DNA of 64,000 nt from Botryllus schlosseri (lineage: Eukaryota). Positions 1 to 64,000 of this stretch are shown piece by piece. Under the pieces are notes generated by a model that worked only from the letters and a program-made list of their open reading frames with translations, was not told where the DNA came from and did not search any database. The position numbers were made by a program, and so were the translations under genes. The stretch lies in contig CM119383.1 in the NCBI GenBank assembly GCA_051294905.1, positions 9,920,001 to 9,984,000 of the forward strand. Reading direction: 5' to 3'. Each line of letters opens with the position of its first letter. Position 1 is the stretch's first letter.

Positions 1-176
1 TCACGGATCCTCGAAGCTTGGAATCGTGAAGGGTTCAGTTTTGCAATAACGTTACATATAGCCTATAAATACCAACTTGTGCTTTTCACAACTGTGAGCT
101 ATAGCGTAGAGCCAGTTTTCTTATGTAGCTCGCGGTTAATATATCATTTTGATATCAATGCTACATTACTTTCCAG

Positions 177-3100
177 CGGATGACTCCTTAGTTATATGGA
201 CAAGCTACAACTCAACAACTGAAAGCACTCATTTACTCAAAGTTCACGTGAGTAATAATTACAGTTGTTGTAGTCATAGGCGAACGCAGAAGATGATCTA
301 GTAACCCCATTGCAAGCAATCACTGTAATTATCATATGTCATATATTGGAAAGTAGCCCAACTATTATGTTACATCTCTGGTAATATAGGTATGACGCTA
401 AAGTGTCCTCGACGTGTCACTCAGACATCGTTCGCTAATACCCAGGTTCCTTCGTCGTGAGACTTGATATATTTTATTAGTATGTAGTTCTTTCAGAAAA
501 GTATAGGCTATAATGTTATTGCCACACTCATCCCTCTAATATTCTGTATGAAAAATATTTGCCATTTACCCAATAGCAAAGACTCATAAATCTACCATCT
601 ACACGTCGGTATGTTTATCCAAGACTGTGCTCTCACCCACAATAGCTTATTGTGCTATTTATGTTTTAATGATTTACTATACTTATTAGTTAGGAAAGCC
701 GATTTTATCATGTGAAAATGGGGCTCTGCTAAATGAAGATACAGAAAAGTAATGGTTTCATTAACACATGAGCCGCGGGTAGCTAGCTATATTTACCCAT
801 TCACCATCTTCGTCAGTTGCGTCACATTGGGATTCCCTAACGTCACTGTATATCGTTAAAAGTTTTTCCAACTTCCATATTTTCATCCTGATTGACCCAT
901 GAACATGAAAACTGCGGAACAACATACATTTTAGCAATTCTAGAAGGAATACAAGATGAGTGGGTAGTTACAAATTGGCGTGAGCCAGGGAAAAGGTTGT
1001 GTTAACATGATTTTACAGCACATTTTAAAACTCTTTGTAGCGAAAGGGTAATTTTCCATGCGATTTTTCTTCAGGCCGATCCGGAAGTTGTACGGCAAGT
1101 AACTGATTCAAACGGGTCATTCAGCGTTAACATTTTGACCGGGAGCAACCAGACCATGACTGAATATTGGGCGTTGGCGGCCCATTATCACAAGGAGCTT
1201 TTGTATTTCACCGACTACAGGTATCATTCATACAACTGCGCATTTCCTAATAGACAGAGACAATTGGGTCTTGGGTACTTCGAAAAAACGGTAGTAATTC
1301 GTTACTGACCAGTGACCACCACCGCGAATACAACACCTAGCTAAACTGGTACCATCCCTATCTACAGATCAGAATACGTCGCCGTGTGGGATATGAAAAA
1401 GAACGCGATGACCAAGTATTTCGAAGGCATGGCGCATGGAATCGAGTGCCTTGCGTTCGACTGGAAGACAAATAATCTGTACTGGACCGACTCCGAGTTT
1501 AAATGGGTGATGGCCGCAGACGACACCTTCAAATATTACGCGCCGGTTTACAGAACGGCTCCAGCTCCCGCATACGGATTGGCCATTCATTCGGCTAAAA
1601 GGTTTGCAAATTACAGCACAGTTTATGCGCTTACTGGGTGGAGGCTGTAATGTGTACGTTTACCAGAAGTCAGAGTACTCACCGCTGGTACTCAATCAGA
1701 AAAAGAAATAACGCCGTGAGTTTCCATTCTATTTAAAGTAGAAGTAGAAATTCAAAGACACGTCAAAGCTTCTTCAATAGTAAGTAAAAAGAAGAGTTCT
1801 AAAAAGTGCTCAAAGATGTAATTTGAGAAAGTAAATTTGGTCTTGGGTTGACATTACTTTAGCGGTTAACTGAAGTTTTCGAAATTGCAGGTGTATCTTC
1901 GCGGCTAACGCAAAACTACAGATGACCATGAGTTGGTCAATGTAGCCATCGTTAGTACAGAAATAGAAGTAGAAGCAATGTCGTAAAATTCTACTCAAAT
2001 ATAGGCATAAGTAGCGATTTCAAAGTAACCGAAAAAGTACCGTTAGGTATTCAAAAACTAATTTTGCTTAAAAACTCTAAACTGTTGAGTAGAAATATCT
2101 AGAATTAGTCTAATATCATAACCACTTGACTAAGCAGTGCCAGTAGTCAAAATCTACTTGAGTATTACGAAAAACTAGAAGTACTTCGTTACTGACCACA
2201 AATGCTAATGACACTGCACAATAGGCCTGTTAAAGAATTACTCTTTTTTCAAATTTCACCGGCTACCTGATATAATTGTTAGGTTAACTTTAAAAAATAC
2301 CTTCACGCCAAATTTGGTTCAATTCCAATCTGTTTTGGGTTTGGATGAAATAGCATTTACCGTGGCTATTTCTAATACTGGCCACCGTAAACACTTATTT
2401 ATTCAAATGTGAAATTATCTACTGCAATAACTTCGCATCCGCTGGTTGGAATGGATCCAAATTTGGTGTGCATCGTTTCTCTATGCTAGGCAGACTAACA
2501 ATTTCAGGGGGTAAACAGAAAAACTTGAAAAAAGCCTTTCTTTTTTATATAATAGATCCAAAACATTCTCCTCTTATAGCGATGCAGCTACAGGTCGGAT
2601 TTGGGCCAAATTTGGAGTGCATCGTTTTTTTTTTTGGCCAAACTAACAATTTCGTCAAGTAGCCAGTGAAATTTGAACGAAAAAGTCATTTTTGAACACC
2701 CCTACTACACATAGGTAGAATATTCGAAAATATATTCAGTTACCGTAATACATGGTTCATTGTACGCGATTATTATGACAGTTTCACTCAGAAAAGTGAT
2801 TGTCCCAACTTATCCCAATGCTACTTTTTACATTTTATAATCCAAATCGTTAAATATCAGTAGTTTTGCTCAAACACTGTTCAGGTAAACGTTGAAGTAA
2901 TCTACCAACATAAAAATTTGAGCAAGTCGCGCAAGCAGGCAAAACCTGACCACCTCTGAATTTTACAGATACCTCATCTTTTCTACCTACAAGGCTCTCG
3001 GCTCGAAAATCATCAGGACAGACCTGGCGGGACAAAATGAGACTGTTCTTTTCAAGTTTCCGAGCATATTTGATGTCACGGGGCTTGCCATCGACTACAC

Positions 3101-6100
3101 GGACGACAGGTATTCTTCTAATCCTCGAGTCTGTTTTCTGTTATTCTGCGCTCGAGTTCGAGGCTTATGTAATTTCTCGATATTGATGCTGGATACGTGT
3201 TTATACCAGATTAAATTGCCTGATCACGATTCAACCCATGGCCGTCATTATGTAACCGTATAAGGATGGTATAAATAAAGTTGTTGTGTACAGACATCAC
3301 CAAGTAGCAGATTTATGTAATCAAACCGTACGCTACCAGTATAGAGTCGCTCACCAGTTGTAGCTTATGATTAAACTCGATTCCGGCAAATTCTGTGATT
3401 ACGCAAAACCGGTTACGTAACAAATCTTTGGGGCCATGCTTTGGCTCAATCAATACTATGTGTGATAAATGTAGTGATCAAGGGGGGAGGGGCGCTAAAT
3501 CAAGCTATAACCAATACCATTTCGGAATTACAGCTGGATACTTATGCATCGAGACCTTGCACCATCCCCTTATCACCGATTTTTTTTAATCAAAAAACGG
3601 CTAGGTCTGACAATTTAATGTCGTACAGGCTCTATTGGACAGATTTCACCGGTTACGGTGGTATGATAGTGAGCGCACGTATGGATGGGACCAACAGGAC
3701 ACAGCACAATTACAGAGGCGGTTCAATATATTGGGGAGTTGCACCATATATGGTAATAACTTGGTCACTATACAACAATGTCCGAGTAAATGCCACGTTG
3801 ATCCATCTGTTCAGGATTATCTTTACGCCAGCGATGTTCATGCAAGATACAGCGTCAGTGGGGATCGGCATTATACAGTGTGGATAATAAGGAAGATCTC
3901 AAATCAAGTATACCGATACACTTTGGGCGGTAAGCCGCGTGGCATCGCCGTGTACAGTCACAACGAGGAATACTCTATTGACACTTGTGAGTTTTTTCAA
4001 CTATGAATGACCGCGAATTACCTGTTATACTGAATATCTACATTGTATATCTAGCGTCGAAGATAGGGGAATGTAACTCCGACTTCGAATGCGACCATAT
4101 CTGCCTACCTAGTATCAACACCGCCAGGAAATGCGCGTGTTCCTTGGGTTATCACCTTGACACAAACACCAATAAGTGCATACCTCGTAAGGTTCTATAC
4201 GCTGTTGAAGTACATCTTATATCTCACTTTAACATTTTCGCGCAGAGCTCGTGAAAGACAACTTCCTTCTGGTGGCTGATGCAGGACAGGGAAAAGTGTT
4301 TCAGATACCAATTGTGACTAAAAAAGACGACAAGAATATCACCCAATACAGCATTGTACCTATCGGTGAGCTTTGGTCGGTCGCTACTCTTGTACGGTGG
4401 TGGTAAAAAGATCGAGATATATCTCCGCCGCGATTATTCATTAGTCCATGCAGGCGCGTAGCCAGGGGGGGGGTCGAAACATACTCCTTTAGAAACGCGA
4501 AACCCCCTCCTTCAACGCGAAACCTCGCCCTATTTACATGACCGCTCTGACGCTAATACTCGGTTGCAATTCAATAAGTCGTATTATCAGTATTGCGCGC
4601 GGCCAATTGACGAAAGGCGCGGCCAATTAACGAAAGGCGTGTTGCTAATTAGCGAGATTCCGAGCGCATTGCACTGCACAATGTAACGCGACACGATCTC
4701 CCGGTGAGATGATTGCGAAATCAGGTCATTCAATGTCGCGCGTTCGGCAATCATTACTAGCCTGATTTACCCCGTCTCCAACAAGCCTAATTCCGCTGGC
4801 TTGAATAATCACATCTGCAATAGGCCCTGATGTGCGCACGATATCGTCACTGGCCTTCTCAATCACATCTGCATTGGCTTGGTGTGCACGATATCTTCGC
4901 TGGCCTACACAATCGCATCTGCAATAGGCCTAGTACTAAAGATATCGCTAGCCTAACTACCGCGTCTTGGGCCTACCATGCTTTGGCTCCTATTTCTCGA
5001 TGGCTTGGATAAAATGCTATTAAGTATATGCTGATTAGCGATTGTGATTAACGTAATTGATTTCCACTAGTCTTTAGTTATAGTCCAGTAGGGTTGAGTT
5101 ATAAAAGAGGTAAGGTTTGAACCACCTGAAATCGGCGTCATTATAGCACGGATAAAAACTCGTACATTTTTACTTGCGCAAATCTCGATGCTACGTAAGA
5201 CGCAAGACGCATTGATGAACGGGCGTATTTAATCAGTGTTGCCACTCTAGGTTCATGGAAAAACACAAGATTGTGTCGTGAAAAAACACTAGATTAGCAA
5301 AAAAAACACTAGATTAGTAAATTGCAGTAAAAATTTGCCGTTGCCAAGTAATCATAATGACCAAGGTACAAATCCATAGATAAGAAGTGTTCCACAGATG
5401 AATTCGATACATATGTATGATATACTGCATGATTATTCAACAAAAATTAATGAAACGAGTTCAACAGAGTAGGCCTACGGTAAGAAAAAAATCAACTATT
5501 GTCGGTTTCATAAAAATTATCAGCATCGGCATCATAAAAATTATCTTTCGATTGTACACCATCGACCAAACATAGGTATCTTTTGTGTGGTATCTTACTC
5601 ACTACCGTACATCTTCAACCAAACAATGGGGATGAGTTGTCCTTGTGCAGCATACTTCATTTCCATGCATGCAGCGGAATGTGGCAATGCCAAGAGATTA
5701 TTCATGAGCTTCCCCAGTAAAGGGAATTTTGATTCACCGAATCCATTGTGAACATATTTCAATTTTTGCCAAAATTCTGTTGGATGTCATTGACTGATTA
5801 GCTGCAGCTCATTTTGCGAATTTGCGAAAGAAGCCCATTTTTCCGACAAATCAGTTCATCAAATTCATAGAGGGAAATTGGACAGCTAGGGGAACGACTG
5901 AATTTATTTTCTTTGTGTTGACAATGCACAATGCTGTTAACGGATTCAATAAACTCAAGTACGAAAGTATGCTGCCTCGGCAAATGAAAATCTTTCATAC
6001 CTGCTAAACATGTCCATTCCCATTACACGAGATCCTCGTCTAAAGGAAACATCTACTTACCCCCACCCAATAGCAACCTAACTAAGAGATCTATCGACTA

Positions 6101-9100
6101 CTCGGGACCTATCACCTGGAATGCATTACCACCACATATCCGTGAATTGCCTTATAATAGATTCAAAAAAGCCCTACTTGATCACCTCTTGTCGTTACAC
6201 TAACACTGTTGCCCTACCTCGCCCAGACAATGCTTCATTGATCATTTGCTACTATTGTTTGATTTTTTTTCTATTTTCCTTTCTTAACTAAACATTTTTT
6301 TCAGCCAGACTGTTCAGAGTCAAGTGTACCTGTTTGATGCTGGTGTGATCAGACTAGATGACCTTCACGGTCATATCGATCATTCCTATCTAATACCGAA
6401 TACTGTGCACGCATATTTTCTGTACCACCATCACTGCCGTTTGTTATGTATTTTGGTTTGATGAAAATAAAGACTCTCTCTCTCTCTCTCTTTCTCGAAT
6501 CTGCAGACTGAGTTCAACAAGAAACGACATAACATTGGGGTGAAATCGCTCTTCATTTTTTCCGAGACATTCGCTCATAAATACGGATTCACAGCGCACC
6601 CTGCTACGTAATAATTGCTTGTTACTGCACCACCACATATAACTGTTGAAAAACACAGCCAGAAACGCCAAATAGCCTTATTAGCGATAAATTTAGCATT
6701 TAATTTAGTAGTCTAATGTTGGAATAATCCTTGTTCGCACAATTGCAGAAAAACACTAGATTAGCAAAATTGTGCGAAAAAAAACACTAGAACACTAGGA
6801 CGACCGAAAAAACACTAGATCTAGTGTTAAAACACTAGTAGTGGCACCACTGTATTTAATTGTTGGACGCTTTGATAAGCGCGCGAATTTAATTGTTCAC
6901 GACAGATCTGGGGAGTCGCTAATTAACGGCACTTCCAGACTCGTCGACAAGCTTATCATCTGCCTATAATCGCGAACACGGGGATGTTGTATAATCGTTA
7001 TTTACGCATCGCATGTACTTAACCCTAATGAATCGATGCTACGTTACTAAATTCGAAAAAAATCGAACCCCCCTCTTTTATTTCAAACCCATCCCTTATT
7101 TTCGGCTGGCTACGCGCCTGATTGTCCATGCGATGACGTCATATTTTGTGATACGATTGTTGATGTACAATGTTCTTTCCAATTCCCAACTAGTTGCTGA
7201 CGATTACATCTGAAAATATCCGGGTTCATTTCGATATGAATAGGCTATACTATTCAATCGTATATATCTGTCGTTGCTGTGAATCTGGAACACCAATACG
7301 ATAATGTAACTACGTTGTGTCTCTTGTAGGTGGAAAATGGAAAGCAGCAACAGTTACTGTAGATCCCAGCCAAAAATACTTGTACTGGTCTGACAAGAAA
7401 GAGTCGTCAGTGAGTCGTTCATCGGTAGATGGCAGCAGATACGTAAAAGTTGCGTCTTCCTACGGTAACTACATTTCTCTACCACCGTTGGTTGTCTGTA
7501 TGCTAACGTAGCAAGTACAATTGTGCGTATGCAGCAAACAGCATCATCGTCGATCCGCACACTGGATTGCTTTTCTACTCCGACAACGAGAAGGACTCTA
7601 TCATGATCGCGCAGGGCGACGGGACTTACGCGAAAACGATTGTGAAGCCGGACCCAGCCCTGAATGAAACGTCCAGCATCAGAATGATCGTCCAAGATAT
7701 CAAATACAAGTATGTCCAAAAGAACCGTTGATACTATTCTTATAATTAAGGCCTACATGCATCGTAGCCGCAGAATGAAATTGTAGAGATGATGTTCCAA
7801 TCGCAGTAATTGACCACTTGCATTTCAGTATATTATATTCGTAGCAGCACACATAGGCAAGGGTGATCGGCAAAGAGGTAGGCTACTTCCGCGCTGCCAA
7901 CTCAAGTGGTAATGCTTGTTTTAAATTCCTTCCACTACGACAGTTTTGTTAGGAAAAACTGCTATTACTACTACAACAACTTCTACGAAACTACTATACT
8001 TTTTCCATGTTGGATTTTGTGAAGCAAAAGTAATTTTGGGGTATGATCGCATCTCCGGCCCTAAATGACCATATTACGCGAAATTCCTTGAAGTTGAAGT
8101 ACAAAACTAGAGGTAGTCAAGTAGGTAGTGTGAAGAAGTAGATCGGGATGATTCGCAAGGACTTCTGCGAGACAATTCCTGGTCATCGCTTTCGAAATGA
8201 CAAGAACATTTGAGTGACTAACACAAAATGAATATTGCTGTCCGACATGGGTGCTATTTTCGAAATTACATTTTGTAACCGTGTTACAGCGTGATGCGTC
8301 GCAAGGTTGTTGAGCAAATTACACTCATCTGTTGCATTTGACAATATCTCATTTATAAATAACCAAGCAGTTGGGTCTCAAAAACTGTGAAAGTCGAATT
8401 GGAAGTATATTCTACCAACACTTGAGTAAAAAGTGGACGTATAGAAAAACGACATGAGTAGTCTGAAAGGGTCAAAGTAATTCGTTACTGCCCACCTTTG
8501 AATACAGTCTTGGTTATGTTATTATTTTTATTATTACTAGTAGTAGATTTAGTAGTAGTATTGTAAACAGTAGTAGGCCTAGTGGTGCTTATTTCCCATG
8601 AGAGACTGGTGCGTCATGGTCTGTGATTAGGCCTACTTTCTGTTATAATTTACTTTGGAACACAATTTAGCTTGGACTATACGGGCCTTGGTTACATAAA
8701 ATGAATTGCGATTAGGCAATATGTGAATTCAGGTACATTTATTGGACTGACACGTTCTCGAAAGAAGACCAAGGAAAAGTGATGAGGTGCCGATATGACG
8801 GGACTGAGAAGGAAGTCGTTTTGGACAAGTTGAACTGGCCGCACGCCATCACGATTGACTATAAAAGTAGGTATTTTATTTTTTTGTGATCTGGAAGTTA
8901 ACAAGAAACTGAGGAACACATACAGTGAGACAGAAGGAGAGAGAATCTATATGGCAGCTCATTGAACGCACGTTACTTAGTTTATTGATCATTACAAACA
9001 AGTGCGATGTGAAGTTTGTGCAGTGTGCACCTTTTTCATTTGCAGTGCAGTCACGAACAAGTCTTGAGGAAGTTATTTCGATTTCATCCCAGTGCTAATA

Positions 9101-12100
9101 ACATATTCTGTAATTAAAACTTTGTTGCTGTGCGGGCATCATACTCAGCAACCAATCTGCAGACGTAATCATACTGCGCTTTCAATTTAGCAAACCGACT
9201 CTACGTGGCCGAAGCGCGAGACGCCATGATCTACGAAGTCGAGCTGTCATCCCTGACGAAGATTAACAACACCTCGGCGAAACAAAAGACCATCAAGCAG
9301 TACGATGTGTCTACTTACATCTCCAGAGTAAGCCCGTATATCATTGAGTAAGTCACTGCGGCTGCTGAGATGTAAAAACGAGAGAGTTACCGGTACCTTT
9401 TCAACAGCCTGAAGATTCACCTTGACATGGCTTACGTGGTCGATGGCAAAAGCAGTCGACTGGAACGGTTCAATCTCAGCGAAGGCGTTACGTCCATGAC
9501 ACCGTTTGGACCTGCCGAGTTTTTTAGAGTTACGACCGTTTCCGTATTCAGCGAAACGTTTTACTCCACTTACATCAGTAAGCAGGTTTTACATTCAGTA
9601 ACAAGCTCCCGTATATGAACTCTGTGCGTCTTCAGAACCGGTGCGAAATCCCTGCGCGAAAAGCGAATGTCGCCACATGTGCATTGCGTTGAGCGACACG
9701 GTAACCAAGTGTATCTGCGCGGATGGGCATGAACAACTGGGAAATAACTGCATTCGCGACACGTCTCTGGATACAAAAGGTTGGTGAATGAACATAACAA
9801 TATCAGCCAATCTGTTTTCAATGTCACTATAGTGTTATCGGCTGTTAAGTCCTGCAATGATATGATGATGTAATGGTTGGATCAGGTACCGGACATCACC
9901 AGACGTAGTCAATAACGAAGTAGGCTACTTCAAAGTTTTCGGATTACTTGAGTAGATTCTGCTTACTTCTATTAGGGCTAGTCTCAATCTCTCAATGCTC
10001 GGATCATAACCGAGGATCAATTTTTTGAGTACTAAAATTATATGGTTTTAGCCACGATAGTTAATTTATCTACCATGATTAATTTTTCACCTGAAAATTG
10101 CTACACTTCTGCTTGAGTACCAACGAGGCAACGATGACTATACTTTGGTCACCGCTGCTCAAAACGATTTTAAAATTCGATTTCGTAGATACTAGCGCGC
10201 CCGAACCGCAAAACTGCCCGGATGACGTCGAAATATCTCTACCGACTTGTTCCGCCACTACCCACCATTCTTGGACCGCGCCAACTTGGACGGATGATAA
10301 AACAGGTACGTATCCTCGAGTGAATGCGAGAAAGGTAATAAGGAAATCAAAATATACACTTTCGTTGTCAGCTGCTAATGACCTGGCGATCACGCTACCC
10401 TTGCTTACCTCTCCCGCGAAACTCGCGGTGGGCCGTTCTCAAATCACTTACAGCGCCAAGGACAAAGCGGGCAATGTCGGATACTGCGTTTTCACTGTCA
10501 ATGTTATAGGTAATGAAATTGTACCAGATTTACCAGTCATTGATATCCCTGTGCCTACATGGGTAATGCAAGAGATGCCAGTGCCGGAAGATCCGATTAA
10601 GCAGGAGCTTTACCGAAACTGTGTCCTTTCCAATAATGATTAGTCAAACACTTACCGCAGTATTTCAAGCTCGTGTCACCCACGCTAAGAGCTGTACAAT
10701 ACCGTAAGCGTCCACTCTACGGTAACCAATTACTTCTAATATTTAGTAGGACTGAAGTTCGTTTTGTCAATATTTGAAGTTATAAGTCTACTTCCACTTG
10801 ACATGTTTTTAGGCAAAAATGTATACCTAGATTTATCACTTTGGGCTTTGAAAAACAGAAAGTATAGTTATGTCATACATTTCGATTACTGTGATGTTGA
10901 GATTGTTTATAAAATAACTCGTGAAATAGCTCCTCTATCATGCTAACATGATATACGTTCAAAAGATATTTATATAACGTCATTGGTTCATATTATGTTG
11001 TTCCCCAAGTTTCAACTTACGATACTGAAAGTTGCCGACGCCGATTTAGTGCTGAAAGTACGTGACCCTTCCGCCAAGACCTGATTGGTAAGACTGGTAT
11101 CCATGACTTCCCCGCTTGGTTCTGGTCATTATCGGAATAACATGAAGGGGTGTTGCAATTGCAAGACTTAGAAAACCTTACAAGGCTATATCTGTGCTTT
11201 TCTTGTCCAGAGGCATATGCACATCATGCACTCATGGTAGGGTTGCATTTAAAACAAAAATCAATTTAAAACATACATGTTTAAAACAAGGCATTGTTTA
11301 AAACATTTTTTCTATTGTTTTTTTTTTGTTGTTTTTGTTTTTCAAAGCCATGACGCCATAAATATTCAAATATGACGTCATAGTGGATTGACATACACAA
11401 TTGAAAATATAGCTCCTTTGACGAAATATCTGTACTATTGCCGTTTAACCGACTATTTTGAGGGTTCCAACCATCCCACATCGATATACGTCGGCTATAT
11501 CGGGTGGTAATTGTCCGTAGACTCATGCAACATGTTTTTTGGAAAGTATTGTCACAATTATGGCATAATTTTTTATAACCTAAAAGAAACACAAATTTGT
11601 TTTTTTCAAAGGCCTTCGTTTAATTCACTGCTTGAAACATGTTTTACACAAATTGTTTTCAAAACACTGTTTGTTTTAAATGCAACCCTAACTCATGGTA
11701 TGCATGTGTGTGCACAAATCGTCTGTATATCACGAGTCGGTGTATATGAAGCAAGAACATTAACGGCAAAATATGCAACGTCCTATTCCTACTCTACTCC
11801 TACTCGAGCAGTAACGCTGACTAATTTAACCACATTTGCAGTGATAAACAGTGTCAAATTCCGTCTGCAGATAACCAGTGCGTGGAACTGCCGAGTATCA
11901 GCAGCGATATGAAAAGCTCTAGCCCGTCGTGCGGTTACAGAGAGGGTTCCATCTTCACGGTGTCCTGCAAAGACTCGACTCTTTGGGTCACCTCGCCTTC
12001 CCTCACGCCAAACAAATACAACCAGTTCAAATCGTACGATGTCACGTGCGGAAAGGATCGCCGATGGTCGACGCTATCGTGGGCCAGTACCGCGGAGTGC

Positions 12101-15100
12101 AAACCGCCAAGTGAGTATTGATTTGTTCGTTTTGCCGGAGGTCGATCGGGAAGTGCAAATCCTGAAGTATAGCACTACACTGACATACTTTGAACAACTA
12201 TATAGTTCTAGATACCTCTTATTGTCTAATTAAACTAAAATACTTTGTGAAACGATGCTCCAATCTTAATTCTAATATAATACATGATATTCCTGAAAAT
12301 AGTACTACAATAGAAATGTACTGCTGAATAGTACTTTTATATTGAAGTCGACCCGAATTTTTTTCGGCTGACACTCGTCAGGGGTAATCGTCAGCATTGT
12401 TCTTTCCAATTCTCTACTACTTGCTGACAATCATCCCTGACGAGAGTCAGTCGAAAATATACGGGTTCATTCGAATATCAATACATACCATTCAATTGTA
12501 TATTGAAGTTCTGTACCTAAAAGAAGCTCTCTTTTAGAAATGCACTGCGCGAAACAAGCCAAGTTTATGTGATGAGGAGAAACAGTGATTTGATATGAAG
12601 TGATAGTTGTGTTTCATTTTCATTCGTTTTCAAAGTTTTCGCTTATCAAGTAGTCACAATTCTAATCATTGAATTTGGAACAAAACGGTGCAGCTATATT
12701 TATAATTATAAGTATCTAATTCTAATTCTAATTCTTGGAAAAGCTGAAAATTTGCTGTAGTTGTACAACTTTTTATACTGTAAATATATGGGTTGGAGGT
12801 TTATCTAGGCTCCTCCTCGCCATAACATCCGTGTAAGCGGTGTCTTATAAAAGCCTAGTAGTGGGTCGTGCTACAAGTCGGCATGCGGAATAAAAATTTA
12901 AGAAACTGGCCTGGTGTAAATGACCATAGTAGTCGACAAACACCACGAATATCTTAAGCAAACAAAAACATGGGTGGGAAATAGATACATTTACCAGATT
13001 TTCACCAAATCTTATAGCGTAGAGTTCAGCCATCAGGCCGCCGGCGTGTTCCGGCACCACCATTCGCTTTCACACCCATTCCGATGGGTGAAAACGAGTC
13101 ATATACCCCAACGGCTCTGGTGATATATCCAGATGTAGCGAAGTATTTCTACTTTTTCCGACGTGCTCAAGTAGATTTACCTGTAGTTGCACGACTCCCT
13201 CACGTGGTTATGATTTTAGACTTTTACTTATGCTTAACCGTTTTCGGGTGTTTAGACAAAACTCTAGGTTTGAATACTCACATTTTTACTTATTTGGAAA
13301 TTGTTATTTTACTTTGACCAATTTTTGCGCGTTGTTTGGTTGGTACACGAAAATTAGTTTATTAATTAATTAAATAATAAATTAATGAAGTATAAGAACT
13401 AATTTTAGGACCACTTGCTGAAGTACTTGTAAAATCCTTCATTTTTCACTTCTACGTAAAGTAGTTTAGGCATGCTTTGTAAATCGCAACTTGTAGATTA
13501 TGTGAGCATAAATATATTCAGGATACCTGCTATATGTTGATAATATGCGATCTGACATAGTCATTTGATTTTTATGTATGTCCGGTGTTATTGGAGGCAC
13601 TATCCCAGAATGTAATGACACCGCGTAGAAAACTGAATGCAATGTTATAGTATCAGCGGCAAAGCGTATAGCATATTTGCTAAGTTATTGGTCAGTTTAT
13701 GCATTAAGAATTATGCACTAGAATTGAAGAATCCGTAAGCACGATATATTTTTGCGATTGAATGAAGTTTCGACCCACTTATTATGTTTTAAAGCTCTCT
13801 AGTAACGTTTTGATTTGTTTTAATATATTTTTACTCCTAATATCTCTACAGCAAACGAGACACTGAAAAACGGTAATTGCCTATGGTTAATGGTGGTACT
13901 ATACATTACAGTCGGACAATTTCGTCCGCGAATAGTTCTGAACGCGCATGAGTACAGTGACGGCATGTACTTAAATTGGGTTCTGGTGATAGAGATGCGT
14001 ATCGGCTGGTGCTGAAGCAATGTTGCAATGCGTTCTGAATGTCTGTTAACGACATTTCACATCGAAAACTTTATGCCGTCACTACATTCATGGAGCGTTC
14101 GCGCCCATAATTTATCCACGTATCAATTTCCATTGTGAACATTGCTTCAGTAACCACGACGCCGGTGATTACTACAACTACCATCCAATCTACGCCGAGA
14201 GCTATCCCTGCTACTAGTTCAACAACATCACCAGCAGCTACGCCTGCTACCGAAAGGATCCCGAGCAGGCCGTCAGCTCCTCGAACTACCACGGACGCAC
14301 CAGCCACAAGAACAAAAATAGTGACGAAGAAGACCACCTCGACTCCGGCCGCCTCTACCCTCGAAAATATTAATCAAACTATGCCATTAAATGGTAATAA
14401 CTTGTTACTAATGAGGGTGATAAAGCGCACTAACTGATACCTAACGAGCGCGAATAAAACGCACGGGCGGACGCTACTTTGACGATGCATGTATTTGTTG
14501 AATAATATATCTGGATATATTGAAGTAAACCCGTCATATTTGGAGAGCCAACTGTTGATAGGCTACGATACGTGGCAGCCGTACTCTACACTGCCCCTCA
14601 CGTCAGTTGTAGTCAGATACTTTCGAATCTTATGCTTGTGGCTCTTGGCTGACGAAAATATTCGGGATTACTTCAATATGAATATATTATTCAATAGTAT
14701 ATTGAATAATATACCTCTTCTATACCTCCAAGGATCTCTGCATATATTTGTCCATGGGTGGCATGAATCTTGTGTGACCAATATAGGCTATCATAGTCAT
14801 GTTCGGGATACCCAAATATATTACATTACATGGATTCTTTTTAGTTGGAAAACAAAGCGCACCGGCGTCAGCAATGACTCCCGGTATTGTGGCTGTAATC
14901 GTGGTGTTGGTCATTGTGCTGGTTATCATTATCGTCGTCGTAGCCGTTTTCGCGTGAGTATCCCTTTCTATTGCGCTGGCGAGAATCGGCGTCGTCCTAA
15001 AAATATTTCAACCGCCACAACACAGGATTAGACGCAACTCGCCCGCGTTACTGTCGAGATACTCGTTCCCACAGTTTTGGAAGTCCGCCGACGACACAGT

Positions 15101-15143
15101 CGACCTGCAGACCGGCGACGGCAATCGTTACAACATCATGTGA
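177..15143 (+). CDS. LDLR/LRP-like type I membrane protein (5' incomplete): YWTD propeller-EGF-YWTD propeller-EGF-HYR-Sushi-like-Thr/Pro stalk-TM-short tail, about 1005 aa in window
   Basis: 20 GT-AG exons join in frame: 177-247, 1075-1220, 1368-1601, 2969-3109, 3629-3752, 3815-3986, 4055-4186, 4246-4365, 7330-7464, 7535-7709, 8733-8866, 9191-9347, 9408-9577, 9636-9779, 10189-10305, 10372-10509, 11871-12110, 14151-14393, 14845-14953, 15026-15143 (TGA). Two sets of six YWTD-like blades (LVIWTS, LYFTD, LYWTD, LIFST, LYWTD, LYASD; LLVAD, LYWSD, LFYSD, IYWTD, LYVAE, AYVVD). EGF modules CNSDFECDHICLP..CACSLGY..C and CAKSECRHMC..CICADG..C. HYR DTSAPEPQNCPDD...ITYSAKDKAGNVGYCVFTVNV. TM IVAVIVVLVIVLVIIIVVVAVFA. 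Confidence 0.88.
1664..2195 (-). mobile_element. Degenerate copy of the TACTT-rich hAT-like family (CAGAGGTGGTCAGT end)
   Basis: Ends in GAAGTACTTCGTTACTGACCAC, the reverse complement of the left end of 46930-48234. Other fragments lie at ~1280-1322, ~7850-8502, ~9900-9970, ~13120-13190, ~44055-44210, ~50272-50681, ~58985-59049 and ~61277-61350. Confidence 0.6.
5234..6852 (-). mobile_element. hAT element with decayed transposase remnant
   Basis: TIRs CAGTGTTGCCACT / AGTGGCACCACTG, perfect 8-bp TSD TATTTAAT, subterminal AAAACACTAG repeats. Minus strand ~5665-5780 reads TEFWQKLKYVHNGFGESKFPLLGKLMNNLLALPHSAAC, resembling the hAT C-terminal dimerization domain. Confidence 0.88.
5995..6494 (+). 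mobile_element. 5'-truncated non-LTR retrotransposon (L2/CR1/Crack-like) 3' end
   Basis: 6009-6203 encodes HVHSHYTRSSSKGNIYLPPPNSNLTKRSIDYSGPITWNALPPHIRELPYNRFKKALLDHLLSLH*, matching the HxYxTR..G..WNxLP..R..FK pattern of L2/CR1-group ORF2 C-termini. AATAAA at 6466-6471 is followed by a (CT)n tail at 6474-6490. Confidence 0.75.
11074..11810 (+). mobile_element. SINE copy (same family as 43565-43912) split by a hAT MITE
   Basis: Body CCAAGACCTGATT..CTGGTATCCATG..CTTGTCCAG(A/C)GGCATATGCAC is shared with 43565-43912 and 60810-61015. It resumes after the insertion at 11699. Confidence 0.75.
11238..11690. mobile_element. hAT-type MITE (453 bp)
   Basis: TIR TAGGGTTGCATTTAAAACAAA at both ends; perfect 8-bp TSD ACTCATGG (11230-11237 / 11691-11698). 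Confidence 0.92.
12340..12500. repeat. Small hairpin MITE-like repeat
   Basis: Imperfect inverted arms GACCCG..CGGCTGACACTCGTCAGGG..GTCAGCA / TGCTGAC..CCCTGACGAGAGTCAGTCG..CGGGTT. A related partial copy lies at ~7170-7265. Confidence 0.6.
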
Positions 15144-16669
15144 AAATGCGGCGTCGACATTTGAACTTACGAACTGGAAAAACAAACCTTTCTGTTGCTG
15201 TGTCTGTGTCCGACCGCGTAGATTGCTTGCGGTTAGGGCTGGCCGCAATGATTCCAGTATTAATTCAATGATTCGGGTCGAGTCGTGAGAGACGATTGTT
15301 TCGTGAACTTAAATAATACACCCCTTGCCACTAGGACTTATATTGTCAACGAGAACTATAGTTTCCATGTTTTTTTTCAAACGTGGGTGCTCTGAAGCCT
15401 CAATCGGTCGTATCACGGCGTACAAAGTTGAGCTGCGTCATCCATGTTAGGGCGGTTGAATATTTTGGAGTGTGGAATTGAAGGCCGGTATTCGCTTGAA
15501 GCGTACGCGCCGTGATTTGATAGCTACGGAGGCTAATTTGGGTGCATCTACACTCCAGAATACGCAATCGTCCCGCTTGGGCGGTTACAAGATTCCCCGT
15601 GCTTTGGAAATCGGGCGACACGGACGCGGTGAAGATGGAGTCGTCCGGCCAGTCGTACGAGATTATGACGTGAGAAAATGTGCAACCAGTCAATTATCTT
15701 ATACTTACTGTCGGTGTTTGGATAGTTTTATTACCGAACGAGCACATTTGCCAATTCTACTTTTTGCGATCATTCTCTTTCTCTTTTTATCGATATCGAC
15801 AGTAATCAACGGCAATCTGTAGATTTACTCCAAAGCGAAATAGTAGATTGGACAAACACTGTATATGCCTCATGCATCGGCCTCTCATTGCGACCATGCT
15901 AAAATTTAATTCAGATTGCAATAAGACACAGTACAAAATATTCCGCAATTTACCGTTATTAGTTATAGATATAATAGTGCCTTGTAAGTTTCCAAATATT
16001 GGTTTGATACTTTTCGTAAGTTTACCAGATTCAAAGATATATGACTTTGATCGGTAGCGTGTATTATAGGCCCGCCGTACTGCGATGCGTCCAATCCCTT
16101 GCAACAATTCTTGTTTGTATCGTTTCCTATACTTTGCATGCCATTTGTTACTTCTTGAAACGAAAACTGTCGCATATTTTGGTAAATAAATTTGTTGTAA
16201 GCGACGACAACGAAATTTTAAACGACGCGAGTTCGAGTTGGCTGTATGTCTTTTGGGGATGTGATAGAAGCTGGGGAGTGGCGATATGCGGAACTCCTGT
16301 CATCACATGCTAGCAACAGCAGGCACAATTAATTTTCTCAGTGACGGAATGACGCTTAGTAAACACACGATTCAAGAAAGGAAAATCAGTGTCTATATTC
16401 TATACGTAAATATGAAAAGGAAACATAAATGTTGCGATATTTCAGTTCGAATTATTTAACAACAGAGTGTTAAGGCTGCGAAGGTCACCTGAGGTACAAT
16501 TTTGCGACAATGAAAGACGGCACTTGATCATGTGACTTTATCATCATCCAGCTACACTTAAATCCTTCGTAACTTTGTGTCCATTCAGAAATCCGTTGAA
16601 GTCGCCTCATTTCGTCAAAACTCAATTCTTGAATGAGCGAGATAGTTACCGACCCATTAATCACGACTT

Positions 16670-16740
16670 GTAAGAGAGCGCAGTGGTAATCATCAGCTGC
16701 AACACCAATGGGTGGCGAGTTCGAATCGTTGGCCCTTTTC
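16670..16740 (+). pseudogene. Degenerate tRNA-like sequence (tRNA pseudogene or SINE head)
   Basis: A-box-like AGCGCAGTGG and B-box-like GAGTTCGAATC at tRNA-like spacing, followed by TTTT. The cloverleaf stems pair poorly. Confidence 0.35.
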
Positions 16741-17221
16741 TAGTCAGCCTCCGTTGCAGTACTCCGTATTAAATTGACCAAAAATACAGGACGTATTGCG
16801 GAAAAACAGGACATTTTAGTTTTATTGAAAAAAGAGGACACATGCTATTCCATATTTGCTGTATCGAACGCATTGCCAAATATGTGGTTACCACGTTTAG
16901 TCGATTCGGCTTGAAAATGCTTGGACTTCGAATTGATTCGCTTTGGTCATCCTAATCTCGACAGACCAATGCCTTTCATCGCGCCGTCAAAAACACAGAT
17001 CCTCCAGCCGTCCAAGAGCACCGTAACCAGATCGACGCCAACACTTCTCGGGATATTTTTAATAAATAAAAACACAGTATACAGAGCAACGACCAGTAGA
17101 TCAAAAAATGGCAGTGAGCCTAGAAAAACAATAAAACAGCGGCACAAAATCATCCAAACGCACATAAACCGACTTCAACACCAAGATACACGTTTCGGCT
17201 AGGTGTCGAGCAGCAAAACTG

Positions 17222-20200
17222 CTATTCGTCTTTCTGTTTATCATCGCCAGCAGTCAATGAGGCAGTTTGTGTTTCGTCTGTAGTAGAGCTGCCAGATTCG
17301 CGTGTTGTGCTTTGCACAATCTCGGGTATGGCTGCCGGAGACATTTTCGAGGCTATGTTGTCATCAGCACCAGTCTGCGCGATACAACTGCGCGCATTCA
17401 CGCTGCCACTACACTCCTCCGAACTGTCGAGAAGTTGCTGCGAGGTCTCGTTGTTCAGAGTGTCTTTGCCACCGGCGTCCTGAAAGGCATAGAAGTCCTG
17501 AAATCAGTGGTTCTCAAAACGGTTTGATTCCGAATTGATGAAGGTTCTATGGGTTATACTTTTCAAAGTACTGTCACAAACTAATAGTTCCCATAAACCA
17601 TATCACATTCATATGTCAGATGTATCATGTTACATTGGCGGAATCGGTTTATAGAACAAGCCACTGCCATTTTTGGTTGATTTTGGATGTGTGACCTAGT
17701 GTCACTCGGCCTTAGGTGAAAATCGGTGTTACACGTGGCAGGATTACAGAAAATCTACAATACCATCATTTACCTCATTCTCCGTTCCCGCCAACAACTT
17801 CTCTACAATACTCGTGACGTGCTCCGCATGCTCCAGACTCTCCTTCAAGTCCGCCACTTCGTTTCGAAGTTCGGCAATGACTTTGTCTTTTTTCTCATGC
17901 TCCTCGTGCAACTGACCAAAAAATTCAAAAGTTACTTCCAGTTTGCGACCAACATCGCGATAAGAAAGGCTTCTTCCTTGACAGGTAGAAATATAGAGAA
18001 CCGAGAAGTAGCGTATGCAATATTGACGCCTATCACACAAGCCCCTATCCCTTCTGCATCTACTGATCAGGGTTGTGACCAAGTCGCAAGGTTCCGAGCC
18101 GCAAGTCAATTTCACTATTATAATTTTGTTAGAATCACGTAGAGTCATTTTCAATCCACCGCCAGGTCCAAGTCAGTAAGCAGACGGTCCAGTCCCAAGT
18201 CAAAGTGTCGCGACTCGAGTCCTAGTCATTGTTTTCGTTGATCAGTTTTTAGTTCAAGTCATGTTCGACCCACTTTTTCCAACTCTACTTGGGCGACATT
18301 CACATTCATTTTACAATAATTTTGCTCCCTCTCTGCAGTGTCCTAATTTTCAAGCAAAGTACTGATAGACAATATACCAATAATTTGGTAACTTTACTAT
18401 TCTTTGAAGTTACAATGAGCACCTGTCTTGGCCGTCCTAGTCTCGAGTCATGCGCGATGACTCGAGTATGCGGAGACAATACACAAATTGACTCGAGTAC
18501 ACTATTTTTAGTGTTTGAAAAAATGACTCGAGCAAGTCTAGTCACAAAATGATCTCGACTCCAGTCATTAGAACCCTGGTCCTGATCCTATAGCTTGCGA
18601 GATAAGCTTTCATAACAATAAATAATGGAAAATACAAATGTACGAGGACAGCTTTCCAAGTTGCGATTTCACACGTCTCGGACAACGCTTTGAAATTGCG
18701 GTAGCCTGGCCTATACCGTACCTTTTTATTCTGTTTCAGAGCCACAGCGAGGCCTTTTCGTCTCTCTTCGGCCAGCAGTTCCCAGTACCTCTCCGTAGGT
18801 TGACCGTTGCGAATCATATGGTAGTCTTCGCTGTTCAGCGCATCCTACATTCAAAACGATTAAAGGAAAAGGCATGGTAACAAAACATCCCTACATTAGG
18901 CTGCGAAAGTTGTAAGAACTCGAAAAAGGATTCCGGTTGCAAATTTTTCACAGCGGACACACTAGATCCCAGGGACCCAAGTATAGAGCTTCCAGCTGTT
19001 GCCCAGATATCAGATGAATCACTTCTCAAATATCTGTGAAAATCTACATACATACTTGGGGTACGTGGAGGGGTTAGATCGGTCTCACTATCATATCACA
19101 TTATATGTGTAAACTGTACAAATGGTGTAAGAGTCTGGTTGGCTCTGGGGTATGACGACTGAGTGGGTCATTGCAGTGTGTAATTAAAATAGGCTGCGTT
19201 ATTTTCTGAGCCCGTTACAAATATAGCATCAATTACCTGATAGATTTTACTTTTAGAATTGCCATGAGCAGACGGTTTGCCGCCTGATTTCTTCTTACTT
19301 TTAAAATTTTCTTTGTCGCCACTGTGAATTGAATTGAAAAAAATTAGATTTCTAGTAAATATGGACGAGCCATAAATGTGGGCGGGAGTGCACACATTGC
19401 ACAGTGCAGTAGGTGCCAAAGACCTAGCCAGATTGGTCGGAAGATTGTTATTGTCGGCATTCAAAAAGTAGATCACGTCCTGTCCGAGTGTTACAACCCC
19501 CGATGCAGTCAATGCGGAAGGATGTAAAATATTGATTCAAAACTACACCGACAGGGTGCTAAAAGTCTCTAGATGCAACAATTGCACACTAACTATAGGT
19601 AATATGACGTTGAAAACTGCATCACTCCATCCTAGACACAGCAAGTTGAAATTAGAAGTGTCCTTGCTTGAAAATTCACAAGAGGGAAGAAGAACTCTGC
19701 AACTATAGCCACTTATAAATTCAGGTTGCTAACTGAACCGTCACACAATTGATATAAAATGCAGGCTCACGTACGCTCCTGGTTTTGAGCTGGCAGGCAC
19801 GGAGAAGAGCGACTCCGTTTTTAAATTCTCTGGCTGAAAAGTGCCGATTGTTTTTCGTTTTGGAACATTGTCGACCGACGACTGTGTGAGACCGAGCTTC
19901 TTCGATGCGACATGTTGCTAAAATGAATCAAGATAAATATGCAAGCGATGGCCTAAATAACAAATTAGATAATTTCAATTGACCGTTATCAAGTAACTAT
20001 AGGTGGGTGAAGTATGAAATGGAATCCGACATTGCGAAAATGGAGACATATCACTACTGCCAACAATTTGCACACGCAATTAAAACAGTCTAATATGGTA
20101 GCCTACATAAGATTTGACGTATTCATAAGCGATAGACAATTAAAGGAAAACCAATTTGTCACTGTGTCAGGACCACAATGTTTAATTGATCAATTGATAA

Positions 20201-20389
20201 TTCACATGAAATCATATATACATTATGCCAAATAATTAATCAATTTAATACAGTTCCTCGATCATGTACAGAATAACTGAAGTTTTATAAACTCACTTTT
20301 TGATTACTTGTTGGATGTGTCGCGGCTTTACCAATTGTTACAGAAGTATTATCGGTTAGATTTGCAAGGATTCTCGAACTCGATGCCAT
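17222..20389 (-). CDS. GMNN: Geminin (DNA replication licensing inhibitor), about 285 aa
   Basis: Exons 20389-20297 (ATG), 19917-19775, 19321-19237, 18844-18722, 17911-17774, 17497-17222 (TAG), all in consistent phase. Geminin coiled coil PTERYWELLAEERRKGLAVALKQNKKLHEEHEKKDKVIAELRNEV; D-box-like KRKTIGTFQP. Confidence 0.88.
18068..18578. mobile_element. GACTCGAGTC-rich hAT-like MITE in a geminin intron
   Basis: Ends CAGGGTTGTGACCAAGTC / GTCATTAGAACCCTG; homologous to 31220-31794; eroded TSD ctactgat / gtcctgat. Confidence 0.75.
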
Positions 20390-22482
20390 ACTTTCAGATT
20401 GTTGAGGTCACCGAGTGACTCGCACTTCGAACTGACGAAAATCGATAGTATCCAACTGAGGAATATAGACAATGTAACTGCAAGAACATAAGTAGAGATG
20501 AAATGAGGAATAAAGATTATCGTAATATCATCATCTGGCGACCGAAGCAGTAAATTAAATAAAACTGGTCTCAATCAAACGAAAGCAGCTGCCACAGTGT
20601 CACACAGATTCCGAAAAGAGAAATAATGGCGTAATTATCGTTAGGGGATGCTGGTAATGCCGATTTTCAACCGCAATGGCGAATTTAGGGGTTCCAGTGA
20701 AAAGTGGCAGTGTCCCGACTGCATGGCGTGGCGTTTTGAACTGCAATTTATGCTTTCGCCTTTTAGGAAACAGAGGGTCATTAGCTTTGATTGAGAATGG
20801 TTTCGCACTCACTGAACCCGCAAAAATATATTAATATCTTGGTAAATTAGTATACAACGTCCCTCGATTACAACCTCCCATAATGAAAGAAAGAACATAC
20901 AAAACATCTGCAGTAGTTCAAGATTTCCCGCAGCTAGCAGGCTTTCGCTGTAGCGAGTCTGAGGTGTGAGACTAACTAACAAACCTGGACTTAGCTTAAA
21001 ACCCAAACCTGGACTATGATTTTCATAATTAGCCAGTAACCTCTATTTCACTCGCTCAATGCGTAACAACCAAGTGCGTTCTCTTATTCTACACCCGATG
21101 TAACAATCTTCGATCTTGATATTTGGCCTGTATTTCTCCTGTATTCTACGTATTCCTTACTATATTTGCCATTCGTATGACGCATTGTCATATATTAATC
21201 ATCACTAGCATTAGCTGTATTTTTGTTCACTAGATCACCGCGTAGACATTGGAAATCCGCAATAGAGTCAGAAAACTCAAGTTTAGTTTTGCAACATTTC
21301 TTGTCATTTGCAACATTTACATAACCCTATCGGATTGTTGCCTGTAAAAAAAAGACGGTCGACGGAGACTGCGCACACGACGCGGCCGACGATCACGATC
21401 ACGGGTCGATAAATGTAACGTACGAATATGGAATCTGACATTCCAGAGTAAGCTTACTACGCTATCAACAACGAAATAAAGCGCAACATTATCGGTATGA
21501 AGATCTGGTGAGCGAGATATATGCAATGTATTTTGCCATAGTGTAACCGTCGATCCCGTCGCCTTCGGGTCAGTACCCTCCACTAAACTACATAAACAAT
21601 ACATTATATGTAAATTTTGCTGCCATTGTGTGTGCCAAGGATTTCTGTTATGTAAATTAAATCATTATTACTGTTGTAATTTACCGCATATCGACTGCTC
21701 AACGACTTGTACCCTACCCGGTACATCGGTTGACCGTTTTTATCTCCGAGAAGACAGAAAGTGGCAGTCATTTTAACATTTGCATTGCATCACCCAGCAT
21801 TTCTGCATCATATTATTTTCGCTAATATTCGCTAAATTCGTATAATTTAAGAATGTCGCACAATCCTTGTTTGTAGCACATGTAGAAATTCAATCGGCAG
21901 TTGCTCAAAAAACAGATTATCAGTTATTCCTTATCAGTTGGAATGTTATTGATAGTTTAGCAAGACCATACTATAAGTGCTGGAAACAGTGCTGTGGGAG
22001 TAAGTTACATGTAACAGAAGAGCATATTTAAAAAAATATTTGAGTAGTTAAACGTAAAGTTGCATGTGATGTTCCAATTCCACTCTGGGTTCGTGGAACT
22101 TAGGTGGTATTCTCATAATGCATTTGTTTATAGTGCAGAGTGCAGACATGGGTGATTACTGCATCAAATCCATATAATTGAGTGCCATTGCGAGTATTTC
22201 TGGGTGTGAACTGAAATGCGGCATTATTATTGTATGAAAAATATTATTCACAATTCGGCTACATATTCGCAGATCGCAGACAATACAAACAATTTATATG
22301 TGACTGCATCACAAGTAATTGCAAATCATCATTATTGCAAAACTGTTGCGACTTGATACCTGCTTCATGGTTATTATTGTCTTTAATTCAACATTCTACC
22401 CTTAAACAGTTTCCTTTACTAGTTATATAGTATGGTGATCTGATCCGTCAAAATTGGTAATTGGAGAAGTAGGCGTGCGGCA

Positions 22483-24117
22483 ATGGACCGAGAGGAAGAG
22501 GTGGAAGATATTTCGGAGGAAGATGACCACCAAGAAGGTGAAGATGGTGACACAGACCTTTCAATGGTCCTCGCTCTTCTCATCGGAAGTGGTCAGTTGC
22601 GATTAGCCTCCAATCAAAGCTTCCTTAGAAGAGTTGTTCTGGATGAAGAATCGGACGAAGACGATGCTGCAGCAATTGATGAAAACTTACAAGTCCCTGA
22701 CACCATCCAAGACAGCGCCTTAATGCAGGATGTACTACTCTCCTCTGGTAACATTACACATCCCGGTTCTACTGTTGATCATAGCGTTTCCAGAATGTTG
22801 AGAGCCCGCGAAATTGGCTGCTGTGGATGGGGACGGAAAGGCTTCTTAACACCCGGGTTAAAAGCTGTTGTGTGTAACGACAAGTTACCGTTGGAAGTCA
22901 TGAAGACGTTTGTGCTTCCAGAGAAACTGTTTTGTGGTATATTTTCTGAAGACGGTAATACTTTCCTGTCCGCATGTCAGGACGGATATATCCGTGTATA
23001 CGACACAAGCTCGTTTGATTTTTCCAAAAAATCTATGCCTTTTAAGAGAATACCTGCGATTGATGTCGGGTGGAGCATTTTGGATGTGGCGTTCAGTCCG
23101 GACTCCTATTACGCAGCGTATTCCACATGGTCTAATCACATTCACATTTCTTCTATCTATGACAATGAAGATGAAAATTTATCGTCACACATTGCCTTGG
23201 ATTTGGAGCCTGGCAACCACAGCTTTGCCGTGTTTTCGTTACAGTTTTCCGGGGACAACAGAGAAATCTTGTGCGGTGCGAATGACGGCGATCTGTATAT
23301 CTACGACAGAAATCTTGGCAAGAGAACATCCCGTATCAATGCTCATGAAGATGATGTCAATGCGATTCGTTTCGCTGATCCTTCCTCTCAAATATTGTAC
23401 TCCGGCGGTGATGATGGTCTTATCAATGTCTGGGATCGGAGAATGCTGCACGAAAGTAATTCGCAACGAGTCGGATGTTTTGCGGGTCATCTCGATGGAA
23501 TAACGTTCATCGATTCGAAGGAAGATTCTCGATATCTGCTTTCGAACAGTAAAGATCAATGCGTTAAGATGTGGGACATGCGTAACTTTTCATCGGCCGA
23601 GGCGCAAAACGCTGTCAAAGATGTAGTTTCAAGACAGGCTTGGGATTACAGGTGGCAAGTGCTGCCAAGACGGCAACAGCGTCGTAAAAAGACTGTACCC
23701 GGCGATACATCTATAAAAACATATCAAGGGCATGTCGTATCACGAACATTAATACGGGCTCGTTTCTCTCCATTGCACTCCACCGGCCAGAGATACATTT
23801 ATTGCGGTAGCTCAGACGGGAAGGTGGTGATATATGATATTATTACAGGCGATATAGTGTCTGGCGGCCCGAAGCACCAGGAGTGTGTCAGGGATGTGTC
23901 GTGGCATCCTTATGAGCCAATGATTGTTTCGAGCTCTTGGGACAGGTCTCACAAAGTATGGGGACATATTCTATTCGAAGATGATCATGATCAAATCACG
24001 GATAGGTCTAGTAGGAAAAGAATTCGTTCAGGAGAAGCTGGTGGTCGCCAGCCTTACAAATACAGCTCCACAACACGGCGCAGCCCAAGACTAGCTGCCC
24101 GTGAAAGTAATCGTTGA
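22483..24117 (+). CDS. DCAF11: DDB1- and CUL4-associated factor 11 (WDR23), WD40 substrate receptor, single coding exon, 544 aa
   Basis: Uninterrupted ORF. N-terminal DLSMVLALLIGSGQLRL, DVGWSILDVAFSPD, AHEDDVNAIRFAD, FAGHLDGITFIDSKEDSRYLLSNSKDQCVKMWDMR, WDYRWQ and YQGHVVSRTLIRARFSP are characteristic of the DCAF11/LEC14B family. Confidence 0.95.
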   Translation: MDREEEVEDISEEDDHQEGEDGDTDLSMVLALLIGSGQLRLASNQSFLRRVVLDEESDEDDAAAIDENLQVPDTIQDSALMQDVLLSSGNITHPGSTVDHSVSRMLRAREIGCCGWGRKGFLTPGLKAVVCNDKLPLEVMKTFVLPEKLFCGIFSEDGNTFLSACQDGYIRVYDTSSFDFSKKSMPFKRIPAIDVGWSILDVAFSPDSYYAAYSTWSNHIHISSIYDNEDENLSSHIALDLEPGNHSFAVFSLQFSGDNREILCGANDGDLYIYDRNLGKRTSRINAHEDDVNAIRFADPSSQILYSGGDDGLINVWDRRMLHESNSQRVGCFAGHLDGITFIDSKEDSRYLLSNSKDQCVKMWDMRNFSSAEAQNAVKDVVSRQAWDYRWQVLPRRQQRRKKTVPGDTSIKTYQGHVVSRTLIRARFSPLHSTGQRYIYCGSSDGKVVIYDIITGDIVSGGPKHQECVRDVSWHPYEPMIVSSSWDRSHKVWGHILFEDDHDQITDRSSRKRIRSGEAGGRQPYKYSSTTRRSPRLAARESNR

Positions 24118-25114
24118 AACGTTACTGGTTTACCTGTCCGCCGAGTATATGCGCTTGTTTTTAAATTCAGATATCATGCTTTGTATCAGTGGTTGGCAAC
24201 CTGCAGTCTTATAACTTCTGGACTTTTTGTCAATACTGTAGTGTAAGGAAGTTTGGCACATTAACTGTTGGTAAGTGTCTTCAATTCTAAAATTGATCTT
24301 AATTCATTTCGCTATGTTTGACTAATAGATGGGTGTGCTGTTTTTTTAAAAACGACTCAACTACAGCACGAGTTCTTAGGGTACAAAGGTTGCCAACTGA
24401 TGAAGTGATGATGACTTTTGTAAGCATTACAAAGATTGGTCTTGCTTCTTGGATATCTGAAACTTCGAAATCTAGTTCAATTATGTATTGGACTTTATTT
24501 ATTGAATATTGTTTGTGGTCGCACTGGACATCTTGGATCTGTGATTAGCTTCATTGGGTTGAGAAAAATGTAATTGTAACACATGTAACAGGTGATAGCA
24601 GTCTGCAGTCTGGCAGTGAGACCTTCCCACACCACACTAGCAGATGTTATGTATCTATTTTGTCATTGTGATGCGGTGATTGGTGATGTGATCTTTTGCT
24701 TTAAATAATGACCTATGATTGTTCTCTTCAATACTTTTATCATGTTATGCTTGTTGCTTGTCTGTTAAATGATCTGTGAAAATTCTGGATCCACGATGCA
24801 AATTAGTCTTCTGGGCCTAGTGGTGTAGCCTTTGTACCAGTAGAAACAGTGCATCTAAGAATGCTACAGAAGGGAATAGGTTATGGAGCTTACATATTAG
24901 TATTCCAACATGAATGTTCACATCAGCCATGTCGGTTTTTGACATGGTCAGAAAATGTGTATTGTGCACTGTATAACTGTTCTCCAGGTTTGTAATTCAT
25001 GACATGAGCTCTATCTACCAACTGTACAATGTGCAGCCGTATATTTGTGTAAAACTGTTGCTTTACTTGCTTTTGATGAATGCTACCCCTGACCACATGT
25101 ACAGAAGCAGAAAC

Positions 25115-25152
25115 TATAGATAACTAACCTAGACGCAGGTTAGTCATCTATA
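25115..25152. repeat. Ultra-short palindromic dispersed repeat (copy 1 of 3)
   Basis: TATAGATAACTAACCT-agacgc-AGGTTAGTCATCTATA; related copies at 44641-44683 and 46023-46060. Confidence 0.75.
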
Positions 25153-25553
25153 CAGAAAAATACTTGGTAAGAGTCAATTACTGTTGACCACCCATGTCTA
25201 GCTGCCTGGTTGGAATCGCTGGCCTTTTTGCCTGATATATCAGGTGAGCAGCCATGATTTTCCAAGTTGAAGTAATTTAATAAATAATAATTAAAAAATA
25301 AAACATAGTGTGAGCACAGGACACCGATTCCATACAGGTCTAGCTGAAGGTATGTGAAACAGCCCGTAGATGCTATACACCACTGTTATAATGCACGTAA
25401 GTCGCACTGAACAATCCTTCCTTCAATATAATGGGTAAAATGTTTTTATAAAGTCAATCAATCCCTATGAACAAAGTGAGGTGACTTCCGTATACGAAAT
25501 ACGGTATCAGTTGTGGACAGGACTACATCAGGTAAGCTACAGGCCTATATGGA

Positions 25554-25857
25554 CAGGGTTACCATACGTCCTCCTTGGAAATTCGTCATCCTTTACAGCT
25601 TATAAAGCCAAGATATTGAAGAGATTCGAGTTAAAATAAGAATGAATGAATGATGCTGAATAGGAAATTCGTGGTTCGGACGTAGGTGACGACCATTTTT
25701 TTACAAGACAGCAAGTTCAAGCAAAAAGTGTGTAAATTGGGAGTCGAACAAATGTGATGACCTTATTTTAATCTATCTTTCTGGGTTTTTCATATTGTAA
25801 GTCTGAAAATTTTGAAAAAGTGTCCTCCATTGCCGATTTCAAAATATGGTTACCCCA
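25554..25857. mobile_element. hAT (Blackjack-like end) MITE
   Basis: Ends CAGGGTTACCATACGTCC / TATGGTTACCCCA; TSD tatatgga / tatatgca (7/8); homologous to 48281-48615. Confidence 0.75.
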
Positions 25858-25899
25858 TATATGCAGCAATGTCATGTTTCAATTTTACTTGTTTGGTTT

Positions 25900-26476
25900 A
25901 CTTCAGTTCTGACTGGAGTCATTTTCAACTCACACGTCAGGGTCGAGTCACACGGAACTCGAGTCCAAGTCGGTGTACCGTACGAAGTACATGGCCATTA
26001 GGGTCAGCTTCGAAGCTGACTCTTCAATCCGTTTTGCAGAGTCGCTTGGAGACGACTTGAGCAATGAGCATTACCGGTATACTTGAAAACGAATCCATAC
26101 TACCGCTACATACCAACATATTATGTTCATATTTCATGAAACCGGCACGTATTTCAACTGGGTGAAAATGAAAGCTCTATCAGCAGTTCAGCGTTACAAC
26201 TAATGAAGCGAGTATAGCCAACAATATAACTTCGGGCATTCTAGAACTGCGCGAAAGAATTTCTAGAAAGGAAATATCAACTGTTGCAGCATATTCCAGA
26301 GCTGAATCCCAAAGTGCTGTGTATCATTCGAGCAACGACAAACATTACCATGTAAACTCGATCGCATTTACAGCACTTCAGCAAGCTGTCTCATGACGTA
26401 ACTCCAAGACGACTTGGCCATGTAACTAGGCTTATCAACTATTTTGAAGAAAATGACTCGAGTCATTACAACCGTG
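25900..26476. mobile_element. Degenerate GACTCGAGTC-rich element
   Basis: Ends GACTCGAGTCATTACAACCGTG, similar to the right end of 31220-31794; left end eroded. Confidence 0.55.
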
Positions 26477-27071
26477 GCTATGCATTGATTTTAAATTCTG
26501 CTCTATTCTGTTTGCTAGCCTATGCAGCAACAATAACGTCTGAACTCGCTGCGGCTGCACATGCTAACCAAGTTTTCTTTTGCAACCTGGTATACTGGAT
26601 ATAGACAGAAAAATTTATTGGAGCGCGTGGCAAAACATTACAAATGGCGATAAGTGACAATCGGTTTCTTAGGGTAGAGTTTTACATCAGAGCGTACAGA
26701 TGCAATACACATAACATCATTCGTGTACTGGATATGATGCAAAAAGAATAAACCCGAGATAAACGAAAGGTACTGATATTTAGATTTCATCAAGTACTCC
26801 AGAACGTCCTTCACAGGTTCATGACGAAACGGAACCTGTGATTGGGGCATTGGTGGGATTGTTTTGTTCAATAGTGCTCGCAGCAGTCTCATAACGCTGA
26901 ATTCTCCCGAACTTTAATATCCCGAAGCAAATATGAGTCGATTGGATATGAAATCCAGTTGTATCCTGCCGACAACGACGTATAGACAGCAGATTCCTGC
27001 ACGGCAAATGTTTGAGCTCCAACAGCAACTTTTTCCAGTACCAGCACACGACCGCGACGACCTTAGCGAAG

Positions 27072-27383
27072 GGCCCTGTGGATATAAAGCTGTATCAGCT
27101 GTATCAGCTGTATCAGCTGTATCAGCTGTATCAGCTGTATCAGCTGTATCAGCTGTATCAGCTGTATCAGCTGTATCACCCTGTGGATATAAAGCTGTAT
27201 CAGCTGTATCAGCTGTATCAGCTGTGTCAGCTGTATCAGCTGTATCAGCTGTATCACCCTGTGGATATAAAGCTGTATCAGCTGTATCAGCTGTATCACC
27301 CTGTGGATATAAAGCTGTATCAGCTGTATCACCCTGTGGATATAAAGCTGTATCAGCTGTATCACCCTGTATCAGCTGTATCA
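27072..27383 (+). repeat. Left foldback arm: 15-bp unit CCCTGTGGATATAAA followed by (GCTGTATCA)n, n = 10, 7, 3, 2, 2, plus a hybrid unit
   Basis: Parsed directly from the sequence; one variant unit GCTGTGTCA. Confidence 0.95.
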
Positions 27384-27743
27384 CGTCTATACTATGTCTG
27401 GGATGCGCGAAATAGTCTAGTAGTCTATCACACATTTAGTGAATCAGCTCTTCTTGCGTAAACGCGCGAAGCAAAAGAAATTTATATATTTCATGATTGA
27501 GTCGGTCAATATATGATCGCGAATTGCATATAGATTGCTATCAATTTTTTCCTCTCTCTACTCACGTAATCTGATTTACGCTACCGACCGGTAGAGCTGA
27601 GTGAGTGTGTTTGAAAAGGTATAAGGACCCCTCGTATAATAATTAATTAAACATCTCCGGGTTTATACCCGTTGGCAGGAACGAAAAAGCACTTCGTCAG
27701 GCTCCCCAAAAAAACTTGAGTCTTGGGCTCCTAGGGTCATAAA

Positions 27744-28035
27744 CAGAGGTGATCATGATCAGCAACGAAGTACTTCTACTTTTTCGAAGTACTCAAGTAG
27801 TTTTCCTCTACTTCTGGCACTTACTCAAGTAGATCTGATTTTCTCTACTTCTACTTCGTAATATTTTGTGATTTACTTACTTATTTTTCGCTATTTTCAG
27901 TTTGTCAAGTAGAAGTAGTTCAATCCTCCAAGCAGGAAGATAGCCTGAGCAATTTCGGGCTGTTTCACGGAGTATCAACATTTAATTTTCATAAAAGTTG
28001 AGTAAAGCCCAGAATTTTCGTCGCGCTTCGCGCGC
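27744..28035 (+). mobile_element. Left-end fragment of the CAGAGGTGG hAT family inside the foldback
   Basis: Highly similar to 46930-47220 (ACGAAGTACTTCTACTTTTTCGAAGTACTCAAGTAG..CATAAAAGTTGAGTAAAGCCCAGAATTTTCGTC). Confidence 0.85.
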
Positions 28036-28330
28036 AGTGTGTCAGGATTGTCCAGCCACGAGTCCATCGCACCAGAATAGCCTATGCATCGTGTAGTCAT
28101 TATTTAAAACCTGCGTTACCATTCATGAAAATAAGTTATAATCAAGCTTGTTGGCACGTAGGCCTATACCGTGATGTATGGAATGTGCACTGTGCAGTGA
28201 TGTATTCATATACTAATAATTGATAGACAAAGTTCCCAGACGAGGAGCTCTCTTCATGACATACCAATCGAATTACCGCCCCCTCCTTCTGGTGCACTAG
28301 TATCATAATATTGTCGTCATGGCGTAAGTC

Positions 28331-29499
28331 CAGGGCCGTAACGGCACTTCTTCACCCCCCCAACAAAGTTGGCCTTGGGCCTCTCATAGGGTGATATACC
28401 GAACTTCTGGGGGGCTTCGCCGGTAATTGAATATATATTGTTATCAATTTTTATCCTCTCTCTACCCACGTAATCAGATTTATCGGTAGAGCTGAGTGAG
28501 GTGTGTTTGAAATGGTAGGACCCTTCAATAATAATTAAACATCTTCGGGCGTATACCCGCGTTCGCAGGAACGAAGCAGCACTTGGCCAGGCCCCCAATA
28601 AAACTAGGGTCTTGGGCTCCCATAGAGTGATAAAAACGACCCCACCCCATCACGTTGTTCGCATTTGTCACGAAATAATTAGGGCAACAGTTTAGCGCGA
28701 AGCGCGAAAATTTTCGATAATTCATGATAAAATCGGTCAATAATATCGGGAATTGCATATATATTGCTATCAATTTCTTGTCCTCTATGTTCAGTTGTTC
28801 ACGTTATCAGATTTACCAGTAGAGCTGAATGAGGTGGCTTGGAAACTGTAGGGCCCGTAAATGATAATTGAACATATTCGGGCGGGCGGACCCGTTCGTA
28901 TGACTTCGTTTCATGATGTCCTTTCGTGACCTCGTGTCTGCTATATCAAAATATATAGAATCGCCCAAACGTAGGCTACTAAAGTAAAAGACGCACACGA
29001 TTTCAAATTGGTATATCTTCACTGGCATATAATTTTTCCCTGTGGAATGGTATTTGTCTTCTGAGGTACAGATTGCCAAGGCAGGAACATTCAGCGCCAG
29101 TCATTTAGGCGCCTATGGACAATTCAACCTATAGCTATGTATTTCGCATATACACCGAAGTTTTCGGTCAGCGTAAGAGGGCAGTCCTTTTTGGCCCAGG
29201 TTTTCTCGCTGCCGATCGTTCTGGTACACTTCTTGGAGTCGCGTCCTAAAACTTTAAATGTCTCGCCGATATGTCCATTTCGATAAAGTTTGCGTATTTT
29301 GTCTTGGGGTAGAGTACCAAATCATTAAGAAACTTGGCAACTTGAAATCGCGCCCAGCGCGAAAAATTTTTGAAAAAGTTGCATAAATTTTCAAAAAATA
29401 CTTTATAATTTATGCTAATTCGCGAAATAATTTTGGGCCGCCTTCGAGCTCGCCCCCCCCCCCAATTGGGGGGTTTGAGGTGAGGCAGTTACGGTCCTG
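28331..29499. mobile_element. hAT (Tip100-like end) non-autonomous element nested in the foldback
   Basis: TIRs CAGGGCCGTA / TACGGTCCTG; perfect 8-bp TSD CGTAAGTC; internal degenerate ~320-bp tandem units. Confidence 0.88.
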
Positions 29500-30001
29500 C
29501 GTAAGTCCTACATTATGTTAATTAGATAACACTAGACTAGACGCGTCTAGACTATATGAGCCTCCAGATACTACACCTCTACCTAATACACTCCTGCAGT
29601 CACAGACGTCCAGGCCCACGTAGGCCCACGAGTGCATACACGGCTCTTTGCCCTCTTGTTTCAAGAAATCGAAAGTGTCATCGGAGGACGCCCAAGTGTG
29701 CTCTTTTTCGTACCTCAAAATATGGTAACCCTAGGCTAGACACCAACGAATATTTATTCGCAACAGAGTTTCTCGCAAGCAGAGCTTTTAACACAAAGTA
29801 ACGAAATTTCATTTGATCCCGGCCAAGATGTCAGAATATCTGTGTCACGCTGGTAGGCTACACTAGAAACCATGAATTGTCATTACATTCATTGTGATGA
29901 ATGCTGCCAATGGAGAATGGACACACTCTGCCTTTCTCCACGTCGTCGGGGGTTCTCAACTTGCCTGATATAACGGGCCGCAGATCTATATTAATATGTA
30001 T

Positions 30002-30450
30002 CAGTGTTGGGTAAGTCACTACCTTCGAGTCACGAGTCATTTCGCATTTTGACTCGAGTCAAGTCAAGTCAATCGATTTTCGAAGGTGACTCGAGTCAAG
30101 TCAAGTCACTCGATTTTTGGAGGTGACTCGAGTCAAGTCGAGTCAAGTCAAGTCAAGTCAAGTCACGAGTCAAGTCACAATTCAAGTCAAGTTGCTTTTT
30201 CGAAGTACGAGGTATGATTACGTCATTGCATTTTGCTGCCTGTCTGCAATACAGATTGAGTGGTCATTGATTCTGAACCGATGAACGAACATTTTGCTAT
30301 CAAATTATACTTTACTATAATCTAGTTTACGACAAAGTAAACTGTAAGCTTCGATCATTTCGTTTGCGGTCAATTTATTTGTGAGAGAACAATGGAGGCT
30401 CAGTAAATCGCACGATCATTGAATCATTGGTCGCTCACACGGGTCATACC
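30002..30450 (-). mobile_element. Truncated, internally deleted copy of the 39025-40409 family inside the foldback
   Basis: CAGTGTTGGGTAAGTCACTACCTTCGAGTCACGAGTC matches the reverse complement of 40375-40409; 30320-30430 matches the reverse complement of ~39260-39365. Confidence 0.8.
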
Positions 30451-30854
30451 AGCGTTTCGCGAACAATCCAAACATATGCAAGATACAGTTGACCATTTGT
30501 ATCCACACCGATAACCGATATGCACATGCGCAGATCGTGTGTATGTGTATCGAGTCGGTGTATATGCCGCAAAAGCATCAAGGACAAAAATAAACTACGT
30601 CCTTTCCTTTTTTTATCTATCCATTATATGTTGTCTGTAAAAGCTGTAAAGGAGGACGGATTGCCTAATAGGGGGACAATTAGGCGTTCTCGGAGGATCC
30701 CTGGTCCAAAGGATCCGTGGAGCTGATATCTGCGCACCATAAGAGGCCGGGTTTGGTCAGAGAGACAGACGGAGTCTTTATTTCTTCATCCAACTGAAAT
30801 ACAAACAAACAGACGGCAATAATGGTGGTAGGGTATTCGGTACCAGATAGGGAA

Positions 30855-31085
30855 ATCCACAGGGTGATACAGCTGATACAGCTTTATATCCACAGGGTGA
30901 TACAGCTGATACAGCTGATACAGCTTTATATCCACAGGGTGATACAGCTGATACAGCTTTATATCCACAGGGTGATACAGCTGATACAGCTGATACAGCT
31001 TTATATCCACAGGGTGATACAGCTGATACAGCTGATACAGCTGATACAGCTGATACAGCTGATACAGCTTTATATCCACAGGGCC
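30855..31085 (-). repeat. Right foldback arm: same modules, n = 6, 3, 2, 3, 2 counted from the outer end
   Basis: Parsed directly from the sequence (TGATACAGC units separated by TTTATATCCACAGGG). Confidence 0.95.
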
Positions 31086-31219
31086 TTAGCGAAGCGATGC
31101 TATCAGACAAAATAACGTTTGGGTCGTTTGCCGCCAGGTGGCTATGGCTATTTACCATTGAGACGTTTTGAATAGAGTTACCACCATATATAAAATTAAT
31201 CCCTGAACGCTAGGTAAAT

Positions 31220-31794
31220 CAGGGTTTTAACCAAGTCACAAAGCTACGAGTCACAAGTCAATCTCACTTTTATAGTTTTGACTCGAGTCAAGTCGAGTCA
31301 TTTTCAATTCACCACTAAGGGCGGAGCTCAATTTCTCTGCTGAGTAGCGATTCTCTACTCAGCAACGATTTCGTAACTCAAGTCGTAACGTAAGTCGAGT
31401 CCGAGTCATCGAGCAGATGTTCGAGTCCGAGTCATGGTATTATGACTCGAGTCAGTGTTGCTGACTGCTCTGTTTCCAGTTAAAGTCTTGCTAAACCCAC
31501 TTTTATAACTCTGTTTGGTGATATCGAATGATTCGCATTTATAATATACTAAGTATCCTCACCTTTAACAGTTTCTGGTCGCATTTTCAAGTACCAGTAC
31601 CAATAGTCGAAATGCCAATAGGGTGGTTACTTGACTGTGCTTCGAAATTACAATGAAATGTCGGTCTTGGCCGTCTGAGTCTCGAGTCATATGACTTGGT
31701 TCAAGACATGGGCGATGACTCGAGTCCAAGTCGAGTCATAGCACAGATTGACTCGAGTCATCAGTAAATCGTGACTCGAGTCATTACAGCCCTG
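31220..31794. mobile_element. GACTCGAGTC-rich hAT MITE (575 bp)
   Basis: Ends CAGGGTTTTAA / TTACAGCCCTG; perfect 8-bp TSD AGGTAAAT. Confidence 0.9.
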
Positions 31795-32183
31795 AGGTAA
31801 ATGCTGGTGTTAGAACCTGAACTCGCCATGATGCTTCGTCATCTATATCATAGGGGTCTCTTCCTTACCCGCATAGCATGGATATCTGTCCTTGTCGGCC
31901 AACAGCTCGATCTCCATGGTAGAACAGTCAAAATCAATTGATTAATATAGTACGGTTAAATAAAGGAACAGCATGTAGTCAGGCGCCTGAAAATACAACG
32001 AAAACGCCTATCGTTGCTTCTTCGACAATCCTCCTCCCGTTTAGTAAGAATTTAATCAACAATGTTCCTCGTCGATGGGGTCAAGCGGTTATAGTTGAGT
32101 CGGTTATCGTTGAATCATATATTATCAGTCAGATAATATTATCGTATCTGGTTAGTAGTCTGCGGGGCCGTTTTGATTATCAG

Positions 32184-32622
32184 TAGAGCCCGAGCAATAT
32201 TGGATTTTTGGGCCGATACCGAAAAAAACGACATCTAACACCACCAATATGTTCAGTCGATATTCATCAGGTGGAATCAATGATATATCATTGGGTGGAA
32301 TCTACCTCAAAAGGCGCATTTTCAAAATTTCAGAGCAAATATTTCAACAGCTTTACGTAGCCATTGCCTTCCTCGATCATGAAATAAATTAGAAAGGCTG
32401 CACCTGGACACCTTAAAAGTGTAAGCTATATGAGATACAATGATATTCCCCGTCTAGCGGTCAAGGATTATAGTTTTCTGCCTTCCTAGTTCCTACCACC
32501 ATGCTGTGACGTCACGAAAATTGCCGAAATCTTTTTCCACCTCCAATGGCCGATACCGATATTATTTCAATGTATGATATCGAATCGATATTACCGGCGA
32601 ACCGATAGTCGGTCGGACTCTA
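32184..32622. mobile_element. hAT-like MITE with TAGAGCCCGA ends
   Basis: Ends TAGAGCCCGA / TCGGACTCTA; TSD attatcag / gttatcag (7/8); subterminal CCGATA repeats. Confidence 0.8.
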
Positions 32623-34356
32623 GTTATCAGTGTCAAGACAAATATTCGCATATGATCAATCTTGTTACTCGCTGTAATCCATTAGGTTATACTGAATGAG
32701 ATATGCACAAGAGAAGAAGTTCATTCAAGGCAGTGATCACCTTTCTACATCTGGAGCTCAGTGGATAAAACGTCGCCCTGTTTTGGGTCAAGGGTCATTA
32801 GTGAGATCAAATCGCCTTTTAGTTCAGTGCCAAGATTTCGTTCAATTATGTACGTTCTGTCGTTGCTCTTTGTTATATAGTTTAGAAAGAGCTACCACAC
32901 CGGTATTCGATTATTCGTGGAGCTGACAGGAACTTGCGGGACTTTGTCGATCCAACTACTGCCGAGTAAAGTTACGTCACTTTTTATTTCTTTATTGTTA
33001 AGCTTATTCAGATTCCAATTCGGCCGCCAATTCCCCGCGTTTTATGGACGTAGTTCACTTGAGAGGCTCTTCCTCAGAAGTCAACTATAACAATAAGTGA
33101 AATTTTGAATGGGGTACTATTTTGGTAGCTACAACTCGCCAAGAAGTACTCCACCTGACCTGACCACTCATTAGGCTATACAATGCTTAACTTTGCATTT
33201 ACTGCATATAGCACTGATAGCAGATATATATAGCAGTGCTTCCTAATTCCTTAGACATTCGGCCAATGCGCACTGGTGGATGGTGGGGTTAGCTTTAGAG
33301 CCTTGAGGATAACCATTGGGCCTTGAATGAAGGTGTGGCTATTGGTCGGGGTCTCGGCCACCTTATCTCACCCCCAGATTCAAGCGATGAACATTGACCA
33401 TATTGACGCAATACCATGGAAATCGGTGTGAAATACCGTAGTATAATCAATGGTCATATGGAGTATACTTGTATATCTATTGTGCGTGTATCGAACAAGT
33501 GCCAATTGTTGATTAGCTCTGCCCAATTTGTTGTAAACCCATAGGCTTTATATAGTTGAATCTTCCATGTTTCTTGTAAAGTGTTTTAAATTTACCTCCC
33601 AATATTCCCATCAGGTTGTATGACCGTATTCCGCCCAAGAAGCTCTATTCCACCAAAGTCCATCATGATATTAATTAAAGATTTTCTACCTCAATTCTTT
33701 CTAAACTCATTTCGTTGTCACTTTGCTGGCCTCCTTAATTATTTTAGACAAGTTTTCCGATGCATGCTCTACTCCGCTTTAGGCTTATTCAGATGTTCTG
33801 GCTTGTATGGTGGTAATCTGCTTGAAAAGCTATATTCCGCCAGGATTTCAAATTTTCAATTGGTCATATTCAGCCTATAATTTTTCTCCGGCTTGTATGG
33901 TTGAATAATCTTCTATCTGTGTTTTAGAATTTTTTGTGATCTGTTTTCTGGTGATTTGGATTTCTATCTTATGTTACTATTCTGCTATTCCATTGTGCTA
34001 CCGTGCTTTGAAGTTTTCCATGTTAAAGAGCCCTGTATATTCCGTTCTTCCAGTCCCTTTTCCGCAAAGTTTCACTTTGAAGTGTGATACTGATCACTGG
34101 ATGAAATTTACAAGTCATTTAGGCCTCGTGATAAAAGATTGTGGTGTGGTGTGCTCGCCTGTCACTTGTTTCGAAAGCCGTGATACCAGCGCTATAACAT
34201 AATAAAAGCGATTCGTTTTGGATGTCTTATATTGTCATCATGTGCGGGAGTAGAAGGCCTGTTGTCGGATAGCTTGAATTGCATTCATAGAGTAAAACAT
34301 GATCTATCATTCTATATTTTGCAGTCGACAGTCATATATTATAACACAGTTATATC

Positions 34357-34959
34357 ATGGCGCCTGTAAACGACGATGACCGCACCTTGTGGGTGGGGAA
34401 TTTGGATAGCCAAGTCACCGAGGAGATTCTCTGGGAATTATTTTTGCAAGCGGGCCCGTTAGAGTCGGTGAAAATACCGAAAGATCACAAAACCGGCAAA
34501 TTGAAAAACTTTGCCTTTGTGGTATTCCGGCATCAGGTGTCTGTCGGCTATGTGATAGACTTGATGGACCAAATAAGATTGTACGATTCACCGTTGAGGT
34601 TATCTCGGAAGAATAAGCCCGCCGGCGATAACGCCGCAAATGTAAACGAACATAATCCGATGCAGCACCAAAATGCAGGCATGGACCAATTCAGGACTGA
34701 CTCTCCTATACCGCCACCCCACCATCCTCTGATGCATATGATGCCAGCATTTAATGGGATGATGCCACATCACATGATGATGCCGCATTGTCCAGAGGAT
34801 CCGCGTCCGCCTCTACCGCCCCACTGGGAAGAAAATCAACACCCGCGCCATCCAGGATGGCAACAGCATCAAATGCGCAGAAGTTATTCAACCCCGCATC
34901 GTTTGCATGAGGAAAGTCACAGGCATGATCCGTACAGGCGTAGCCGCCACCGGAGATAG
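34357..34959 (+). CDS. RBM7: RNA-binding protein 7 (RBM7/RBM11 family; NEXT complex RRM), single coding exon, 200 aa
   Basis: N-terminal RRM DRTLWVGNLDSQVTEEILWELFLQAGPLESVKIPKD..KNFAFVVFRHQVSV matches RBM7/11; Pro/His/Arg-rich tail. Confidence 0.85.
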   Translation: MAPVNDDDRTLWVGNLDSQVTEEILWELFLQAGPLESVKIPKDHKTGKLKNFAFVVFRHQVSVGYVIDLMDQIRLYDSPLRLSRKNKPAGDNAANVNEHNPMQHQNAGMDQFRTDSPIPPPHHPLMHMMPAFNGMMPHHMMMPHCPEDPRPPLPPHWEENQHPRHPGWQQHQMRRSYSTPHRLHEESHRHDPYRRSRHRR

Positions 34960-35908
34960 ATAGATAGCTGTCGATGCTCATTATTGGGGATTCACTGCGA
35001 CATTCCGACTTTTAGCAAAGTTTTCTGCGTTATAACGTATAGCTATGTTGTTTTTAAGATTATGAGACAGCATGAAGTTTTTTGGCTAGTATTCACATTG
35101 TCTCATGGTTGAAAATTTGTGACTGCATAGTGATTTATCTGGTGACACGCATTCACGCTGAGCATTCAACTATGCACAACCGCACATGGTATTGTCATAC
35201 CTCTTTTCTTGTTCTTTGTGTTGCTTTTCTGCGTTCTGCCTATTATAGCTAATTGGTGCTATTACTCTGACAATTTATTGTTGTCAAGTATAGAGATTGA
35301 CGCAATCATGATCACACATTTTTGCAGCTAGTGTGTAGAATTCACCGTAAACCTGAGATGAAACACTCTCCAAGCATTTTGACTAGTTCTGGCTGTGTTT
35401 TAGCGCTATAGAGGTTGTTGCTGATTTTACACTGTTACCTCCCTGTAATTGAACTGACTTTTAGCCCATGAAGGGTATTGAATTATGATAATGAAAGCGA
35501 AGATAGGCTACGTGATGGGGTACAATCTCGTAGTCACCCATTCCCTGTCATTTTCACATCTTGTTTGCAGTTGATGATTTGTAGTGGCAGAAATATTGAA
35601 TTCTAATATAATATTCTCATCAGCCCGTCTAATTCTATAGACCAATATCAGAAAAACTATTGTAACGTGATTGTTATGACTCGGTTTATATGGTTTAAAA
35701 CATAATTCTTGGTACAAATATACTGATAAGTCCGTTTTCCAGCCATATCTGTGTATGCAGATATCTGCTATTAGAAGACGTGCGTTATATAATCACCTAT
35801 TAAGATGAATTATTTTCATTAATTCAATTATTAGCACAGAAAAATATATAATTTCTAGATGTCAGCTAATATTTACTCACAGCTGGTAGAAAAAATTGAA
35901 CGTGTAGG

Positions 35909-35932
35909 CCAATTGCGGAATGGTCTGATTGG
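35909..35932. promoter_or_regulatory. Candidate MFF promoter CCAAT boxes
   Basis: CCAAT at 35909-35913 and ATTGG at 35928-35932, about 280 bp upstream of the MFF ATG. Short motifs only. Confidence 0.3.
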
Positions 35933-36200
35933 TTTCAAGTTGACCGCCTTCCAGAGCCAACTCGTACAATCTCAATTCACTATCGTCTAAGGAATCGCAA
36001 GTGTTTGGAATTCAATTGAAATGTACTGCAATAATAATAGATGTTAATTCACAATTGAATTCTGAATTGTCCAAAATAGTGATGTAAAATATAAGCAATG
36101 CCCATGCCAAAACTACGGCCTTAAAGTCGTCTGAGGATATTGACTACTCCATATACATTTCAGAAAACATTATTTACACAATTAACTTAGTCTACGGATC

Positions 36201-37586
36201 ATGCAAACTTTGGAAGAGGGTGATAGTGGCAGTGGATCCCAAAATGTTGGTGGGGACATCATGAATTCTCCAACAAGGACGCTGGACATGCGTGAGCATT
36301 ACTCGTCTGAACTTTCGCCATATGCCCGGCAACAGATGCAATACAACAGCAAATACGTGGAAGATGTGAATTCGAGAATGCAGATGCCATCGAAATTAAC
36401 CGTGGCTTATCAAGACCACGATGCATTACAGACAGAAGCAACCCATGATACTTCTTACAGCATGGAAGTCCCTGAGAGAATTGTAGTGGCAGGTATTATA
36501 TTTTGGTCGTGATTGCTTTTTCAGCATTGTATCACCACTCTTGCAACCTTTGTGTAGTCGGTGATGGTGGTGTACACTATTCGGGCCCAACAGACGTATC
36601 TGCATCATCCTTTAATCAGGATTTGCAAATGGAGAGCCATATGGAGCCCGTCTCCTTGCTAACTCCTCCAAGAAAGTTGACGCTTGCCGAACGAAATTTG
36701 GATGCCCTTGATGTAAGTACACTCTTCGCCTTTATAACTGATCGATTTGTAATCAATCTTTTTATCAGAAGTTGAGTTGAGTAGCATTAAGCCAGAAGTT
36801 TACCGTGCATAAAGTGAAACAAATGTTCTATATGTATTTAGCTTCAACTTGCAAATCTTGGATAATAGAATCCAACTTCAGCACACACTTTGTCTTGTGA
36901 ACACTTGGCTATACTGAGAAGGTAATAACATGAACCTGTTGAACTGCCTAATTGTACTGCCCCATTCTGTAACGCAAACACATGCATTGGATTGTACGCA
37001 GAAATTTGTGTTCTTCAGTTTTTGTTTCTTGTTTCTGCTGCATCCGTACAATGCCATCTATTTTTAGGTACAAGATCACCAGGAAAAGAAAAGTTTAAGA
37101 AGGTACTAGGATCATGAACACAATACTCAACCCAGATTGCAGAATGCTAACAAGTATTTTAATTTCATGGAGAATTTCTGTCCCATTCTTTTTCCATTGC
37201 AAAATTTCTGGTAACAACTAATCGACTTGCATCACCCCACGAAAGGTGGCCTTCTATTCACCTTGTCCATCTCTGCTTATTACATTGAATCATTACCTGT
37301 GTGTATTATGTTTTAGTTCATCTAACAATCAGCAAGAGGATTCGTCGCATTCAGATGAGCAAGATGTAACGTTACTTCAAAGCCATGTCAGTTTGTGGAT
37401 AATGTTTGTATGTGAATTGCATGTTCATCATGTTTTACTTCATAGATTTTTAAGCTGCATCGAAGAATCACCGCCATCGAAAAAGAGCAACTGAAGCGTT
37501 CCAATCGGGAAAAGTATATGTACGTGGCTACCGCCATACTACTGTTTGTAAATAGTTGGCTTTTGTACACTTCGAGAAGGACCTGA
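36201..37586 (+). CDS. MFF: Mitochondrial fission factor, tail-anchored
   Basis: Exons 36201-36492, 36558-36712, 37068-37102, 37317-37386, 37446-37586 (TGA). MFF repeats RMQMPSKLTVA and SMEVPERIVVA, motif TPPRKLTLAER, coiled coil KLHRRITAIEKE, C-terminal TM YVATAILLFVNSWLLY. Confidence 0.9.
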
Positions 37587-37883
37587 TGTGCGAAAACCAA
37601 TTTACTATCAAGCAATCATCGAGTGTTCTTAGAATTCCGGTCGACTGTGAAGAGCGAAATGTTCTACAAAATAACTGTGTACTGCTGCCATGATATTGAA
37701 TGTGTGTCGGAGACCCGGTGTAACTGACCAATTGACCAGACCATCGACTGATTTCGGTGTGCCACACAATACTTTTTATTCAAGATTTTGTGATATCAAA
37801 AATCATATTTGCTTTGTCATGTTGGTTGCATTTCCAACGTAATATACAATATCATAGTGATGCCTACTATTGTTAGTCTACAC

Positions 37884-38665
37884 CAGGGGTGTCAAACTCG
37901 ACTTGCATCGCGGGCCCGATTCAAACCTTCAGATATCTCGCGGGCCGCACCAGTCAAATGATTCCAAAATTTTACCTCAAAATCCATGCCCTTTTCATTT
38001 GAATTCTTTAACATTGAGCCTTTATAACTAGCTACGCCAGTATTTGCAAACAATATAATTGGCAATAATACGATGACTTGCCAGTTGAATACAGTTATGA
38101 ACCGCTAAAACAGTGGCTATGGCAATGACTTAAGTTGTTATATTTCTATGTCCCATTTGTTTTAGTGGTATACTTGCGTCAACCCTGCGTATGCGTTGTG
38201 AAGAATACACGAGATTTAATTGTAAACGCAGGCGTTGTAATTTGCTTTATTATTATTAAATCGCGATCTAGGGACCAGGGACCTTTTGAGTTGTAAATGA
38301 TGCAGTAGTGCGATCACTGATACTTGAATAATATTTCCATGTAACTCTTATATTCTTCAGGTAACCAGCATATAGCGGTTTTGGGTCTATTTTCCATAAG
38401 ACTCTAAACTCTGCATGCACTTTTTTGCTTTCTCGGAATTGGATGCCAATGTTAGCGACTTGTTCCTAATGGTGACTAGAGGGAGACCACAAACATCACT
38501 TCCGGGCGGTTATAATGTCACCAATGAACGTAATCTGCAATTCTTACTAAAAATCCCAACATTGCTTAGTAGTGTGCTCGAATATACACTCATTTTTCAA
38601 TCTACTCATAATTTCTTACCGGGCCGGATGAAATCGTCGGGCAGGCCGTATGTTTGACACCCCTG
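37884..38665. mobile_element. hAT Charlie/Buster-type MITE just downstream of the MFF stop
   Basis: TIRs CAGGGGTGTCAAAC / GTTTGACACCCCTG; perfect 8-bp TSD GTCTACAC. Confidence 0.93.
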
Positions 38666-39024
38666 GTCTACACTATTTCCTGGTTTTGTGTCCTGCACTG
38701 AGATTTAGCTGAATCAAAATACATTTAAAAAATGTGTGCAATGCCAAACAGTGTAATGGAAGAAAAAATGACGTGGATGGTCCTATTTATGCCAGTTGAC
38801 TAATTAATTGACAAACTGATTTCTTACGAGAATTATTGAGCTTTATAATGCAGGTCAATCACATAAGTTTTTGTGACACTAAATGTGAGATCTTTACCTA
38901 GATTTTGTTTGTTTGTAGCTTTGAGCTTAAATCCTGTCACTGAATTACATATATTTTTCAAGTCGACCTACCGCTTCACACATTTCCCAAGTACTGTTGT
39001 CTGCATTACTTTCCTACTTTTTAT

Positions 39025-40409
39025 CAGTGTTGGGATGACTCGAGTCATGACTTGACTCGAGTCAGACTCGAGTCACCTTTTTCGCATGACTTGACTTGAC
39101 TCGAGTCACTTTGCAAAAATGACTTGACTTGACTTGACTCGACGCTTCAGAAATGCAGATTGACTCGTGACTCGAAGCAAAATTTACGAGTCAATTTCAA
39201 GTCATCAAGTAATCGATGTCGACTAAATCGCCGTATCTTGTATAAGTTTGGATTTTTATCCGATCACTCAATGATTGTGCCTTTTACCGAGCCTCCATTG
39301 TTACATCACCAATGAATAGATCGTTAACGCAGTGATCGGAGCTTATAGCTTACGTTGTCGTAAACTTGCTCACCTCAACCAACCCTCTTGTGTGCTTTAA
39401 ATCGAACGGATATCGTCCATACGTTTGTAATGGTAGGTATGCCATAAATATATATGTGGGTAGGGTACTATTGCTCCATATCATTTTTTGAACTTTCTGA
39501 TGTTTCATATGTTATCCTATATTTTGGCCGATAATTATAGATCAGCGGTGGGCAGAGCGGCTTCACGTGCGAGTCGCATATCAAAAATCGTTGCCTTAAA
39601 AGAGTCACAACCCAAAAATTGATAGGTATATACTAATTTATTCCGTCACGAGGAAATGTAGGGTATCGAATGAAGTATATTATTGAGTGGTATAATACGA
39701 TGCGTCTCCGCCTTGGCGGAAGGTGTTTGCAATCGGGCTGATAAGACGTCTAACAGTCCGGAGCTCGGTAATCATAATACTTCGTAAATAAGTCTTTATT
39801 GGGTAACTCGTGGCAATTAGGGTTTTGGTGTTTGGTTTCGTAATGCCGTTTCAATTCTAGTTATGTGATTATTGGGCGAATATTGACGGAAAAGGCACAG
39901 TGGCTTACGTTCATTATCACCGAATGCACATTGCACACTCGTTGAACAGCCGCAATCAAAGGCTCAAAGAGTAGCATGCGGCTCGCGAGTCGCAGTTTTC
40001 CACCCCTGTTATAGAATGAGGCTATACTGCTATACTTGCGTAGTTTGACAGTTCTACGTATGTATGAGCGATAAGCGCCTTCTTGCGTGTACATTGTATT
40101 ATCAACTCTTGATTCGTTCTTCAATTCAGATTAAATGGGGACTCCATCTGTATTTAAAACAGTTAGCATGATGTAATGACTTTGAATCATGTCTTGTACT
40201 TTGAAAATTCAACTTGACTCGAATAGTGACTTGACTCGTGACTTGACTTGACTTGACTCGACTTGACTCGAGTCATCTCCAAAAATCGAGTGACTTGACT
40301 TGACTCGAGTCACCTTTAAAAATCGAGTGACTTGACTTGACTCGAGTCAAAATCTGCAATGACTCGAGATGACTCGTGACTCGAAGGTAGTGACTTGATC
40401 CCAACACTG
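39025..40409. mobile_element. hAT non-autonomous element with GACTCGAGTC/GACTT subterminal arrays
   Basis: TIRs CAGTGTTGGGAT / ATCCCAACACTG; perfect 8-bp TSD CTTTTTAT. Confidence 0.93.
39543..40008. mobile_element. Charlie-type MITE nested in 39025-40409
   Basis: Ends CAGCGGTGGGCA / TTCCACCCCTG; TSD ttatagat / ttatagaa (7/8). Confidence 0.8.
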
Positions 40410-40985
40410 CTTTTTATACTCCCCTGAACGCTAGGGATATCTGGATAGTGTGACGTCAAGTTCGTAAAATAGAAATAAGACTAACTGGTTTGTGAGTTAT
40501 AAGCCATCACTACATTACTGTTTCATTCGACTGCTGTGTACTGCATCGTGGAGAAAGTATTCGTGATACATGATACAATAAGAGTTGTATTTTCATGCGC
40601 ACAACAGATCTTATAAGCTGGTCCGTTAGCATACCGTGACTAGCCTGTACGACCAAATTGGATCTTCTAGATAACATATTTTGGAACGTAATGATTGTAG
40701 TGGCATAGGCTGCTTGGTCGTAGCACCACGTTGATGAATGAACCTCCGAGCGTTTCAATTTCCTTCGCATTTTGTAACCAAACAATATTAGGTTTATTTA
40801 GGAAGCAGCTATCATTAACAGAGTTCGGGATGGTAGGATCAATATAGTGGGCATACTTCTTCTACAGGCAACGTAACTCAGATCCTGTATTTGCAGTCAA
40901 AAGATATATACGTCACACTGCGTCTACTACACATAATATTTAACAGGTATAAATTTGCTTTGACGGGTACAATTGCTATACTGCA

Positions 40986-42212
40986 TCAAACTTTTGTAGT
41001 GGAGATTAGAGAAGTAGATGACAAAGCAGGGGCGAGAGTGGAATTGTTCACTTGCCCCCCACCAGACAGATCAATAGATTCAAAGAAATAAAGCCTAAAA
41101 CTAAGGGAGAATGCCACATGGGCTAAAATCACAAAAGCGAGAATGATCAATCTGGATTTTTTCGACCCATCACGCATTAGCGGCCACAGACTGATGGCCA
41201 CAACTGCGCCAGACAAAGCAGCAGCTACAATCACAAGGATCCAATCGACGGTACCGCTCGGAATCAGAAGAAGGAAAGATATGGGGATGTATACAAATAA
41301 AGAGTATCCGTAGAGGCAAACGATATCTAAATACCCAGACGACGATTCAAGTTTAGCAAAGAAAAAAGCACCTCTAACAAGCAGCGGCATGAAAAAGGCG
41401 TAACTATACACGATCGTAACAGCGATTACAAGTCTATGAAACTCTGGAGAGTAATGGTAGTCAGGGTCATCCAAGTGATTGAATAATTTTGTCAAGTTGC
41501 CGCATATTCCTATAGTTATGACGAGAGTTGCACATATCCAGAAGGGTCCGTACAAATCAGGATGACCACCGATATAATTTCTTGTGAACTCGGCATTCGG
41601 TTTCGGCAGCAATGAACCTTTGACGCGACTCAACACGACATACGAGTCCACGTTGAACAGCTCCTTGTAAAATTCGAACTTCCAAACAGACGGTGACTTC
41701 TTCTCCAGCAGGCCCGAAGAATCGCTGGTATCTGGCTCTTCCTCATCTACGGCGGATATTGGAAAATTTGAGAATGTGTGGGTTTTTCCGTCATCATTCT
41801 CTTGTTCGATGTCGACGCGAACTGAAATTTCGAGCAAATACGGTCATCATTGGATTGAGCTCATCATGTAGTGTGATGAATTGCTTTGACCCCATTAAGG
41901 CATTCAAAGAAAGCATGAATACAGAATATCCACAATTATTTGCATATCATGAGATTTCTATTTGACTATTTCACATTGCAGGATAGCAATTCATAGTTTT
42001 TCGATACAAAACACCTCTCCGTGGACCAACTTATATGCTTAGCTGAAGCAGACGCTTCGAAAGATTTATTTGTATATGAAAGATTCCACAAATCCAAGCA
42101 CAAGTCATGCTATCGTGGCTGGCATGACTACTAACGTACCTTCATTGTGGCCTTGGTCTGTTTTTGCAGGTTTATCCCAAATATTGAACTCATCAGAGTC
42201 GTTTGACGCCAT
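40986..42212 (-). CDS. YIPF1: Yip1-domain family member 1/2 (Golgi membrane protein)
   Basis: Exon 42212-42140 (MASNDSDEFNIWD..) splices in phase 1 to 41821-40986 (TGA). Family motifs WKFEFYKELFNVD..RVKGSLLP, PDLYGPFWICATLV and CLYGYSLFVYIPIS, with multiple TM segments. Confidence 0.92.
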
Positions 42213-42296
42213 GTCTGGAACAACGTACTATCCGATGACTAAGTGATCCTCATATAAAATTGAGAATAACGACAATAACAATGCAACAAGAGTTAA

Positions 42297-43280
42297 CCCC
42301 TTTGAAATCGGGTCAGTTTTCGCGAAACTGACCATCACTTTTCAAATTCATACCGTGACCTCAGCAAGACTCAAATATGGGTTGTTTCAGTTTAAAAGTG
42401 GGCGGACTATATCCCTCTGCCGTTTTCGCCTTCGATCGACACCCCAAGACATGTCTAGGGTTTTTTACAAGACTAAACAAACGAACTTTTTTTCTGAAAA
42501 ATCTCTTTCTCTCTTTCATTTTTCAATACCGACCCCCAGGATGGCGTCAGAGAGTTAAAAATGATGCATCAGTGCGTAGCCACCGTTGCCTGGTTTCGAA
42601 CAAGCCGTCAACCAAGGCCGTAAGCCGCGCGGATCGCCAGATATCAAAAAATCAAAAATATATAAAAATTTACATATGGGCGTGGTCAGTGAGTGGTCAT
42701 AATGGTCAAGTTCAAGATCAATACCGAATCGGATCCCTACCTCCCAGTTAATGGCATGAAACAACGTGGTATACTTTGTCCTGTCGTATCCAACCATTTG
42801 CAGGCATAGTTAACCAGTTTAGGACTCATATTCGGCCACGAACCAGTATTTTAACTTGACTATGTTCATGAAAATCACTGAAGCGTGACCGCAAGTAACA
42901 AACCCCCTCAGAATACACCCCGCAACAAGGTTAGATGTTTGAAACGGTGAAAAATCACACAGAATACCGTGCAAGTCTACTTATAATGTTCTGGCAGAAT
43001 TTCTGACTATATTTCCCACTCGGAAAATATCTGGAAATTTTGAGTGATAACCACTTTTTAGGCATGCGTATTTTCGGCCGAACTTCTCATGTAAGATCGT
43101 CGGTACTCGAAAATTGTCATGCCTTCTACCTGCGAATTAGGTATCATATATATCAGAAGATTGCTAGCTTTCTCTAAAAACCAAAATGAGGCCTCTAGGA
43201 CGTATAACAATGAAGATATGTCCAGCTGCAGTTGAGCGATGAAAGGACGCGGTGATATATAACCGCAGACTTCAAAAGGG
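42297..43280. mobile_element. piggyBac-type MITE (984 bp)
   Basis: TTAA on both sides (42293-42296, 43281-43284); ends CCCCTTTGAAATC / GACTTCAAAAGGG. Confidence 0.85.
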
Positions 43281-43564
43281 TTAAATATCAGTATCGGTTA
43301 TCGATGGTTTAGCTACAGCTGTAACGTCACAGACGTCAGCGACCCGTGACGAGAGCTATGCATATATCATGGAAAATTTCAGTATTCGGTGCCTCTATGA
43401 TCAATCAATCAGGTCTGTCAATATTTTCATCGTTTCAAAACATCACAAGACTGCGATACAATGAAGAGATAGGAAGGTGTCGAAACAACTTGGAGTAGCC
43501 TTTAAGATCAGACACCCACCTTAGCCTAGGCGAAGTAAATAAGAGGCATTGCACACTTAATGAA

Positions 43565-43912
43565 AAGTAATGGAGAGGGAAGGCAAGGACGTAGTTTATT
43601 TTTGTCCTTGATGTTTTTGCGGCATATACGCCGACTCATGATACACATACACACGATCTGCGCATATGCATACCATGACTGCATGATGTGCATGTGCATA
43701 TGCCGCTGGACAAGGAAGTGCAGATATAGCCTTTACGGCTTTCTAAGTCATGCACCACCCCTCCATGCTATCCCAGTAATGCATGAGCGCCAAGCAGGGA
43801 TAAGCCATGGATACCAGTGTTACTAATCAGGTCTTTGGTCTGACCGGGCCGGGCATTGAACCCACGACCTACCGATCAAGAAGCCGGACGTTTAACCATT
43901 ACGCTATCTTGT
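43565..43912 (-). mobile_element. Near full-length tRNA-derived SINE, central domain resembling MetaSINE
   Basis: On the minus strand: A box TAGCGTAATGG (43906-43896) and B box GGTTCAATGCC (43862-43852), then GTCAGACCAAAGAC..TGGTATCCATGGCTTATCCCTGCTTGGCGCTCATGCATTA. Further copies at 11074-11810, ~30520-30620 (tail only) and ~60810-61015. Confidence 0.82.
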
Positions 43913-44368
43913 CAGAGAATATAAGACGCAAGCGACAAAATGAGGTGGCATATGTGGGGAGGGCGAGGTCGGTGTTAGGTTACCATACGAGCATTTTCCC
44001 TTACCGCGCGAGCTGGCTTGCGCCGAGTCGTGAGCCTACAATGGAGTTTCAAATGTGATCATGATCAGCAAGTTAGCTAGGACGCGATCAGAGTAGCAAA
44101 GAACAGTACTTCGAATTTTTCGTAATCAAGTAAATTTTATCTACTTGCACTACTTACTCAAAAGGTTATGAATGATTTAAGACTAACTTCTCATTATACT
44201 CAACAGTTTTCCAATTCTTAGGCCAAATTATAGGCTTATTACCATATACTCCGTAATTGCTGTAGGTACACCCTCAAATTCGTAATCAGCACAACACCGC
44301 GATGGCCAAGTGTGTGGTTCGAAAAATAATGAAAACAATGCATGCCACAAAACGGGATTGATGCTTAT

Positions 44369-46892
44369 CAGGGCTTTGGAGCCGGAGCCCGGAGCCGTGC
44401 ATTTTTACCGAATCTGGAGCCGGAGCCGGAGCTCTACATAAAATTCAGCCGGATCTGGAGCCAGTTCTTTGAGGGGTAGCTCCAGCTCCGGCGTACTTTA
44501 TATGATGCTATTTTACATGCAACAACCATATCTGCTGAGTTCGCATACACTGTAATTCAATAGCAGTCCTTCGCGAAATTAAGAATATTTTCCTCTTTGG
44601 CGCTACCTTTTCCGACTGACCGCGTTCTTGGGGATTTAACTATAGATAACTAACCTACTACCTCCGTAGGTTAGTTATCTATAATTTAACAGCAGAGCAG
44701 TCATATGTTCAATGTTCAATTTTCATACATGAGTGCCGAACCTCGGTATGCGAAATATGCCTGTGAATATTGTGGGTATTCGGCATACCCGCAATTTCAT
44801 CATCAGCACAACCTTGTTGGCCAATTGTATACGGCTCGAAAATATTGATCACTATGTATTACGCGAAATGGGAGAGAGGATAAAAACGTGATTTCGTAGC
44901 ACATGTCGAATGTCGATATGACGAGCACGAGCCGAGAAATTTCATCTTATCGTTGCTATGAATCGGATGAGCAAATACTCGTTCTTTCGTGATAGTTCTT
45001 TAATCGGGCCGCGAAATTGGACAGTGTTATTGAGTATGCAATTATGCATGCTAATTGGAATTCATTACTGCGCAATGTGCATCATCGTCCTTCACTCCAG
45101 TATGGATTTTCGAGCGTAAATAGGAGATGGCAGATGAGTTGCCCAAAACCCCATGGTATTTTATGTTGGAGACAAATTACTGATTTAATACGCGCGGGAT
45201 CTACGATAACTTAAGTTATCGTAGGCCCCGATACGCGATTTCCCATTTGTAATCATCTGTTTCCTTAATTCATTCTTGATGTCTGCTTGATACTCTAGTA
45301 TTCCCGGATTATATCGCGCACTGTGACTTGAAAATGTACAATGTGCATTGTGCATACTGTATAGTTTAATTCGTTATGGGCATGGCACAGTGTTTAATTC
45401 GATTATTCGATTTATTTCAACTGGAACATATTATATTCATATAAACTTGATCGACACCGGATGGACTGGTAACGAGTGCACCAATATCGAACGTCAAACT
45501 ATAGAATGTTAACGTGGAATGGCACGACCGATTGTGCAGCTTCGTTCCGCTTCGCTGAAGCTTTACTCAGACTTATTTTACGACAGCTACTGTAGGATTT
45601 CTGGCAATCCAAAAGTTGTCTTCCAGAGCTCAGAATTTACTGAATGTGGTCTTGATCGAAAGCTACTGTTGCACATAGTCAAACCATTGGCCATTTGGTA
45701 CAAATCGAATTTCTATTGATCACGTCGTTATATCCGCCCATATTGCTCTTACTACAGTTACAGTTGAATAATAATCGCACATTAAAACATGGAATTGAGC
45801 TGTATGGCTTGATGTTAACGAGTACAGTGCAAGTGTTAAAACGCCGCATCAGAATTTTAATGCTGTACACAGCAATGGCACGGAGTAAAGTGCGTTCTAG
45901 TACAACCATGATGTTATCGACGATTGACAAGAGTTCATTATATCGTCACAAGCCGGTACGGCGGCACCTATGTCTTCGTTGCTGCATCCGATGTTACTGA
46001 CGGCCGACAGACTCTAGATTACTATAGAAAACTAACCTACGGGTAAATTAGTAATCTATATAGACCAGGGGTCGCCAAACTTTTCGGCTAAAGGGCCAGA
46101 TGAAATTGACGAACAAGTGGGCTGCCCAACACTAGCCGCGCCAGCCGCGTAAAATTTTCGAACGTAATATTATTATTTTGGGTATATTGCGGGTCGACTG
46201 TATACCACCCGCTGGGCTCAGTTTGCAAGGACAGGACATCTGGGCATATCGATATCGGAGATTTCCCCTAATATACGACAATCATTTTGTGCCTACATTT
46301 CATCGCCGACGATCTTTCTACGAGCGCAAACGCGAAAATACATTCTCTCGTAATTACGAATATAGTTAGACTCAATCGGCTAAATCAGGCGTTTTTTCAT
46401 TTTCAGGTGGGGGTAGGCTACAAAGAAAGAAATCGTGTGACAATTAAATACGCGAAGCGTGAAGAAAAATTTTACTACTATTTTAGTTTATTGTAATGTA
46501 CGACGATTTACTAAAAATGTGACTGGACCTTGGATCTGCCAATGCGTCGAAACTGATATTTTAGTCATCAACATCCCTCGTGTCGCGGCCAGACTAACCA
46601 TATTTTTGGTTGGCCTTAAAAGTTCACAGTCTGAGCAATTCAATTCCGATAACATGATGGGAAATTTACTCGCGGGCTATACTCAAAACCTTCTCGCGGG
46701 CCACATATGGCCCGCAGGCCGCGGTTTGCCCACCCCTGATATAGACAGACACCATCGATGGTTTTCAGAGCCAGAGCCGGAGCAGTGGTAATAATGCGGC
46801 TCCGCAGCTGGAGCCGGAGCTAATGTATGATAGAAGAAAGCTCCGGAGTCGGAGCTGGAGCAATGCAAATTTACGGCTGCTCCAAAGTCCCG
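44369..46892. mobile_element. hAT-like element with GGAGCC subterminal repeats, carrying nested insertions
   Basis: Ends CAGGGCTTTGGAGC / GCTCCAAAGTCCCG; perfect 8-bp TSD ATGCTTAT. Confidence 0.88.
46066..46738. mobile_element. Charlie-type MITE nested in 44369-46892
   Basis: Ends CAGGGGTCGCCAAAC / GTTTGCCCACCCCTG; perfect 8-bp TSD ATATAGAC. Confidence 0.92.
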
Positions 46893-46929
46893 ATGCTTAT
46901 GTCAGATGAGCAATATAACTAATTAATAT

Positions 46930-48234
46930 CAGAGGTGGTCAGTGACGAAGTACTTCTACTTTTTCGAAGTACTCAAGTAGTTTTCCTCTACTTCTCGTAC
47001 TTACTCAAGTGGATTTGATTTTCGCTACTTCTACTTCTACTTCGTAATATTTTGTGATCTACTTACTTCTTTTTCGCCATTTTCAGTTTGTCAAGTAGAA
47101 GTAGTTTAATCCTCCAATTAGTAAGATAGCCTGAGGAATTCCGGGGCTGTTTTCACGAAGTATCAACATTTAATTTTCATAAAAGTTGAGTAAAGCCCAG
47201 AATTTTCGTCGTGCTCCGCGCTCAGTGGATACGGAGTAGCCAGTATGACTCACGAAAGTATATAATATATAATTTATATAATATTGGTAGCGGGTTATCG
47301 TGGTTCCGTTCAGACCGCATTATCGCCGTTCGCCCATATGAAATATTTCATCACAGTATATATATGGCTCATTATAACGTTTGAAACTGATGTTTCGCAA
47401 TCTAGCATTTACTTATCATATCGTAATATCAGTCCATATTGTGTCATGATCTGGAAAAGTGGACTCTGACTTTTTTTTAAGTTCTAGAGCTGTTTTAGCA
47501 TACCACCTTTGAAACTTTCAGGACTATAGACACGAAATACATTTTCCGCTTTTAGAAGTAGTGATTATATTTCAATTTCAATTCCCAGTGTCATATAGAT
47601 TGAGTTCTAATTGATATCAGCTCTTTTGTCTGGGTAACATATGCATGTTGAAGTATAAAAGCAAGTGTAGTAATGCCTTTAATTTTCGGAAATTAAGCTT
47701 GTCAATATGGCATTTTTACGATCCACCATATTTTTTATTAACCTTTAATAATCGCGCAAAGTGTTTACACCGTATCCTATTCAACTTCTCCGTATTGCTC
47801 TTCGACTGAAATAGGGGCCTTACAATATGGGGAGTGCGACATACCATGATATTTTCTAAAAAGTGATGCTCAAGTAAACAGAGGATTAGTATAGCATTTC
47901 CATATCAATACTTTCATTTTCATCTCCTGATGCGGACGAATGCTTATGCTGTCGAAAATTGGATACCTCCTGGTATGCATCAATAAGAATGAAGCTCGAC
48001 ACCTTTCGCATACCTTAATTTGCAGCTTTTGACAATCCATGCGAACGAATTACGATCGTTTTCACAATTACTTACTTACTTAAGTAGATTTAAACTCAGC
48101 CAATACTACTTCTACTTCAAGTAGTTTTAGATTGCTTGTGGAAGAAGTACTTCTACTCGTACTTAAGTAGATTTTTTTCGTCGCTACTTCTACTTCTACT
48201 TGAGTAGCTTTCTTGACTACTTTGACCACCTCTG
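46930..48234. mobile_element. hAT non-autonomous element, TACTT-rich (reference copy of the most abundant family in the window)
   Basis: TIRs CAGAGGTGGTCA / TGACCACCTCTG; TSD attaatat / attagtat (7/8). A possible decayed dimerization motif (Y*CIPG..FSTA) lies on minus at ~47940-48010. Confidence 0.88.
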
Positions 48235-48280
48235 ATTAGTATTGAGACGAATGTATAAGCGACGCCATAGGATATAACCA

Positions 48281-48615
48281 CAGGGTTACCATACGTCCTG
48301 CTTTAGGAGGATTTGACATCCCTTTTCGGGTTTTTGAAAATGTCCTCCGAGGACGCCTAAATGTCCTCCTTTTTGGCAATTCGTCGTTTAGAGCTTTTAC
48401 AGCTAAAATAACAGATAGATTCTAGGGAAAATGGGTATTACCGCTAAATAGGAAGTTCGTGGCTCGATCGAAATGCGACAACCTTTTTTTAGTCCAAGAC
48501 ACCAACTTTTTGGGCATAAATACAACGAAATCGCCTGATTTTAGTTTTGAACAGCTAACTTTTCCGATTCGGTAAAAGTGTCCTCTTTTCCCGATTCCAA
48601 AACATGGTAACCCTA
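48281..48615 (+). mobile_element. Blackjack-like hAT MITE
   Basis: Ends CAGGGTTACCAT / ATGGTAACCCTA; homologous to 25554-25857; no TSD recovered. Confidence 0.75.
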
Positions 48616-48666
48616 TCTATGATAACTTCCCCTCTTAATCAGTTCAGTTTATTATTATTGCTATAG

Positions 48667-49065
48667 TAGGGTTACCATACTTTGGGAATCTCAAAAGGGG
48701 ACACTTTTTCAAAATTTTCAGACTTGCAATTCCGGAGGAAAATCCTAAATAAATGGTAAAATTTTCCCACTTCGTGGTCGGTTGACTACAAAAGAGGTCA
48801 ACTTTTCGGCTCAACTCCCAAAATGCAGTTTTTCTTTCACATTATCCGTTGGTTGACTAAAAACAGGTCAGCTTGCTGGCTCAGCTCCCAAAATATAGCC
48901 ATCGGAGCGTTACTTCAGTGGTATTTACTGTATCTCAGTCGAACTTTGCCCTATATTTAACAAAAATTCTCATAACATATGACAAAATCTCAAAAAAGTG
49001 GACATTTGGGCGTCCTCCGAGGACACTTTCTAAAAAGTCAAAAAAGAGGACGTATTGTAACCCTA
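48667..49065 (-). mobile_element. Blackjack-like hAT MITE, inverted relative to 48281-48615
   Basis: Ends TAGGGTTACCAT / ATTGTAACCCTA; TSD tgctatag / tgttatag (7/8). A third partial copy lies at ~49240-49320. Confidence 0.82.
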
Positions 49066-49471
49066 TGTTATAGTAGGCCTATATATGCATAAGTCTAGTC
49101 CTGTCTTCATCAAAGCTAATATCATCATCCCCGAGGTGATAGAAACATCCACCAAAGACAGCGATGTCGGTGTCGCATTAAGGTCACAATAAGTTATTTA
49201 ATTAACTCATCAAATTTTACAGCAAAATTAGCGAAATAGGCTGTTTTCAGTTTTGAACAACTAACTTCTGTTTGGTAAAAGTGTCTTCCTTTCCCGATTC
49301 CAAAATATGCTAAAACCCTATAGTTAATCGCACGTCTGTGCTTCCACAACCTGCGCGTAGCAATTGAAAAGTCGGATGTCTGAAGAAAAGGAACATTTCA
49401 CTGAAGAAGACAACCCAGTCTCGTGACTCTGATGACAATGGGCCACCGAACGAGTCGGACAGCATGTGAGC

Positions 49472-49740
49472 ATGGTGCACGATATCGATGATGATAATTT
49501 ACTCCACTGCTACCTCTGTTCAAATGTGTTCAATTCGCGTAGTTCGACGTCCTCCTTTCTGTTCATTACATCGCATTGTACATAGGGTGTCTTGTTCAGA
49601 CGTTCGTGTTCGACGATTATTATCAATTGTACTACGATAATTTATAAAGCCAGCAACGAAGACAAAGCTGTTAGGTCTCACTCTGACGGAGATCATTGTA
49701 TGAGAGACTGGCGTGAGCTGCCGCCGATAGTCTCAGGCAT
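49472..49740 (+). pseudogene. Possible decayed RING/TRIM-like gene fragment
   Basis: MVHDIDDDNLLHCYLCSNVFNS resembles the start of TRIM-type RING fingers, but the remaining Cys/His ligands are lost and there is an in-frame stop. Confidence 0.3.
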
Positions 49741-51878
49741 GTTTATTGTTGGATTTCTCCAAAAATAGCTTAGTTTTGGATGTTTTCAAAACTAAAATTT
49801 CCAAAAATAAACAGGTCTGGGAATAGTGACGATCCAGTGTCCATCCATTCACTATATCCTCGCACAGTTCAATTATCACGCTGAGAGTACGACAGCAATG
49901 TAGCGATTCAAAACCACGCGATTTTGCAACACCCGTAGGGTATCGGCAATCCTCAGCAGCAGTCAAAAATCAAACGCAGACTGTTCGGCTTCAATTTTAA
50001 TCTCGAGTATCAAAAGCAGTGCAAAACACTTACTACTGCGTGCTGTTCTCTGGAAAATTATCCCAATAGACTTAAGAAAATAAGCAAAATACAAATCTGC
50101 CAGTCAAAGAGTTGCACATACGCGACGACACACTGATCAGGGATATCCCTGATACTGACTAAGAAATCCATCCGACTGCCTCGGCCAAAACAAGACGCGA
50201 AAGAATCCTACAAATTTTCGAATAGTGGACAATATGAAGTCATACGTTCACACTGTCACACCGGATATTAGCAGAGGTGGCCAACGTCGTAAATTTCTGC
50301 TCAGTTGCAAATAGCGACTTCATGTGGAAGTAGAAAATGAATGGACCCAAAAGTACTCAGTAATGTCGAAAAATCGTAGCGTTCATACACTTTTGGCACA
50401 TTGGTGGTGGCTACTTTCCAATTTGAAAGATTCATCTTCGCACCTAATGCAAATGACAAATGACGCTACAAAGAGGTACTATCTTGTAAAATGTATTCAG
50501 CAGTTACTGTGATGGCTATTTTAAGAGGCGTTTATGAAAATTTCGCACATACAAGAGATGCAAACTTATCCAAAAGCTACCCTCCACTTTCAAAACAAAA
50601 AGGCTAAAACATAATACATAATGAGTTAAATAGTGCCAAATAGGCGAAATCCACTCGAGTACTTCATTACTGACCACCTCTTGACCGCCATTATTTGAAA
50701 ACGTCGCCCGTAAACTTTTCATAAGGCCAAACTCATCATTGTGGAAGAAAATGCAATTTCGCTGGTAGTCTTGATATCTCCCTTGGTATCAGTTGTTAAC
50801 GATGCAAAAGCGTCTGATTACAGTATACCCATGATACGTGGTAAATTACAAAATTTGTAAGGAAGCTCTGTGCTGAGATCGCGACTAAACTGCAGTCAGC
50901 CAGCTGTTTTAAGTTCACACAAAACATGATAATGATTGAGATATTGTTAAATCGATATAGCAATGCAAAAACAGAACAGAGCAAAAGTTCTCGCAACGAA
51001 CAACCACAAGCAAACAAACGAGTATTTCGGAGACTGCGGCACACGCGCAAGGGACACTCCGTGTCTATACCCAGATATCTTTTGTCCGATAATGTAAATG
51101 CCCACACTCGTTTGAAAAAAAATCAGGGCATCTTTAACCGATCGTCAAAGAGGATTCCCATAATTAGTCTGGAAATAACAGGGAAGTCTGTCATTCGAAA
51201 ATGCGGGCACCATGCCGACGAATTTGGGTAATTGTCATCACTTTCTAGCAGAAATCTGCACAACCTTGACATAAAACGAAAGGAACCCCGTAATTGGTCT
51301 GGAAATTACCCTGATTACGTTCATTCGAAAGTTCGGTACTTTTCCGATGAAAATGCGGGTTAACTTTGACCTAAAATCAATCAGGATTCCCCGTAATTGG
51401 TCTTAAAAGTACCTTGATCCCCTCAAGGAAAATCTGGCACTTTTCCTGAAGAATTCTGGGTGAAGTACCTTTACACTTTACGGAAAATCGAAGGGGTCCG
51501 CCCGAGATAGCTTTAACCAGGGATATTCAGAACTCTTAACAAGCACCCGAGTATTTAGAATGGCGATATTTGTATTTTCATCAAAGTGAATGACAGGCGT
51601 CGTGTAAAGCGAGGAATAATCATGCGATTGCATGGCCAAAAAGATTACTCCGGCCAGCAACATATATCCCAAACCACGATAAAGAAAATCGACATGATGC
51701 AGACCAAGGATAGAAGGGAAATGTCTGAGACACCTCAGACAAGTACCCAGATATCCATAACGGCGACATGCGTTTTCTCACTGCAACCGTTCAAAGCGAG
51801 CGAGGGCGCTTAATCCGTTGGCTCCAGGGCCGGCGCGAACGTGTTTCGGGTAGCACCAGGGCAAAAACGGGTGGGCCA

Positions 51879-54800
51879 TCACTCGGCATGCGTTTCAGCA
51901 AGCTCTCTTACAAACTCGACACTGCACGAACGCGATTTACGCTTCCGGTGCTTTGATCGTTTCCTCCTCCGTCCCGAACCTTCCGTTTCCTCCGAACCGC
52001 TACGATGCCTGGGACGCTTTCTCTTCTTTTTCTTTGTCTTGTCCCGGTCGCGAGATCGCTCAGAATCACGCTGCCGATCGCTGCCCGAATTCGATGCACT
52101 GTACCGGGTCTTGTCACTGCCCGTGCTTGAAAATTTGCCGCAGCCGGTCGGGACAGTTACCACAGACCGCAAAGGAGGGTCGTGTCGATTTTCTGCTGGG
52201 GCATCACCGCCAGACATGTTCCGAGGGGGCCGGCCTCTCGACGAAGTATCTTCGACAAAATCGACGTCGATTTCAGAGTCTGAGCTCGCGTACTCTATTC
52301 TCGACGGGAGTATGTTAATAGAGACACGGCCTTTCTCAAAAATCTTTTTCGGAACTGACCCTGCCTGCGGGTCACCTGACCTTTGACTTGTGTCCTTGTC
52401 AGTGTCTCGGCTGTGTGATGGGGTCGTTTTGGCGGTGACGCCTGTGACATCGACTGGTTCATCTTCGGTCGAGGGGTGACGTGTGGGGGGCGACGCGTGA
52501 GTACATTGTCTGGCGAGTTGTAAAAATTCCTTGGTCTTGCGGAGAATGTCATTCGAGCGTTGATCGCTGTACGAGAGAGGTGTCGTCGTTAGGTAGTAGA
52601 GACGCAGGTTCTGCTTGATTACGAGCAGAACTAAAACGTTCCGAAACAAGTCAAGACTAATTACGGCGAAAGTAGAGAAAGTGCTTGAGTAAGCAGTTTC
52701 AAAAATTTAATTCAGCCGACGGGTCGCATGCTTCTAACAGTTAATTGGAAGAGTCTGCTACCCAAATTGCAACCTACATCCTCGCCATAAACATAAAATG
52801 CCTAATGACACTACAAATAGGTGCGATTTTCAGTAGCATAAATAACCAACAAGGGATAGATTTGCACTCGAAAGATTGCAATGATACATAAAACTAGACA
52901 GTCACAGCGATGTGACCACATTGCAGTCGAGTCAGTTGTTGTCGTGATGGAGTTTCACTTGCATAAACACAGTATAACAACATAACAAATAAAGAAACAT
53001 TCGACTATTAGCCAACCGGAAGCGGCTAGCAATTTCTGTTTGCTTCATTAACAGATATCGTAATATTATAGCTGGCGACCTGAACACAAAATATATTGAA
53101 ACTGGTGTTAAACGAAAGCGACTACCGCACTGATTGCAAAAGTACAAATCATGAGCCGGTCAGGGCACTGCGGCCCCCTCCAATTTTCCCTCGACTCAGA
53201 AATTGGTATTTTTCTGGACTATCGGAGCGCCGAATACTGATTGTGATGCCATTGAGCCTCTCGTCGACGCAACACTAATAAATCATTGTGTGGCGTGTGT
53301 TACTGTGGGCATTTCATGTTTCGTTAGGGGGGTTCAAAAATTTAAGAGCCATATTTGTATTCTCTAAATGGCGCATGCTTGACCACATTTCTTGGTATAT
53401 ACTAAAGGAATATTCTGGATATAGCTGTCATAGGGTCCTGTGTGCATCAATAGTAATCGGCCCACCGGGACGTTCCCCACTGTAATTACCGATCTTGTTG
53501 GGTCTTCAAGTATCTTGTTTCAATCTATTACTGTATTGTCTTGTCATTTGGATACAAGGAACATCGATACATTGGTACTTTCCAGCAATATACTGATAAT
53601 TAGTGTGATTCTTTATTGGCATGTCAAAAAAGTCAAAATTAGGTCAAAAAATGTCTAAATGTCAAAACTGTTTACAAAGTCAACATTTTTTTCCAGCCTG
53701 CATTTCGTTTGTAACATAGATTTTGCACTGTGGGTGAACTTATCGTTTGACATTTTACCGCTTGTAGCCTACTTTATAGGCCTACCGTTGCAGAGGTCCC
53801 ATTGTCCGCTCATTGTGAACTCATAAACATTCAAATGAAACAAATAGGTTGATATGGTGTAATGCCCAACGTACCGCAATATCCTAACTGAAGCAAGACT
53901 GCGTGGGCATTGCATGGTTCTTATATCAAGAAGCACATGACGAAAAATTGTGATGTAGACACCATTGTCAGAATGAATCATGGTGTGTCACCAGCAGTGT
54001 ACGCATGCTCAACTTCAGTGTTGTCAGCCAATAACTGCTACTTTTCAACGTTCTTTCTCCATTCTTGGTAAGCTACTTACATAGTGTCTTTTGTTGTACT
54101 ACAACAAATTTTAATTATTTCTACCACTACCATAATACGTGATGTAGCTACTGGAATTCTTCATAGGGCCAGATTTCGTTGAAATAAAGTTTTTCATGTA
54201 AAAATTTGTCAGTTATTAAGTCAAAAATGTTATTTCATGCCAAACTACTTCGTAAGGACAGATAGTTCCAACCAGAAACGAAGATAACTAGTACAAATCT
54301 GGCATTATGTGGAAAAACACCTAATTTGCATCCGTTAAGGTAAAAAAATGTCAAAATTTTGATTTTTTAGTTCAAAATCTTCCGATTTTTAGGTTAAAAA
54401 TCGTCCTACAGATAATACTTCAGGATCGCATATATTTACATCGGGAAACTTATAGGACTTTGCGGCGGCAAATTAATAGAAATTTTAGTCAAATTTAATT
54501 CCCTCTTGAAAGCAACCGCAAATCCGATCCAAATGTGCGCTAATCTCCGGAAACCACCTCGGAACTAGAGGTGCATTTGCAATAGTGACCGTTAATTACC
54601 TGCTTCCAACATCGGAAGAGTGGCTTCTGGCAGTGGGGTGGTCGCTCGTAACGACGGCCGTAATTCTGGAGCTAGGCCCTGGGACATCATCGTCGTCATC
54701 GCCCGAGCTCAAGTCAATGAAGGCGTCCGGCGTGCGTAAGTGAGGGGGTTTTATGTATCTGAAATTGAATGTCAGCAATTGATACTCGTGCAGAATTCTT

Positions 54801-57800
54801 TTTTGGGGTACTGCGCATCAGACTTTGAGATATAACATTGCATTATCTGTTTACTAATTTAGACCAATTAGAGAAAAATGCCGGTAGTCTAGTTCTATTC
54901 TTCATTTGCTCTAATAATAATTCTAATCTAATTTGTGAAATCTTTCTATTTTCTATGCTATAAATTTCTAGTTTCCCTGTGAATGATGCTACACTGTGAA
55001 TGATGCTATAGGGGAGCTGCATAGTGTGAAACGAGTTAGGCTTGCTGTGCAAACGATTCGCTGTCCAAGCTTTCGAGAATTCAGTAATGCTGAAAATTTT
55101 CCAGTTGTCCAAGTCTGCTGCGCGTGTAAAGCGAGGTTGGGTAGCGTTGAATTGTGATAGAATCCTCAAAGTACTTTGTGCTTTACTAGTATTGCCTAAG
55201 AAACTATCAACTACTAAGCAATTGAAGTAGGCGAAACCAAAAAGCAACACTTCACTTCTGATCACCTCTGTTGATAAGAAGCGGTAAAATTCGACTCCAT
55301 TATATCTAGAAGTAGGGATTTTCAAGACACGTCTAAACTCGGAGTCAAAAATTAAATTTTACGAAAATTGCCCGAACGAGTGCGCAGTTTCAATAAGCGG
55401 AATGCGACTTGGCATCGCAGTATTAAATCGGGCAATCGGCAGTAGTCATTGTTGGCACTATAAGTACAAGTAACGTCATAAAGCACTACTCGAGTACAAG
55501 TAGAAGTAGCGATTTCAAAGCAAGTACAAATTGATTATTCAAGGCTTGTACCTTTTCAAATTTGCGAGCACCCCACTACTGCCCATCTCCGCAATCGAAC
55601 ATTCGAGAATTGCAACGTACCTGACAAATTCGATACCGCTGCTGTCGCTACTGGCAGCATCGGATGACGACGACGACGATGAACTGCTAGACGGACTGCT
55701 GCGACCTTTCGACTTTTCCACTTTGACCTGCACGCTCCCGTTCTGCCAAGTGTGCGGCAGCGGCACGTAGTGTATCGTGTTGCTACCTCCTGGTACTGGA
55801 GCTGGATCTAAATGATCGAAGCCAATTTAGTATTGTCAAATCTTGTTTTAGATCAAATCCATAATGATATTGGATAATATCAAGTCGATGTCACACTTTG
55901 CAAGAAATATCAGCATCGGCCCTTAGAGGTAGAAAAGAATATCGACAATTTTCATGACGTCATAGTATGGTGGCAGGGAGTTGGAGAATTGTAACCTGCA
56001 ACTGCTAGATGGGAAATATCGATAACTTGTATCTTACAGGAGTCGATATACAGCCTTTCTAGTTAATATCATGCCTATTGTCCATGCATATCAATGACTG
56101 TTGATCTGTTCAATTAAATGCTCTGAAGTTTTGGAAATGCAGTGGAAGCCTTTTCTTTTGAATATCAGCTGAAAATATCGCGTCGGTATTATCGGTGAAG
56201 GTCCTAATCGGTATCGGCTCAAAAATATTGATTGGTCTCTCATAATAATAATAATATTAATATAATAATTATCAGAGTCCCAGCCGAATATAACAAAATA
56301 TGATCCCTACAGTAGTGCGCTGTACAAAAGTGCAATAAACTATCGAAAGGATAACGAAATGTATAAAAGACGGAGTGCATAGCTGTAGGGGACAAATAGA
56401 CACTACTACAATAGGTAATGGCCGATATTCGTTCAAAAATCGAATTAAAATTTAAAACGATTAGATTTCAAGTCCACCTCAAAATCACGCTTAAGCACAA
56501 TCGTCAATCCATGTCCGATCCTAAAATCTTTAAATCCATTTTTCTAGAATAAAAATTCAAGCTTGTCTCAAAAACGCACCAGTCGTACCACTGCCCGCGG
56601 CCGCGGTGTCCTCTTCACTAGAATCGGAAATAACGATGGTCGGAATCTCGGTGATGCTGGCAGTTTCGTTATCGTGGTTTCGCCGCGCACGTCTCAAGCG
56701 CGCCGCGTTCCTTTGAAACTCCCCGATGCTGCGTGCGGCAAAAGAAAATCTGTTAGGTACGTCGGCAGAGTACGCAACCAGGCTGGGCAAAATCGAGTAA
56801 CTGCATGATTCGAATTCGAGTATTAAACTCCAAGTCGAGCATTGGAGTACCACCCATTACGACGTCATAACAGTAATCATGACTCCAAAAGTTCAAATAT
56901 TTATCTTTTTGCGACCACAAGTGACACGTCAACAAAAATAATTCCGTACTTCTGAGCCTTAAACTATTCCACACCACTTTGTGACCATAATCAGCGTGAG
57001 TACTTCAGGACTATTCTGTTTGTGAGTATTGTGATGGGGGTCGATCGCTATATGGACAATAATATTGTTCCCTGAATATTCAAAGTCCTGTGCAACACAG
57101 GTTTCAACGCTGAGATGTGGCCAACCCAGGTTTCGAGTCTCCAACTAGAGAAAATAATCACGGAATGGCAACGTGGCTTCATTTCGCTTAGGCTGTAACC
57201 TGGATCATTTCACAGAGGCAAATGTAGGGTGTATTGCAATCGTATAGCTGGTGTCTACATAGCAGAATTTAATGAATCTGGTCTTGATCAAAAGCTACCG
57301 TCACACTCATTCCGCAAATATAAATTAAAATCTGATTAGGAAACTGGAACCACCCTGAGAGTCTGGCATTGTCCGAACAATCGCAGCGCCACAACAGGTC
57401 ATCATTATGTCCATCTGACTGTTCTGAACAATGCAAGTTTTGGGATGTTGACAGTGATTTTGGGCAGGGTTCCAGTGCCCTGACCAGATTTCAAATTATA
57501 CATTCGGAATCAGCGAGTTGCTAGCTTTCGATCAAGACGTGTTTCGTCAAATTCGGCACTCTAGACCAGTGGTTCCCAACCGGTGTGCCGCGGCACACTA
57601 GTGTGCCGATTGGACTGCTCAGGTGTGCCGCGAGCAACTGTGGTAAACTATGTCGAAGTACAACAAAATCTAAATTTTGACTTTGTCATTGTTGGTTTTT
57701 CTTTTGAATTTACCCGATCAAGACACGCAATGTACAATCCGATGCAGTTAACAGATATAAGGATGTCGAGGCGACCGTAGTTACTGTATCTCAATCTGAC

Positions 57801-60800
57801 ACCCCCATTAGGTCATGGATTGGGTCTTTTTCTGGGCTCTCTATTGTAAAGACGCTCTGAGCACAGCAACGTATAGGGGCGGAGAATCTAATGAATCTGC
57901 CGCGCTTCGTAACTTGCTACTGCACTGCCATGAATCAAACTGGGGTCTCCGCCGTCAATGGGTGTGAGACGCTAGTTTGCCCTACACATAGTAGCATTCA
58001 GGACGGTGATAACTAAACTCGGGTAATTGGACCGCGATATGGAGGTGTGGCCGAAGTGTTCACCTTTTACTTGTCACCCCCAGGTGAACCGGAGGCAGAA
58101 CACGGACATAACGCAGGTTGATGACCTTTTTATGTTTCTATTTGTAGTCATATTCTTGCCTTGTATTCGTCATCGATGATCATTTTACACCATACCGATA
58201 TTAATTATTTTGATTCTTGAGATGCCAACTTATATCACGGCCCACTTTTTGTAAGACTGCTTTCGCAGATCGAAGGACGAGTAGGAGCCTGCATAAACCT
58301 CCAACACCTAGGAAGGCATTCTCACCATTAAGAAATAAACTAATTTGGAAGTGATGTTCACGTTTACAAATTAGAATTGTCAGCATAGCCGTTCACATTG
58401 CGATTGTTAGGTAGCGTGCCAGCACTGCAGGTAAAATATAGGCTCAGGGCGCCACGTTATGTTGCAGGTGACAAATTCGAGAATTGAGGAGTAAAGTTAA
58501 TCAAATTATATCAGTTACAAATTTCCCGTCGCTGAGGTTTATTATCCCGGTTTGTTGGAACCACAATTGAACTGCGGGTGGCTTCCAGTAACACTATTGA
58601 GGTATACTATCCTCACAGTCGCTATTACACGATCTGCTGGGAAATGCGTTTGGCATCCATGTATAATACACCTCTACGCCCCTGCATATGTTAGTGGCGA
58701 TCGTGATTGGACTCTTCGATGCAAAGGTTTATTACATCGACAATGCGGTAGTGGGCAGACTTTATTGTCAAGCCAATATTATGAAATTAAGCTCAGCCTG
58801 AAGTTTAAACGAGATCTCAGCAGGCCAGTTATGTGGTAACAAAGGTAATAGCTGTTAATTCAAAACCTCACACGGAAGCGGAGATAGTTCTTCTTCCGGC
58901 CTGAAATGATTGAAAACGATTCTTATGTCAAATGATACCATTCGTAGACTATTGGTGAGATGCCGTAGAGATAAAAGATAACTCAAGCGGAGAAAAGCCT
59001 ACTTGAGTGCTCCGAAAAGGTAGAAGTACTTCGTCAGTGACCATCTCTGTGAGACTATGGTTGCTGCTAAACGCATTCTGGCAGTTTGCCTGTGCCGTAA
59101 GCCAAAAGAGTTCAATACCAATGTGCTAGTGTGCCGCGAACTCTTCGTCATTTTCAAAGTGTGCCGCGAAGTCAAAAAGGTTGGGAACCACTGCTCTAGA
59201 CAATTGCTGTAGGATTATCAGAAATCATACATTCGATTCCTCGAGACGTTCCAAATTCCAGCCTCAACAGAGCGGAACTATACTTCCGTTGTTAAAATAT
59301 TACTCATATTCCGAAGGCGCATATTTTCGTTACTCGACTTGAATCATCAACCAAATCGGATTCGAGCACCCGTTGTGGCCAGCCCTACTTGTGTCACACT
59401 TACTGTCTCCTCATCCTCTCCGCGGACCGATGCTGCCTCGCCGAAGATTCTCCGTGATGGTACAAGTCTCGCGACTGCAACCCGAGAGGGGCGCCGACGT
59501 GTCGTCTGAACAAACGATATCGCGTATGAAACGGATTTCGTGGAATAAACGCAACTGGGTAGCCGTGAGAAAAATAGCTCCATTGACCACGTGAAGTTTT
59601 AATGACATTTTAGTGATTTCACCAGAGTTGTAATGACTCGAGACCCGATTTTTTGCTGACTCGACTTGACTCGAGTTATTTATTCAAATGCGTAAAATTT
59701 TAGTATCGACTCGACTTGTACTCGAGTCATTGTGCATGACGCGAACCAAGTCATATGGCTGGGGACTAGGACGGCCAAGACAGACATTTCATTGTAACTC
59801 CAAAGAATAGTCAAGTCACCACATTATTAGTATTTCGTCTATCAGTCCTGATACTTGGGAAAATAGGGCCAGAAACTGTTAGGACTGAGGAACAATACTA
59901 TATTATGAATGCGAGTCATTCTATACCACTAGAGCACGTGAAAAAAGTGGGTTGAACCGGTTGAATTGGAAACTGAACGGTGAACATAATGACTTGGACT
60001 CGAGTCAAAACACTATGACTCGGACTCGAACCTCTAATAGCTGACTTGGACTCGACTCCGTGGTGAATTGAAAATGACTCGACTTGACTCGAGTTGAAAT
60101 TATTAAAGTGAGGCTGACTCGTGACTCCAATTCTAAATCTAATTTGTGAAATGTTTCTATGCTCTAATTTTAACTCTAATTACTGGTTTTCCTGAAAATG
60201 CTACAGGAGACCTGTACAGCAGGAAACAACCAAAGCTAGCTGTAAAGACATTTGCCATTATCATGATTATGGGAATCATCTATGAATTGAAACGTACTGA
60301 ATTCGATTTAATTTCCAAGTTTTTGAGAACTCGGTAATTTTAAGGCTAATCAAATTTGGAAAGTGCAGCTATAATTCTAGTTCTAATCTAATTCGGAAGA
60401 AACCGTGCAGCTAAAATTCTAATTTCAATCTAATTTGGAAAATCTGAAATATTTTTAGTTGTCTGCCCTAAAAACACTTTCCGCTCTTAATTTTCGGCCA
60501 TTTCACGTAACGAAAGATCACGCCGACATCATAATATCGACTGACAACCCTCTAACATTCAGAATTAGCGAAAGTGAAATCGCAAACAAATGAATGTCAT
60601 CTCGCAAAGGGTTAAGAAACGACGACGCAGTTCGAATACAGTAGCTTTTCGAATAAAATAATCGCAGCCTAAATGTTTTTTTTACGATCCTTGAATTTGA
60701 GACCCATTCATGTTTAGATAGAAGTGCCCCTTTAAAATTACTATGAAAGCAGTTATTACCAGGAACAAATCTCTGCTCTGTAGCATTTTTTTTCTTATCC

Positions 60801-63336
60801 ATATACATTTATAGCTATAGGACGTTGTATATTATGTGCATATGCCACTGGACAAGGAAGGTGCAGAAATTTCTTTGTAAGGCTTGTAAGACTTTCGAAG
60901 TGGCAAAGCCACAGATGCCAGTTTTACTGATCAGGTCTTTGGTCTGAATCGGTCGGGAATAAAACCCACGACCTGCCGATCGAGAACCTGGACGCTTCAC
61001 TTCTTGACGGTACAACGGTAACCAAATGAGAACCAGCAAACAATCGCATAGGTCCCGTTCCCGCTCAGAAAACTTTCAACAGAATACGAGCGCGGCGTAT
61101 ATCAACTTACCTTGTTGTCCTTCTAGACCCAAAACCCGAAGACAGAGGTGGACCGAATGTGTGAAACGGCAAGTAGCTCAGTCCGAAGTCACCTAAACGA
61201 ACCGACAGCACTTGGTAACAGATTCCGCCACATTATCACAGAGAAACAAAGCGTATTCCTACTCGGCTAGAAAGCAGAGGTGGTCAGTAACAAAGCATTT
61301 ATACTTTTTCGGACAACTCAAGTGGATTTTGGATGCTTGTACGGCTTACTCGAGTGTAAGCGTATTTATACTGATGGAGAACACAGTAAAATTAGGTATA
61401 CCTCATTACTAATCGTCTGTTAGCAATAAAAAATAGCCAGCGTCGTAATACGTACACATTCAAAATAGCAAACTTGTACTAGGAATAAGGTTCAGGGATA
61501 CGGTAAGGTTAGTTTGCTCTTTATTTCTCTCGCTATTTTAAAAGTGAGCCAGGAACAATGTATAAGCGTGAAAATAAGTTGTCTTACTCTGCGCAACAGT
61601 TTCCGAACGCATCTCCCCGTTCGGGATAACCGAACTTGGCGCGTCCTCGGACCACGAAGTTTGCGACAGCATCAGCGATTGCGCCGAGGCCCCGATCGGG
61701 GTCGACTCGGGACTGTTGTCCCACCTGCTGCGTCTGGCGTGCATACATCGATGGTGATGTCGCGAGTGACTAGGACGCTCGGATTCCGTGTTGACAGTGG
61801 TGCCATATTGAGCATTCCTATATGAGACGCAAATTTTGGTTAACGCTTTTACAGAGCAGGTTTAGCATTATAGCAACGTCGTTAGCAACTTCAAAAACCT
61901 ACCGTAGCCACAAAATTTATGATGCAAATGGGCACTGCACTCGAACGGTGATTTGGACTCAAAATCAATGTGGAAAAAATTTGGCTATAACCGTCTTCCT
62001 CAGAAAGTCACTGTGTCCGGACTGCAGTTGAAAATATTTTCATGCTTCAAACTTTGCATCCGACCACATTTCATTTAATATGCAGTACTCTTGTACGTAA
62101 TTTCTTTGCTTGAAGTCACACACAAGCCAAAATTTATTCCAGAGGCAGTAACCGATTAAGATGCTATGCTCAGTGTCAGTAATAACAGACGTCATAAGAC
62201 TCATTAAGGACAAAAATACCCCGTCATAATCTTCAATACTTTTCCCCGGTCAAATGCCACAAGGGATGGGCAAAATCAAACCACAGTTGATGTAAATCGC
62301 TAGTTTCATTATGTTTTTTATTGCGTGAAAGTAAATACAGCACTACTTCATAATACCGGCGCCTTTATCGAGCCCGTGCAGTGCGCACTCGTCATTTTAT
62401 TGTAATTGTGCTCCATATCTTTTACCAGGGTTATTGAGAGCTGTCAATCCAAACCCTTTTGGTACATGAGAAAATACGAAATACTCTTAAGCGTGAGTAA
62501 GAGTAAGTAGGTTTTGCCGACTAGCACTAATTACTCGAGTCGTTTGAAAACAGACTACTTCCAATTCTACATTTTTTTGTGATATATTTACATCGCTTTT
62601 ATGAGATAAATTGTCATAAAAAACTGAAAGAAATTGAATTTAAGCAGAAATTTACAGTTTTATTTATACTTGAGCACCAATGCTGGCCAGTGCTTGACCA
62701 CATCTGAATTCAATTCGACCTTGAATTCGAATCGCCCAATGTCAAGCAAAACAGAGTACACCAATTGCGCGAAACAAACGAGACTCACTGGTCGTACTGC
62801 GACACGTTATACGGCGACCTCGCGAACTGCAAAAACTCGTGAACGAACTGTTCCGTGTACTCGAGCAGGTACTTTTCGATCATGGTCTTGAAAGATCTCG
62901 ACTCGATATCGACCAGCGGGATCATCTCGACGATCTTCTTGAAGACGTGCTCGATGAGATTGCTAGACGAAAAGGCAGGAGACTAAGAAACAAATCTTAG
63001 AAAGCACCTTCCTTGTCCTGCTGGAACAACGTATCTCCGTTTGACGATGCGCTTTCAATTAGCGACAATCATAAGTACACAGCACAGAGGAAGGTCGCAA
63101 TATTGTGACACTGGTCACATCTCAGCCAATACTGACTATCCCGTCAAAATCATTAGCATAGGTATCGCATCGGTCAGGTTTTAAACCAAAACACAGACGT
63201 ACTTGTTGCGGGCTCCGTACAAAACCGTCAGCTCTCTTCGAATCCATGGCATAAGTCGATGGATCTGGCTCGGATTATTGTGATAGAAGGTGGCAGAGCA
63301 CTCTCTTACTCGATTGCCAGTATCAACGTGGGTGAC
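51879..63336 (-). CDS. TOPORS: E3 ubiquitin/SUMO ligase Topors (5' RING-containing part outside the window), 634 aa in window
   Basis: Exons 63336-63203, 62962-62789, 61817-61588, 61192-61111, 59505-59404, 56728-56580, 55807-55621, 54758-54600, 52566-51879 (TGA) join in frame. Topors-conserved HRLMPWIRRELTVLYG and EQFVHEFLQFARSPYNVSQYDQ; SIM-like PTIVISDSSEED and GIEFVRYIKPPHLRTPDAFIDLSS; Arg/Ser/Lys-rich C-terminus. Confidence 0.9.
57567..59193 (+). mobile_element. hAT Charlie/Buster element with decayed transposase fragments, in a TOPORS intron
   Basis: TIRs CAGTGGTTCCCAACC / GGTTGGGAACCACTG; perfect TSD CTCTAGAC. 58821-58901 reads QASYVVTKVIAVNSKPHTEAEIVLLPA and 58925 onward MSNDTIRR, matching the Buster/ZBED5-type KPHT..E..ILPA and LSNDT..RRI motifs. 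Confidence 0.92.
59623..60128 (-). mobile_element. GACTCGAGTC-rich MITE, opposite orientation to 31220-31794, one end truncated
   Basis: Starts CAGAGTTGTAATGACTCGAG; internal homology to the reverse complement of 31250-31790. Confidence 0.75.
60810..61015 (-). mobile_element. Internally deleted SINE copy
   Basis: GATCAGGTCTTTGGTCTGA..ACCCACGACCT.CCGATC and GTGCATATGCC.CTGGACAAGGAAG are shared with 43565-43912. Confidence 0.78.
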
Positions 63337-63848
63337 CTGTTACATCAAAATGTAGTTAAACCGACATCACGCCGTGAACTTTACGACTGTCTCGCATTTA
63401 AATTTCTATCAATTTGTAGTAATTAGGAGGCAACTCTAGGGTGTTTAAAGCTTAATAATGTGATCAATATAGCATTTGAAAACCTGATAAGGGATTAGCA
63501 TACAGGGCACCCAGAATATATTAAATAAAATCCAGTTTGGATTGTCAGGAATCTAATACGAGAGTTGAACAGTACTGCCGAAAAGCGCTACGGCTGGATA
63601 CTTTAAAGAATCCAGGAATGTCCGTGTTTGCTTCTACAAAACTCAATTCAAAATCTCACTCCTGAGAATTGGCAGTTTGTCACAGTTGTATCAACTTATT
63701 CCCATGGGACGATGTAAGTGGCATTACCATTATATTGTTTTTATCACAAGTAGCATACTTTACTAGACAAAAGGATGAATATAATAATAATAATCAATGT
63801 AACCGATCACTGCGAGTTCACACCCATCTATACATACAGTATTCAGAT

Positions 63849-64000
63849 CAGGGGTCCCCAACACGAGGCCCGCCAGGTCATATTTAGCGGCCCGCGACAT
63901 GATTTGAGATTTACAAAGAATGCTTAGTAAAGCATTTTGAAATGCTGAAATTAGCTGTATTTGTTGTTGTTCAAAATAAGCTTTTCTCCAGTGCCCCAAC
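63849..64000 (+). mobile_element. Left end of a Charlie-type MITE, cut by the window edge
   Basis: CAGGGGTCCCCAAC..GGCCCGC start typical of the Charlie-type MITEs seen elsewhere in the window. Confidence 0.65.

What the first reader, a model, noticed from the sequence alone, without database searches (positions are those of the whole stretch)
27063..31094. Intact 4-kb Foldback-like transposon with modular TIRs and a perfect 9-bp TSD
Seen: what looks like two satellite patches 3.5 kb apart is one element. The arms are inverted, both start GGCCCTGTGG, and the element is flanked by TTAGCGAAG on both sides. Known: long TIRs made of tandem repeats define foldback elements (Drosophila FB with a 9-bp TSD, sea-urchin TU elements, foldback-type MULEs), and a 9-bp TSD points to the Mutator superfamily, unlike the 8-bp hAT elements that dominate this window. 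Inference: near-perfect units and an intact TSD imply recent insertion, possibly by an undescribed family whose autonomous partner is elsewhere.
Basis: partly seen in the sequence, partly recalled or inferred. Interest (0 to 1): 0.8.

Follow-up and report, generated by a model that had tools for sequence, protein, structure and literature searches.

The report
Non-autonomous foldback-type DNA transposon
This is a real 4-kb cut-and-paste jumping gene with no enzyme gene of its own, whose two inverted ends are built from short tandem repeats; the kind is well known in flies, mosquitoes and nematodes and seems common in this genome, so it is a tidy but ordinary example.

Summary
Window 27072-31085 (4014 bp) is bounded by identical inverted termini (GGCCCTGTGGATATAAAG). 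It is flanked by the 9-bp direct repeat TTAGCGAAG (27063-27071 and 31086-31094), which occurs nowhere else in the 64 kb.

The arms are 312 and 231 nt. Both follow one plan: GG, then five modules made of a 15-nt copy of the terminus followed by 2-10 copies of the 9-mer GCTGTATCA.

The 3.5-kb interior has no ORF with any Pfam match. It is a patchwork of fragments of other repeats, so the element is non-autonomous.

Animal Mutator-type foldback elements match this anatomy: Aedes Muta1-14, nematode Tm1, Drosophila FB and Tetris, and Rehavkus. In Muta1, more subterminal repeats were shown to raise transposase binding and excision.

Merlin elements also make 8-9-bp duplications and always begin with GG. 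My odds are Mutator about 0.6 and Merlin about 0.3.

No other copy, autonomous partner or empty site could be reached with the tools available. Earlier notes of this scan report many foldback-type elements of several superfamilies elsewhere in this genome. Verdict: a new member of a known kind, of low interest.

The parts
27063..27071 (.). Left target-site duplication, TTAGCGAAG
   Evidence: one of only two occurrences in the window. It abuts the left terminus.
27072..27383 (+). Left arm (312 nt): GG, then modules T-u10, T-u7, T-u3, T-u2, T-u2, then a truncated T plus one u. T = CCCTGTGGATATAAA and u = GCTGTATCA.
   Evidence: module parse; repeat finders. One unit differs (GCTGTGTCA, 27224-27232).
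27072..27089 (+). Left terminal motif GGCCCTGTGGATATAAAG. This is the presumed cleavage and transposase-recognition end. Inside the arms it recurs with CA in place of GG.
   Evidence: two exact terminal copies and eight internal copies with the same 2 mismatches.
27384..30854 (.). Non-coding interior (3471 bp), a mosaic of fragments of other repeats plus sequence unique in the window
   Evidence: BLAST against the window; none of the stop-to-stop segments of 45 aa or more that were scanned (30 of 31) has a Pfam match better than E = 0.05; no RNA family above chance and no tRNA.
27464..28903 (+). Three degenerate copies (about 77-82% identical) of a 210-330-bp unit at 27464-27743, 28425-28634 and 28695-28903. 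They are not seen elsewhere in the window.
   Evidence: (families D7-D19).
27756..28039 (+). Fragment of a dispersed repeat, 90% identical to window 46936-47227
30002..30430 (+). One-ended fragment of the hAT-like MITE family whose complete copy lies at 39025-40409. It keeps the terminus CAGTGTTGGG but has no second terminus.
30855..31085 (-). Right arm (231 nt), read on the minus strand: GG, then T-u6, T-u3, T-u2, T-u3, T-u2, then a truncated T
31086..31094 (.). Right target-site duplication, TTAGCGAAG

Best explanation
A non-autonomous, foldback-type ('type 2 foldback') cut-and-paste DNA transposon, most likely of the Mutator superfamily (MULE / Rehavkus / FB-NOF branch). It inserted between host genes and duplicated 9 bp of target. 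Shown: the two identical termini, the 9-bp duplication, the modular tandem-repeat arms and the absence of any gene. Inferred by analogy with the Aedes MULE Muta1: a transposase made by an autonomous relative elsewhere binds the terminal motif together with the reiterated subterminal units. It cuts both ends through a DDE-catalysed double-strand break that leaves hairpins on the flanking DNA, and it joins the freed 3'-OH ends to target strands staggered by 9 bp. The many repeats act as extra binding sites that raise excision frequency. The internal copies of the terminal motif carry CA instead of GG, so they probably bind but are not cut. The heterogeneous interior is either acquired genomic DNA or the residue of nested insertions and deletions.
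For: No coding capacity. The literature matches point by point. [quoted passage not shown] Their non-autonomous derivatives have variable, asymmetric repeat numbers and heterogeneous interiors, and the Muta1 terminus is GGGTCTACCC (PMC5225508; PMC5499845). More repeats gave stronger transposase binding and more excision. Tm1 of root-knot nematodes has composite TIRs of 13-15-bp tandem repeats, 9-bp TSDs and a Mutator/Phantom transposase (PMC3169594). Rehavkus has a 9-bp TSD, long TIRs and subterminal tandem repeats (PMC6446971; bioRxiv 2024.12.02.626372). Most foldback elements are assigned to Mutator (PMC4079207). As unverified leads, earlier notes report Rehavkus/NOF-type autonomous foldback elements in this same genome.
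Against: No transposase, and not even a remnant, links this element to any superfamily. No second copy was available, so TSD length rests on a single insertion. GG termini with an 8-9-bp TSD fit Merlin equally well. Earlier notes, also unverified, report foldback-like Merlin, P and Zisupton elements in this genome, so the architecture is not diagnostic here. The terminal motif is not the palindromic kind seen in Muta1.
Confidence: 0.58

Rival explanations
1. A non-autonomous Merlin-superfamily element with foldback-like, repeat-filled arms, mobilised in trans by an IS1595/Merlin-type DDE transposase.
For: Merlin TIRs start with a conserved GG, TSDs are 8 or 9 bp, TIRs reach 462 bp, and many families carry tandem repeats (PMC8101967). 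The element starts with GG and has a 9-bp TSD. As unverified leads, earlier notes report abundant Merlin elements and one foldback-like Merlin in this genome.
Against: In the families newly described in that paper, 8 bp is the commoner Merlin TSD. If the 10- or 11-nt reading of the direct repeat were right, it would fall outside the Merlin range. Arms made of short 9-15-bp subterminal repeats are documented for animal MULEs, whereas the Merlin repeats described there are longer (52 and 163 bp). No IS1595-type domain is present in the interior.
Confidence: 0.28
2. A foldback-type derivative of another or an undescribed TIR superfamily; foldback architecture has evolved convergently, as in Galileo of the P superfamily.
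For: Foldback structure arose independently in several lineages (PMC4079207; PMC3688188, listed). As unverified leads, earlier notes list P-, Zisupton- and Merlin-type foldback elements in this genome.
Against: By established knowledge of superfamily TSD lengths, a 9-bp TSD excludes hAT (8), P/Galileo (7-8), Zisupton (8), piggyBac, Tc1/mariner, PIF, CACTA and Transib. A GG terminus is not the hAT or P type.
Confidence: 0.1
3. Not a mobile element: two inverted satellite patches arranged by chance, by an inverted duplication, or by an assembly artefact.
For: Only one copy was seen, and no read-level data were available.
Against: Both termini are identical to the base and are abutted by the same 9-mer (p about 4e-6). 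The motif and the 9-mer unit occur nowhere else in 64 kb. Palindromic artefacts invert whole reads rather than 230-310-nt arms around 3.5 kb of unique DNA.
Confidence: 0.03

Closest known systems
Non-autonomous Muta1-type MULEs of Aedes aegypti (type 2 foldback elements; PMC5225508, PMC5499845)
   Same: 8-9-bp TSD and a G-rich terminus. The TIRs exceed 100 bp and are made of a terminal motif plus 9-15-bp subterminal tandem repeats. The two ends carry unequal repeat numbers, and the interior is heterogeneous and non-coding.
   Different: Here the terminal motif itself recurs five times per arm, giving a higher-order module of T plus n units, whereas Muta1 has a single terminal motif followed by repeats. 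The terminus is not palindromic. The arms are longer (231 and 312 nt against 145 nt). The host is reportedly an ascidian, and the transposase link is untested.
Tm1 Mutator/Foldback family of root-knot nematodes (PMC3169594)
   Same: Composite TIRs of variable length built of short (13-15 bp) tandem repeats. TSDs are 9 bp with no target consensus. MITE-like members have no coding capacity.
   Different: Tm1 has asymmetric 7-bp outer motifs, whereas here both termini are identical. There is no sequence similarity.
Drosophila Foldback (FB) and Tetris (PMC4079207); sea-urchin TU elements
   Same: Long inverted arms made of tandem repeats, a variable non-coding middle domain, and 8-10-bp TSDs. Tetris likewise has no known transposase.
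   Different: Those arms are usually much longer (up to kilobases) with longer repeat units (for example 220 bp in Tetris). Here the units are 9 nt and the arms 0.2-0.3 kb.
Rehavkus (Mutator-related; PMC6446971, bioRxiv 2024.12.02.626372)
   Same: [quoted passage not shown]
   Different: Rehavkus is defined by a PHD-finger transposase, and nothing coding is present here. The published host range is arthropods and annelids.
Merlin superfamily (PMC8101967)
   Same: GG termini, an 8-9-bp TSD, and tandem repeats inside many families.
   Different: Merlin membership is defined by a DDE_Tnp_IS1595 transposase, which is absent here. Arms built of 9-nt units are not described there.

Membership tests
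Foldback-type elements (structural class) | Long terminal inverted repeats composed of tandem subrepeats | tested here: met
   arms of 312 and 231 nt, each with five T+u(n) modules; 226 of 228 aligned columns identical.
Foldback-type elements (structural class) | Variable middle domain with little or no coding capacity | tested here: met
   a mosaic interior with no Pfam match.
Foldback-type elements (structural class) | Target-site duplication showing transposition | tested here: met
   a perfect 9-bp TTAGCGAAG on both sides.
Foldback-type elements (structural class) | Multiple dispersed copies in the genome | not testable with these tools
   Only this 64-kb window is readable. There is no second copy in it, and none in the metagenome or viral collections.
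Mutator superfamily (MULE / Rehavkus / FB-NOF) | TSD of 8-11 bp, typically 9 | tested here: met
   9 bp, and 9-11 under any reading.
Mutator superfamily (MULE / Rehavkus / FB-NOF) | Long TIRs, in animals often with short subterminal tandem repeats | tested here: met
   compared with PMC5225508.
Mutator superfamily (MULE / Rehavkus / FB-NOF) | MULE-type DDE transposase (plus a PHD finger for Rehavkus), in the element or in an autonomous partner sharing its termini | not testable with these tools
   None is inside the element. The partner would have to be found elsewhere in the genome, which cannot be searched here.
Merlin superfamily | TIRs beginning with GG and a TSD of 8-9 bp | tested here: met
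   against the criteria in PMC8101967.
Merlin superfamily | DDE_Tnp_IS1595 transposase, in the element or in an autonomous partner | not testable with these tools
   Absent from the interior. The partner is unreachable.
hAT superfamily | 8-bp TSD and termini of the YARNG type | tested here: not met
   The TSD is 9 bp and the terminus GGCCC. For contrast, the hAT-like MITE at 39025-40409 has CAGTG termini and an 8-bp TSD.
P superfamily (Galileo-type foldback) | 7-8-bp TSD | tested here: not met
   9-bp TSD.

The most novel reading that the evidence does not exclude
The element represents an undescribed foldback family, or a lineage outside Mutator and Merlin, in which the cleavage-end motif itself is reiterated five times per arm as a higher-order repeat. 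This would give nested, potentially alternative ends whose use is switched off by a two-base change (GG to CA). Its partner transposase would be of a type not yet linked to foldback architecture.
Probability: 0.07. Interest if true: 0.5.

Novelty: new member of a known kind. Interest (0 to 1): 0.2.

Why it matters
It matters little beyond annotation. It is a clean example of a short-unit foldback element, showing how transposon ends seed tandem arrays that are possible proto-satellites. It is also a possible marker of recent DNA-transposon activity in this genome. Two features may be useful. The strict grammar of the arms could serve as a search key to collect the whole family. The contrast between GG at the ends and CA at the internal copies of the terminal motif gives a simple testable prediction about which bases the transposase needs in order to cut rather than only bind.

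Tried and rejected
1. **Other copies in the window.** I looked for other copies and for an empty paralogous site. The motif, the 9-mer unit and the TSD occur only here, and the immediate flanks are unique.

2. **Public collections.** Exact scans with the terminal 30-mer and the 24-mer module found nothing in metagenome contigs or viral contigs.

3. **Sister copies through called ORFs.** The arms are open in four frames, so I searched one arm translation (GPVDIKLYQ...) against the protein database. There were 2484 word candidates and none was significant. I ran no further search on the other frames.

4. **Coding remnants.** I scanned nine ORFs and 30 of the 31 stop-to-stop segments of 45 aa or more against Pfam. 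Only chance-level hits appeared, at E of 0.05 or worse.

5. **RNA genes.** Rfam gave only a low-complexity artefact (isrG, 33 bits against a 100-bit threshold) on the arms. There are no tRNAs.

6. **Earlier notes of the scan.** Sequence and word look-ups found no note on this family.

7. **Rejected readings.** I rejected a chance repeat, an assembly palindrome, and hAT, P or Zisupton membership on TSD length.

8. **Host identity.** I checked it only loosely: a Yip1 ORF is nearest to chordate clusters. 'Ascidian' comes from earlier notes.
Full report
**Observation**

- TTAGCGAAG occurs twice in the 64-kb window, at 27063-27071 and 31086-31094.
- GGCCCTGTGG begins at 27072, and its reverse complement ends at 31085.
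- The element is therefore 27072-31085, which is 4014 bp.
- The 18-nt terminus GGCCCTGTGGATATAAAG is identical at both ends. Allowing 3 mismatches it has 10 matches, all inside the two arms, against 0.03 expected.
- The chance that the two 9-mers abutting the termini agree is 4^-9 = 3.8e-6.
- One nuance: the direct repeat can be read as 11 nt (CC+TTAGCGAAG), because the element's last two bases equal the two bases left of the left duplication. Only the 9-bp reading keeps the two termini symmetric. All readings (9-11) lie in the Mutator range, and only 9 lies in the Merlin range.
- The window has no N runs.

**Anatomy of the arms**

I parsed the arms into T = CCCTGTGGATATAAA and u = GCTGTATCA.
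- Left arm: GG, T-u10, T-u7, T-u3, T-u2, T-u2, then a truncated T and one more u (27072-27383, 312 nt).
- Right arm, read inward: GG, T-u6, T-u3, T-u2, T-u3, T-u2, then a truncated T (31085-30855, 231 nt).

Each arm thus carries five full copies of the sequence that also forms the terminus. The internal copies are preceded by CA instead of GG. The two arms differ only in whole 9-nt units and one A>G change, and 226 of 228 alignable columns are identical.

TRF and the repeat finder report the same arrays, with periods of 9, 24, 33, 42 and 75/78. Junctions between u units create CAGCTG palindromes, so a single arm also folds on itself (DNA MFE -65.6 kcal/mol, z = -8). The two arms can pair with each other. 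The name 'foldback-like with modular TIRs' is accurate.

**Interior**

The 3471 bp between the arms contain no ORF above 110 aa other than read-through of the arm repeats. Nine ORFs and 30 of the 31 stop-to-stop segments of 45 aa or more gave no Pfam match better than E = 0.05. There is no MULE, PHD, Ulp1 or IS1595-type domain. Rfam and ARAGORN give nothing real.

BLAST against the window and pairwise alignments show a mosaic:
- 27756-28039 is 90% identical to 46936-47227.
- 30002-30430 is a one-ended fragment of a hAT-like MITE family.
- 30519-30609 is 94% identical to 43672-43580.
- Three degenerate copies (about 77-82% identical) of a 210-330-bp unit lie at 27464-27743, 28425-28634 and 28695-28903.

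A complete copy of the hAT-like MITE, 39025-40409, has CAGTGTTGGG termini and an 8-bp TSD, CTTTTTAT.

The element is therefore non-autonomous. Its cargo looks like ordinary repeat-rich DNA, either acquired between the ends or left by nested insertions and deletions.

**Context**

The flanks are unique within the window. The element lies between a WD40 ORF (22483-24117, + strand) and an RRM ORF (34357-34959, + strand). A Yip1 ORF lies at 40986-41837, - strand. No transposase ORF of 110 aa or more is present in the window.

The Yip1 ORF is nearest to chordate clusters. Earlier notes of this scan call the genome an ascidian, and I did not verify this further.

**What it is and how it most likely works**

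The structure proves a TIR cut-and-paste insertion. The closest functional model is the Aedes aegypti MULE Muta1 and its relatives.
- All 14 Aedes MULE families have 8-9-bp TSDs.
- Their non-autonomous derivatives keep only the ends, have unequal repeat numbers at the two ends (for example 3 and 7) and have heterogeneous interiors.
- The Muta1 terminus is GGGTCTACCC (PMC5225508; PMC5499845).
- In vitro and in yeast, the terminal motif plus one repeat suffices for transposition, and more repeats strengthen transposase binding and raise excision.
- Cleavage proceeds through a hairpin on the flanking DNA.

Other described elements show the same plan:
- Tm1 of root-knot nematodes has composite TIRs of 13-15-bp repeats, 9-bp TSDs and a Mutator/Phantom transposase (PMC3169594).
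- Tetris is a foldback element with 8-10-bp TSDs and no known transposase (PMC4079207).
- Rehavkus has a 9-bp TSD and long TIRs with subterminal tandem repeats (PMC6446971; bioRxiv 2024.12.02.626372).

By analogy, which is inference and not shown here, a transposase supplied in trans binds the T and u sites, cuts at the GG ends and integrates with a 9-bp stagger. The internal T copies, which have CA in place of GG, would bind the transposase without being cut.

**Superfamily**

Merlin elements have 8- or 9-bp TSDs, TIRs of up to 462 bp that always begin with GG, and frequent tandem repeats (PMC8101967). Foldback architecture is convergent. Earlier unverified notes list Mutator/Rehavkus-, Merlin-, P- and Zisupton-type foldback elements in this same genome.

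I weighed three things: 9 bp is the typical length for Mutator (and established knowledge) and the less common one for Merlin, short-unit arms are documented for animal MULEs, and GG termini are universal in Merlin. This gives Mutator about 0.6, Merlin about 0.3, another superfamily about 0.1 and an artefact about 0.03. hAT and P fail on TSD length and termini.

**Age**

The arms deviate from their own grammar by one substitution in 543 nt, and the TSD is 9/9. Dispersed repeats in the same window are only 77-94% identical to each other. A recent insertion is the simplest reading. Array slippage and arm-to-arm conversion could also keep the arms uniform, so the age is not calibrated.

**What could not be done**

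No tool here reads the rest of this genome, Dfam or Repbase. Exact scans of metagenome and viral contigs found nothing. A search with an arm translation found nothing either. Copy number, the TSD spectrum, the autonomous partner and the empty site therefore remain open.

**Verdict**

This is a real, structurally complete, non-autonomous foldback-type DNA transposon. It is a new member of a known kind, in a genome where the scan has already noted many foldback elements on other DNA. Interest is low. The only mildly unusual trait is the fivefold reiteration of the terminal motif within each arm.

Noticed in passing
window 39025-40409: A complete 1385-bp hAT-like MITE with CAGTGTTGGG / CCCAACACTG termini and a perfect 8-bp TSD, CTTTTTAT. 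It carries the 37-bp and AGTCA-type internal tandem repeats that also appear at 30050-30192.
   Followed up: partly
window 30002-30430: A one-ended, internally deleted fragment of that hAT-like family sits inside the foldback element. It keeps the left terminus and has no right terminus, so the cargo contains truncated transposon pieces rather than clean nested insertions.
   Followed up: partly
window 27464-27743, 28425-28634, 28695-28903: Three degenerate copies (about 77-82% identical) of a 210-330-bp unit inside the element, with no match elsewhere in the window. They could be the family's own internal repeat or an unrelated SINE- or MITE-like sequence.
   Followed up: no
window 31218-31740: About 130 bp to the right of the element, another dispersed repeat begins. 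It matches 60127-59704 (77-90%) and 18066-18498, and it shares the GACTCGAGTCAAGTC motif with the hAT-like MITE family.
   Followed up: no
window 22483-24117 (+), 34357-34959 (+), 40986-41837 (-): Host-gene ORFs: an uninterrupted 544-aa WD40-repeat ORF, an RRM-domain ORF and a Yip1-domain ORF. The foldback element lies in the 10-kb gap between the first two.
   Followed up: partly
window 27096-27293: A spurious Rfam hit (bacterial isrG sRNA, 33 bits against a 100-bit threshold, E = 3e-6) caused by the tandem 9-mers. It shows that the E-value is misleading on such repeats.
   Followed up: yes
window 27061-27071 and 31084-31094: The direct repeat reads as 11 nt (CCTTAGCGAAG) if the element's terminal CC is counted. 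This is probably a 1-in-16 coincidence, but it should be kept in mind when TSD lengths are tabulated for the family.
   Followed up: yes
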